Shown: piece by piece, positions 1 through 43,602 of the stretch | How the letters are laid out: every line of letters starts with the position of its first letter | How positions within the stretch are numbered: the stretch's first letter is position 1 | IMG/VR virus record: IMGVR_UViG_3300031949_000079 | Coordinates: 1-43,602 of that record | DNA from: a virus | Lineage: Duplodnaviria; Caudoviricetes | Reading direction: 5' to 3' (one strand) | DNA length: 43,602 nucleotides | Made by a program: the position numbers and the translations under genes | The notes under the pieces: model-generated | What the model saw: the letters and a program-made list of their open reading frames with translations, nothing else | The model's database searches: none | What the model was told of the DNA's origin: nothing

Positions 1-141
1 TATCTCGGCGCCTCTATAGACAAGATTATTAATGCCGGATTACCGGCTGACGCACCAGCCAGTCAAGTCAAGGGTCAGGATTTCCTGATGGGTAAGATAC
101 TGGAGATGAAAATGACACCAGGCCACATGATATTCAGCCGG
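1..141. repeat. Terminal direct repeat, copy 1 (circular-assembly overlap)
   Basis: 1-141 matches 43462-43602 except T15 vs C43476 (TCT/TCC, synonymous Ser in the ORF crossing the join). Confidence 0.97.
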
Positions 142-462
142 GAGGCCAAGGAGGACAGACCTCAGGATTGCTGGGAGGTTATCGGAGTAGAGGGATTCAC
201 CTCACCAGTATCAGCACCAGCCATATCACAGGCTGCGGCAGGTGCATCACAAGCTGCTCCCAAGTCTGCCGTTCAGGAGGCACTGACCTTACTAGATGGC
301 AAGACCGAGCAACAGTGGAACCAGGCCATCTTCAACAGCCCAATCATCAAGGCTGACGCCAACCTAATTAACCTTATCCTACAGCGTCAGTTCCTATCAT
401 CACTGGAGACGGTCGGAACTGTGATCAAGGATGGTGATGGCATTTATCATGTTCATAGGTAG
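1..462 (+). CDS. 3' part of a ~244-aa hypothetical protein spanning the circular join (starts at 43189); replication/recombination module
   Basis: Frame is open from ATG 43189 through the overlap into ORF 88..462; lies upstream of the Cas4-like and Sak4-like genes. Confidence 0.8.
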   Translation, partial: YLGASIDKIINAGLPADAPASQVKGQDFLMGKILEMKMTPGHMIFSREAKEDRPQDCWEVIGVEGFTSPVSAPAISQAAAGASQAAPKSAVQEALTLLDGKTEQQWNQAIFNSPIIKADANLINLILQRQFLSSLETVGTVIKDGDGIYHVHR

Positions 463-476
463 GTTACAGGCAATAA

Positions 477-586
477 TGCCTTAAACCGAAACTAGGTAGT
501 ATCAGCAAGGTTAATGACCAGGAATGGTTGAGACAACCAGAATCTACCTAGTCCCAGAGTTAGTCTCTGGCTGATGAGGTGAGGCA
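477..586 (+). ncRNA. Type II hammerhead self-cleaving ribozyme; predicted cleavage after GUC at C553
   Basis: GAAA 488-491; stem III ACTAGGTAG 491-499 / CTACCTAGT 544-552; C553; stem I CCAGAG 554-559 / CTCTGG 565-570; CTGATGA 571-577; stem II GGT-GAGGCA 578-586 with TGCCTT-(AA)-ACC 477-487. Confidence 0.9.
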
Positions 587-588
587 AA

Positions 589-723
589 ATGATAGATTGC
601 AAAGAATGTCAAGGGTGCATAAACAAGGATATTTGTCCAGAGGGATACATTTGCCTGAGCTTGAAAGATATACGGGAAAAGTTGCCTAATGAAATAGATC
701 CAGCAGAGGCCTCATTTTACTAG
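589..723 (+). CDS. 44-aa Cys-rich microprotein (MIDCKECQGCINKDICPEGYIC...)
   Basis: Manual translation; GGTGAGG SD just upstream of ATG 589; TAG 721-723. Confidence 0.65.
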   Translation: MIDCKECQGCINKDICPEGYICLSLKDIREKLPNEIDPAEASFY

Positions 724-744
724 GAAAGGATTAACAACTGAATA

Positions 745-1089
745 GCTTGCTGGTGTCCAGGATGTAGCCCATCTTTGCCCTACACAATGACCACGACATG
801 ATAGGGAGTCAAAATGGCTTAGTACACGGAACACAGGATAATGATACTGTCCACGCTGACGTGGAGCGTTGCGGTAAGCCGACCATCGTGACTATCGCAG
901 GTGCATAGGAGGCGTACTGATAGGATGTATGGGCGTTGTGTGACTTGGCGTGAACCAATCTATCAGGGTATCAACGAGCCAGCAAGCCTGCCAGCCACCC
1001 AAACCATAAAGACAATAAGGAATGGGCAAGGGTGAAATCCCCTAACCGAGTAGCAGGGTAAAGTGGGCTACTGGCTGGCAGCAAGCCTG
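745..1089 (+). ncRNA. Candidate large structured non-coding RNA, family not recognised
   Basis: No credible ORF; many nested helices, e.g. GCTTGCTGG 745-753 / CCAGCAAGC 979-987, GGCTTA 816-821 / TAAGCC 875-880, TCCACG/CGTGGA 850-865, CTGATAG 917-923 / CTATCAG 960-966, CTGCCAGCCA 988-997 / TGGCTGGCAG 1072-1081. Confidence 0.6.
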
Positions 1090-1116
1090 AGCCGAACACG
1101 ATAAAGGAGGAGAAAA

Positions 1117-1671
1117 ATGACTAATGAACAGGCAATAAAGAAGAATGCCAAATTCAAGGAAGCCCTTGACCAAATAATAGGCTATGGTCAACATGCTATT
1201 GCTACTAAACAAGCTATCCTTAAAGCTATGGATGAGTTTGGCTACCATTTGCCAAAGCATTTAGAGGAGATAACAACCGAGACCGTAGAATCAATGAGCC
1301 ATTTTGGTGTCATAAGAGATTGGGTAATCAGGTTCAAGACTGGCGAGGAAATTGAGGTATCTGCCTCTATTATCAAGGTTATAGTGGAACATGAGTCTAA
1401 GGAACTTGGTTACCGTCTCCCTGCTGAAAGGAAGGAACTGAGAGAGGAAGTACACAGAATAATCCTACCACTATGTGCTGATTACAGGAAAAGAGAACGT
1501 GCTATCGCAAGACTTCTCGCCCTCATCAGACCTGTAGAGTTAGGGGAGGAGTCAAGAGGAAAAAGAACACAAGTATTTCATGATGCCTCAGAAGTAACAG
1601 GCATTTGGGACAGGGGAGAAGATAAACCCTCCCCCTGTAGAGTTAAAGGTGCTAACAAAAGAGACTCATAG
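1117..1671 (+). CDS. Hypothetical protein
   Basis: 184-aa ORF with strong AAGGAGG SD; no motif recognised. Confidence 0.7.
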   Translation: MTNEQAIKKNAKFKEALDQIIGYGQHAIATKQAILKAMDEFGYHLPKHLEEITTETVESMSHFGVIRDWVIRFKTGEEIEVSASIIKVIVEHESKELGYRLPAERKELREEVHRIILPLCADYRKRERAIARLLALIRPVELGEESRGKRTQVFHDASEVTGIWDRGEDKPSPCRVKGANKRDS

Positions 1672-1753
1672 TTATGGAATTACTTGTACTAATTGTGGCA
1701 CAAAACTTACATTAACAGGACTATGACCAGAGGCAGAGTGAAGGAGGTAATCT

Positions 1754-2659
1754 ATGTTAGAGTGGTTCATCTGTCCAGACAAGGAAATCATCCCAGTTCA
1801 AGACTGTCTAAAGTGTATTATCAAATGCAGGTATGGTCGGACCTGCTTAACAAGGCCAACTAGAGTCAAGATTGCTGAGGAGAGAGTATGGTCGGGCGAA
1901 CCCTCAACCACGCAACTCCTAAACGGCACCATGCTAGAGTTCCTCAAACTCACCAACTCCTATGCCATTGACCCAGACAGTCGGATGTTTGCACTACTTG
2001 GAACTAGACACCATGAGATGCTACATGAGATGGCTAAGACTCTAGGTCTGCCATCTGAGGTAGCCCTGACAGGTGATGATAAGGACATCTTTGACCTACT
2101 GGAACAAGATGAGGATGGCCAGTGGGTGCTGTTGGATTATAAGACATGGGGAAGTTACAGAGTAGCTCAAGCCATTGGACTAGTAGAGATTGGGAAGAAG
2201 CCTGACCCATCCGGTGCCGTCTACAAGACATCAGGAAAGTGGGGCAAGGCAGGCTCACCCAAGATGGTCAATGTGTTCCAAGCCATGCCACAACAGGTTG
2301 ACAATACCGAGGCTGAACTGCAACTCAACCGATACCGACTCCTGCTTAAGGAGAAGTATGGCATTGACGTTGTCCTTATGCGTATCCAGGCTACTGTCCG
2401 AGATGGTGGATTGGCTGTTGCCAATAGCCGTGGTATTGATAGGAATGGCATAATGATTGAGATTCAGATGCTACCAGATGAACGGGTCAAGGCATACTTT
2501 GATGCCAAGAGAACTGACCTGCTATTGGCTCTGGCTCAAGGAAGTTGGAGTATTCCATGCACCAACAAGGAAAGCTGGGATGGGGTTAGGTGTAGGGAGT
2601 ATTGTGATGTGTGGAACTTTTGCCCCAAGGGATTGCTGGAACATGGAGGTAACCAATGA
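1754..2659 (+). CDS. Cas4-like PD-(D/E)XK exonuclease, probable Fe-S cluster
   Basis: GTxxH, D..FDLL, LLDYKT and QLNRY motifs; N-terminal Cys residues plus C-terminal CxxYCxVxxFCP; AAGGAGG SD. Confidence 0.8.
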   Translation: MLEWFICPDKEIIPVQDCLKCIIKCRYGRTCLTRPTRVKIAEERVWSGEPSTTQLLNGTMLEFLKLTNSYAIDPDSRMFALLGTRHHEMLHEMAKTLGLPSEVALTGDDKDIFDLLEQDEDGQWVLLDYKTWGSYRVAQAIGLVEIGKKPDPSGAVYKTSGKWGKAGSPKMVNVFQAMPQQVDNTEAELQLNRYRLLLKEKYGIDVVLMRIQATVRDGGLAVANSRGIDRNGIMIEIQMLPDERVKAYFDAKRTDLLLALAQGSWSIPCTNKESWDGVRCREYCDVWNFCPKGLLEHGGNQ

Positions 2660-2829
2660 TATTCACTGATAGACGGAATGAATCATCAAAAATTATGGGA
2701 CAGGGTTATAAATCTAAGGAGGATAAGGATGGTGACATACTTATCTACCTAGATACAGGGTACACAATCAAATTAAATAATTATGAGGTTGGATTAATCA
2801 AAGAGCCAACTGAGGAGTCAACAGAATGA
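2656..2829 (+). CDS. 57-aa hypothetical protein
   Basis: Manual translation; ATGA overlaps with both neighbours; GGAGG SD. Confidence 0.65.
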   Translation: MIFTDRRNESSKIMGQGYKSKEDKDGDILIYLDTGYTIKLNNYEVGLIKEPTEESTE

Positions 2830-3656
2830 TACTCGGATTGTATGGTGAGGACAAAACTTGCAAGAGTACCCTGTCACTATCTGCACCTAAGCCAATGGTC
2901 TACATGCAATTTGACATTGGTGGGTTCCAACGTGCCTGTCGTAACTTACCTCATCTACCCATCAAGGACTGGTACAATCAAGGACTAATCAAGGTCGAGG
3001 ATTATGTCATGCCGTTCCAGATTGGTAGTTTGGACCCAGTCACCAGCATTATACGGCCGAGCAAAATCCTTGTTGGTGTTGAGGAGTTGTTCTATGTATT
3101 TGCAACCAACTTCCTCAAGCACCTGTATGATGGTACAGTCACCATCGTTGTGGACACCAGCACTCTTCTCTATGAGGTTACATGCCTTGGCTATCTCCAG
3201 GAGAAGCAGGAACTACAAATGCCATTACAGGCTAATGGTAAGGGCAGGGATGATAAGCCACTAAGGACTCAACTCCAGCAACAGGAATACCGTGAGCCAT
3301 ATATCAGGATGCGTGGATTCACATATCAAGCAAAGGCAGCCAAGAAGAACCTAATCCTTGTTCACCATGCTACTGATGAATATGGGTTGATGAGGCAAGG
3401 TGATGGCACCATGGGTCAGGGCAAGACAGGCAAGAGGGTGCTACATGGATGGGGCCAACTTGGTGATAGTGCAGACATCATAGGCAAGACCTACGTCAGG
3501 ATGGAGACTATACCTAACACCAACCCTCCACAGAGGAAGATTACACCGTGCTTCAAGATTGAGTTGGCCGAGGTCAAGGAGTTAGAAGGTGTTGAGATAC
3601 AGGAGCCAACATATGATAAGTTGGCTGGGATGATAAGGATGATAAGGGGTGAATAA
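2826..3656 (+). CDS. P-loop ATPase, Sak4/AAA_24-like recombination protein
   Basis: Walker A variant LYGEDKTCKST, Walker B TIVVDT, NLILVHH motif; next to an exonuclease. Confidence 0.7.
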   Translation: MILGLYGEDKTCKSTLSLSAPKPMVYMQFDIGGFQRACRNLPHLPIKDWYNQGLIKVEDYVMPFQIGSLDPVTSIIRPSKILVGVEELFYVFATNFLKHLYDGTVTIVVDTSTLLYEVTCLGYLQEKQELQMPLQANGKGRDDKPLRTQLQQQEYREPYIRMRGFTYQAKAAKKNLILVHHATDEYGLMRQGDGTMGQGKTGKRVLHGWGQLGDSADIIGKTYVRMETIPNTNPPQRKITPCFKIELAEVKELEGVEIQEPTYDKLAGMIRMIRGE

Positions 3657-3823
3657 TGAGAATTAAGAAAGGTACAAAGGTTCTAGTGGAGGCAGTAATA
3701 GAAGGTGATTGCTTTGACAACCTACCTAAGGAGGAATGTGCCTACCATATATCCACATCAAGAGGCCCAGCTATTGCTGAACCGGAACATATATTTGTAC
3801 TGGCAAGTGATAGAGATAAGTGA
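3656..3823 (+). CDS. 55-aa hypothetical protein
   Basis: Manual translation (MRIKKGTKVLVEAVIEG...); TAATG coupling to the ATPase gene. Confidence 0.6.
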   Translation: MRIKKGTKVLVEAVIEGDCFDNLPKEECAYHISTSRGPAIAEPEHIFVLASDRDK

Positions 3824-3861
3824 TGCCTTGGGTATGATTAGGATGATAAGGGGAGAGTGAT

Positions 3862-4194
3862 ATGGAAGAAAAGGTTTGTGTCATATGTGATCAAACATTT
3901 ACACCAAAATATAGGAGGGACCGAACATATTGTTCTAAGGAGTGTTATAAGAAGTCACCAAAAAGTATAGTGGGATACACTGAGTTCCGCCAACTAATCA
4001 TGAAAAGGGATAAGGATATGTGTATCATGTGTAGGGCCAAGGATGGTTTGGAACTACACCATATGAAATCTACCATAGATGGTGGCTCTGATATGCCATC
4101 CAACTTAATAACACTATGCCATGACTGCCATATAAAGCTACATAAAGAACTACGCTTGATGAGAAAGCGGTCCAAAAGTAATGACCATGTCTAG
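3862..4194 (+). CDS. HNH endonuclease with N-terminal zinc finger
   Basis: CxxC...YCSxxC, then RDxxxCxxC...HH...GG...NLxxLCxxCH. Confidence 0.88.
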   Translation: MEEKVCVICDQTFTPKYRRDRTYCSKECYKKSPKSIVGYTEFRQLIMKRDKDMCIMCRAKDGLELHHMKSTIDGGSDMPSNLITLCHDCHIKLHKELRLMRKRSKSNDHV

Positions 4195-4328
4195 CTATTC
4201 ACAAAGCACTATAAGCACTCTAGCATCAATTGTACGCATAGCTATGATAGCTAGAATAGAGCTAGATACTAACTTTGACACAGTTAGAAATTTTACACAG
4301 GCACTTAATGCCTGAGAAGGAGGTGTCT

Positions 4329-5073
4329 ATGATTTTCGTAGACATTTTTTGAGCCGTGCCAAATAGAGAACATCCTCCGGCAATCAGTGGATGTCCTACG
4401 CCATGGACTCAACCATCAAGGCTTCGCCGATTATATGTGGGTAGCTGTGGATGGACATCGCATCCAGGTTGAGCGGAAGCAGATAGACGAGATACTGAGT
4501 GGCATGGATAAGGTTGAGGAACAACTCAGCCATGAGTTAGCCAATGGTGTAGAGGAAACTATCCTACTATATGAGGGCGACTGTGAGCCTATAGCCACAC
4601 TCAAGATGGCCTGTCAAAGTTACAAGCTGGCAAGGAACGAGAAGGTTATGGTCCCACATAAACAATACAATGTAAGTTATACAGGATTACAGGCATGGTT
4701 CAGTCAGTTAGACAAGGCAGGGGTTACGGTGGTACATACGTGCCATTACGTTGGTACGGCTTTGGCTCTAGTCGCCCTATATCAGAACAGCCAGAAGCAG
4801 GAACACACCACACTCCGGAGGTACATCAAGGAGCATATCTATATCCAATCCAAGAATGAACATATCCTCAGCCTCATGGGAATCAAGGGTGGAGCACTTG
4901 GTGAGGCCAAAGCCAAGGCATTGATTGACAGATATGGCACATTTTGGTACACAATACAGCAACCGGCCGAGGAGTTGGCGGAGACTTTGGTGGGTGATGA
5001 GGATGGTAAGCAAAAGAGGCTTGGTATGGCAACGGTACTGAAACTTTTTAAGGCTATAGGGAGGAGTATATGA
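4329..5073 (+). CDS. ERCC4/XPF-family nuclease (resolvase-like); N-terminus joined through a +1 shift at T6 4345-4350
   Basis: ADY and VERK motifs, LYEG, C-terminal HhH-like IKG...LGEAKA. The SD-preceded ATG 4329 gives MIFVDIF then TGA; the +1 frame continues EPCQIEN into ORF 4387. Confidence 0.72.
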
Positions 5074-5210
5074 GTACTTTAAGTGAGTTGTCAAAGTTCT
5101 GGAAAAGGCAGTCCAAACTCTGGGCAGAACAGGAGCAGGCATGGAAGGAGTGTAAAGAGTATTGTAGGAAGGTAAAGGAGGACATACGGTTGAGACGGTG
5201 CCAGGAATGA
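5070..5210 (+). CDS. 46-aa hypothetical protein
   Basis: Manual translation; GGAGG SD; ATGA overlaps at both ends. Confidence 0.55.
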   Translation: MSTLSELSKFWKRQSKLWAEQEQAWKECKEYCRKVKEDIRLRRCQE

Positions 5211-5386
5211 TTTCCAAGAAGATGTGCTGGCACTCCGCTTTGACCAACCCAGAATGTATTGTATGTACCCATAGAGGGCAACACTTCTGTGATGGAACAT
5301 TGGAACTAAAGGAATGTTCAGACTGTGTTAATGTAAATAACTGGTATGAAAGGAAGGTACATAATGGAGATAATACCAGGACTTGA
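5207..5386 (+). CDS. Small Cys-rich protein
   Basis: Two CxxC motifs; start coupled to the upstream stop. Confidence 0.55.
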   Translation: MISKKMCWHSALTNPECIVCTHRGQHFCDGTLELKECSDCVNVNNWYERKVHNGDNTRT

Positions 5387-5681
5387 CACCATCAGAGGCT
5401 TGGTCGGTAACCCGCCGATGGAGATACCCGTCAACCGAGAAACGATGTCGGAGCAACAAGTTCTAATGCAGGACTGGAACGCCTGTTATATCGCTGTCCT
5501 GCCGTTCTGCTTCAAGTGTAAGCAACCTCTCACTTGGCATACTCCTCCCGAGGATGAGGTGCTGTTTGACTGCCTAGGTTGTGGTCGCAAGTGGGTCAAG
5601 GGAAGTGATTGGCTCAACAGTAAAAGACAGATAGCAGCCAACAAGGCAGCAGAGAGGATGAATGAACTTGACCAAGTCTAA
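5364..5681 (+). CDS. Zinc-ribbon protein
   Basis: CFKC...CLGC; AAGGAAGG upstream of ATG 5364. Confidence 0.65.
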   Translation: MEIIPGLDTIRGLVGNPPMEIPVNRETMSEQQVLMQDWNACYIAVLPFCFKCKQPLTWHTPPEDEVLFDCLGCGRKWVKGSDWLNSKRQIAANKAAERMNELDQV

Positions 5682-5795
5682 ACAAACACCACAACAATTA
5701 GCTGAGGAGCATGTAGATTGGTTCATACAAGTATTAAGGCCACTACTTATTAGTTTTTATGGTACATGGGCATAATCATGGTAGGAAGGAGAAAC

Positions 5796-5963
5796 ATGCC
5801 AGACCACATGGGCGTTGACACAGCCTACCACTGTGAGAAGTGTGGACATCATCACTGTACCAAATGTAAGGTGTGTCATAGGTGTGGTTGTCTAAGGTAT
5901 ATCAGGAGTAGAAAGGAGAGGAAAGATGCCAGACTCATGTCCATACATAATAAAGAATGTTGA
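5796..5963 (+). CDS. Small Cys/His-rich protein
   Basis: CEKC...CTKC..CHRC; AAGGAG SD. Confidence 0.55.
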   Translation: MPDHMGVDTAYHCEKCGHHHCTKCKVCHRCGCLRYIRSRKERKDARLMSIHNKEC

Positions 5964-6048
5964 GGGTCCATATACCTGCAAACTCAATGGTCAGGTTTGT
6001 AGCCTTGAGTTAGACCAGGAATGTGGATTGGTGGAAGATGATGCCTAA
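5926..6048 (+). CDS. 40-aa Cys-containing microprotein
   Basis: Manual translation MPDSCPY...C...C...C; AGGAGAGG upstream. Confidence 0.45.
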   Translation: MPDSCPYIIKNVEGPYTCKLNGQVCSLELDQECGLVEDDA

Positions 6049-6841
6049 GGTATTTGCACCTGAATATGGGCGAGATGAACATGGTTGGATTCTGTTCCCA
6101 GACGATGTTAAGTGGAGAAAGGAACTATTTCCTCCGGAGGTTATGAAGCATTTAGCCAAGATGCACCTATACCTAGAGTGGGAGTTAATAAAATATGTGT
6201 CTGAACCAGGTGATGTCCTACTTGACCCAATGAGTGGAACAGGCACAATTATGTTGGCAGCTACAATGGGCAGAACCGTAGTATGTGTGGAGATAGAGGA
6301 ACCATATCACAACATACAAAGATTGGTATTAGCACATCTCCAATCCCAATTTGACATGTCACCGGTTACACTACTACATGGTAATTGTAAGTTGCTATTA
6401 CCTATACCATGTAATCATATAATATTCTCACCCCCCTATGGCTCAGCATTCAAACCTGCCAATGAAATATCAGACTTTGTTAAGGACAAGTATAGAGTGG
6501 AGCAGGACGAGTATCAGACATATGCCATGACCACCGGTAATGTTGGACTCCATAGCACATTTATCTACAATATGGAGATGGAGAAGGTATATAATCTATG
6601 CTATAAGAGTCTGCCAAGGGGTGGTACCATGTCCACAGTGACTAAGGATATTACTGAAAACGGGAAGAGGATATTTATAACCAAGTGGACCACAAGAGTA
6701 TGTACCAAGGCAGGTTTTGTGCTACAGGACTGGTTCAAGCATAAGATAGGGGGTGGTCCATATCAGGACATGAGGCGTAGTCAAGGCTTAGAAACCATTG
6801 ACGATGAAGATATAATGATATTTATAAAGGGGGCAAAATGA
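6038..6841 (+). CDS. Amino-DNA methyltransferase (m4C or m6A)
   Basis: SAM-binding motif LLDPMSGTGT followed by catalytic FSPPY; start could be 6023, 6038 or 6041. Confidence 0.85.
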   Translation: MMPKVFAPEYGRDEHGWILFPDDVKWRKELFPPEVMKHLAKMHLYLEWELIKYVSEPGDVLLDPMSGTGTIMLAATMGRTVVCVEIEEPYHNIQRLVLAHLQSQFDMSPVTLLHGNCKLLLPIPCNHIIFSPPYGSAFKPANEISDFVKDKYRVEQDEYQTYAMTTGNVGLHSTFIYNMEMEKVYNLCYKSLPRGGTMSTVTKDITENGKRIFITKWTTRVCTKAGFVLQDWFKHKIGGGPYQDMRRSQGLETIDDEDIMIFIKGAK

Positions 6842-7203
6842 GAACTAGTTGGGACCAATACTTTCTGAACATAGCCAAAGATGTGGCATTGAGGTCAACC
6901 TGCCCCAGAGCATTAGTTGGAGCAGTAATTGTAATAGATAACCACATACTGTCCACCGGCTACAATGGTGCTGCACCAGGTGAGCCACACTGTACTGATG
7001 TAGGATGCTTGCTGGAGAACCACCACTGCCAAAGAGCCATACATGCCGAGACTAACGCTGTGGCACAAGCAGCTAAGTTTGGTACTGCTATTGATGGTGC
7101 CACCCTCTATTATTGGGATAGTCTTGGCAGAACAGCAGAGTCATGCACCAAATGCAGCCAAATAATGAAGGCTGCAGGAATAATGAGAATCGTAGGCAAG
7201 TAA
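6838..7203 (+). CDS. dCMP deaminase (ComEB-like)
   Basis: WDxYF...A.RSTC...VGAVIV...STGYNG...HAExNA...CxxC. Confidence 0.92.
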   Translation: MRTSWDQYFLNIAKDVALRSTCPRALVGAVIVIDNHILSTGYNGAAPGEPHCTDVGCLLENHHCQRAIHAETNAVAQAAKFGTAIDGATLYYWDSLGRTAESCTKCSQIMKAAGIMRIVGK

Positions 7204-8912
7204 TGTATTTCGCCCAAGACCCGGACCAACAGTTTTTCTACATGGGCTCCATTGAGCCACATGCCCGGCTGTACAACAACTGGTTCAAGGAGACCAGCCA
7301 TCCTATTGTGTCTCTGGATACCGAGACCATCTCACTTAAGGAACGGATAGCACTTGGTGTTGGTGTCGCATTCTCACCAGAGGTTGCTTTCTACTTCCCA
7401 CTGTTCCCAACACCATCTCCATCCACACCTTGGGACATATTGAGAGATGATAAGGTAATCAAGATATGGCATAACTCCTTGTTTGACTACTCAGCGGTGA
7501 GGGAGTTTGAGCTCAGCGCAGAGAATGTTAGGGATACCAGTGTCATGTCCCGACTTCTACTCTATAAGTTTAACAGCCTATTCAACCTTAGCCACATACA
7601 TCTGATGCCTGTACAGGAAGTCAAGGATGTAATGAAGATATACAAGGCCAGGACTATGTTGGACGTGCCACAGATAGAGGTGGCTAGGAAATGTATGCAG
7701 GACTGCATGGCTACTTTCAAACTCCATGATGAACTGCTGCCACGAACCAACCGTCCCTACTTTGATGTGGAGATGCAGACCATACCAATCATGGTCAAGA
7801 TGTCCTACCGTGGATTACTAATTGACCAAGAAGCCAGACTTTTGCATGAGGGGATACTGGAAGATGAGGTTGAGAATCTAAGGAAGGTATGTGAGGAGGC
7901 AGAGGGATTTAACCCGGGCTCACCTCAGCAGGTATCGTATATACTGGCCAAACGTGGTGCATATAATGTATTCTCACGACTGCCATTCACCAGGAATAAG
8001 TATGGCAAGAGAACATCTAGCCTATCCACTGACATCAGTGTATTGGAGCAAATGGAGGACCCACTGGCTGGGTTAGTCCTATCCTATCGCACCAAAGCCA
8101 AGCTGCTTGGGACATATATTCGACCTTGGGCTAATGAGGAGAGAGCCTATACGAGGTATCACCTTGATGCTGCTACTGGTAGGCCATCCTCACTGGATAG
8201 AAACATGCAGAACTTACCTGGTAAGGACAGTCCTACTAGAACCAACATCAGGGAGATAATACTACCTGACTCCGGTATCTGGACTGATACTGACTGGAGC
8301 CAGCTAGAACTCCGTATCCTGGCTTTCCTCTCCGGTGATAGGGAGATGGCCCACATATTTAGTCTGCCTACACTCCTACCGGATGGTACCAAGAATCCAG
8401 AGGCTGACATACATCAGAGGGTAGCTGACTTCCTGGGCATAGTGAGGAAGATAAGTAAGAATGTGGACTTTGCGATGGTGTATGGTGGCACCGATGAATG
8501 TCTCCGAGAGACAGCACATATCCAGTCCAGAGAGAGGTGTAGCCAGCTTAGACAAATGTGGTTTGGATTGTTCCCACAAGCTGGTGATTATATCCAAAGC
8601 AGACTGGAGGAGGTCAGGAGAGGAGCAACTTACTCAACTACCTGGTTTGGTCGTAACATGAAACTACCGGATGAGGAGGAGGACAGTCTTGATGGTAGGC
8701 AGAGGAAGTATATCAACTATGCCATACAGGGAACAGCGGCCGACATGATGAAGCGAGGATTGATTCTACTCAAGGACTTGGATTTGGCTCTACAGGTGCA
8801 CGATGAACTACTTATCGATTCCTATGTACCGGAAGATAGATTCAGGTGCCTTGAATCCATCGCCCCCTTCTACTCCCCTGTTAGTGTAAGGTACCTCAGC
8901 CGCTGGGAGTAG
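7203..8912 (+). CDS. polA: Family A DNA polymerase with 3'-5' exonuclease domain
   Basis: Exo motifs DTET and HNSLFD; TGRxSS..NMQNLP; motif A DWSQLELR; motif B RxxxKxxxFxxxYG; motif C VHDEL; start coupled (TAATG) to the deaminase. Confidence 0.95.
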   Translation: MYFAQDPDQQFFYMGSIEPHARLYNNWFKETSHPIVSLDTETISLKERIALGVGVAFSPEVAFYFPLFPTPSPSTPWDILRDDKVIKIWHNSLFDYSAVREFELSAENVRDTSVMSRLLLYKFNSLFNLSHIHLMPVQEVKDVMKIYKARTMLDVPQIEVARKCMQDCMATFKLHDELLPRTNRPYFDVEMQTIPIMVKMSYRGLLIDQEARLLHEGILEDEVENLRKVCEEAEGFNPGSPQQVSYILAKRGAYNVFSRLPFTRNKYGKRTSSLSTDISVLEQMEDPLAGLVLSYRTKAKLLGTYIRPWANEERAYTRYHLDAATGRPSSLDRNMQNLPGKDSPTRTNIREIILPDSGIWTDTDWSQLELRILAFLSGDREMAHIFSLPTLLPDGTKNPEADIHQRVADFLGIVRKISKNVDFAMVYGGTDECLRETAHIQSRERCSQLRQMWFGLFPQAGDYIQSRLEEVRRGATYSTTWFGRNMKLPDEEEDSLDGRQRKYINYAIQGTAADMMKRGLILLKDLDLALQVHDELLIDSYVPEDRFRCLESIAPFYSPVSVRYLSRWE

Positions 8913-8940
8913 TGCAATAGATGGTTGGAAACTTGACAAA

Positions 8941-10566
8941 TTATGCGGGCTGTATAACCGGCACCGATGATGTCCTCTTACGGTACTGTGCCCTACTCTC
9001 CAAAATCTTCTGAAAGTCATTAAGCCTCTGCTGACCCTCAACCCTGAACCTATCTGACAGGGTCATGTCATTATCCACAGCCGTCCGATACCTCTCAGCT
9101 TCGGCAAGGTATCTGTCTATCTCAGCTAACTCGGTCTCCGCCTCACTGACGTACCCATTGGCACTGGCTATCCTCTGTGTAGCCTCATTAACAAATGCTT
9201 GGGCTATGGCGGTCCAGGCAAGGGATTCTTCCACATATGACCCGTTATTGGCTATAAGGGCATCGGCGGCGGCAGCGGCTGCTCCTAGCGACTGGGCTAC
9301 AGCACCCATACTCTGGGCTATGGCAGAGATGGTACTTGCCTCAGCTTGGGCAAAGCTGACAAGGTTAGTACCAGTCAGCCCAGACATTTCAGCAATTCTG
9401 GTTGATATGTTAGCATACTCACCATATATCTCGGCAACACGGGCACCAAGATTAGCCTTGTTAATATAATCATCACCAGTACCCAACAACGCCTGCACAT
9501 CCAGAGCCGTCATATTGGCTCCAGAGGTAAGTATCCACTTCTTCTGCTCGGTATAGACAGCATTGACATCAGCCTCACTAATGGACAGGGCTGTTGCCAG
9601 TTGGGTAAGGACAGCATCAGCGTGCTTGGCGGCAACAATGGTGTCACTGTGCAGGGTTGTAGAGATGTCCTCCAGAACCAACTTTGCACTATAATTGGAG
9701 TTGGTCTCTAGGTAGGTTGCTACCTTAGCCAAAGCCGTTGCTGCCGCTACTTCTTGGGTTATGGCTGCACCTAGGGCTATACCAACCAGAGTATGCACCG
9801 CCGTGGTCAGTCCTAGTTCTGTCCTCATGCTGGCCAGGTCAGTTATAGCTTGATGCTCACACTGGATGGACTTCAGGTACATGGCATATCCAGCCGCACC
9901 AATACACACCACCTCGTCAAGGAAGGCAGGATAACTTGGAGCAGTGGCAGTTCCTGGAGCAGTATGTGGAGCCTCATAGTATATGACAACATGCTCCTTA
10001 TCAGTCAACTCGGCCTGGGACTTGCCAGTACCTTGACTTCCTATGTACATAAAGTTGTTCCAGATACTGAAGTTGACGAACTGTTGAGGCACCATACTTC
10101 CAGGATACTCCACACGGCTAACTCTGAGCAGGTTGGTGATGATAGCTGAAAGGTCAATACCAAGCAGGCTTTTGTAGTAGTCAAATATTAGGACGTTGGT
10201 AGCTGTGATACCACCTCCAGTTATGATGGTATATTTGCCATTGATGTAATCCATGGTGTAGTCAGTGTCCTTGGTATAGGTTATAGCACCAGTGGAGTTA
10301 GTTACCACTTCTGAGTCCACTCTGATGGGCTTATAGGCCAGGGCCTTCCACGTTCCAGCTACTGGAGCAACTGAGGACTCATCAGATACAGTATAATTGA
10401 TGGTATGTTCATAGGCAACCTCTAATGGATAATGTCGGCTTAGGTCATCCACTGCCCTCTGGACACACCGGTCCAGTTCGGTGGCTGACCATAGGCTGGA
10501 GGTACCCTTGAGGTCGAGCCAAAGTTCTGTATTATATTCTCCGGAATATCTGGTTGAGAATGTCAT
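8941..10566 (-). CDS. Virion protein, probable head-tail adaptor with long helical insert
   Basis: 541 aa at the end of the structural arm; adaptor-like N-terminus, Ala-rich helical C-terminal half. Confidence 0.5.
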   Translation of the reverse strand: MTFSTRYSGEYNTELWLDLKGTSSLWSATELDRCVQRAVDDLSRHYPLEVAYEHTINYTVSDESSVAPVAGTWKALAYKPIRVDSEVVTNSTGAITYTKDTDYTMDYINGKYTIITGGGITATNVLIFDYYKSLLGIDLSAIITNLLRVSRVEYPGSMVPQQFVNFSIWNNFMYIGSQGTGKSQAELTDKEHVVIYYEAPHTAPGTATAPSYPAFLDEVVCIGAAGYAMYLKSIQCEHQAITDLASMRTELGLTTAVHTLVGIALGAAITQEVAAATALAKVATYLETNSNYSAKLVLEDISTTLHSDTIVAAKHADAVLTQLATALSISEADVNAVYTEQKKWILTSGANMTALDVQALLGTGDDYINKANLGARVAEIYGEYANISTRIAEMSGLTGTNLVSFAQAEASTISAIAQSMGAVAQSLGAAAAAADALIANNGSYVEESLAWTAIAQAFVNEATQRIASANGYVSEAETELAEIDRYLAEAERYRTAVDNDMTLSDRFRVEGQQRLNDFQKILESRAQYRKRTSSVPVIQPA

Positions 10567-10567
10567 A

Positions 10568-10816
10568 TTAACCTCCTATCTTGATATGCTTGGTATCTCC
10601 CTTGAGGTTAGGTATGATTGTCCGCTTAAAGAGTTTCACCAACTCTGCCCTATCATCATCTGATAGCACAACAACACCTACAGTCTTGGACTCTGGGATG
10701 TCTGGATACTCGGTAAGATTGATGCCGTACTTCACCACAAGCCTCTGGATGTCTAGCTTCCCATCCTTACCATCAAGAACTATCAGGACTTTTATTGGCA
10801 ATTCTACTTTCTTCAT
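10568..10816 (-). CDS. Hypothetical protein
   Basis: 82-aa ORF tightly packed in the operon. Confidence 0.65.
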   Translation of the reverse strand: MKKVELPIKVLIVLDGKDGKLDIQRLVVKYGINLTEYPDIPESKTVGVVVLSDDDRAELVKLFKRTIIPNLKGDTKHIKIGG

Positions 10817-10817
10817 G

Positions 10818-13568
10818 TTACACTCCTATATTAACCTCAGACCAATGCCTTAATACCACTGTCCCTGTTGTACTAAGTCTGTATGTCCAGGATGGAGGAA
10901 CTATTGTGGACAATACATAATCCTCGGTATCACCAGCCGTATTAAGGTTACGACAATGAGCCATAATAGTAGTTGGTGGGTCTGCTGAGGCATGGGTATA
11001 AAGCCAGGCTTCATGCCAAACAGAGGCACTACCATTTATCCTGACTGTTACCGCCACAAATTTTGAATACCCTCCGTTGGTATATGTGGTATCTATTGCT
11101 CTTGAGGCAGTTATGTCAGTTGGAGTAGAAGCCATCCTATCAACATAAGTCTTATAATTAGCTCCTGGAGTTAGGTTGATGTTCTGAACAGCCTCTATAT
11201 TTACATGAACTCCGCCATCTATCTGCACATTATCTTCAGCAATTACCTGAACTCTTCCTGCAGCAGGGTTAGGAGAGCAAATCCCAGCTGCAAGGTATGC
11301 CCTATCATCAGCAGCGATATGGACCTCATCCTCAGCTAGGAGGTCAAGGTCGTCTGCCGTAGGGGTGGGAGGATTTCCACCTGCATCAATGGCAATACCA
11401 TAGCCTGAGTCAGATACTAGCTCTACGCCAATAGGATTTGGAGTATTGGATGGGTCAAAGATACGCAAACGACCTATAGCATTACCTAAGTTTACATGAT
11501 AACCGGAGTCAACAGTGAGATATAATGTATCCAATACAGATAGGAAGGCTCCCACTAAGGCAGCAGATTGGTAGAATTTAAGAAAGCTGGAACCCTTGAT
11601 AGATAGCCCACTGGAATCAACTATAACATTACCAGCACCTGCGTAAAGTTTGCCATCTGTGTCAGAGTACCATTGTAGGACATCAGAATTATAACCTGCC
11701 ATCCTACCAATACTTGACTCTACCCACAGTCTCCATCCAGTAAAGTTACTGCCAAGTGTGCCAGTTCCTACCCTAATCTCACCGGCGTTCATTAGGCCAA
11801 AGTTTGCCGTAATGCTGGATAATGTGTCTATGAATAACTTTGGACCCTGTGTGCCAGCCACTACCAAAGCCTTGGAGGATGCATCCGCACCTTTAACAGC
11901 AAATGCAACCAGTATGTTCTCACCACCAACTGAATCACCAAAGGTCTGAGTATTATTAAGTGAGGTATCACCAACAGTACAATAGAGGTAATAGGGATTG
12001 GCGTTGGCTAGGTTAAGTGAACCAGAATCAATAGCCTGTGTAACCTTACTAGCAAAGGTAATGGTGCCAGCAGCCCAGGTAATATCATCCTGGTCAGCGG
12101 CAGTAAAGATAATGTCAAGGGTATATGGTAACAAGGCTGGACGAAGTTGCCAAGGAAAAATCACTGGAGCAGTAGTGGGAGGAGTCTTGTCCAAACCACC
12201 TACCTGTGCTCCTGTATCTGGCCCACTTGTTCCAGGTTCCATTGAACTTGGCTCTGAATACAGACTGCCAAGGGTCATGGCAACCTTATAGATGCCCTGT
12301 CCTGGTACATACTGCCTCTCTATCCTGCCTATCCTACCTTTGGATGTGACACCAAGCCTAGAATCTACTGCCTGCACCATGTCATAGACCTCAAGTCCAC
12401 ATTCCATTGGTGCTGTAATCTTACCCTGGTATGCCTGTGCCACCTTCTGGGCTATCCAAGCAGCTGCCCTAGTATTACCCTCAGCATTGGAAGTTATGTC
12501 TGGGTCTACCTGGAAAGGAGCTACAAAGGTTCCTATTGCGGCCACCGAAGTAGCATCATTGGCAGTACCAACATAGGTAGCAACAATCCCTCCTGTTGGT
12601 GAGACATCCATAAAATATACGGTGTTGGGAAGTATAATTGCTCTATCCCTCAAGTCCTCAAGGAAGGCGTGAGTACCATCAAAGGCATATTGGGCGGCGG
12701 TGGCAGTATTGAGGTAGAGGGCATGGAGTTTACTGTCATTACCATACCTTACTCCACATTTAGTTCGGAGGAGCATCCTCCCAACGACATCACGGATACT
12801 GGTTCCTATAGCTACAGCAAGTTTGGGAGTATCTGCCATAGAGCCATCTGGGTCGTCAGCATCCACATCCATCGTTAGACCTGTTATAGTCTCTATCCTA
12901 GCCTCAGTGGTAGTATCACCACTAGCGTAGACCAAATCTCCATAATTATCTGTTGGGGCTGATACAGCAGAGCAGGTAGCTCCAGACGTTCCTCCGGTGC
13001 AAGTATAGGTGGCAGCGAACACACCGGCTACTCTAGTCACCAGAATATATGTTCCTGACACACTAGCTAGCCTACCTGTCGCACCTGATGTAGCCTGCGT
13101 GACTAACTCACCAATCTGAAAGGTTCCGGCTATGGTACCAACAATCTTATTGCCACCTTGAAAGACATAGCTGGAATCTACCTCATACCACTTGGAGACA
13201 CAGTAGAACTCAGTAATCAGCACACCCTCCAGACTGATATCCCTCTGCATGAGGACTTTCATAACGGCGGCATTGGAGTACCAAGTAGTATCTGGAGAGC
13301 CTGTCAGTTCATAGCCCCAACCAATGGATACACTATATCCTCTATAGTCAACGGAATTGAAGGTGGTGTTTGGGGAGTTCCTGAACCTAACTATGGTAAC
13401 ACCAGCGTATGGTTCCTCCCACTGTTCTATGGACCAAATGTAGTTGGTGGCATCTCTGGTAGTATAAGCAACAGTGGTCCCTCCTCTGTTGTCAAAGTAG
13501 ACCCTCAGATAGGGAGTAGCAGTACCTAACTGTTGCTTGGTAGTTAGGGCAGCATCCAAGACTCTCAT
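10818..13568 (-). CDS. Large tail/host-recognition protein
   Basis: 916 aa, Gly/Thr/Ser beta-rich; hub-like middle (GLEVYDMVQAVD, GRIGRIER); LSSITANFGLMNAG fibre-type motif. Confidence 0.65.
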   Translation of the reverse strand: MRVLDAALTTKQQLGTATPYLRVYFDNRGGTTVAYTTRDATNYIWSIEQWEEPYAGVTIVRFRNSPNTTFNSVDYRGYSVSIGWGYELTGSPDTTWYSNAAVMKVLMQRDISLEGVLITEFYCVSKWYEVDSSYVFQGGNKIVGTIAGTFQIGELVTQATSGATGRLASVSGTYILVTRVAGVFAATYTCTGGTSGATCSAVSAPTDNYGDLVYASGDTTTEARIETITGLTMDVDADDPDGSMADTPKLAVAIGTSIRDVVGRMLLRTKCGVRYGNDSKLHALYLNTATAAQYAFDGTHAFLEDLRDRAIILPNTVYFMDVSPTGGIVATYVGTANDATSVAAIGTFVAPFQVDPDITSNAEGNTRAAAWIAQKVAQAYQGKITAPMECGLEVYDMVQAVDSRLGVTSKGRIGRIERQYVPGQGIYKVAMTLGSLYSEPSSMEPGTSGPDTGAQVGGLDKTPPTTAPVIFPWQLRPALLPYTLDIIFTAADQDDITWAAGTITFASKVTQAIDSGSLNLANANPYYLYCTVGDTSLNNTQTFGDSVGGENILVAFAVKGADASSKALVVAGTQGPKLFIDTLSSITANFGLMNAGEIRVGTGTLGSNFTGWRLWVESSIGRMAGYNSDVLQWYSDTDGKLYAGAGNVIVDSSGLSIKGSSFLKFYQSAALVGAFLSVLDTLYLTVDSGYHVNLGNAIGRLRIFDPSNTPNPIGVELVSDSGYGIAIDAGGNPPTPTADDLDLLAEDEVHIAADDRAYLAAGICSPNPAAGRVQVIAEDNVQIDGGVHVNIEAVQNINLTPGANYKTYVDRMASTPTDITASRAIDTTYTNGGYSKFVAVTVRINGSASVWHEAWLYTHASADPPTTIMAHCRNLNTAGDTEDYVLSTIVPPSWTYRLSTTGTVVLRHWSEVNIGV

Positions 13569-13765
13569 TAGATTGGGGCTCCTGCCGGTGGTTGTACTGG
13601 AGCAGGTGGTGCCTGCTTCATCTTATTATAACAGGCAGCTGATGCTATCTGCCGTGCATGAGCAGGATTATTAGGCTTGGTATTGCCAATCATCTTGGTC
13701 CTATTATAGTCCTCCATCATAACCCTCATGCATTCTTCCATGGTTGCATCCTGTGGTATAGGCAT
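13568..13765 (-). CDS. Small hypothetical protein
   Basis: 65 aa; AAGGAGG SD; coupled to the next gene. Confidence 0.65.
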   Translation of the reverse strand: MPIPQDATMEECMRVMMEDYNRTKMIGNTKPNNPAHARQIASAACYNKMKQAPPAPVQPPAGAPI

Positions 13766-13777
13766 GTTATTCCTCCT

Positions 13778-14911
13778 TTATTTATATTTATCTTTTGTTG
13801 ATTGGTACAAACTAACCATCTCAGACACAGCCAATGCTCTGGTATAGAGTAGAACATCGCCAATCACACCACCAAATGGAGTAATGGCTGCAGAGACCGT
13901 CACTGTGGCTGTAAGAGCATTAAGTACAAATGTCGAGCCTCTAACTGAGAACATCCAGTCTTTATTAACATTCTCAGTCCATGATGCACCAGAATCGGAA
14001 CTATAACAGTGTGAACCATCCGCATAGGCAGGTGTAGAATCATCTCTAATGAATAGTCTATTAGAGGCATTATTATTTGCACACCTGACTACAACGGCAT
14101 ATTTGGTGGTAGCACTCAACATATAAGGCGTTAGAGTAGTCTCCCGCCACTCTCCAGCCGTACCTGTCGTTAGGGTGTCTCCATCCGTAGTGCCACTTGT
14201 CAGGTCTGCACCGTCAGGAACATTACTTGCCGTTGCCCTTATGCTGACAGTAACAGTTCCAGGACTGCCCTCCCGATACATTAACAATTTAACCTTGTTA
14301 GCAGGAAATGCCCCCACAGTGGGTAAGGTTTGTGCAATCCAATAAGTGGTCGCACCTGCATAAGTTGAGACACCCTCATCATCCCCAGTTATATATTCTA
14401 CTGCCGTATCAGTAACGGCATCAGAGACACCATCTATATAGAACAGGACATTGTTAGTCTGGTGGATTACAGTAACGAAGTGCCATATACTGTCTGCTAA
14501 GTCGGTGGTAGCCGTAACTAAGTTTGTACCATCATAAACAGACAATTTATGTCCACCAGCATGGTCAGTGATGGAGAGGTTCCTATAACCAGCCCCCTGA
14601 ACTGCACTTATCAGCCTCCTTACACTGTCCACACCAGCATCAGTATCCTTTATCCACAGGCAGTAGGTTGAGGCTGTTGCTGGTATGGTGATAGCACTCC
14701 CACAGGTAATTACATCATTTATGCCATCAAAGGTTCTACCCTGAGAACCCCATACCGCACCAGTGACAGTACAGGAGTTGGCTGACTTATCCTTAGAGAT
14801 GATGGTGCTTCCAGCCATATCAGGTTGCCACAGAGGCAGATAAAGTACACACCCTCCCAAGTCAATCTTGGGTGTACCACTACCTAGAAATGCTGATTTC
14901 AATATTGTCAT
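13778..14911 (-). CDS. LamG/concanavalin A-like virion protein with an inserted beta domain
   Basis: VLYLPL...FDGxND...WHFVTV...FYIDG and GxIGDVLLYTRAL...LY, separated by ~170 extra residues. Confidence 0.75.
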   Translation of the reverse strand: MTILKSAFLGSGTPKIDLGGCVLYLPLWQPDMAGSTIISKDKSANSCTVTGAVWGSQGRTFDGINDVITCGSAITIPATASTYCLWIKDTDAGVDSVRRLISAVQGAGYRNLSITDHAGGHKLSVYDGTNLVTATTDLADSIWHFVTVIHQTNNVLFYIDGVSDAVTDTAVEYITGDDEGVSTYAGATTYWIAQTLPTVGAFPANKVKLLMYREGSPGTVTVSIRATASNVPDGADLTSGTTDGDTLTTGTAGEWRETTLTPYMLSATTKYAVVVRCANNNASNRLFIRDDSTPAYADGSHCYSSDSGASWTENVNKDWMFSVRGSTFVLNALTATVTVSAAITPFGGVIGDVLLYTRALAVSEMVSLYQSTKDKYK

Positions 14912-14918
14912 AATACTC

Positions 14919-15434
14919 CTAGAACTGGTCCACAGTCAATCTTATGGTCATGTTCTTTGTGGCTACCTGTGTAAAGGCGTCCCATGTAACCAATATTCCG
15001 TACAAATCATCCACTCCAGCAGCACATTGGAAAGCTAATGGAAGATTGCCATAGGTGCTGGGAGTAGCCAAACTATCTGACATGCCAGTACCAAGGTTGG
15101 ATGACTCCATAGCAGGAAAGTTAATCCGGCCAATATACTTGGCCAGGTCAGCAGCTATGGGTGCTGTATTGGCTGCATGGTCATTCAACGCTGAGGTCGG
15201 TACTGCATTGAACAGGAATAGGGTTAGTCTTGGTGCCAATGCAGTTGTCTCACTTATGACATGAGCTTTGGTGATGTAGCCACCAGAACCATTCTCTCTG
15301 GCTATTGCAGAGAAGGTCCAGGATGCCCCAGCAGATGCCGATTCTGACAATACATCCTTGGCATCGTAGGCTGTGGCTGCTGCCAGAGATTTGGTTACAC
15401 TTATTGTTATTCTTCCACCAATAGGATTACCCAT
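14919..15434 (-). CDS. Virion structural protein
   Basis: 171 aa, beta-rich, GGAGG SD, inside the structural arm. Confidence 0.6.
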   Translation of the reverse strand: MGNPIGGRITISVTKSLAAATAYDAKDVLSESASAGASWTFSAIARENGSGGYITKAHVISETTALAPRLTLFLFNAVPTSALNDHAANTAPIAADLAKYIGRINFPAMESSNLGTGMSDSLATPSTYGNLPLAFQCAAGVDDLYGILVTWDAFTQVATKNMTIRLTVDQF

Positions 15435-15443
15435 GTTACCTCC

Positions 15444-16427
15444 TTATACTGCTACCCCATTAAATTTGGCTATACTAGCCACGGCAACTCCGTTCACTTT
15501 CGCTATGGAGGCCACAGCCACTCCATTGACCTTGGCTATGTGAGTCCAGCCACCTGTCTCTGTTCCTGTGGCATAAAGGCTTACGGTCTCGCCATCATTA
15601 AGTGTATAAACCGCAGAATCTCCAGGGTCTATATGTTCTCCGCTTGTGTAATAGACTCCCAGATAGTCTATGTAACCCTTTTCTATATTCCCTGAAGTCC
15701 CATAGCATCCAATAAATTCATTAGTGGCTACAGCAATAGTAAGTCCAGTAATTGTTCCTTTAGCACCCGCTGTCACATTACCAATAGATTCGGAATCATG
15801 AACTTGGTATGTGGTGCCAGAGACTAGGAAAAAAGTGCCAACTACAACAGCCACACCATTAACATCAAACCATGTCTCGACCGTATCAAGAACTCCCGTT
15901 GCGTTAGACGGATTATCAACATTGAAATGAGTATAAAAGACCTGCAGATTATCAGGTCTATTGATAGCAGCAGAGCCTACAGCGATAGTCTGTGGCTCTA
16001 CTGTGAAGGCTTTTCCTCCACCTTCAAGGGGAACTACAAAGTTTAACCTCTCATTAACAGAACTTATCAGGTCGGCTACATCTTTGGCACTTACCCGCTT
16101 GTTAGCAAACTTACCCCTGCTCCGCATAAGAGGGCTAACATAGTGGGCAGAATTGGGCAAAACTAGAACATCATCAAGAGTGGCTATGATGTCTGGAGTA
16201 AATACCTCATGGGCATACCTCTCCAAATCCGTCTGCGTGAATACCTCTGGGACTGTAATAAATTGGCAGATGGCAGGATTAAGTTGCCATGCTCCAGTAA
16301 CAGGGTTGAATATATGCTGTTTGGCATAGGTCTTGTAGTTAGGATTATCAAGGAAACAGTCAAGCCTAAGCTTTAACAATCCATTATCAACTTGAGTCCC
16401 AGTCGGTTCAATCTTGGCCCACATCAT
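15444..16427 (-). CDS. Fibre-associated protein with C-terminal IAKVNGVAVAS repeats
   Basis: 327 aa; ends in three copies of IAK(V/F)NGVAV. Confidence 0.6.
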   Translation of the reverse strand: MMWAKIEPTGTQVDNGLLKLRLDCFLDNPNYKTYAKQHIFNPVTGAWQLNPAICQFITVPEVFTQTDLERYAHEVFTPDIIATLDDVLVLPNSAHYVSPLMRSRGKFANKRVSAKDVADLISSVNERLNFVVPLEGGGKAFTVEPQTIAVGSAAINRPDNLQVFYTHFNVDNPSNATGVLDTVETWFDVNGVAVVVGTFFLVSGTTYQVHDSESIGNVTAGAKGTITGLTIAVATNEFIGCYGTSGNIEKGYIDYLGVYYTSGEHIDPGDSAVYTLNDGETVSLYATGTETGGWTHIAKVNGVAVASIAKVNGVAVASIAKFNGVAV

Positions 16428-17818
16428 ACCAACTCCAAATAGGTACTATCAGGGCAGAAGAACAACTCATCTCCAGTATTGCCATAGCCAATTATCCTAA
16501 CACAGTCAGTTGTTAGTGTAGGAGCGGCCACTTGAGGTGTTCCTGCCGTCAGTCCCAAGTGGACTGGTGCACCAATAGTAAAGGTAGGATATAATGTGGC
16601 GGCATTAACTTTGCCCCAGAGTAATATAGTTGTAGCTGAACCATCACCTGCTGCTGCCAGTACACAGATACCCAACTTTAGGTTGAACCCAGCTGGGGAG
16701 TTGTCTGCACCGGCCTTCTCCCATCTACTATCAGCAGTTTGGAAGTATACAAGATTACCAAATACTAAGGCGGCTCCAGCCACTCCAGCCTCACAGATAC
16801 CTGAGTAATAGCCATCCCCACTTATAGCAGCATCAAGCAGGATGGGGTCATTCTCAGCCATCTGCTTCAGCATGTAGACGGTATGAGGGTTAGCGGCGGC
16901 TACATGAGCAGTTACCGGGTCTGCCATCATAGCATGCTTATGGTCTCGCCTGGCAGCTAGTAGTTGGGAACCAGAAGCAGCACTATCCCCAAAAGCCTGT
17001 GTTGATGGTGCTGTTGAATCAAGTAATGCCTTATTAGTATAAGCGGTCTCTCCGTTACCTATTCCTACTACATTGATAAGAGTAGCTGCTGGAGCTACAG
17101 CCTTTAGAAGCAAACCATGCCTTGTAGTGTTAGAATCAAGGTCAGTGTTATCATCACCGGCAGTCAGGTCATCTATCTTGGTTGCAACAATATCTGCTGT
17201 CTTGGCAACTGTTCCTGCACCGACTCCATGTACCGCAGTAGTTGCTACTCCATGGTCATATACCACATCGGACGATATGGGTGCGGCCAAGCCATTAGTA
17301 CCTCCAGCCGTATTATCCACAGTTAGCCATGATGGGTCTGCACCATCTCCACCAGATTGTAATACCTGTCCTGCCGTCCCATGTAATAGTTCGGCTGGTA
17401 CGGTAGCGTTCCTATAAATGACACTACCACGTTCAGTCAGAAGGGCATTCTTCATAAAGGTAGCTTCAAAGGTGCCATCAAGGTCGGTGTCAGCATTGGC
17501 TGTATGCTTCTTGTCAACCGCATCCTCAAGTGCAACCTCCGTAATCTTGGCAGTCTGCCTGATAGCCTCACCGGCCGCATCAGGGACAGAGAGGGCAACA
17601 ACCTGATGAGTAGCTGTATTGATGTCGGCTGTCATGGGTACAGAGCCATCAGCCATGAAGTCACCACCACCAACTCCAGATATGGTAACATTCACTCTAC
17701 CATTAGTGGCATCATTTGCTGCGGTTACACTAGCACCAATAAAGTTAATTTTTGGCTGTGATGCTACCGCAACACCTTCATCTTGGACTTCAGGGAAAAC
17801 AGCATTGTTGAGGCCCAT
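16424..17818 (-). CDS. Tail/head fibre protein
   Basis: 464 aa, Ala/Gly/Thr rich; VQDEG..INFIG, GQVLQSGG.GADPSW and HVAAANPH fibre motifs. Confidence 0.7.
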   Translation of the reverse strand: MGLNNAVFPEVQDEGVAVASQPKINFIGASVTAANDATNGRVNVTISGVGGGDFMADGSVPMTADINTATHQVVALSVPDAAGEAIRQTAKITEVALEDAVDKKHTANADTDLDGTFEATFMKNALLTERGSVIYRNATVPAELLHGTAGQVLQSGGDGADPSWLTVDNTAGGTNGLAAPISSDVVYDHGVATTAVHGVGAGTVAKTADIVATKIDDLTAGDDNTDLDSNTTRHGLLLKAVAPAATLINVVGIGNGETAYTNKALLDSTAPSTQAFGDSAASGSQLLAARRDHKHAMMADPVTAHVAAANPHTVYMLKQMAENDPILLDAAISGDGYYSGICEAGVAGAALVFGNLVYFQTADSRWEKAGADNSPAGFNLKLGICVLAAAGDGSATTILLWGKVNAATLYPTFTIGAPVHLGLTAGTPQVAAPTLTTDCVRIIGYGNTGDELFFCPDSTYLELV

Positions 17819-18003
17819 CCCTTTGTACCTCTCTTCCTTGAGTGGAATATAATAGGTGTGGACTTGGATTCATCTGTGGTATTATACAGAGCCTCAGCCT
17901 CCACTGGCTTGTCTGTATAGACGGTTATGGGTGCCCTCCTAATGTCGGAGATGTGGAACCCACGCTTCTCAAAGTAGGCTAGAATCTGGATGTCAGTCAA
18001 CAT
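17764..18003 (-). CDS. Hypothetical protein
   Basis: 79 aa coupled to the upstream gene; overlaps the fibre gene start by 55 nt. Confidence 0.5.
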   Translation of the reverse strand: MLTDIQILAYFEKRGFHISDIRRAPITVYTDKPVEAEALYNTTDESKSTPIIFHSRKRGTKGWASTMLFSLKSKMKVLR

Positions 18004-18404
18004 TAGACACCCTCCAGTACCAAAAGGATTTTACTCCCAGACGTGCAGATAGCATTGATGGCACCAATGTTAAGGTTACCCTCTCTCCGACTCATTGAGT
18101 AATTACCACCTCCAGCATTGAGCCTTATACCCTGATTCATAGCAGCAGAGGCACCTATCTTTAGGTAGATAGTCTCGGTACTGTCATTGATAAGGAGAGC
18201 ATGGATTCGGTTGGTGTTGGCAGCCAGAGCTACAGTGGTTGTAGCACCAACAGTCACAGTGGTAGGAGTACCAGTAGTATATGAGCCCTCATCATACAAG
18301 GACTTCAGCCGGGCCAGAACAGTGTTCGCTGTTGGGGTGGTTTGCACCTCACCCAACACTTCGGCTCCGGCTGAGTCCTTCAGCAATCTGCTAGGTAATG
18401 CCAT
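18003..18404 (-). CDS. Small beta-sandwich virion protein
   Basis: LAANTNR..ALLINDS..TIYL.IG...GIRL pattern seen in phage structural proteins. Confidence 0.6.
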   Translation of the reverse strand: MALPSRLLKDSAGAEVLGEVQTTPTANTVLARLKSLYDEGSYTTGTPTTVTVGATTTVALAANTNRIHALLINDSTETIYLKIGASAAMNQGIRLNAGGGNYSMSRREGNLNIGAINAICTSGSKILLVLEGV

Positions 18405-18405
18405 A

Positions 18406-18813
18406 TTAGGCTACCTCCACAAATTTCTCAATGGCTACTAGGAGATTTGGCTCAATCTCCAAAGGTCTATCCATGTTATGATGGCAAGCATCACAGGTGG
18501 AGCAGACCTTCTCGGGAAGTCTAATCTTCTCCTTGAAGTCAATCTCTACCAACTGTTCCATCAACTCATTGAACTCGGACCAGAACTTCTCCTGGCTCTC
18601 CTGTGAGGCATTAGCCATAGTAACCTGGTTCTCAGTCTTTACCCCATACTGGTTGATAAGTTGATTTCTAATCTTCTCAACAACCTGGTAGTGAGGCTGT
18701 AGAACCATAGAGAACTTGGCAAGGGCAAGGCTGGGTCTAACAGGGAGTTTGACCTCTCCCAACTTTTGGATAGCCAGATAAGCTGTGAAGATTTCACCAT
18801 TCTTGAGTTTCAC
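18406..18813 (-). CDS. Hypothetical helical protein with a CxxC insert
   Basis: 135 aa; GTG start with AGGAGG SD. Confidence 0.65.
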   Translation of the reverse strand: MKLKNGEIFTAYLAIQKLGEVKLPVRPSLALAKFSMVLQPHYQVVEKIRNQLINQYGVKTENQVTMANASQESQEKFWSEFNELMEQLVEIDFKEKIRLPEKVCSTCDACHHNMDRPLEIEPNLLVAIEKFVEVA

Positions 18814-18822
18814 CTAAACCTC

Positions 18823-18915
18823 CTAGTCCTTGACCACTTTACCTTTACAATGTGGGCACTTCTTGACTTCCTTCACGGATTCAAACCGGTATCCACAATC
18901 AATACACTTGTACAT
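18823..18915 (-). CDS. 30-aa zinc-ribbon microprotein (MYKCIDCG...CPHCKG)
   Basis: Manual translation; two CxxC; AGGAGG SD. Confidence 0.7.
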   Translation of the reverse strand: MYKCIDCGYRFESVKEVKKCPHCKGKVVKD

Positions 18916-18925
18916 GTCAACCTCC

Positions 18926-19222
18926 TCAGATTTCCTTTACAATATTACTACCATTAGTGGAAGCGATTTCAATGGTGGGAATATCATACTCATAATTCTT
19001 GCCTGCTTCAACCAACCAAATCCCCAATGCAATACTACCGGTAGGGAATGACGCTGATTTCACGGCCAACCACTCCACAGCAGCGAAACTGTCAGCCAAG
19101 TCACCTGATATTCTACCATTTACATCAGTGGTTACAGCTACACTAAGGACATCACCAGCCACTACTGTAGCTCCTGATAGTGGTACTCCCTGATACTTTA
19201 TTGTTATGGTTGTCGTTTTCAT
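18926..19222 (-). CDS. Ig/prealbumin-like fold virion accessory protein
   Basis: GVPLSGATV...TTDVNG pattern; start uncertain. Confidence 0.5.
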   Translation of the reverse strand: MKTTTITIKYQGVPLSGATVVAGDVLSVAVTTDVNGRISGDLADSFAAVEWLAVKSASFPTGSIALGIWLVEAGKNYEYDIPTIEIASTNGSNIVKEI

Positions 19223-19263
19223 TTTAGTAATGGGTGGGAGTGTTAGTCCCACCCACTGTCCTC

Positions 19264-20433
19264 TTAACTGGTATAAAGTGGAATGTAGTATTGGGTTGAG
19301 GAACCACCAGGTGTACTCTCATAGTTCACCTTGAGTCTACCGGCAATACCACCACTTAGGGTTGTAGTTGAGAAGCAATCAGCACTACCACAGAAGGTAA
19401 AGAGTTGGGCCGCCAGCACATTGTTTGTACCTTCCAGAAAGAACAATGTCTTTGCTCCCGTTGCGGTGTTATGCTGCTTCAACCTGATATAACAATCCCG
19501 ACTTGTGCCTCTGGCTATACCAACATAGCCAATGTCAAGTAGCATTACGTTGGCTGCTCCCGTACCAACATCCTCAACATAAGCCTGCCAGACACTGACG
19601 TTACCAGTAAGCTTGTTGCCGGTCTGGGTGATATAATGTGACTCAAGGGCAACCTCAGTACAAGCTCCAGTGGTGGCCGCAAAGTCTATGGAGAATGGGT
19701 TAACTGCACCACCTGTCTGGGCACCAGTTTTGGTCCAGTTGATGTAGAATCCATGAGTGTACCCACTGGCGAGGGTCTGAGTGTCAGTGACATCCAACTT
19801 CATGGAATCCAGGGCTGCTGTGCCTGTTAATACAGATGTGGCATAGAACGGATACTTCACTGAGCCACTCATATAGATACCATACTCCCACCTATAGGTG
19901 GACTGGCATCGGACATTGATGGCCGGATTATGTGCTCCACTACCCAGAGTAGGGGCACCACTATTCTGGCAAAGGTCAAGGCCAGATAGGAAACCACTTG
20001 CACCAACCGTTGTGGTGCCTTCGTTCCAGATAGTACCTCTGATGGCACCAGCATAGAATGAGGCTCCGGACCCTGCTGTGCAGGCACCATAGAAGTCCAG
20101 GACGGCATCAACACCGAATACATTACCTTGGATATTCTTGCTGGCTCCGACATCAACACAGCCTATGGTGCCCATGAGGGATGCGTTGGTCTGGGTAGTA
20201 CCAATTACCAGACGACCTCTGACAGCTGAGTCATAGGTATCACCAGTGAGGTCCGTGGAGCCTGTGTTAGCTGTGATGTTTACTATGGAGTCCCTATTTG
20301 ACCTAGATGCCCCATACAGCTTGGCTAGGCTCTGACCATAACTATCGGTGATATAGGTTGAGGATTCCTTTATGTCAGCAGAGGTGCCAAACTCTGGGTG
20401 TTCAATTCTAAGACGTTTATATGTTACTGTCAC
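19264..20433 (-). CDS. Capsid decoration/fibre-like protein
   Basis: 389 aa, Gly/Thr rich, right after the cement gene; ends YYIPLY; AAGGAGG SD. Confidence 0.6.
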   Translation of the reverse strand: MTVTYKRLRIEHPEFGTSADIKESSTYITDSYGQSLAKLYGASRSNRDSIVNITANTGSTDLTGDTYDSAVRGRLVIGTTQTNASLMGTIGCVDVGASKNIQGNVFGVDAVLDFYGACTAGSGASFYAGAIRGTIWNEGTTTVGASGFLSGLDLCQNSGAPTLGSGAHNPAINVRCQSTYRWEYGIYMSGSVKYPFYATSVLTGTAALDSMKLDVTDTQTLASGYTHGFYINWTKTGAQTGGAVNPFSIDFAATTGACTEVALESHYITQTGNKLTGNVSVWQAYVEDVGTGAANVMLLDIGYVGIARGTSRDCYIRLKQHNTATGAKTLFFLEGTNNVLAAQLFTFCGSADCFSTTTLSGGIAGRLKVNYESTPGGSSTQYYIPLYTS

Positions 20434-20454
20434 TATTTACCTCCTTTAGGTAAT

Positions 20455-20483
20455 TGGAGAGGGAAGTTCATCCTCCCTCTCCA
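20455..20483 (-). terminator. Stem-loop after the capsid/cement genes (attenuator or mRNA stabiliser)
   Basis: TGGAGAGGGA / TCCCTCTCCA 10-bp stem; no clear U-tract. Confidence 0.5.
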
Positions 20484-20488
20484 TTAGC

Positions 20489-20887
20489 TTAGACATTCTC
20501 AAAAGGCTCAAGAGCCACAAAGGCAGTGACGGTCATGGTGCCAGTTGTGGTGATGTCATAGTACAGACCAAGGTACCGCTCCTCTGTACCAATAGCCGAG
20601 GCTAGTGGTATGATGATTGGTGACCGATTGGCGGTTAGGCTAGCTGCCGCTATATCACCAGTTTCTATCTGGGTAGTCGGTGATGCCAATGTAGCTACAG
20701 TATCGGTTACCACCTTGAAGTTACAGTAGGTCATGGTGGCTATACCGGTATCTATGATGATAACCATATAAGCCTGACGACCTCTCCAAATTGCTTTGGC
20801 TGCTCCAAGGTCAATGGAGTAGTCGGACGGAGCGTCCACGGTTAGGGCCTGTTCATCACTTACCAATAAATCCCTGTCAACGTACAT
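20489..20887 (-). CDS. Bbp16-like capsid cement protein
   Basis: N-terminus MYVDRDLLVSDEQA....S...IDLG and C-terminal RYLGLYY resemble BPP-1 Bbp16; directly follows the MCP. Confidence 0.8.
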   Translation of the reverse strand: MYVDRDLLVSDEQALTVDAPSDYSIDLGAAKAIWRGRQAYMVIIIDTGIATMTYCNFKVVTDTVATLASPTTQIETGDIAAASLTANRSPIIIPLASAIGTEERYLGLYYDITTTGTMTVTAFVALEPFENV

Positions 20888-20896
20888 TTTTCCTCC

Positions 20897-21904
20897 TTAA
20901 CTCACCACGGCTTCGGTTATAGTCAGGTTATCACAGACCCGGATGGGTGCATCCAGGAAGCTCACGATAGGCTTGCCCATCACATTGTCAAGGGTGAGAT
21001 TGACATTGGCCTTGTTCTGAGCCTGCTTGTGGAAGTATTTGGCGATGGTCTTGTTGCAGTAGATGAAGGTCTTGGCCATATTGCCTAGGTCTATTGTTGG
21101 CCGGGCATAGTAGGCATCCAGCATCTTGTCCAGTAGGTCGGCGCCTGTGGCTGCATCGGAGGTGAGTAGGGATGTTTCCACGTTGGCGATGCGGATGACG
21201 TACCGGTAGTCCAGAAGTGCTAGACCCAACTTCCATTGGAATTTGGTCACATAGGCGGTGTACATCAGGCCAGCAGAGTCGGTGACTAGCTGCTTACCCA
21301 TATCCTCGGACTGCAATCCAGCTTGACTACCTTTTGGATAGAGAAGGGTGCAGGTGAGTGGACCCCAGGTTACAAACCAGATAGATGATTGCACGGTGGC
21401 TGTTGAGCCAGCCGCACTAATTATCTGGCTGGCATAGGTGCCAGTGGTGCTGGTATATCTGGGTTGTAATCCTGATATTTGCTCTGGATTGTCCTTCTGG
21501 TTGCCGTAGAAGATGGCCGTGGCTACGGTGCTATTGAGGCCCATGATAAAGCCATTGTCCTCAGATGCTCTGAACGCCGCCTCATTACCATTGAGTGAGG
21601 CTACATCCACATCCAGTTTGGAGTAGGACTCTAGGATGCCACAGGTGTCAGTCACTTGCTGCGTGGTTGACTTCTCTGCGGCAACACCATAGTTCAGAAG
21701 CCTCCATGTACCGGCTGGCTGTGTTGACCGTTGGGTGCTTCGGTGGCCTGTGGGAAGATTACCTTCTATCACATTGGCATCGGCGATAACAGGATTAGAG
21801 GCTGCCAAGACCTCAATTATTTCATCAATGCCACCACCAGGAGCTTCACGTTTGGCATAGTCTAATAGTGTTAAATAGGTTGCTCCCCTTGCTGCTGTAG
21901 TCAT
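20897..21904 (-). CDS. Major capsid protein, BPP-1 Bbp17 / epsilon15 gp7 type
   Basis: TLLDYAKR, IIEVL...N, EGNLPTGH, WRLLNYGV, D.CG.LE..S..D, SIWFV.WG and RIANV motifs. Confidence 0.92.
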   Translation of the reverse strand: MTTAARGATYLTLLDYAKREAPGGGIDEIIEVLAASNPVIADANVIEGNLPTGHRSTQRSTQPAGTWRLLNYGVAAEKSTTQQVTDTCGILESYSKLDVDVASLNGNEAAFRASEDNGFIMGLNSTVATAIFYGNQKDNPEQISGLQPRYTSTTGTYASQIISAAGSTATVQSSIWFVTWGPLTCTLLYPKGSQAGLQSEDMGKQLVTDSAGLMYTAYVTKFQWKLGLALLDYRYVIRIANVETSLLTSDAATGADLLDKMLDAYYARPTIDLGNMAKTFIYCNKTIAKYFHKQAQNKANVNLTLDNVMGKPIVSFLDAPIRVCDNLTITEAVVS

Positions 21905-21913
21905 TGTCCCTCC

Positions 21914-22489
21914 TTAAGAAACTTTCATGGTTGGATAACGTTCTGCCAGTCTCTGTTGGTCGGTCTTTCCTGACTCTCCGGAGTTTCCTCCCTTACCATC
22001 ATAAACGGCAGAAACTATTGTCCTGACACCAAGCAAGGCTAAATTCTTCTCGGCGTCCCTGAGTTGGACCAAATCCATACTCTTAACCTTTTCCAAGGGT
22101 ACCTTATACACGGCGGTAAAGCGGTCCCTCAGTAGGCTAAGCATTTGTTCATCCATAGCTTTCCTGCTTGTTACAGCCTCGTTGAACTTGGTCTCAAGCT
22201 CACCCACCTTGGTTTTATAGGTGGCAGCTTCCTTCAGGTCTGACTCCAGCTTCTCACGGCTGGCCTGCTCCTGCAACAGCTTGTTATGGGACTCATCACG
22301 GAGCCGGTTGGCCTCGGCAAGGTCAGTTAGGTGCTTCGTGATTTTGCCATCATATTCCTTTGCTGTTTGCTCGGATGCTCCCTTTACCTTGATGAGGTCG
22401 GATTCAAGGACATACTTAACCTTACGTCCACCCTCCGACACCAATATGGTGTGTTCATCCTCACGGGTAAAGGTCAATTCATCAGTCAT
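21914..22489 (-). CDS. Capsid scaffolding protein
   Basis: Coiled coil immediately upstream of the MCP; C-terminal LAERYPTM. Confidence 0.7.
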   Translation of the reverse strand: MTDELTFTREDEHTILVSEGGRKVKYVLESDLIKVKGASEQTAKEYDGKITKHLTDLAEANRLRDESHNKLLQEQASREKLESDLKEAATYKTKVGELETKFNEAVTSRKAMDEQMLSLLRDRFTAVYKVPLEKVKSMDLVQLRDAEKNLALLGVRTIVSAVYDGKGGNSGESGKTDQQRLAERYPTMKVS

Positions 22490-22507
22490 ATTATCCTCCT
22501 ACCATAT

Positions 22508-22536
22508 AGTATAGCACACTCAATATACAATGTCAA
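22508..22536 (-). promoter_or_regulatory. Sigma70-type promoter for the scaffold-capsid operon
   Basis: TTGACA-17-TATACT with extended TG, minus strand. Confidence 0.85.
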
Positions 22537-22552
22537 GGGCTAGAATTAAAAC

Positions 22553-22581
22553 TTGACAAACGTATTAGTTTATGTTATATT
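22553..22581 (+). promoter_or_regulatory. Sigma70-type promoter, probably producing a leaderless mRNA
   Basis: TTGACA-17-TATATT with extended TG; ATG 22588 begins 7 nt after the -10 and has no SD. Confidence 0.8.
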
Positions 22582-22587
22582 ATTAAC

Positions 22588-23013
22588 ATGAACAGAAACG
22601 AACAAATGAAAGCCATGAAAGATGCAGGAATGTCCTATGCGGAAGTAGGAGTGATGTTCCAATTATCTAGGCAACGTGCCTACCAAATACTCAGACCTAA
22701 GAAATATACACCACCAACCAGTGAGGAGGTTAAGGAGAGAAAGAGAAACTGGACCAGGGAGTACCACAGAAATAATGTTCTTACCATCAAGGGCAAATTC
22801 ACCATAGTTAGGAAGAGACCAAGACCTAATGACACATGTGAACTGTGCGGCCAACATAGAACCAGGTTACACTATCACCACTGGGATGATGGTACGCCTG
22901 AACTTGGTATGTGGATATGCAGAGGATGTCACTGGTTCGCAGGTGATTGTGAGAAGGATAAGGATATGAGGTATGCAGAGTTAAAGGATAAAATAAATAG
23001 TGGTTCCATCTAG
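22588..23013 (+). CDS. HTH + HNH-like zinc nuclease (paralog 1), antisense within the virion arm
   Basis: HTH GMSYAEVG..FQLSRQRAYQIL; CELC...YHHWD...GMWICRGCH. Confidence 0.75.
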   Translation: MNRNEQMKAMKDAGMSYAEVGVMFQLSRQRAYQILRPKKYTPPTSEEVKERKRNWTREYHRNNVLTIKGKFTIVRKRPRPNDTCELCGQHRTRLHYHHWDDGTPELGMWICRGCHWFAGDCEKDKDMRYAELKDKINSGSI

Positions 23014-23054
23014 AATAAATGTACATATATAGCATTATCTATCATTACTTCTAT

Positions 23055-26000
23055 CTATCCTGTAATAGAGGTCTTGTCCCTCTCAAAAGCATCCAACATA
23101 GCCTTGGCCTCCGGTGTTTTCTGACTATCAACATAGCCAAAGACGTTCAGCCAGAAGTCCAGCTTTGGTGATACTTGACGCATGGCACCTCGGGCCTGGG
23201 TGAGCTTACGAGTATAACTTGATATAAGCTGATTACCAGTGGTTGGGTCCAACATAGCCTCTATCTCATCCTTACGAGAAGAGGTTGTGGTATCAGCATA
23301 ATACTCACTGATGAGGGCTTTCTGGTCCTCAGCATATCCTGCAAAAATTATCCTGGAGGCGGCCTGATAGCCCCTAATATAATTGTTGTAGGCTGTACGG
23401 AATACCTCCTCCATGGGAGTCTCGTACCTTCTGATGTAGGACTCAAACTCAGACCTCAAGTCCTCTGGTAGTGCCATCTTAACTGCCTCACGCTGTAGCC
23501 AAAACTTGAGGTAGTTATAATCCTCCTCACCAGTGTATGGGTCCTTATCCTTCTCCAACTTAATATTGAAGTAGAGGTCAAGGGCTTCATCCATGGGACC
23601 AAGGGTAGGTACAGAGAAGTTCAGACGCTTCATAAGTTTGACCTGACCCTCCGGAGTGAGGGCATCTATGGCAGGTGCAAACCTCTCACTGTTCTTCAAA
23701 TCCTCAACATCCTTGGAGTAGTCAGCCCAATTCTCTGCATGTTCCTGTCTCCACTCGGCACCATTATAGTGCACCTCAGCAGTGGGAGTGATAAAGCCTG
23801 TATCAATGCTGGCCTCACTGGTCAACCGCTTCTGTTGGGCATCCTTAGTGGCATTGAAGTATTCATCAATCAGGGAGTAGATGTCTTGGACGTCAGGTGG
23901 CATCATAGTCACACCACGGCCAAAGTAGATTCTCCACTGCCACACCTCATCCAATGTCTGTCGGAGGTCAAGAGGTAGGCCACCAACAACATCAGATGGT
24001 CTCTTGTTGTGCTTCCAGAGATTATCTTGGAACTCCTCAGACATACCCAACTGCTCTTTGAATATCTGGGTGACTTGTTTGTATGCCTCCAGATATTGCT
24101 CTGTCCTCAACCTCAGTTGTGGGAACTGTGACCTCACTACTCCGTACCATGCAGCCTCACGGTAGGATTCATCCCAAAGTAGCTGCTCCTCAGGAGTGAA
24201 GGCTTCCTTCCTCAGTTTCTTGTACCACAGGTCTGTACCCGATTGTCCACCTATCAACTTACCACCAGACTCTACCTGCTTGGTACTGACTATGGTGGTG
24301 GCATAGTATTGTTGCAAGTTGTCATGGAATACCTTATCCTGCAACCATTGGGCTGCACTGGATACACCTGGTATATTGGAACTAACCAGCAATCCAAGTC
24401 CAGCTTTGGGTAGGGATGGTAGGGCTCCACCAAGTTCTGGTGACCTACCAGAGAGAATTGGGGAGAGGACTATAGGCAACATGACATGGGCACCTGGGAA
24501 GGCACCAACTCTTTGGGAGAAATCAAGGACTTCACCCATTGGGCCAAGGTTGGAATAGTAGGATACAAAGTCATGGCGTGCTAGGCCAAAGGTAGTACCA
24601 AACATGGAGCCAGTGAAGGGATTAACTTCAAGGTCTGTACCTGGAATGTGTTGATAGCCTTGGTCTGAATAGTTGTAATACTTGCCCCAGGCAGCCATTA
24701 GGCCAGGATGCTTCATAGCTAATCTGGGGAGTTCAAACCATTTGTAGAGGGTGTAGGTCCAGTAAGGATAAATCATCTTCATGGATGCATCCACGATGTT
24801 AGGATTGGAGTAGTCAGCGAAGGTCTTGTAGTAGTCTTTGAGGGCGGAGTCAAGGGACTCCTGGCGGAGTTGGTTGAGGTTCTTATACTCCTGTTTCAAC
24901 TGTGGCTTCTCCTGCTGTAATTTTTTTATTAGTGGCTTGATACGTTTCCTATACAAACCTATATTTCGTAATGATTCCTCAACGTTTGTCGGTTTTCCAA
25001 GTTTAAGAATATCCTCAGTGGTTATACCTACCCTATCACGTAGTATACCTGTTAAACGGTCAAGCTCAGATTGCGGTAAATAACCTCTTTCATACCCGGT
25101 CTGCTCCAGCCTGGATAATATATTGTCAGCCCACACAAGGTCATCCATACCAACCTTTGCCAGAGTAATACTGGTGTACATTTCCTTCTCGGCATTATCA
25201 GCCACATTATCTATCCACCCAGCAAGTGCCTTCTCCTCATTAGGCTTGAGACTCCTGGTCATCCTCAAAGTCATTAACTCCTGCTTCATTCCTTCCATCT
25301 GCATCAGTATCTTTTGCTGTGCCACATCCATATCAGGGGACATCTTCATGCCTCTGAGGATATCATCATAGGCTGACTCTATCTTTTCCTCAGTAAACCC
25401 ACGATACAAGTTGGGTTTGGAATCAGCCTTGGCCATAGCATATTTAACAAACCTAACCTTACTTTGCATGGCCATATTCTCTGCTATACCAGAGGACAAG
25501 GCATCAATGTTACAACCAAACAATTTGGCCACGTCATCTGCTGACAAGGCTCGGTTGGATGCATCCACCGGTATCAATCTAGGCTCAGGTAATTTCTGAT
25601 AAAGTTTGGCGAATTCCTTCCTAGACAGCATCTCACCGGCACCTATCTCAGCGGCCTCTTGACGATACTTAAGCCATGCCTCTGTCCTATAGGCTCTCAA
25701 GGCAGTATGCTCAGCCTCAGTTCTTTGCATCTTGGGCAAGGCCCAGAAGTCATCTAGGAGTTGGCCATCTGCTCTAAATGTTGCCTCCCAAAGGGCATCA
25801 CCATCAGAGGAACGGTCAAGGACTACATTCATGGCAGCCTGCTGGTCTGGAGTTAGCTTACCAACATTCTCAGCTATCTTTGTCCTCACTGTCCCCATAT
25901 TATCACTAACCTGGGCCATGGTATCTATCATCTGTTGCCGGTCAGTTCTCCATAATTGCTCCACCTGGCTGAACTTCCTGGCTGCATAGAGAGCATCAGC

Positions 26001-28913
26001 CTTCCTAGTTGTCTCAGCCATCAGTTTGGTAGGGATATTGCTGAAGGTGGTGGACATAACTTCATAGGTTTGGAAGACATCCATCAAATCATCTAGGGTG
26101 GTTAGTTCTCTACCTGATATGTCTGTGGCCAGTTGACGGAAGGAATCAGCCACATCTATGGGATAGTGCCTGAGGTCGGAGATGGATTGGTCAGCTACCT
26201 TCTGGACAAAGTTGGTGATGCTATCATTATCCTTGAGGACTATGCTCCAATCAACCACATCATCAACCATATCCCTGGCTGTTGGAGACATCAGGGTGTA
26301 TTTCCTCAATCTCTGCCTAGCTTCATCACCCATCAAGCTAAGGTTGGTTAGCTTGGTTTTCATAGCCCTCAATCCATCAATATCACCAGCCACCAAATGC
26401 TGCCAAGCCTGTCGTTGTAGTTCATCCTGAGTTAATCCCAGTCTCTCCTTAGCTATCTTTGGGGAGCCTTTAGTGATTCTATTCAGGACAGCATTGAGGT
26501 CATGGCCTTCCACATCATAGAGTTTCTCTACCAGGTACTTGGACATCCGCTTCATAATGAAGTTGCGGCGGATGGCATTACCCCAATCATTAGATAGGTC
26601 TATCCACTTACGACCAAACCATTGGCCTATTTTGCCTCCTGGCAACAATGTTATACCAACCCTCTTCCCAAGTATCCCTCCTGGTTCAGATGCAATCTTA
26701 GCTGCGACATCGGCTGGACCTCCAATTAACCCCTTAGTCATAATGTTGTAAGCCTCAATCTTAGGAAAGCCTGGAGTAACACCCTCAATGACACTAATGG
26801 CCATACCTTCTAGTGCATTCCAGAACGGATAGCTAATGTTACCAAGATAGGCTTCGGCAAGTGGTCGGACAATGAATCGGTCAACACCCATACGGAAGGA
26901 ATGATTTGACACCTTATCCAGACCATTCTGTAGGCCAAGAACAATGCCTTTCATCACATGACCATCTGCACTCTGTCCCTTGACCGTCACCTTAAGTATA
27001 TCTCGCTGTCTGGTCTTGAGATAGTCCAGCATCAATGACACACCACCAACTGTTGCCGACTTACCTATCTGTGTGGCTCTGGCTATGTTGGTAGATAACC
27101 TATCAGAGTATGTGGCTATATCCCTAATCAACCTACCTATGACCTCTGGAGTATCATTGATTTGGAGAGCTATAGCCATCCTCTTGGCGTTCTCGGTTGG
27201 GGAGCCAACCTTCCTCAATGTGTCTCGGATGATGTCATTAACCTCAGCTATTCTGGCTGTGGTAAACTCAATGGTCTTGTCACCACCTCTGGACCCAGCC
27301 CAAATGATTATCTTATCCTTACTCAATGGGACAAAGTCTGAGAGGCTACGACCAAAGTCAACCAATGGGTCTCCAACAGCATTAGGTGTGGCTCTGAAAG
27401 CCTTAACTGCTTCCTCCATGGTCTTAGAAATATCATCAGGCTTCAACTCATGGATGGCCTTGCCTGTAATCTTACTTACGGATGGATATAGTTGGCTCTG
27501 CATAAAGTCATCCAACCTAGCTTTGATTATCTGGTCAAAGGTCTTTGGGAATCTGCTCCACACAGCCTTCATGGCACTGGGTAGGAAGTCCAGAACCTGA
27601 TATAAGCCCTCATTCACACCAATCATGGTACTACCTAACGCCTTCATGGCACCAATACCAAATCTGCTACCAGTCTTTAACAGAATCTTACCAGGTAGAC
27701 TCAATGCAATTCCTGGCACGTAGGTTAGAGGGTCTGTTGGCAATTCAATCAGGAGTTTCCAGTACCAAGCAGCATCCCACTCCTGCTCTGCTTTACCTAA
27801 GGATGTCCATGGGTTGATACCGGCGGCCCTATATTGGTCATATAGTTTTTCAACATCAAATGGACCTGTTGGAGATATTTTGGATGCAAGATAGATGGCA
27901 CCACCAGCCAATGGATATGATACATCCTCTAGGTATGGTTTCATTATGTCAGCAACAGCCTGCATTGGTTGTTGGGCGATGAACAATAACCGCTGCCAGG
28001 TCGTGGTCTTAGGCACCTCCCACTCTCTGACTCCGGCAAGTACCTCACCAATCTGTGCCTGTTGCTCTTGGGCGGCCTTGGCCAGCATACTCACCATCTG
28101 GTCCATATCCATAGCTGCATTGACAACATCATCAGGTATGTCTAACAGGGACGCCACCTTGAACAACTCCTCCTCGGTCATACCTTCTGGCATCTTAGCT
28201 GTCCATGGTGTGGTGAGTGCCTTCTTTATCTCATCAATGGTCATTTGATTGATACTGACTGGGATGGCCGTAGGAATTGGCTGCTCCAGAAACGCTCTAA
28301 CGGCCTCCTCTTGTCCTGGTTCTACCTGCATGAATTCGGGTAGTGTACCCTCCACCTTCTTGATACCCAAAGTAGCTATGGCATCATTAGCCTCATCAAT
28401 ATCCTGTTGGCTGATGTACTCTGGTGTGGTGACACCAAGAGCCTTCATATAATCATTGTAGGAGGAGACTTTGCCACCAGCAACAAGCATAGGTATGGAG
28501 GTATAGAAGTCCATGAACCACTGAGCTTTTGCCACAGTAAGGACTATCTGCTCATTCTGTTGCTTCTGGCGTACAATCTGCTCCTCAGGTAGCTCTGTAA
28601 CTACTCCACCTAACCCAGCCAATTCACCTTGCATAAAGGCTGGAGCTTGTATAAGTTGCTGCCAAAAAGAGAGCTTCCTATATTCCTGCAACCTCTGTTC
28701 TGAGGTGGGTGTTACTTTTGGTACAATGGAAGGATACACTATGGAGGTTACATTTCCTGACACAGCTGTATTCGCCTTGAACTGCTCCTGCCACCACTCC
28801 TTACGTCCTGCTATGCTAGGTATAGCCACACTAGGAATTGGTTCAGGCCAGGGCTGCTCCCAGGGTGGAGGTTTGTATGCTTTAATACGTTTCTGGAACT
28901 CTGTATCTGGCAT
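23055..28913 (-). CDS. Very large internal virion / DNA-ejection-type protein
   Basis: 1952 aa, largely helical; DPLTY motif often seen in podovirus ejection proteins; follows the portal. Confidence 0.65.
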   Translation of the reverse strand: MPDTEFQKRIKAYKPPPWEQPWPEPIPSVAIPSIAGRKEWWQEQFKANTAVSGNVTSIVYPSIVPKVTPTSEQRLQEYRKLSFWQQLIQAPAFMQGELAGLGGVVTELPEEQIVRQKQQNEQIVLTVAKAQWFMDFYTSIPMLVAGGKVSSYNDYMKALGVTTPEYISQQDIDEANDAIATLGIKKVEGTLPEFMQVEPGQEEAVRAFLEQPIPTAIPVSINQMTIDEIKKALTTPWTAKMPEGMTEEELFKVASLLDIPDDVVNAAMDMDQMVSMLAKAAQEQQAQIGEVLAGVREWEVPKTTTWQRLLFIAQQPMQAVADIMKPYLEDVSYPLAGGAIYLASKISPTGPFDVEKLYDQYRAAGINPWTSLGKAEQEWDAAWYWKLLIELPTDPLTYVPGIALSLPGKILLKTGSRFGIGAMKALGSTMIGVNEGLYQVLDFLPSAMKAVWSRFPKTFDQIIKARLDDFMQSQLYPSVSKITGKAIHELKPDDISKTMEEAVKAFRATPNAVGDPLVDFGRSLSDFVPLSKDKIIIWAGSRGGDKTIEFTTARIAEVNDIIRDTLRKVGSPTENAKRMAIALQINDTPEVIGRLIRDIATYSDRLSTNIARATQIGKSATVGGVSLMLDYLKTRQRDILKVTVKGQSADGHVMKGIVLGLQNGLDKVSNHSFRMGVDRFIVRPLAEAYLGNISYPFWNALEGMAISVIEGVTPGFPKIEAYNIMTKGLIGGPADVAAKIASEPGGILGKRVGITLLPGGKIGQWFGRKWIDLSNDWGNAIRRNFIMKRMSKYLVEKLYDVEGHDLNAVLNRITKGSPKIAKERLGLTQDELQRQAWQHLVAGDIDGLRAMKTKLTNLSLMGDEARQRLRKYTLMSPTARDMVDDVVDWSIVLKDNDSITNFVQKVADQSISDLRHYPIDVADSFRQLATDISGRELTTLDDLMDVFQTYEVMSTTFSNIPTKLMAETTRKADALYAARKFSQVEQLWRTDRQQMIDTMAQVSDNMGTVRTKIAENVGKLTPDQQAAMNVVLDRSSDGDALWEATFRADGQLLDDFWALPKMQRTEAEHTALRAYRTEAWLKYRQEAAEIGAGEMLSRKEFAKLYQKLPEPRLIPVDASNRALSADDVAKLFGCNIDALSSGIAENMAMQSKVRFVKYAMAKADSKPNLYRGFTEEKIESAYDDILRGMKMSPDMDVAQQKILMQMEGMKQELMTLRMTRSLKPNEEKALAGWIDNVADNAEKEMYTSITLAKVGMDDLVWADNILSRLEQTGYERGYLPQSELDRLTGILRDRVGITTEDILKLGKPTNVEESLRNIGLYRKRIKPLIKKLQQEKPQLKQEYKNLNQLRQESLDSALKDYYKTFADYSNPNIVDASMKMIYPYWTYTLYKWFELPRLAMKHPGLMAAWGKYYNYSDQGYQHIPGTDLEVNPFTGSMFGTTFGLARHDFVSYYSNLGPMGEVLDFSQRVGAFPGAHVMLPIVLSPILSGRSPELGGALPSLPKAGLGLLVSSNIPGVSSAAQWLQDKVFHDNLQQYYATTIVSTKQVESGGKLIGGQSGTDLWYKKLRKEAFTPEEQLLWDESYREAAWYGVVRSQFPQLRLRTEQYLEAYKQVTQIFKEQLGMSEEFQDNLWKHNKRPSDVVGGLPLDLRQTLDEVWQWRIYFGRGVTMMPPDVQDIYSLIDEYFNATKDAQQKRLTSEASIDTGFITPTAEVHYNGAEWRQEHAENWADYSKDVEDLKNSERFAPAIDALTPEGQVKLMKRLNFSVPTLGPMDEALDLYFNIKLEKDKDPYTGEEDYNYLKFWLQREAVKMALPEDLRSEFESYIRRYETPMEEVFRTAYNNYIRGYQAASRIIFAGYAEDQKALISEYYADTTTSSRKDEIEAMLDPTTGNQLISSYTRKLTQARGAMRQVSPKLDFWLNVFGYVDSQKTPEAKAMLDAFERDKTSITG

Positions 28914-30577
28914 TAAGCACCTCCAGTAGCAAATTCTCTAGGCAGAACCTCATTCAGTGTGGCCTGTCTGTTTGCCTGGGCTGTCTGACTAGATGTGGCT
29001 TGGGCAGGTACACCCAACTCCGCTTCCATGGAGTTTGCCAACTTCTCATATAACTTGGCTGCGTCTGGATTGTTCTGGGCCTTCAAGTCCACAGCCTGCT
29101 CTCTGTATGCTATGATTTGGTCAGCCATGATGGCTTTGGGATTAGACATAGCCATATCCTTACGAGCCTTGGCCTGTTCCTTGAGTGGGTCTTTAATCTC
29201 AGGAAAGAGCCTCCGCATCACCGTCTCTGTGGATAGTTGGAAGGTGGGGTCAAGCATTCTGGCTACTGTGGCCCTCTGCACCAGATACCCAGGTATCTCA
29301 ATGTCAACCTGAACATCAAACTCAATGGATTCGGGCATGTTCTGTGGCATCTCAAAGTTGTAGGGACGGAAGTTGTTTGCCTGCATCATACCATACCAGA
29401 AGTCGTCAATGTCAGAGAGTAGACCTCTGAGACCCTCAACATAAGGTGACATGGTCTGGATGGATGAAGAGGCTACATTAGCCATGGCAAGGTAACTCAT
29501 GGTCTGCTGAATGTTGCCAAACATGGATGCAGCAAATAGACCTCTCTGGAGCATATTCTCATACTTGAATAGGGTCTGGGTTAGCTCCACTGGTATGGAC
29601 GGAGATAATATGGCCTTGACATCCTCACCGGGTTGACCACGTAGGATGGTTCCCCATTTATTCATGGCCTCCTCCGAGGCTATTGGAGTATCACCGGCAG
29701 AGGTTTCAAGCCAACGAGGCTGTGCAGCGTTTCGTGTGGCTTGTTGGAGGAAGCTCAACATCCTGTTATAGTTACGGGTGAGGTCCTCGTTGGTGCTAAC
29801 TATGGACTCACCATAATGCTTCTGCCACTCAGCACTACTTACTATGACTCCTTTGTCTGGGAGGCCACCAACAGGAGATGTGAACACCGGAATCCTCTTG
29901 ATGGAGCTAAGATAGGGGTCTGGGGTTGGTGGCTTGACGAACTCATTACCCATAATCACACAGTTAGAGACAGCACCTGAATCATCAAACCACCAATAGT
30001 CATAGGCGGTGGTCTTGCTCTTGAATGGTTCATGTGACCAACCCTTATCCAGTACCTTCTTGTTGGCTGCACCAGCCTCCAACGGATAGATATGTGCAAC
30101 CTCAGTTATACCATCAGGGCCAAACTCTGGGAAGACTTCGGCAGGGTGCCACACCTCAGCCCATATATCATCCGGAGTTACCATAGCAAAGACGGCATAC
30201 CAACCAAAGGCTAGCATGAATGAACCAAACTCATCAATCCAACCTCTGCGACCTTGCTTACGATATGACCGCTCCATAGCATTCCACCTCTTCTCAGTAT
30301 AGGCTTCAACATAACCAATGGATGGAACTTGTATGGAGAGGAAGCCATCGTCATAAATCTTGTGGGCTATGACAGATGATGTGAGCAGGTGTCGGCCAAG
30401 GTTGTATCCAGTTCTTGGGTCGTTGGAGGTCACAGACTCCATGCCTGTCTGCTCCAACTCATTCTTGAGGGAGAGGATGTTGTACCAGTCCTTGAACTTA
30501 TTATTACGAGTTGTCCAGTTATTCCTCAGTGAGGTACAGCGGGACTTTACCTTAGTTGGTGAACTTGTATCAATCAT
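28913..30577 (-). CDS. Portal protein
   Basis: 554 aa directly after TerL; portal-like layout (YGES...YNR, C-terminal Gln/Ala tail). Confidence 0.8.
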   Translation of the reverse strand: MIDTSSPTKVKSRCTSLRNNWTTRNNKFKDWYNILSLKNELEQTGMESVTSNDPRTGYNLGRHLLTSSVIAHKIYDDGFLSIQVPSIGYVEAYTEKRWNAMERSYRKQGRRGWIDEFGSFMLAFGWYAVFAMVTPDDIWAEVWHPAEVFPEFGPDGITEVAHIYPLEAGAANKKVLDKGWSHEPFKSKTTAYDYWWFDDSGAVSNCVIMGNEFVKPPTPDPYLSSIKRIPVFTSPVGGLPDKGVIVSSAEWQKHYGESIVSTNEDLTRNYNRMLSFLQQATRNAAQPRWLETSAGDTPIASEEAMNKWGTILRGQPGEDVKAILSPSIPVELTQTLFKYENMLQRGLFAASMFGNIQQTMSYLAMANVASSSIQTMSPYVEGLRGLLSDIDDFWYGMMQANNFRPYNFEMPQNMPESIEFDVQVDIEIPGYLVQRATVARMLDPTFQLSTETVMRRLFPEIKDPLKEQAKARKDMAMSNPKAIMADQIIAYREQAVDLKAQNNPDAAKLYEKLANSMEAELGVPAQATSSQTAQANRQATLNEVLPREFATGGA

Positions 30578-30587
30578 AATGCCTCCA

Positions 30588-32189
30588 TTACCATTTGAAT
30601 CCTGTTCTACCTATCATACCACGGATGAACTTGGATGGGTTGTAGCAGACCAGAGCCAAGCCAAGTGAGTCATGGATATCATCGGCTCCGATTACTACAG
30701 CCTTACCATTGTCTATTCGGAAATTCCTAAGCTGCCTAACCAACTCAATATCATGGCACTCAAGGCTAGGTAGATTGCGGTGGATAGCTTGGAACATATA
30801 CTCTTTGGTTCCTCTAGCACCACCAGATGTATACCAGCCAGGTTCATTGGTGGTCACACCACTAACCACATCCTTCCTAAAGTAGATGGGTCGTCTGTTC
30901 CTAAGTAATGCAGTGACAGCCAATCCATGACCGTTGGCTTCCCAGGTTATCATGGCACGGTTGTAATAGTCAGAGTATCTTATTGCCTTCTCAACAGTTG
31001 GTTCTGGAGGATAGAGTCCAGCATCCCTGGCACACCATACTGGATACTCATAACCATCCTCAGCCTTCTTGAATGTCAACACACCTATGGCTGATTGTGT
31101 CATTTTGGCCTGACCTGGGTCAATAGCAACAATGAATCTCTGACCTGCTGGAAAGTCGGAGGGCTTGTACCACACATGCAGGCCATTTATAATCTCACCG
31201 GGATAGCATCCTTTAGCCATCTCATTGGCCCTCTGTGTATCATAATACATATCTCCGGTGGCTAGGAAGCATGACACATCATCCTCAGGGAATTCCTGTA
31301 AGAACAGGGTGCGTGTCTGTCCTTCCCTTCTCAGACTCTCCATCTCCTTTATCTTCCATCGGCGCCACCGAATCTGGTCCAGCGATAATCCATGGTTGTT
31401 GACCAGTCTCTGCTCATCTGCATCCATCTCTATTGTAGGACCATCAGCCTCAGGTACCATTCTCAGTCTGGGGTCACCAAGATGAATCACATACTCAGGC
31501 AACATGAACCAAGGATAGAAGTGGGGGGTGAATACGGACTTACCTTCCTTAGCCAAACTGTATGTCTCATGGAACTCATCTTGCTCACCATGGGGAGTGG
31601 AGAATATATCACAGGTACCATCTGGTGGAATACGGGCTAAGGCAGGTAGAACCACACGCTCCAGAGAATCTGGAGGATAGAACGCAAATTCGTCACACAG
31701 TAGGTGATGTATCGTCTGGGTCCTACCTGCCACAAAACTCCTCGCCGATGCTATGTACATGGTGCTGGTACCCACCATGACTCCATCCACAAAGAATCGG
31801 AAGGACTTTTCATACATACTGTCCGAGTGTATCTCAGGAAAGCCTGGGATATGTAGACTGGCTAGATGGTTATAGAAGAAATTGACTTTGCCAAGTAACT
31901 TACCTGTGATGAAGTCCTCATATGCAATCAGGACAGTGTTGGTGCCTGGGACAGTGAGAGTGTTGGTTAGTCGCTTTGCTATCCTCTCGGTACTGAATCC
32001 TACCGCACTCGACTTGACATAGACATCCCTACCAGTCTCGGTGGCATCCACATCGGCTTGGATGGGGTTGTAAATAAAGGGCACACGCTCTCTAGCCTTG
32101 TTCTCCACGACAAATAAGGTTTCAATGAACTGCCTCTCATGTCCCGGAGTTAGCAACTCACGGAACTTTTCCTCAACCGATACCGGCAT
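30588..32189 (-). CDS. terL: Terminase large subunit
   Basis: PFIYNPIQ, KSSAVGFST, LLCDEFAF (Walker B), STPHG, FYPWF, FLQEFP, IDPG, WEANGHG, DDIHDS. Confidence 0.92.
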   Translation of the reverse strand: MPVSVEEKFRELLTPGHERQFIETLFVVENKARERVPFIYNPIQADVDATETGRDVYVKSSAVGFSTERIAKRLTNTLTVPGTNTVLIAYEDFITGKLLGKVNFFYNHLASLHIPGFPEIHSDSMYEKSFRFFVDGVMVGTSTMYIASARSFVAGRTQTIHHLLCDEFAFYPPDSLERVVLPALARIPPDGTCDIFSTPHGEQDEFHETYSLAKEGKSVFTPHFYPWFMLPEYVIHLGDPRLRMVPEADGPTIEMDADEQRLVNNHGLSLDQIRWRRWKIKEMESLRREGQTRTLFLQEFPEDDVSCFLATGDMYYDTQRANEMAKGCYPGEIINGLHVWYKPSDFPAGQRFIVAIDPGQAKMTQSAIGVLTFKKAEDGYEYPVWCARDAGLYPPEPTVEKAIRYSDYYNRAMITWEANGHGLAVTALLRNRRPIYFRKDVVSGVTTNEPGWYTSGGARGTKEYMFQAIHRNLPSLECHDIELVRQLRNFRIDNGKAVVIGADDIHDSLGLALVCYNPSKFIRGMIGRTGFKW

Positions 32190-32366
32190 CTATTTCCTTC
32201 TGTTCAACTTGCCTAGAGTTAATGCTAATCTGGCCTGCTTACCGACCCTGCCTTTGCGTTTGGCAGCAGCTCTGATTCTGGCCTTAGGAATTCTCTTACC
32301 AATAGCAATACCCAACGACCTATGTAGTCCACCCTTGTTCTTTGTGGCTTTGGCTACCCACTTCAT
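32190..32366 (-). CDS. 58-aa highly basic protein (MKWVAKATKNKGGLHRSLG...ARLALTL)
   Basis: Manual translation; GGAGG SD; resembles small basic phage proteins found near terminases. Confidence 0.75.
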   Translation of the reverse strand: MKWVAKATKNKGGLHRSLGIAIGKRIPKARIRAAAKRKGRVGKQARLALTLGKLNRRK

Positions 32367-32377
32367 TACCCACCTCC

Positions 32378-32551
32378 CTACTTGACTTCACCATTCTTGT
32401 CCAACAGCTTCATACCAAGCATACCTATGCCTGTGATGGCTCCACCCACAATCTTGTCAATCTGGTCTGGAGCTATGATGATAACTACCAGTGCTATGAT
32501 AGCTATGGAGAGAATGGCAGCCATGACCTGTGGACCCTCGACCTTTTTCAT
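32378..32551 (-). CDS. 57-aa holin-like membrane protein
   Basis: Manual translation MKKVEGPQVMAAILSIAIIALVVIIIAPDQIDKIVGGAITGIGMLGMKLLDKNGEVK; two hydrophobic segments, charged tail; AGGAGG SD. Confidence 0.65.
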   Translation of the reverse strand: MKKVEGPQVMAAILSIAIIALVVIIIAPDQIDKIVGGAITGIGMLGMKLLDKNGEVK

Positions 32552-32560
32552 GTTTACCTC

Positions 32561-33052
32561 CTATATTACCACAAACCTCATTACTGACCCCTGCCAGCCT
32601 AGTAAATCACTCCGCCGCTCATCTGTCTGTGGCTCTATCAACCACAAATCCTCATTGGCATCAATGCAGGCTATCATGGCATGAGCATCACTCCAGAACA
32701 GACCAATGGCGTAACTCGCCCACTCAGGTCTACCAAACTGACCCCATAACAGCTTGGCAAAGTTGTCACAGTCAAACTTCTCTGGTACATACTTAATATG
32801 GTTGGTCTCATCCACATCAAGGAAGGTTTCAATATCTGCTATGTTACATAGGCTGTAGACTAGCTGTTCATAGGAGTCGGAGAGGAATATTTGGCCCGAT
32901 GGAAAGTGCTCACGGAAGATGTCATAGATAACCCGGCCAGATACCATCTTCCTCTCTGTAGGACTTGGTAGTGGTACCTGCAGTTTGGCAATCTCAGCCT
33001 CCAAGCCTGCTATCCTCTGTCTGGCTCTGGCCAACTCAAGTATCACTCCCAT
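32561..33052 (-). CDS. Papain/transglutaminase-fold Cys protease (MOA agglutinin C-terminal-like)
   Basis: FDCDNFA (Cys), HA (His), IEPQ (Glu) triad pattern; short N-terminal coiled coil. Confidence 0.7.
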   Translation of the reverse strand: MGVILELARARQRIAGLEAEIAKLQVPLPSPTERKMVSGRVIYDIFREHFPSGQIFLSDSYEQLVYSLCNIADIETFLDVDETNHIKYVPEKFDCDNFAKLLWGQFGRPEWASYAIGLFWSDAHAMIACIDANEDLWLIEPQTDERRSDLLGWQGSVMRFVVI

Positions 33053-33171
33053 TATGTACCTCGCTTTTGATACTTCATACCACGCCTTCCAACTCTGGTC
33101 ACCTGAGCCTTCATCAGATTGTGACGACCGGCTGCCTTCTGTGTGGTTGTTGCTCTCCTACCTCTTGGCAT
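33052..33171 (-). CDS. 39-aa basic peptide
   Basis: Manual translation MPRGRRATTTQKAAGRHNL...; AGGAG SD; TAATG coupling. Confidence 0.55.
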   Translation of the reverse strand: MPRGRRATTTQKAAGRHNLMKAQVTRVGRRGMKYQKRGT

Positions 33172-33179
33172 CTATACTC

Positions 33180-33347
33180 CTAACTACCAAAACATGCGGC
33201 CACTATGGCTCCAATTACGGCGGCTAGTATGACCCACTGTAATGCTCTATACAGCTTGAACTCCTGACGGAACGGAAAGTAGTGGTATGCGTGCCAATCA
33301 CGAAACCATTGAGGTGTTTCACCATTTAGCCCCTTGTCTGCATTCAT
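33180..33347 (-). CDS. 55-aa protein with a C-terminal transmembrane helix
   Basis: Manual translation ends LQWVILAAVIGAIVAACFGS; ATGA overlap with the TerS candidate. Confidence 0.6.
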   Translation of the reverse strand: MNADKGLNGETPQWFRDWHAYHYFPFRQEFKLYRALQWVILAAVIGAIVAACFGS

Positions 33348-33856
33348 TGTTCGCTCCTTATCTCAACAGATTCACGCTCTCGGCGTATGGATATGGTTAG
33401 TTTGGTAAAGTCAAACGGCTGCTCCATCGTACCACCACCCAGAATTTGTTTCATCATAGCCAAGGACTGTGGTGTATAATGGGCCCGAATCTTGGCTAGG
33501 TATTCTGACTCACAGGGAGTAAGTGACTGATTAGTGGCATCCTTATACAGAATCTTAAAGTCCTTTTGTAGGACAAGGTGGAAGTTCCTGGTGTACTCCA
33601 TATCCAAATACTCATTGGCCAGAGTCTTCCTCATGTCTGAGATACCTTCACCATCAATGAAGGCAAAGTTGGAGTCGGCTTCTCTCCATCTAGCCACTGT
33701 CTTACGATGGATACCGGTAAGTTCAAGAGACTGGGAGCGGGAGAAGTTGGAGAGTCTATAGCCAAGGTACAATGATTTCTTGGTATCTTCCTCCTCAAAT
33801 GCTGGCATGGCTGAACGGGCTAGGTCAAGGGCACTAGACTTACTTACTTCAGACAT
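33344..33856 (-). CDS. Probable terminase small subunit (HTH)
   Basis: First gene of the virion arm; HTH-like SRSQSLELTGIHRKTVARWR. Confidence 0.6.
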   Translation of the reverse strand: MSEVSKSSALDLARSAMPAFEEEDTKKSLYLGYRLSNFSRSQSLELTGIHRKTVARWREADSNFAFIDGEGISDMRKTLANEYLDMEYTRNFHLVLQKDFKILYKDATNQSLTPCESEYLAKIRAHYTPQSLAMMKQILGGGTMEQPFDFTKLTISIRRERESVEIRSEQ

Positions 33857-33873
33857 TATATACCTCTCCTTAT

Positions 33874-33902
33874 ATCATAACATAAATGGAGGTGAATGTC
33901 AA
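33874..33902 (-). promoter_or_regulatory. Sigma70-type promoter of the packaging operon
   Basis: TTGACA-17-TATGAT with extended TG. Confidence 0.8.
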
Positions 33903-33954
33903 GATATAAATTATGATAGCTAATACTATATTATATGATATTATACTCCACTAC

Positions 33955-33983
33955 TTGACAAATAGATAACCTTATGCTATAAT
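33955..33983 (+). promoter_or_regulatory. Consensus sigma70 promoter, divergent from the packaging promoter
   Basis: TTGACA-17-TATAAT with extended TG. Confidence 0.9.
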
Positions 33984-34007
33984 TAAAGTGTAAGAAAGGA
34001 GGATAAT

Positions 34008-34382
34008 ATGCCGGAGAAGATGGTCATGACAGATGGTTCACCATATAATGGTATGTTAAGGAGAGGTTCAGCCATATTCAAAGCCAAATCACATAGAGGT
34101 GTTCAAATAACCTATGAGGAAATAGATTTGGAGGAGTATGACAAAAGGGTTGATAATCTGGCAAAGAGGATAATAAACGCAAAGGGTGTAGACTTATTAT
34201 CCATATTGAAGGATGCCCTATACGACCTACCTCTGGACTATCTAACGAGGGTGGAGAAGAAGGTGGAGGAAGAAATCAAAAAGGATGAACCAAAGATAGT
34301 CACCAAGACAGATAGGACGTACCGAGGAACTTGTGTAAATTTGAATGTTGGAGGCAAGAACCTAGTAGAACTCAGACATTAG
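34008..34382 (+). CDS. Hypothetical protein
   Basis: 124 aa; AAGGAGG SD. Confidence 0.75.
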   Translation: MPEKMVMTDGSPYNGMLRRGSAIFKAKSHRGVQITYEEIDLEEYDKRVDNLAKRIINAKGVDLLSILKDALYDLPLDYLTRVEKKVEEEIKKDEPKIVTKTDRTYRGTCVNLNVGGKNLVELRH

Positions 34383-34391
34383 GTAGACAAT

Positions 34392-34619
34392 ATGAACTGG
34401 AGAGAGAATTATCAACCGGAGTTGGTCACAGAGATAAATGACCTAGGATGCAAGCTGTCCATAGCCATAGACTGTATTGTGCATAAGATAGCTCCAGGTG
34501 TACCTGCATTTGAGTGTAAATGTGGAGTGATGTTTCCGGTATACTTACTCAAGCAGGAGAATTGGGCTGCTATTAAGAGAAGGCATGATGAGGAGATGAA
34601 ATATGCAGGTCATACATAA
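34392..34619 (+). CDS. Small Cys/His protein
   Basis: CIVH...FECKCG. Confidence 0.65.
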   Translation: MNWRENYQPELVTEINDLGCKLSIAIDCIVHKIAPGVPAFECKCGVMFPVYLLKQENWAAIKRRHDEEMKYAGHT

Positions 34620-34758
34620 ATACTTCAAGAAGGATGGTATGCCACTAACTGGTGAGGTTGTTAGGAGATATGACCAGCATTATGACCTGTTAGTTAAAGT
34701 TGATAATCAAGTTGAGGAGAAGCAGTACCAGAACTGGTCTAGTAAGGATGTACGGTGA
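34603..34758 (+). CDS. 51-aa hypothetical protein
   Basis: Manual translation MQVIHKYF...; AGGAG SD. Confidence 0.5.
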   Translation: MQVIHKYFKKDGMPLTGEVVRRYDQHYDLLVKVDNQVEEKQYQNWSSKDVR

Positions 34759-34783
34759 TACCAAATATGGGAGGTACACTAAC

Positions 34784-35191
34784 TTGAAGGAACAACTATC
34801 TAAACCAGCAGTTAAGCAGTTATCAGAGGCTGGCTACAACCGAACAGAGATAGCAGATATACTTGGACTGTCGTGGGGTAGAATAACCCAACTAGTTGAT
34901 AGGAATGGGAACCAGAAATCAAAGCACGCAAGTGCTGTAAAGACCTGGCAAAGAAAGCATTTCATATCTACCAGTGGTGGAGTAAGGATAAGGGCTGAGA
35001 AAAGGGAAAGGCCAGATGAATGTGAAATGTGTGACAAGCAGGTAAGTAAGTTAGACTACCACCATTGGAATAGTGAAAAGCCACAGAATGGAATCTGGGT
35101 ATGTATGTCATGCCACCAGTTTGTGGAGAGAGTGGACTCTGGCCTAGTAATAAAATACACCAAACTAAGGGATAAAATTGACAATCCCTAA
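34784..35191 (+). CDS. HTH + HNH-like zinc nuclease (paralog 2)
   Basis: HTH GYNRTEIADILGLSWGRITQLV; CEMC...YHHWN...GIWVCMSCH; TTG start chosen from GGAGG at 34770. Confidence 0.75.
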   Translation: MKEQLSKPAVKQLSEAGYNRTEIADILGLSWGRITQLVDRNGNQKSKHASAVKTWQRKHFISTSGGVRIRAEKRERPDECEMCDKQVSKLDYHHWNSEKPQNGIWVCMSCHQFVERVDSGLVIKYTKLRDKIDNP

Positions 35192-35633
35192 CGTCTGTAT
35201 AACTTGGTGCCTCCGAGAAGCGGAGTGCAAGTGGTGTGGACAGATGATAAAGGCTGGGACATCTATGGTCACGGTGTTCTGGTGGAATAAGGGACAGGAT
35301 GGTAGAAGATGGAATGTAAAGAAATACTACCACCTGGAGTATGAAGGAGAACATTGTTGGGAGAATCAAGGTCTGGACTACCTGAAGTTGAACCCTTATG
35401 TCCCATATGTGAGGAAGAAATCCATGCTGCTGAGTCCAGAGGACAAAAGGAAGAGGTTGCTGATACTAAAAAGAAAGGCGTCACTAAACCAAGACTTGAG
35501 AGAATTGGACGTTACAGCTACAGGGTATGCAGAAAGGTTCACAAGCATTGAGGCAAAGAAGGCACAGTTGATGTTGGAGATATTGCCTTATGGTGGGATA
35601 CCCAAGAGTTGGACAGAGGAGTTGTTAAGATGA
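35178..35633 (+). CDS. Zinc-binding hypothetical protein
   Basis: CKWCG..IKAG...H...C motif followed by a coiled coil. Confidence 0.65.
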   Translation: MTIPNVCITWCLREAECKWCGQMIKAGTSMVTVFWWNKGQDGRRWNVKKYYHLEYEGEHCWENQGLDYLKLNPYVPYVRKKSMLLSPEDKRKRLLILKRKASLNQDLRELDVTATGYAERFTSIEAKKAQLMLEILPYGGIPKSWTEELLR

Positions 35634-36052
35634 TGAAAGTTTACCAAACCAAGTTTGGGGGTAGTGATGCACCACTGGAGGAGCAGGGTAACTGCTTCCA
35701 AGCCTGTGTAGCATCCATACTAGAGATACCACTAGAGGAAGCATTTGATTGTAAACTATACCCAGACGATGAATGGTTTGATAAGTTCAATGAATGGCTG
35801 ACCAAGTATGGATTGGCCTGCATCATGTTTGACCATAGTAAGGAGAAACCCGTGGCGGCCACAAAGGTTCTAGGGTATGCCATAATGGACTGTATGAGCA
35901 CCACACTGTATCATGGTGAGCACCATGTGGTTATCATCAAGGATGAGGAGGTAGTGCATGACCCCAACCCACATGCGGAGGGTAGGATTGGTGATTGCCA
36001 AGGATTCTCCCTCCTAGTCCCTGTTAATGTAGCAAATTGGAGTAAGAGATGA
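35630..36052 (+). CDS. Papain-fold (C39-like) peptidase-type phage protein
   Basis: GNCFQACVASIL...HVVI...HDP (Cys-His-Asp pattern). Confidence 0.6.
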   Translation: MMKVYQTKFGGSDAPLEEQGNCFQACVASILEIPLEEAFDCKLYPDDEWFDKFNEWLTKYGLACIMFDHSKEKPVAATKVLGYAIMDCMSTTLYHGEHHVVIIKDEEVVHDPNPHAEGRIGDCQGFSLLVPVNVANWSKR

Positions 36053-36453
36053 GAGTTATACTAACCAGTTTCAGAGATGCTGCTAACCATACAGGAGAGA
36101 AGTTCTCAATTGCAAGATGGCAACCAAGAGGGTTCCACATACCTGAACTCAGGTGCCTGGCTCCACTTGATTCACACAATATACCAATATACCATCTACC
36201 ATCAGATGAATACCGTAGGAGATATGAGTCCGAGGTATTAAGTTCGGACGCTGCCTTTGCACAGATAGCATCCAACTTACTATCATACAAGGATTTGGTT
36301 CTATGTTGTTGGTGTAACCCAGATAGACAGAAAGGATATGCCAAACTCATGTGCCATAGAGTATTAGTTGGTTACTTCATAGAGAAGAGGCTTCCAATGG
36401 TTGAGGTTGTGTATAAGGATGGTGCAGAGAATCCAATATGGGAGAGATTATGA
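36049..36453 (+). CDS. DUF488-like protein
   Basis: TSF...SIAR..P...LAP...Y..RY...LVLCCW...CHR.LV pattern. Confidence 0.65.
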   Translation: MRVILTSFRDAANHTGEKFSIARWQPRGFHIPELRCLAPLDSHNIPIYHLPSDEYRRRYESEVLSSDAAFAQIASNLLSYKDLVLCCWCNPDRQKGYAKLMCHRVLVGYFIEKRLPMVEVVYKDGAENPIWERL

Positions 36454-36686
36454 GTTATACCTACATGAAGTATGAGGAATACATGGCCTCTGATGTTTGG
36501 AGATGTAAGGACTCTCCGACAGGTGGGCATCATTGGATTGAGAGGAGAATAGATGGATTGTCAAAGGGCCAGTTCTACTGCAAATGGTGTTATGACGCCA
36601 GACACTTTCCAGTTACATACGCTGAAGCTCTTGGCGGTAAGAAGATACCTCCACTTGTACACATGATTGTTAAGGAGGATGTATGA
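36450..36686 (+). CDS. Small zinc-binding protein
   Basis: C..SPTGGHHW...CKWC. Confidence 0.65.
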   Translation: MSYTYMKYEEYMASDVWRCKDSPTGGHHWIERRIDGLSKGQFYCKWCYDARHFPVTYAEALGGKKIPPLVHMIVKEDV

Positions 36687-36796
36687 ATAAACTGGAAAGC
36701 ATAGGATACGCCGTTCTAATTATCCTGTTCATATTTGGTCTGACCGTGCTGGTGTTTGGCATAAATCACTTGGTGGTCTGGATTCGAGGCTGTTGA
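36683..36796 (+). CDS. 37-aa single-TM peptide
   Basis: Manual translation; AAGGAGG SD. Confidence 0.55.
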   Translation: MNKLESIGYAVLIILFIFGLTVLVFGINHLVVWIRGC

Positions 36797-36999
36797 CCAT
36801 CTTAGGCTGGAAATCCTGTGGAAGGACAAATTTTTCAGAGAGCACCTAGATAAAGCAATCATTATCTCATAACTCCCGCACCCGTACCTGCTATGATGTT
36901 ATGTCAAGCCAGCCTCTGTATGATTATGTCAACCTACAGGATGGTGACAATAGTCTCCGAGAGTGTGCAACCGTGACAAATGACAGAGTGCTGGTAGGT

Positions 37000-37013
37000 A
37001 GAACATATGTTCT
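37000..37013. promoter_or_regulatory. LexA-type SOS box AGAAC-N4-GTTCT (#1)
   Basis: TAGAACATATGTTCTA is a perfect 16-bp palindrome in intergenic DNA. Confidence 0.75.
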
Positions 37014-37074
37014 AATAGCTGGTGCTGGATGTAAGTGAGTGCTCACATACCTAGCCTCTATTGGTTGCTAGAAT

Positions 37075-37088
37075 AGAACAAAGGTTCT
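37075..37088. promoter_or_regulatory. LexA-type SOS box AGAAC-N4-GTTCT (#2)
   Basis: TAGAACAAAGGTTCTA, ending 44 nt before a -35 box. Confidence 0.75.
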
Positions 37089-37132
37089 AATATAAAGATT
37101 TTATAAAGGTGCCAAAAATAGTCCTGAAACAC

Positions 37133-37161
37133 TTGACAAACACCATGCCTTGTGTTATACT
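37133..37161 (+). promoter_or_regulatory. Early sigma70 promoter
   Basis: TTGACA-17-TATACT with extended TG. Confidence 0.85.
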
Positions 37162-37361
37162 TGTAGTATAAGAGAATATAGTGAGGTTAGATGATACAAC
37201 ATAGAGCTAGAGTTATCTAGCAGTTAGGACTAAGCATAATCCGAGGAGTGCGTCAAAGTATATGGATTGGTAAACTTGTCCGATTATAACGAGGATAACG
37301 ACCTCTACATAGATGGCTACTATTGGAGTAGCAAGTCTATGGACTGCTGGGAGGTGATAAG

Positions 37362-37565
37362 ATGACGACACGATTTCCCTTAAGGCAGTACCATACTGAG
37401 GACTTGATAAGGAGTACTCCTCCGAGACGCAAAGTAACGATACTAGGACAGCGGGCTACGTTCCGCCAACACTGGTTCAAACTTGCAAAACTTAGGGAGT
37501 GCCCAAATAACTATCGCTATGCAGTCCGCTCCGCCGCTATCAAGTTCTTCTCAACGCAGGCTTAG
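37362..37565 (+). CDS. Basic hypothetical protein
   Basis: 67 aa; GGAGGTG SD. Confidence 0.6.
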   Translation: MTTRFPLRQYHTEDLIRSTPPRRKVTILGQRATFRQHWFKLAKLRECPNNYRYAVRSAAIKFFSTQA

Positions 37566-37648
37566 CGCCTGCCAGCAGTCCATAGCGTTAGTTCTGGAGT
37601 GGCAACGTCATAACTAACACCAAAGTAAAATAGAAGGAAGGTGTTATT

Positions 37649-38257
37649 ATGAAGGAACAACCAAAAGTAAGCAAACCCGTAACCGCACCAGCAGTTGTGG
37701 CGCCTGCCGCTGTAGCCGTGCCCAAGCCGACTCTTGACGAATTGAAGACGCAACTCAAAGCCTCCATCATCGACAACAACGATGCCCTGTTCAACGAGTT
37801 GGTCACGAAAATCGCCAAGATGAAGTCCGAGTTGGCTAAACAGGCTGGCGAGCTTGCCAAGGAAGAGGCGAAGGCTCTGTCCGGCGTCCGTATGCAAGTC
37901 GCTGTCGCCATCTTCACAGCTGTGAAAAAGCTGAACCTTGACGCCAAGCTCATTGAAGTCAAGGCAAAGGGCTTCACGTACCCGCTTGACTTGCCTGATG
38001 CTCAGGGCGTCATGGTCACGTACAAGTCCGTGGCGCTGTCTGTACCGACTGTCAAAACCCGCGCTGGTGGAACAACGGGTGGCGGCAAGTCCAAAGACGA
38101 GTACGGCATGAGCCTTGGTGAAATTTTTGACAAATTCGCCACACCTGCACAGAAAGCCGAGCTTTCCTCACTCACGGCCCACAACGCGGCGTACTTTTTC
38201 AAGCTCACCGTCAAGAAAGCCGCCATCGCCGCCGGTATGCTCCAGCCCGTGAAGTAA
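37649..38257 (+). CDS. Lys/Ala-rich early protein
   Basis: 202 aa, SD present, followed by a terminator; visibly more CpG-rich than the rest of the genome. Confidence 0.8.
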   Translation: MKEQPKVSKPVTAPAVVAPAAVAVPKPTLDELKTQLKASIIDNNDALFNELVTKIAKMKSELAKQAGELAKEEAKALSGVRMQVAVAIFTAVKKLNLDAKLIEVKAKGFTYPLDLPDAQGVMVTYKSVALSVPTVKTRAGGTTGGGKSKDEYGMSLGEIFDKFATPAQKAELSSLTAHNAAYFFKLTVKKAAIAAGMLQPVK

Positions 38258-38287
38258 GCTCACGGCTCCCATTCAACTCATGCAAAT

Positions 38288-38325
38288 GCCCAGTCCCTAG
38301 TTGCCAGGACTGGGCGTTTTTGTTT
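38288..38325 (+). terminator. Rho-independent terminator
   Basis: GCCCAGTCC / GGACTGGGC stem followed by GTTTTTGTTT. Confidence 0.85.
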
Positions 38326-38428
38326 ATAGTGAGTGAGGTTGTGGACATGGCTGAGGAATTGCAGGACATTTGAGGTACATGGTCGGATATGCTGAGTGTG
38401 TGCCTAGCTAACATTATGTCAAGTGCTA

Positions 38429-38457
38429 TTGACATTTGCAATACCATGTGCTATAAT
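38429..38457 (+). promoter_or_regulatory. Consensus sigma70 promoter
   Basis: TTGACA-17-TATAAT with extended TG; the -35 is half of the inverted repeat TGTCAA-N6-TTGACA. Confidence 0.9.
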
Positions 38458-38578
38458 GGAAGTAGGACAATTAGAAGCAAGAAAGGACAGTAGGATGATA
38501 ACAGTTAAACAGCTTAAGGACTGGTTGAACGGCCTACCAATGGCGGTCTGGAGTGGCCAATATATGGAGGTAGGGTAG

Positions 38579-38911
38579 ATGAACAAATCTGAGTATCATG
38601 GCATCCTGGCAGGTGGTGGGTCTGAGCCTACTGAGCAGGACATCAAAGCCTGGTATGACTGGGACCAGATGCAGGACCATCTTGCCATCCGGCATCCATG
38701 TCCATGTTGTGGCAAGAGACGAACTCGGTGGATAGGCAGAGAGTGGAGCATCTGCTATTCCTGTCTCATTGGGTTCACCTTTGAGGATATGGTTCCAGTC
38801 CATACTCCGGAGGTGGTCACCGAGTATCAGCAGAGGATATTAGAGCAGGACAGAGCTAACAACGAGTCCAATAGGTGGGATGATATAGCCTATATATTTG
38901 GGAAAGGATAG
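38579..38911 (+). CDS. Zinc-ribbon protein
   Basis: CPCCG...CYSC; GGAGG SD. Confidence 0.65.
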   Translation: MNKSEYHGILAGGGSEPTEQDIKAWYDWDQMQDHLAIRHPCPCCGKRRTRWIGREWSICYSCLIGFTFEDMVPVHTPEVVTEYQQRILEQDRANNESNRWDDIAYIFGKG

Positions 38912-38937
38912 TCAGAATACTTAGGAAAGGAGGAGTC

Positions 38938-39093
38938 ATGAAGGTCAAGGACGTCAAGGGAATTACCTGTCCAGAGTGTGACGAATTTATTCTAAAGGAT
39001 GATATTCCAGCAGAAGAAGTTCGTTACCAGTGTGGAGAATGCGAAGAAGTCTACGAGGACAGGGACGAAGCCAAAGAATGTTGTAAGGACTAA
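38938..39093 (+). CDS. 51-aa zinc-finger microprotein
   Basis: Manual translation: CPEC...YQCGECEEVYEDRDEAKECC; AAGGAGG SD. Confidence 0.7.
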   Translation: MKVKDVKGITCPECDEFILKDDIPAEEVRYQCGECEEVYEDRDEAKECCKD

Positions 39094-39162
39094 TCTCCTG
39101 ACCCTGCCCACCAGAGAGGTCAACAGACTAACAGCTGGTGGGTAGGGATGAGGAGGTCAGCC

Positions 39163-39363
39163 ATGAGGTACCTATTAGTTGTGACCGGAGGCTTCCTAGC
39201 CTACGTAGCTGGGGCAGCAGCCTACATATTTAGCTATGTCATAATGACTGGGCAATATATCGTGGTAGAACCTAACATGGCTGTACTATGGACCGAGTTT
39301 ATCGGCTCCATTATGCTTGTTAGTATAGGTATTACCTGTGCAATATACGCAACTAGGAGGTGA
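39163..39363 (+). CDS. Two-TM membrane protein
   Basis: Two hydrophobic segments; AGGAGG SD. Confidence 0.65.
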   Translation: MRYLLVVTGGFLAYVAGAAAYIFSYVIMTGQYIVVEPNMAVLWTEFIGSIMLVSIGITCAIYATRR

Positions 39364-39366
39364 GCC

Positions 39367-39549
39367 ATGAATATAGTCATACAGAAAGCCAAGATGGAGA
39401 ATGGTAAGGAGGTTGTCATTATTGCCAACCATACTGACTTCCATGCCCACCATCGTCAGTTACCGGATGTGGAATGGCAACCTCTATCCACCGAGGTATT
39501 GATTAGGTCATATCCAAATTACCAATTTCTGTCAGGAAAGGTATTCTAA
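39367..39549 (+). CDS. Hypothetical protein
   Basis: 60 aa; AGGAGGTG SD. Confidence 0.6.
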   Translation: MNIVIQKAKMENGKEVVIIANHTDFHAHHRQLPDVEWQPLSTEVLIRSYPNYQFLSGKVF

Positions 39550-39664
39550 ATAGTAGGAGGTGCACGTACCGGTTCCTACGACTGGATAAGTCTAAGTAAT
39601 GAGTATGCAGCTCACCCTGAGATGCACTACCAATGGCTTGGTGAGCAGAAGAAAGGAGGGTAAC

Positions 39665-39829
39665 ATGATAACAGCAACAATCAAGGACAACAAACTGACC
39701 ATCACCGCTGACCTGGGTGGCAGCATGGCCAGTATGTCTGGAAAGACTACCATCATGGCCAGCACTGGTGGCTTCCAGGCTGTACTTGACTTCTCGTACA
39801 GCCTCAATGTAATCAAGACCAAGAAATGA
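39665..39829 (+). CDS. 54-aa hypothetical protein (S.SGKT...ASTGG)
   Basis: AAGGAGG SD before ATG 39665. Confidence 0.7.
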   Translation: MITATIKDNKLTITADLGGSMASMSGKTTIMASTGGFQAVLDFSYSLNVIKTKK

Positions 39830-39841
39830 AAGGAGGATAAT

Positions 39842-40063
39842 ATGGCAGAACCCAGTCGTAAGAGTCCGGAGATGGACAAATTCCTGGATGATGTTTGTCA
39901 GGTCAGCTTTGGTCGTAAGCGACATGACTCCATAGTGGAGGACATCTGTGTCTGTTGTGGCAATACAGCCACCATATTCAAGGATGAATTGTCCAGGAGG
40001 GAGTATTCCATATCCGGTATGTGCCAGACATGTCAGGATAAAACATTCGGAGAGGAGGAATAA
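39842..40063 (+). CDS. Zinc-finger protein
   Basis: CVCCG...FKDELS.REY.ISGMCQTCQD. Confidence 0.75.
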   Translation: MAEPSRKSPEMDKFLDDVCQVSFGRKRHDSIVEDICVCCGNTATIFKDELSRREYSISGMCQTCQDKTFGEEE

Positions 40064-40276
40064 ATGGCTAAAGAATTTACCCAAGAGGACAAGGACAGGA
40101 TGGATGCCAATGCCGTCCTTGCCGAACAGGAACTAAGTCAGGCATTGGTAGACGACCAACTCCTAGCACCAGGCATTGACTACATCATTAACTGGCACCA
40201 ACGCTGGTACATCAAGGCCGGACACAAGCGTCTTGGCCGTATGCTTGTAGGCATGGCCAAGGAACAGAAGGAGTAG
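40064..40276 (+). CDS. Hypothetical protein
   Basis: 70 aa; W..WY..AGHKRLGR. Confidence 0.7.
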   Translation: MAKEFTQEDKDRMDANAVLAEQELSQALVDDQLLAPGIDYIINWHQRWYIKAGHKRLGRMLVGMAKEQKE

Positions 40277-40277
40277 T

Positions 40278-40499
40278 ATGGACAAAGTCAAGCAGGCTAA
40301 GAAGGTGGAGAAGGTCATGCCAATTAGCACCATGAACCTCCCTCCCACACCAAAGCAAGTCCGTGCCATAGCCAAACTTGCTCAACGCCTGAACATTATG
40401 GAGGCTGTGGAGGAGACACCCAAGTCCCGACTGGAGGCACGCAACCTCATATATAGGATGAGGGAGGAGGCCAAAGAGAAGGAGACTAAGGGTGGATAG
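40278..40499 (+). CDS. Hypothetical protein
   Basis: 73 aa; PTPKQ..AI..L...SRLEA..LI. Confidence 0.65.
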   Translation: MDKVKQAKKVEKVMPISTMNLPPTPKQVRAIAKLAQRLNIMEAVEETPKSRLEARNLIYRMREEAKEKETKGG

Positions 40500-40533
40500 A
40501 TAGAAATATATATAGAATTAGCTATCATAAGTT

Positions 40534-40775
40534 CTAGCAAGGCTGGGACACTAAAGTCATTCCTTCCTTCTCTTGGAGGTAGATAATATGGAGGCCGATA
40601 TCAACCTGTTCAGCCATATGGTGGCACCAGTTACAGAGCCACAACCCAAGGCAGGGGTGTTCATCATCCCAATGGTGGTAGTCCAATCTGATGGACTCCT
40701 TACCACATTACCATATGCCTTATACTTCTCATGGTTATTTTCCTTCCATATTCTTTGGTACTCTGCATTACTCAT
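40534..40775 (-). pseudogene. Frameshifted, internally deleted HNH-like gene (paralog 3)
   Basis: ATG 40775 frame gives MSNAEYQRIWKENN...; a second frame from ~40707 reads CGKESIRLDYHHWDDEHPCLGLWLCNWCHH...* but lacks the first Cys of the CxxC. Confidence 0.75.
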
Positions 40776-40793
40776 GTTATACCTCCTAGATTT

Positions 40794-40822
40794 ATTATAA
40801 CATGTTTATTGCAAGTTGTCAA
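40794..40822 (-). promoter_or_regulatory. Consensus sigma70 promoter of the HNH-like pseudogene
   Basis: TTGACA-17-TATAAT with extended TG, then AGGAGG. Confidence 0.85.
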
Positions 40823-40854
40823 CATAAAATAAATATTTCTAGCGGAGGTGAAAT

Positions 40855-41160
40855 ATGGATTACCAAGTGGACTACAATAGTAATGGCAAACCACAGAGGG
40901 TCAGATTTGAGCCCTCACTGGCCAACAGTCATGGTGAGTATAACCGATATTTGGCCAACCATATCATTAAGGAGTTTGGGGTACCAGGCTGGGACTGGAA
41001 GATGCCCACACTATCCCAATATTGTGAAACAACTCAATACCTTCAATCAGAGATTGACCAAGCTCAGGCCCGTGTCAGTGCCCTTATTGAGGAAATGGAA
41101 CATTGGACAATTCTGAATCATATCTATGAGGAGTCCAGGAAGGAGATTAAGCATGGATAA
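40855..41160 (+). CDS. Hypothetical protein
   Basis: 101 aa; GGAGGTG SD. Confidence 0.7.
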   Translation: MDYQVDYNSNGKPQRVRFEPSLANSHGEYNRYLANHIIKEFGVPGWDWKMPTLSQYCETTQYLQSEIDQAQARVSALIEEMEHWTILNHIYEESRKEIKHG

Positions 41161-41308
41161 CGACACCATATTCAGACTGAGGGAACTTCAACGCCTGGTG
41201 GAGATAAGGAATGGGTGGGTATCCTATCTTATGTCCCTACTCGATAACACCTATATCAAACAGTGGCTCAGATTCATTGAGTTGAATAGGTGCAGTAGGC
41301 ATGATTAA
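41153..41308 (+). CDS. Small hypothetical protein
   Basis: AAGGAG SD before ATG 41153. Confidence 0.5.
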   Translation: MDNDTIFRLRELQRLVEIRNGWVSYLMSLLDNTYIKQWLRFIELNRCSRHD

Positions 41309-41390
41309 ATGGATAATTGCACTGCCCATAGTGTTGATACTGTTCCTACTCTACCTGATACTAATGAAACAATATTTGTGGGGAGGTTAA
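41301..41390 (+). CDS. 29-aa single-TM peptide
   Basis: Manual translation MIKWIIALPIVLILFLLYLILMK... Confidence 0.45.
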   Translation: MIKWIIALPIVLILFLLYLILMKQYLWGG

Positions 41391-41391
41391 T

Positions 41392-41490
41392 ATGGTTGAG
41401 TTAGTTACTTGCATAGTTGGAGGTACAATTCTCCTATGTGCAGCCTTTACTTTGTGGTGGGGGGTTCTTCCATGGGGAAGGGGACATTAG
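41392..41490 (+). CDS. 32-aa single-TM peptide
   Basis: Manual translation; GGAGG SD. Confidence 0.45.
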   Translation: MVELVTCIVGGTILLCAAFTLWWGVLPWGRGH

Positions 41491-41493
41491 GAA

Positions 41494-41931
41494 ATGAAAC
41501 TCACGTCCAACGACATCAAGCGTAAGGTGCTGGTTGAGTCCGGTCTGGAACAGTTCCGTCCTGAACCCAAGAAGCACAGGCTTGTCCGGCCCAAGATGGT
41601 CCGGGCCAGTGTCAATATGCCCAAGACTCCATTGATGAAGTACCTAGAGCAGAAGTATGGCAAGCCTGTCCATGATGTATTGACCTCTGGCTCCCTCTCT
41701 GTTGTAGCCAAAGTCTGGGGTAATGAGGTTGATGTCAGCACCATCAGCAGATGGATAAAGAGATATAAGCTCCGGTACACCAAAGATAACCTGCCAGTCT
41801 GTATGTACTGTGAACACCATGAGCCAACCTGTGACCTTGGCATATGTAGTATCCTAACGAGTATGGAGCGGTACGACCTATTACTGTTGAAGAAGAATGA
41901 GGTGCTTGAATGCCTGAACCTGCAAGGATGA
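41494..41931 (+). CDS. HTH protein with a Cys cluster, upstream of the helicase
   Basis: SLSVVAK...VDVSTISRWIK; CMYC...C...C. Confidence 0.65.
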   Translation: MKLTSNDIKRKVLVESGLEQFRPEPKKHRLVRPKMVRASVNMPKTPLMKYLEQKYGKPVHDVLTSGSLSVVAKVWGNEVDVSTISRWIKRYKLRYTKDNLPVCMYCEHHEPTCDLGICSILTSMERYDLLLLKKNEVLECLNLQG

Positions 41932-42689
41932 GGGGATTGACACCTAATGAACTAATTGCATGGACGCCACCAATCTTCAAGACTATTATAGGGGAGAACA
42001 TACTGGTGGACCAAGGGACCATGTGTATCTATGGCACCGAAGGAACATACAAATCAATGTTGGTTCTGGACCTCAGCTTCCGTATCTCTAAGGGTATGGA
42101 TTGGTTTGGCTATCATACCACCCTCAGTCCTGTGTACATGTTCCAATCCGAGATACCACAAACCTTCATGCGTGAAAGAATGCTGGGATACATGCAAGGC
42201 AACAAACTAGCCACAGACAATATCTGGTTCTGCTCCGAGTTATATGAGAAGATAGATAAAGGCTGGGGCTACACTGAGTTGGAGCGTGAGATAAATAGGA
42301 CATGCTCAAAAGTCCTATTCATAGACCCATTGTACAACTCGGTATCAGCCAAACTGGTTGACGATTATGAGATGGGCATATTTACGGATAGGATGAATAT
42401 GCTCCGTTCCAAATACAAACTCTCCATCATCCTGGTTGGACATGACCGTAAGCCAGAACATAGTGAAGGTGAATCATTCCATTATGGTACTGATGAACTG
42501 TTTGGCTCTGGTAGACTAAAGAAGTGGCTGGATACCATAATCTACGTTGAGTTAAAGAATGATGGTGACAGTACCATGGACCTCAAACTTACCTTTGAGA
42601 AGCATAGGCATACCAAATCAAAACTACCACCCATTGATGTAACCATATTCAGGTCTGACTTGACCTTTAGGAGAAAGGAGACACTATGA
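41910..42689 (+). CDS. RecA-superfamily helicase (AAA_25 / RepA-like)
   Basis: Walker A variant YGTEGTYKS, FQSE, Walker B LFIDPL, ILVGHDRK, GS, EKHR. Confidence 0.8.
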   Translation: MPEPARMRGLTPNELIAWTPPIFKTIIGENILVDQGTMCIYGTEGTYKSMLVLDLSFRISKGMDWFGYHTTLSPVYMFQSEIPQTFMRERMLGYMQGNKLATDNIWFCSELYEKIDKGWGYTELEREINRTCSKVLFIDPLYNSVSAKLVDDYEMGIFTDRMNMLRSKYKLSIILVGHDRKPEHSEGESFHYGTDELFGSGRLKKWLDTIIYVELKNDGDSTMDLKLTFEKHRHTKSKLPPIDVTIFRSDLTFRRKETL

Positions 42690-42844
42690 AGGAGCAAGGA
42701 ATCAAGGTTACCAAGCTGGAACTGAACCAAGACCAGTTCATTAAGTATATATTGGACAACACCACCGAGTCCAGCATATTCCGTATCTACAAAACCATCA
42801 ACTACATAGGAGTTGGTGTGGACATAATGCCCCTGCAGGAGTAG
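42686..42844 (+). CDS. 52-aa hypothetical protein
   Basis: Manual translation; AAGGAG SD; ATGA overlap. Confidence 0.6.
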   Translation: MKEQGIKVTKLELNQDQFIKYILDNTTESSIFRIYKTINYIGVGVDIMPLQE

Positions 42845-42864
42845 GTATTGCAATAGCTGGTGAC

Positions 42865-42894
42865 TTGACAGACTGAGTGCCTTTGTGCTATAAT
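42865..42894 (+). promoter_or_regulatory. Sigma70 promoter, probably leaderless, heading the recombination/replication operon
   Basis: TTGACA-18-TATAAT with extended TG; ATG 42900 begins 6 nt after the -10 and has no SD. Confidence 0.8.
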
Positions 42895-42899
42895 ACACT

Positions 42900-43046
42900 A
42901 TGGGCACCAGACAACGATATGTAATTAGGTTACAACCGGAACTTATCAAAGCCATCAAACACCAAATTATTGAGGAAGAAAGGAGGGCATGTGAGGTACT
43001 AGAGGAAGCTATACGAGACTATATCAAGAAGCGAGGAGGAGAATGA
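42900..43046 (+). CDS. 48-aa ribbon-helix-helix (CopG/Arc-like) regulator
   Basis: Manual translation MGTRQRYVIRLQPELIKAIKHQIIEEERRACEVLEEAIRDYIKKRGGE: beta strand plus two helices. Confidence 0.72.
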   Translation: MGTRQRYVIRLQPELIKAIKHQIIEEERRACEVLEEAIRDYIKKRGGE

Positions 43047-43189
43047 AAACAACCATCACAACCAAAACAGAGACACCAAACGAGGATACTGGGCTGACGA
43101 CAGTTACCATAGTATCCACAGAAGGTGATGAGGCAACAGCAGTAGTCACCATGCACAAACAGGTTATAGAAGAATTAGAGGAGGAATAA
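43043..43189 (+). CDS. 48-aa Thr/Glu-rich protein
   Basis: Manual translation; coupled at both ends. Confidence 0.55.
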   Translation: MKTTITTKTETPNEDTGLTTVTIVSTEGDEATAVVTMHKQVIEELEEE

Positions 43190-43602
43190 TGGCAAACGAG
43201 ACACCAGTACCACAGGAACAGGTATTAGCCCAATTACGGACAAGAGGGTTTGAGGACGGATTTCAACGGACACCACTCCGGCATTTCAAGGGTAAGCTGG
43301 ACAAGATTGGTGGCCACATGATTGATAGGTTCGCACCACCCAGACTTGAGGTAATCTATACATTCAGTGAAATGGAGGTCATTGACTCCACCGAACCTTA
43401 TCTGGCACCAATAGCTGACCTCACCATCCTGCACAGTTCACGGAAGAAGTCAGCGATGGGTTATCTCGGCGCCTCCATAGACAAGATTATTAATGCCGGA
43501 TTACCGGCTGACGCACCAGCCAGTCAAGTCAAGGGTCAGGATTTCCTGATGGGTAAGATACTGGAGATGAAAATGACACCAGGCCACATGATATTCAGCC
43601 GG
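43189..43602 (+). CDS. 5' part of the join-spanning ~244-aa protein (continues to 462)
   Basis: ATG 43189 with GAGGAGG SD; frame open to the window end and in frame with 88..462. Confidence 0.8.
   Translation, partial: MANETPVPQEQVLAQLRTRGFEDGFQRTPLRHFKGKLDKIGGHMIDRFAPPRLEVIYTFSEMEVIDSTEPYLAPIADLTILHSSRKKSAMGYLGASIDKIINAGLPADAPASQVKGQDFLMGKILEMKMTPGHMIFSR
43462..43602. repeat. Terminal direct repeat, copy 2
   Basis: 140/141 identical to 1-141. Confidence 0.97.

Follow-up and report, generated by a model that had tools for sequence, protein, structure and literature searches.

A type II hammerhead ribozyme predicted to cut a phage replication transcript at the border between an SSB-like gene and a modular non-coding RNA array

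Hammerhead ribozymes cleave RNA after an NUH triplet and leave products with a 2',3'-cyclic phosphate and a 5'-OH. Among them, the type II class carries the name Hammerhead_II in Rfam. In synthetic insulators of the RiboJ type, an engineered hammerhead leaves a 5'-OH, hairpin-capped mRNA ahead of the ribosome binding site. As described in the portion of the work of Perreault et al. (2011, PMC3088659) considered here, type II hammerheads flank genes in prophages and phages, and clustered prophage hammerheads cut polycistronic RNA both in vitro and in E. coli, which led to the proposal that long transcripts are cut into gene-length RNAs. The same portion places HHphage 13 nt before a helicase start codon, reports a pseudoknot between loop I and the 3' tail in the majority of type II ribozymes, though not in all, lists 4 of 18 consensus hammerheads as inactive and leaves the role of bacterial and phage hammerheads open. 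Another small phage ribozyme, theta, has its cut site immediately beside a structured non-coding RNA, at the 3' end of the latter, and has been proposed to substitute for a host processing enzyme (Kienbeck et al. 2024, PMC10879173, in the part drawn on here).

The stretch of DNA analysed in this study (the window, 43,602 nt) comprises a whole circular phage genome of about 43,461 bp, with a terminal overlap of 141 nt (1-141 and 43462-43602) that contains one synonymous difference, and encodes capsid protein GP7, terminase and DNA polymerase A. Judged by its sequence, the promoter at 42865-42894 (Table 1) likely starts a transcript that crosses the circular join and runs into the ribozyme; no terminator-like site was found on the plus strand within 42101-43602 or 1-9000. 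A search of sequencing runs for the stretch listed no RNA run. The beginning of a short frame (about 42898), whose product resembles a small ribbon-helix-helix repressor by eye, overlaps with this promoter, and a second perfect sigma-70 consensus promoter with an extended -10 element occurs on the minus strand (40794-40822).

The gene that ends at position 462 likely encodes an SSB, a reading based on the OB-fold-like barrel and the winged helix in the model of its product, P0020. The 62-row structure model reached a pLDDT of 86 and the single-sequence model a pLDDT of 35. The beta-barrel gave weak OB-fold matches to Stn1, PrgE, SSB and RPA, none of them at E<=0.001, and the C-terminal winged helix was recognised with Z 5-6 in structure comparison. 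The protein family comprises 63 matches with no Pfam assignment, and its predicted OB fold plus winged helix corresponds to an RPA32/Stn1-like layout. The family of the downstream PD-(D/E)XK nuclease counts 570 proteins and is spread over several hundred genomes.

Table 1. Features of the locus and their positions in the window
Feature	Positions	Strand	Basis or remark
Sigma-70-type promoter, perfect match, TTGACA-18-TATAAT, extended -10	42865-42894	+	sequence
SSB-like gene, 5' part; gene of 244 aa, wraps over the 141-nt terminal overlap	43189-43602	+	overlap; contig continues upstream of base 1
SSB-like gene, 3' part; stop TAG 460-462	1-462	+	predicted OB fold and C-terminal winged helix
Alternative "off" hairpin GGUU..AGGCA/UGCCU..AACC	462-487	+	fold; takes whole stem II 5' strand
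Stem II 5' strand	477-487	+	contains A483, the conserved A11.5
Stem II, 485-487/578-580 and distal part 477-482/581-586 (6 bp)	477-586	+	fold
Core GAAA (G12-A15.1)	488-491	+	sequence
Stem III, 491-499/544-552, 9 bp, 44-nt interior 500-543	491-552	+	corresponds to array module D4
GUC triplet	551-553	+	predicted cut after C553, by sequence and hammerhead consensus
Stem I, 554-559/565-570, 6 bp, loop UUAGU, U560 = U1.7	554-570	+	fold, covariation
Core CUGAUGA	571-577	+	sequence
Shine-Dalgarno GAGGUGA (576-582), overlaps core and stem II 3' strand (578-586)	576-586	+	sequence, energy
Putative Cys-rich ORF, 44 aa	589-723	+	
Array leader GGAUUAACAACUGAAUA	728-744	+	
Module D1 of the array, 223-nt interior within a 10-bp closing stem	745-987	+	
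Array module D2, 10-bp closing stem	988-1081	+	
Module D3 5' arm, 3' arm missing (truncated)	1085-1096	+	comparison with L130, L133, L136, L138
PD-(D/E)XK nuclease, conserved gene downstream of the variable region	1754-2659	+	

By sequence, the element at 477-586 is a complete type II hammerhead ribozyme. Its motifs follow the type II permutation (GAAA, NUH and CUGAnGA from 5' to 3') with all core bases present, here as GUC and CUGAUGA, and the positions that the initial annotation had assigned to the three core motifs were all confirmed, as were the three stems that it had described. The fourth pair of stem II is G-A in this copy. The hammerhead represents the minimum-energy fold of 463-591 (z -2.9; 2 of 200 shuffles equally good). 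A stem-checking descriptor applied to both strands for types I, II and III matched this ribozyme only in the whole window and yielded no type II match in 200 dinucleotide shuffles of the window, while a plain hammerhead pattern had no match in 100 shuffles. Rfam gave no hammerhead match on the window; this result is not counted against the assignment, because short-stem phage hammerheads used as controls (L052, L054, L093 and L288) were missed as well.

Four further intact members of the family were recovered by pattern scans (L160, L170, L181 and L288). The core GAAA/NUH/CUGAnGA is invariant in 5/5 homologues, and the stems covary. In the alignment of the five intact sequences, which include two related pairs (L181/L288 and window/L160) and in which one misaligned stem III strand of L288 was entered as gaps, 70 of 71 cells are paired and 7 of 15 pairs change on both sides; none of 500 shuffles scored as high, and slid controls were 15-42% paired. 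Out of 16 pattern matches in metagenomes, four passed the stem test (L167, L170, L176 and L178), L178 being the window's own record and L176 a repeat of L160, whereas L164-L166, L168, L169, L171-L175, L177 and L179 failed it; in another pattern scan, 4 of 13 matches were due to chance. The model R1, built from family members and used to scan for further copies, gave one match in the window, one convincing match in each of G001-G003 and none convincing in G004-G005. It also detected a sixth member (L235:4686-4754), in which the triplet is GUA and CUGAUGA is followed by an additional U; this copy is situated at a gene junction, and the array of the same phage has a dead, zipped copy at a distance of about 2 kb. 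Matches in L210/L256, L294 and L295 were dismissed as coding-sequence noise. Clustered copies were not seen in the window, where both the descriptor and R1 found a single hammerhead.

The pseudoknot between loop I and the 3' tail is absent in 5/5 family members, the best run being 2-3 bp, and U1.7 occurs together with A11.5 in all five. Among 29 unrelated phage hammerheads from 22 loci, A11.5 is present in 13/13 with U1.7 and in 4/16 with other bases. This co-occurrence fits the U1.7-A Hoogsteen contact described in the consulted part of PMC11875169, and from the co-occurrence only we infer such a contact for the family. Two tertiary subtypes can be distinguished among these 29 type II hammerheads (L009-L278), one with a 6-bp stem I and U1.7/A11.5 and the other with a longer stem I and a 3' pseudoknot. 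Candidate type II hammerheads are common in phage contigs; in a quarter of the collection, the stem test was passed by 23 of 124 pattern matches, duplicates and one doubtful match included. At L278:2496-2565 (-), outside the array family, a type II hammerhead follows straight after the stop codon of a gene that appears RadC/JAB-like by eye.

The non-coding RNA that the initial annotation had placed downstream of the ribozyme (728-1096) turned out to be part of a family-wide array that lay outside the view of that annotation. Across the family, an AU-rich leader is followed by two to six tandem hairpin modules, each with a closing stem of 9-13 bp of conserved sequence (classes D1-D4) and an interior of about 20-220 nt. 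The arrays mostly follow SSB-like genes, and other genes in more distant phages. By regular expression, 37 distinct array anchors were found, including the window's own record and one near-duplicate pair. Arrays were noted at window 728-1096, L003, L130-L136, L138, L142, L147, L154, L155, L160, L181, L184, L189, L195, L198, L200, L201, L204, L210, L212, L213, L216, L217, L225, L228, L231, L235, L237, L240, L241, L243-L246, L251, L252, L259 and L288. Duplicates and false positives (L183 and L202) are among the 38 array flags raised by the D1/D2 junction pattern. Interiors recur in distant phages and across module classes, one interior being shared by D1 of L210 and D4 of L212.

Whole-region minimum-energy folding did not reliably resolve the modules, and the module table obtained by stem search contains false modules from flanking coding sequence. 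Rfam searches of the window, 18 loci and three array stretches gave no relevant match, and variable interiors would defeat a fixed model. Likenesses of modules to Twister, Y RNA, tmRNA and a cobalamin riboswitch were dropped, having no Rfam support, and module interiors considered as guides had no match beyond chance in the phage's own genome. Three D1 interiors are tRNA-shaped by eye, with a D-arm and a T-arm round a long insert (L212:1985-2140 (-), L235:2345-2515 and L244:2345-2520 (-)), and a mini acceptor-plus-T-arm element was noticed by eye at about 3610-3660 of L003. ARAGORN reported 0 tRNA genes in 22 sources (the window and 21 loci), and a cut site next to a tRNA, as in theta systems, was accordingly not found there. 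No description of the array was found in the literature searched, in which subscription journals were thinly covered.

The ribozyme takes different positions relative to the array. It lies 5' of D1 in three phages (window, L160 and L288), at the 3' end of the array in L170 and L181, where its stem III is the last module and has D4-type arms, and at an unrelated gene junction in one phage (L235). In 4 of 6 family members stem III carries a module of 44-60 nt, and that of the window matches array module D4. The insert of about 44 nt in stem III was regarded as unusual by the annotation; it is present, but as a module of the family-wide array it is not peculiar to the window copy, and the two hairpins described within it are clear only when the insert is folded alone, being ambiguous in the full fold. 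In L138, L133, L225 and L240, a D4-type module keeps the 3' half of the ribozyme in an increasingly degraded state; GGGA or GGGG stands in place of GAAA, and the helix consequently continues across the cut site. The array module of L235 has no 3' half left, its helix being zipped throughout. Loss of GAAA and of stem I comes first in the decayed copies, and the retained half-cores suggest an order of decay from intact to zipped. In L225 (L279), GAGG of the dead ribozyme is found just 5' of ATG ATG and may now act as the Shine-Dalgarno sequence of that gene.

An intact ribozyme was present in 0 of 12 loci found by the SSB protein and in 0 of 95 loci found by the D1/D2 junction pattern, within the stretches examined; the intact homologues came from hammerhead-pattern searches, not from those two. 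Most arrays have no ribozyme or a dead remnant. On the SSB tree (23 rows, with 11 loci without a match and one short match left out, and the state of L132 missing as its contig ends early), the state of the ribozyme is not clustered and has a patchy distribution (4 changes; 165 of 500 shuffles as low), the window and L160 being nearest to each other. The varied placement and frequent absence point to a ribozyme that marks one border of the array or the other, changes place and frequently disappears, and it is best read as a mobile, dispensable element. In view of the four decayed and one zipped copies among relatives, of the many relatives that have no ribozyme at all (the majority) and of the off fold favoured in free RNA, the window copy could be regarded as a neutral or dying relic, formerly functional, now trapped in that fold and heading for loss like the zipped copies. 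We consider this very improbable, since, unlike the decayed copies, it has lost no core base, possesses U1.7 and A11.5 and keeps 24 of 24 named stem pairs.

When the window copy is folded, the closed stems are I and III and the open one is stem II. The initial annotation had pointed to a hairpin at 468-481 as a competitor for the 5' strand of stem II. A competitor exists, but it is longer, pairing 462-465 with 484-487 and 468-472 with 477-481, and the inner part (468-481) on its own would be compatible with the 3-bp core of stem II. The first nucleotide of the full hairpin is also the final base of the stop codon upstream (460-462). In free RNA, nearest-neighbour energies are -37.0 kcal/mol for the off state and -35.4 kcal/mol for the active state, a gap of 1.6 kcal/mol in a calculation that does not model tertiary contacts, and the probability of stem II is 0.00-0.05. 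Forcing 430-468 or 430-472 to stay unpaired, as a ribosome with its footprint on that stop codon would do, raised this probability to 0.84-0.88 in contexts ending at 600-620 and to only 0.14 with the context extended to 660. In these models, cutting is expected to be slow as long as the hairpin at 462-487 has not been opened by a ribosome at the SSB stop codon.

Taken further, this would make the locus of the window phage a translation-coupled switch, held off by the hairpin until a ribosome terminates on the SSB stop codon, so that processing of the array and the replication genes would depend on SSB translation. The 5' arm of the hairpin (462-472) indeed falls within 10 nt after the stop codon and its masking produces the shift in stem II described above; the toggle is clean, with AGGCA (468-472, 582-586) and GGU (462-464, 578-580) each occurring on both sides, and shuffling of 430-476 gave the off state in only 22 of 300 trials. 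However, 461-478 resembles 577-591, and GGUUA also opens array leaders in relatives, because of which the toggle may stem from a duplication or a leader motif; moreover, the energy gap is small before tertiary contacts are counted, and cutting is irreversible. The distance of 25 nt from stop codon to GAAA in the window, against 2-11 nt, in or beside stem II, in 22 of 29 unrelated phage hammerheads, is a further point for the switch, yet 19 of the same 29 also have a stem II probability of <=0.05 in context, which makes the off state a common one. Among the four homologues, a similar hairpin is found in L160 only, where it is 237 nt from the stop of any long frame and where the ribozyme is modelled as off regardless, via pairing of the 3' tail with the core, and there is no such hairpin in L170, L181 and L288. 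Given the hairpin placement in L160, its absence from the three other homologues and the off state of the 19 unrelated ribozymes, we treat termination coupling as an idea for the window phage, not a family trait, and judge it rather unlikely. In the literature searched, with thin coverage of subscription journals, no termination-triggered natural hammerhead was found.

Two further observations concern the surroundings of the core. A 3' tail complementary to the catalytic core (a core clamp) is present at L160:2521-2534 and in the second cores of L054 and L095. In the window, a two-codon frame, ATG CCT TAA, coincides exactly with the 5' strand of stem II (476-484), with a weak SD-like match upstream (-7.6 kcal/mol), and is absent in L160.

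Another model for the locus, put forward in the initial annotation, holds that stem II buries the Shine-Dalgarno sequence of the ORF at 589, so that cutting or the competing hairpin would gate translation of the microprotein and of the genes downstream. The overlap on which it was built stands in a modified form: the better match is GAGGUGA at 576-582 (-11.0 kcal/mol), compared with -7.4 kcal/mol for 578-584, and hence the overlap includes the catalytic core as well as the 3' strand of stem II. Points for burial are the match of -11.0 to -11.5 kcal/mol located 6 nt before ATG 589, the distal extension of 6 bp on stem II, and the mean unpaired share of the Shine-Dalgarno sequence at 37 C, which is 0.24 for the active fold and 0.36-0.63 for the off fold; L160 offers by eye a weaker possibility of 3-4 bp. 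The site is, however, free in the uncut off fold and in the released product and masked only in the short-lived active fold, downstream genes carry their own Shine-Dalgarno sequences, and GAGG is inherent in every CUGAUGA-GG junction. Nor is the arrangement conserved: the Shine-Dalgarno sequence lies in stem II in 1/5 family members, and a start codon lies no more than 10 nt from stem II in 1/5 members (the window) and in 1/29 unrelated hammerheads. No homologue of ORF 589 was found, only the window's own record having matched among the fetched loci, and the best Atlas value of 0.89 is a lead only. Translational gating by a buried ribosome site is therefore improbable in our assessment. In sequence comparisons, the overlap of the ribozyme with the ribosome site of the next gene is peculiar to the window phage, and the reading that we prefer is that a small ORF, inserted here, has locally reused GAGG of the core.

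We favour, as the probable explanation, that the transcript of the replication module is cut after C553 by a type II hammerhead, where the predicted SSB gene borders on the array. The type II assignment and the idea of operon-RNA splitting, both already present in the initial annotation, are supported by the stem covariation and by the prophage precedent in the part of PMC3088659 considered. According to this explanation, a transcript from the promoter at 42865-42894 would run across the circular join through the SSB gene into the ribozyme, and the cut after C553 would produce an SSB message that ends in the stem III module and bears a 2',3'-cyclic phosphate; the RNA downstream would start with a 5'-OH and have the stem I hairpin as a cap. 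Array and mRNA would in this way obtain defined ends. In the window phage, the leader hairpin at 462-487 may delay cutting until a ribosome at the SSB stop opens it. A broader proposal is that the SSB operon of these phages expresses arrays of swappable small structured RNAs, with fixed closing stems and exchangeable interiors that are partly tRNA-shaped, which would be directed against the host as decoys or regulators, one of the modules serving as stem III of an array-excising hammerhead whose cutting in the window phage is triggered by the ribosome finishing the SSB gene; we put this forward as a speculative combination that is doubtful as a whole.

Taken by itself, the hammerhead is nothing unusual: its class is familiar and so is the sort of site it occupies, type II ribozymes between phage genes having been known since 2011. 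The novelty would mostly reside in the array, a non-coding RNA system that is widespread in phages and for which neither an Rfam match nor a description in the literature searched was found, and relatives of the ribozyme may be contained in the supplementary alignments of PMC3088659. The phages provide a natural series at one locus, from a bare stem III through a cargo-bearing stem III and a dead half-core to a fully zipped helix, which allows the notion of a processing site to be put to a direct test and reveals what can take the place of the ribozyme. Should the ribosome-triggered reading be true, translation termination would be what turns on this natural ribozyme.

Compared with known systems, the locus would share with RiboJ-type insulators a 5'-OH, hairpin-capped product, whereas RiboJ has neither a competing leader nor an array. 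Like the minimal fast hammerheads of sTRSV and Schistosoma (O'Rourke et al., in the part of PMC11875169 consulted), the window family has a U that is left unpaired, seven bases beyond the cut site, and an A immediately past a 4-position stem II, but this A occupies the open 5' strand or a bulge rather than a GNRA loop, and the contact is suggested by co-occurrence. With theta ribozymes, as far as the relevant part of PMC10879173 describes them, it has in common that a small phage ribozyme is positioned next to a structured non-coding RNA; there, the fold is HDV-like and the RNAs are true tRNAs, in contrast to the hammerhead and the non-tRNA stem modules of the window family. Closest are the type II ribozymes in the portion of PMC3088659 considered, with which the window copy shares the topology, the core, the short core of stem II and the intergenic place in a phage operon. 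In contrast to those, the window family has no pseudoknot and has U1.7/A11.5, the ribozyme is a single copy and not a cluster, its stem III bears an array-type module in four of six members, it stands beside a non-coding array, and in the window the upstream stop codon is 25 nt away, not in stem II.

What the first reader, a model, noticed from the sequence alone, without database searches (positions are those of the whole stretch)
745..1089. ~345-nt unrecognised structured RNA with complementary hairpin loops and two alternative closing stems
Seen: a large ORF-free stretch packed with helices. CAGCAAGCCTG occurs twice (980-990, 1079-1089), so the 5' GCTTGCTG can pair with either copy. Hairpin GTAG-CCCATCTTTGCC-CTAC (764-783) and hairpin GTAGC-AGGGTAAAGTGG-GCTAC (1050-1071) are near reverse complements, allowing a kissing loop or a long duplex. 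ACACAATG (782-789) can pair with CGTTGTGT (934-941) inside the CTGATAG/CTATCAG stem, giving a pseudoknot. A GGG-TGAAAT-CCC loop lies at 1030-1041. Inference: a new phage ncRNA or conformational switch, possibly matured by the hammerhead ~190 nt upstream. Ribozyme + Cys microprotein + large RNA is the best candidate for an undescribed system in this window.
Basis: partly seen in the sequence, partly recalled or inferred. Interest (0 to 1): 0.8.

Follow-up and report, generated by a model that had tools for sequence, protein, structure and literature searches.

The report
Phage array of tRNA-shell RNA modules
The stretch is not one RNA but two and a half units of an uncatalogued, conserved phage array of stem-closed RNA modules that likely descend from tRNAs, keep a tRNA-like top half around exchangeable contents, and are predicted to be cut out of the early phage transcript by host tRNA-processing enzymes.

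Summary
About 125 phage and metagenome loci show a tandem array, usually in the order A-B-C-D, behind an SSB-like gene. Each module has a sequence-conserved closing helix and a variable interior. The window holds A (745-987), B (988-1081) and only the 5' half of C (1085-1096). The second CAGCAAGCCTG is just the B end joined to the C start. Covariation and G·U bias support RNA on the + strand. A tRNA origin is likely for A: one A-slot element scores as an Rfam tRNA (39.5 bits), and a T-loop-like motif lies 18-19 nt before the helix end in 37 of 103 copies (tRNA: 18; null about 0.9 per position). No CCA is encoded. The long A-B duplex is predicted to be more stable in this window, but such complementarity appears in only 3 of 64 loci, the chance rate. 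The type II hammerhead is real but found at only 4 distinct loci; the microprotein has no homologue. Function is inferred: processing by host RNase P/Z. Nothing was found in Rfam or the papers searched.

The parts
42865..42894 (+). Perfect sigma70-type promoter upstream of the SSB-like gene (genome is circular); likely drives the transcript that contains the array
   Evidence: 12 of 12 consensus match; no terminator-like site in 1-2000 or after 42100; 43462-43602 repeats 1-141
43189..43602 (+). 5' part of a 244-aa OB-fold, SSB-like gene that wraps round the origin and ends at 462
   Evidence: P0016; AlphaFold pLDDT 89; best Foldseek rows are OB folds (PrgE E 4.5e-3, Stn1, SSBs), none at E<=0.001
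1..462 (+). 3' part of the SSB-like gene; the array lies downstream of this gene in most relatives
478..585 (+). Type II hammerhead ribozyme: GAAA 488-491, stem III 492-499/544-551, predicted cut after C553, stem I 554-559/565-570, CUGAUGA 571-577, stem II 578-580/485-487
   Evidence: fold z -3.47; strict descriptor hit, 0 in the reverse-complement control; no Rfam hit
589..723 (+). 44-aa Cys-rich ORF; orphan, not a conserved part of the array
   Evidence: no homologue; best tblastn to fetched loci E 0.21
731..744 (+). Conserved A/U-rich leader (TTAACAAYTRAATA type) directly before the first module
   Evidence: 30 of 111 distinct upstream segments match with <=2 substitutions; single site in the window
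745..987 (+). Module A: closing helix 745-754/978-987; second helix 886-889/974-977 placed by homology only; unusually long interior
   Evidence: model R1, built without the window, hits 744-988 at E 8e-5, the only clear hit in the genome; covariation; the second helix has P about 0 in the window's own ensemble
769..817 (+). Insert sub-motif within A shared with one relative (L142), with a stem that changes on both sides; possible small pseudoknot
   Evidence: found in 2 of all fetched loci; 0 further hits in viral contigs
988..1081 (+). Module B: closing helix 988-997/1072-1081, short arm after the junction, GGG-UGAAAU-CCC hairpin 1030-1041, stacked helix 1050-1054/1067-1071
   Evidence: z -2.86; U-A/C-G covariation in the closing helix
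1085..1096 (+). 5' half of module C; its 3' partner strand, present in relatives, is missing here
   Evidence: no C match in the window genome
1104..1119 (+). Shine-Dalgarno and start codon of the next ORF (1117), followed by a PD-(D/E)XK exonuclease gene (1754) and an AAA_24-like ATPase gene (2826)
   Evidence: SD predicted accessible in both folds, 0.76 and 0.72 unpaired

Best explanation
The stretch is module A, module B and half of module C of a conserved tandem array of phage RNA modules, which are likely tRNA-derived shells that host tRNA-maturation enzymes are predicted to cut out of the early replication/recombination transcript. Shown: each module is closed by a sequence-conserved helix of 6-10 bp; in A and B a second helix stacks directly on it along the 3' strand; the interiors vary freely in length and sequence; modules follow one another with linkers of a few bases, mostly in the order A-B-C-D, between the stop codon of an SSB-like or other gene and the next ribosome-binding site. 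Inferred: module A keeps the acceptor stem + T stem + T-loop-like 'top half' of a class II tRNA and has lost or replaced the D and anticodon arms. Predicted and untested: RNase P cuts at the G of GCUGGU and an RNase Z/exonuclease route trims the 3' end, splitting the mRNA between the SSB and exonuclease genes, as the hammerhead in the same slot would, and releasing stable small RNAs that carry the variable contents.
For: Family: modules in 18 of 23 distinct SSB-anchored viral loci (17 by fuzzy search; L013 by eye; 26 loci less 3 duplicates). Unique copies in 126 loci: A 110, B 92, C 35, D 42. Structure: A alignment 88% paired, 33 double changes, 0 of 500 shuffles as high; B closing helix U-A/C-G swap in 11 of 55; deviations in closing helices are 22 G·U and 18 Watson-Crick swaps against 7 A·C. 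Stacked second helix in A 50 of 98 (shuffle mean 12.6) and B 40 of 84 (16.4). tRNA link: the element in the first slot of L203 has the A leader and A closing helix and scores 39.5 bits as RF00005. L398's A copy and the D copies of L001 and L020 carry a Leu-type D-arm start; L398 and L001 also have a T-arm-like hairpin. An intact tRNA follows the array in L110. Ruler: G[CGT]G[AG]A[AG] in 50 of 98 A copies (shuffle 5.6); of 103 copies, 23 have the motif 18 nt and 14 have it 19 nt before the last C of GCCAGC, null about 0.9 per position; these 37 fall in 36 clusters. In that register -1 is U in nearly all copies and position 8 is mostly U. RNase P cleaves acceptor + T-stem + T-loop model substrates and measures 12 bp from the T-loop (PMC11143913, passages). 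Same slot as hammerheads, which are proposed to process phage polycistrons (PMC3088659, passages).
Against: No encoded CCA: positions 73-76 read AAGN in 86 copies. The register is ambiguous: the true tRNA of L203 uses the same helix shifted by 2 nt, so the 12-bp fit depends on a register chosen from one example (L184). The T-loop-like motif usually sits in an enlarged loop, often starts with G, and is absent at that position in 66 of 103 copies, including the window's own. It is not enriched in B, C or D, and the stacked second helix is not significant in C (8 of 31 vs 5.4) or D (8 of 36 vs 4.4). Covariation in C is not above shuffles. The closing helices are nearly invariant, partly because the search patterns fixed them, so covariation there is thin; near-invariance suggests sequence-specific binding, which RNase P does not need. 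The A, B and C helices do not match the acceptor stems of the class II tRNAs printed for the one candidate host genome. Hammerhead stem III in L011, L014 and L190 resembles the A or D helices, allowing another origin. No expression data.
Confidence: 0.4

Rival explanations
1. The modules are anticodon-less tRNA mimics whose main job is to bind and titrate a host protein that reads tRNA top halves (a tRNA-modifying or tRNA-cutting defence toxin, a synthetase or a stress sensor); any processing only serves to release them.
For: Near-invariant helix sequences across phages whose SSB-like proteins share 30-55% identity fit sequence-specific binding. Anticodon arm lost (6-nt loop even in L203). Arrays in L038 and B in L407 stand near terminator- or promoter-like sequences, as separate RNAs might (read by eye).
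Against: No partner protein is conserved beside the array. No CCA. Host unknown. Most arrays lie inside an operon with no terminator. Five of 23 SSB-anchored loci lack A-C.
Confidence: 0.2
2. The modules are cis-acting helical signals unrelated to tRNA maturation: RNase III-type cut sites, mRNA-stabilising ends, or put-like antitermination elements.
For: Stacked helices of 14-17 bp in A; fixed position right after a stop codon and near the next ribosome-binding site (median 25 nt, 47 of 93 within 30 nt); one array per genome.
Against: Does not explain the T-loop-like motif at tRNA spacing or the tRNA-like members. Helices are short for RNase III in B-D (recalled requirement about 20 bp).
Confidence: 0.15
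3. Module A (and perhaps D) is a hammerhead-derived or new self-cleaving ribozyme, and the array is a train of self-processing RNAs.
For: Hammerhead stem III in L014 (CCAGCAGG/CCUGCUGG) differs from the A helix at one pair, in permuted order; in L190 module D is hammerhead stem III; L035 has D followed by stem I and CUGAUGA without GAAA. Self-cleaving ribozymes cluster near certain gene classes (PMC5737381, passages).
Against: A lacks CUGANGA and GAAA, has G at the would-be cleavage position and no stem I (alignment). It fits none of the six block orders of PMC10085705 (section 11 part 1). No pseudoknot is conserved.
Confidence: 0.1
4. One reading: one 345-nt RNA that switches between two closing stems through the 764-783/1050-1071 pairing, matured by the hammerhead.
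For: In this window the long-duplex fold is -118.9 kcal/mol against -102.7 to -110.6 for modular folds; the duplex is matched by 1 of 300 shuffles; A closes first during transcription (P 0.999 up to 1050) and is then predicted to be displaced.
Against: Not conserved (3 of 64 loci). L142 shares the A insert yet keeps both modules (P 1.0, 1.0). The SD is equally open in both folds, so no output is predicted. With the 3' tail to 1135 the gap is about 5 kcal/mol.
Confidence: 0.08
5. The array is a decaying cluster of tRNA pseudogenes with no present function.
For: Modules are often lost or truncated (C in the window; none of A-C in 5 of 23 loci); interiors diverge freely; A in the window folds no better than shuffles.
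Against: Helix sequences, junction bases, loop-motif spacing and module order persist across very divergent phages.
Confidence: 0.05
6. The modules are C4/CI-like antisense RNAs: a fixed, RNase P-matured scaffold whose variable loops pair with phage or host targets.
For: Same design as C4: conserved closing stem, variable loop, RNase P maturation (PMC5320573, passages).
Against: No excess of own-genome matches in 10 genomes: 85 vs 92.6 (11-mers), 30 vs 25.3 (12-mers), 5 vs 7.2 (13-mers). No Rfam C4 hit. Targets of 7-9 nt or host targets are not excluded.
Confidence: 0.07

Closest known systems
Class II tRNAs (Leu/Ser/Tyr; Rfam RF00005)
   Same: One A-slot member scores above the gathering cut-off; acceptor-like helix, U8, stacked T-stem-like helix and a T-loop-like motif at tRNA spacing in A; Leu-type D-arm starts in some A and D copies.
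   Different: The window's modules and nearly all others score as no tRNA; no anticodon arm, no canonical D/T loops, no CCA; interiors of about 20-220 nt.
Allo-tRNAs and polycistrons of irregular tRNAs (Mukai et al., PMC5389517; part 2 of the text and passages read)
   Same: Tandem irregular tRNA-like units with altered acceptor/T-stem split, some not used in translation.
   Different: Those keep cloverleaves and anticodons and are tied to Acidobacteria and toxin-antitoxin loci; these lack anticodon arms and sit in phage replication operons.
Phage P1/P7 C4 antisense RNA (PMC5320573, passages) and P4 CI RNA (recalled)
   Same: Phage small RNAs with a conserved closing stem and variable loops, cut from a longer transcript by RNase P.
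   Different: No sequence or Rfam match, no self-targets found, four different scaffolds in fixed order.
T4 RNA C and RNA D (PMC9697503, passage: function unknown; tRNA-like ends recalled)
   Same: Phage stable RNAs of unknown function linked to tRNA biology.
   Different: They lie in a tRNA cluster; the 10 genomes scanned here encode no ARAGORN tRNA.
Bacterial Y RNAs, YrlA (PMC4201824, passages)
   Same: tRNA-like domain in a non-coding RNA, also in phages; one is cut by RNase P.
   Different: YrlA is permuted, keeps D and T arms, has a GNCGAAN0-1G Ro-binding motif and lies next to Ro60; no TROVE hit among 54 window proteins.
Type II hammerhead ribozymes of phages (PMC3088659, passages)
   Same: 478-585 is a full member; same intergenic slot as the array; stem III resembles module helices in three relatives.
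   Different: Modules A-D lack the catalytic core.

Membership tests
tRNA (RF00005) | Cloverleaf scoring above the Rfam cut-off or called by ARAGORN | tested here: not met
   Window: 0 hits. Met only by the L203 first-slot element (missed by filters) and the separate tRNA in L110.
tRNA (RF00005) | Acceptor stem stacked on a T stem with a T-loop 12 bp from the 5' end | tested here: inconclusive
   Family A: motif at 18-19 nt in 37 of 103, register ambiguous; the window's own A lacks it; not enriched in B-D.
tRNA (RF00005) | Anticodon arm with 7-nt loop | tested here: not met
   Alignments A2, A3; 6-nt loop in L203.
tRNA (RF00005) | 3' CCA encoded or added; aminoacylation | not testable with these tools
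   Not encoded; addition after trimming cannot be tested.
RNase P substrate (C4/CI-like) | Cleavage by RNase P at the base of the closing stem | not testable with these tools
   Geometry only.
C4 antisense RNA | Loops complementary to sites in the same genome | tested here: not met
   exact 11-13-mers in 10 genomes.
Y RNA (YrlA) | Adjacent Ro60/TROVE gene | tested here: not met
   No TROVE among 54 window ORFs; no Rfam hit.
Hammerhead ribozyme, for modules A-D | CUGANGA, GAAA and NUH core with three stems | tested here: not met
   Descriptor hits lie outside A and B; core absent from alignments.
Type II hammerhead, for 478-585 | CUGANGA, GAAA, GUC and stems I-III with stem II open | tested here: met
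Type II hammerhead, for 478-585 | Self-cleavage after C553 | not testable with these tools
   Needs an in vitro assay.

The most novel reading that the evidence does not exclude
These phages turned a tRNA cluster into a programmable small-RNA cassette: four fixed tRNA-top-half sockets, each holding an exchangeable structured cargo (tRNA bodies, hammerhead stems, orphan folds), are excised by the host's tRNA maturation machinery and act as anticodon-less tRNA decoys against tRNA-targeting defence.
Probability: 0.2. Interest if true: 0.9.

Novelty: new variant of a known kind. Interest (0 to 1): 0.7.

Why it matters
It adds four RNA motif families that Rfam 15 does not list, with about 280 distinct copies in hand. 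It shows what looks like a series from a recognisable tRNA to a minimal helix-plus-bulge unit in one genomic slot that hammerheads also occupy. If the processing model holds, phages use tRNA top halves as punctuation and as carriers of variable RNA cargo, invisible to tRNA finders. The short copies (50-70 nt) make the test cheap: RNase P, self-cleavage and probing assays need only in vitro transcripts.

Tried and rejected
Rfam: no gathering hit in the window or in 20 relatives; only noise at E<=10. blastn against 50,697 GenBank phages: only 20-23-nt matches at E 8. Exact 20-mer of the A start in viral contigs: 0. One conserved switch: rejected. Ribozyme + microprotein + RNA system: rejected. 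Self-targeting antisense: no excess; the window's 12-nt complement of the A 5' strand at 3152, in the ATPase gene, was not seen as a conserved site in 9 other genomes. K-turn at the shared U·G/G·A junction: rejected by eye, because the partner strand gives Watson-Crick pairs rather than tandem G·A. ARAGORN at 80% threshold gave noise. Host: 6 of 7 GTDB pattern hits were chance matches by eye; one Dehalococcoidia MAG contig with phage-like genes is real. R1 hit 1 of 151 genomes of that class, the same MAG; the SSB profile hit 1 of 401; the B pattern 0 of 401 in the phylum. So the host is only tentatively Dehalococcoidia, and no chromosomal copy was found in those searched. Sequencing runs: no RNA holder listed. 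Earlier findings: none by sequence or place; word search gave other families. Literature: ten searches found no description.

Full report
Setting. The window is a complete phage genome of about 43.46 kb; its last 141 bases repeat its first. It encodes a GP7-type major capsid protein, a terminase, DNA polymerase A and an AAA_25 helicase. The finding lies in the replication/recombination region: perfect sigma70 promoter (42865-42894), OB-fold SSB-like gene (wraps to 462), hammerhead (478-585), orphan 44-aa ORF, the flagged stretch, then an ORF, a PD-(D/E)XK exonuclease and a weak AAA_24 ATPase. No terminator-like site lies between promoter and array, so the stretch is likely part of a polycistronic mRNA.

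Observation. All listed motifs are present at the stated coordinates. The stretch as a whole folds no better than shuffles (z -1.36; the minus strand gives -2.17). Its 3' part 988-1081 does fold better (z -2.86); 745-987 does not (z -0.42). Rfam and ARAGORN find nothing in the window.

Homologues. Loci were first collected without using the RNA, through the exonuclease and an alignment of 67 SSB-like proteins (26 loci, 23 distinct). Downstream of the SSB-like gene 18 of 23 carry related modules (17 by fuzzy search, L013 by eye), L011 carries only a hammerhead, and four show none of A-C by eye (the middle was cut; those loci were read). A fuzzy search of 126 retained loci gave 110 distinct A, 92 B, 35 C and 42 D copies; it includes a few false copies, and reverse-complement hits (10, 26, 27 and 5 loci) are expected for inverted repeats. 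The commonest orders are AB (30), ABC (22), ABD (19), A (15) and ABCD (9). A-B linkers are 1-3 nt in 69 of 78 cases. B also occurs without A. Of 64 A+B loci, 21 have an SSB-profile hit upstream; others lie by exonuclease, helicase-loader, HNH or unknown genes. Nine of ten related records show A copies at one site each.

In relatives the 5' GCUUGCUGG pairs with the first copy, which is the end of module A. The second copy in the window is the end of B, a linker and the start of C, whose 3' strand is missing here. The 1050-1071 hairpin is the conserved stacked helix of B. Both closing helices form in the ensemble in 53 and 55 of 64 loci, and A-versus-B interior complementarity reaches p<=0.05 in 3 of 64. 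The window is one of the three: its long duplex is predicted at -118.9 kcal/mol against -102.7 to -110.6 and 1 of 300 shuffles matches it. A private switch is therefore possible, but A closes first during transcription, the SD is equally open in both folds, and L142, which shares the A insert, stays modular. A full hammerhead was found at four distinct loci; the microprotein has no relative.

Structure and strand. For 56 of the 87 A copies of suitable length, chosen by hand for a clear second helix, 88% of cells pair and 33 cells change on both sides (0 of 500 shuffles); most of that signal is in the two variable pairs that extend the second helix. For 55 B copies one closing pair swaps U-A/C-G in 11. 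For 21 C copies the changes are mostly G·U and not above shuffles. Across the closing helices deviations are 22 G·U, 18 Watson-Crick swaps (15 in B), 7 A·C and 12 other, which favours RNA on the + strand over a DNA hairpin. A helix contiguous with the closing helix on the 3' strand is enriched in A and B but not in C or D. A, C and D share a Y·G pair followed by G·A at the junction, though these bases were part of the fuzzy patterns. The search patterns fixed parts of the A and B helices, so their invariance is overstated.

The tRNA link. In L203, a contig with phage-like genes in a Dehalococcoidia MAG, the conserved leader is followed by an element with the A closing helix and a full class II cloverleaf with a 6-nt anticodon loop (RF00005, 39.5 bits; missed in the larger scan), then by A, B, C and D. 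L398's A copy and the D copies of L001 and L020 start with a Leu-type D-arm sequence, and L398 and L001 end in T-arm-like hairpins. In ordinary A copies a G[CGT]G[AG]A[AG] motif is enriched ninefold (50 of 98 vs 5.6). I predicted a spacing of 18 nt from one example (L184) and found 18 in 23 and 19 in 14 of 103 copies against about 0.9 per position, in 36 sequence clusters. In that register the invariant GCUGGU/GCCAGC is acceptor pairs 1-6, with U at -1, mostly U at 8 and A at 73. Against this: no CCA; the L203 tRNA uses the helix shifted by two; the motif is in an enlarged loop; the window's A lacks it at that place; B-D do not show it; and the class II tRNAs of the MAG have other acceptor stems. 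That the motif folds as a T-loop is inferred from recalled T-loop consensus.

Mechanism. Bacterial RNase P cuts acceptor + T-stem + T-loop substrates and measures 12 bp from the T-loop; T4 tRNA precursors have spacers under 5 nt and can lack CCA, though CCA is preferred (PMC11143913, passages). Phage hammerheads are proposed to cut polycistrons into shorter mRNAs (PMC3088659, passages). The array shares its slot with hammerheads and sits between a stop codon and an SD. I therefore commit, at 0.4, to host tRNA-maturation enzymes cutting the modules out, which would punctuate the SSB-exonuclease mRNA and release stable small RNAs. The array and its helices are shown; tRNA descent is inferred (about 0.65 for A and D, less for B and C); processing is predicted. 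Rivals are decoy function, non-tRNA cis signals, a hammerhead-derived ribozyme (stem III of L014 differs from the A helix at one pair; in L190 D is stem III), C4-like antisense (no self-target excess), the private switch, and neutral decay.

Novelty. No Rfam family matches A-D. Ten paper searches found no description. I read passages of PMC5389517 (also part 2 of the text), PMC4201824, PMC5737381, PMC3088659, PMC11143913, PMC5320573 and PMC9697503, and the outline, section 11 part 1 and section 17 of PMC10085705, whose one held supplement had no motif hit. For PMC10690425, a scan of viral genomes for structured RNAs, I saw the listing and searched four supplementary tables without hits; its alignment archives and PDFs could not be read, so the motifs may be among its unnamed candidates. 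Most subscription journals are not in the library. I rate it a new variant of a known kind, phage tRNA-like non-coding RNAs, with interest 0.7.

Noticed in passing
L203:1038-1123 (-): Class II tRNA-like gene with a 6-nt anticodon loop and no CCA, using the module A helix and leader.
   Followed up: yes
L190, hammerhead directly after module B: Module D forms stem III of a complete type II hammerhead; L035 (and by eye L074, L009) has D followed by stem I and CUGAUGA but no GAAA.
   Followed up: partly
window 769-817 and L142:1078-1125: Shared insert motif inside module A with a two-sided stem change and a possible small pseudoknot; only two examples.
   Followed up: partly
L110:356-446 (-): tRNA with UAU anticodon and an unusually long variable region right after the array.
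   Followed up: no
L038, around 1212-1600: A+B between two terminator-like hairpins in front of an HNH gene, a different genomic context; a possible hammerhead-like segment upstream.
   Followed up: no
L407, module B at 229-319 (-): B alone about 15 nt behind a sigma70-like promoter, in a 5' leader.
   Followed up: no
L491/L490 region of G403 (second piece, near 26370 +): A second type II hammerhead elsewhere in a relative's genome, away from the array.
   Followed up: no
window 466-476 and 1128-1138: Exact 11-nt direct repeat flanking hammerhead, micro-ORF and array, 662 nt apart; may be chance.
   Followed up: no
window 43189-43602 + 1-462: SSB-like family with an OB-type N-terminal domain and a helical C-terminal domain; no Pfam or PHROG family, 71 relatives found.
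   Followed up: partly
window 23055-28913 (-): 1952-aa virion-region protein with no Pfam or PHROG match.
   Followed up: no
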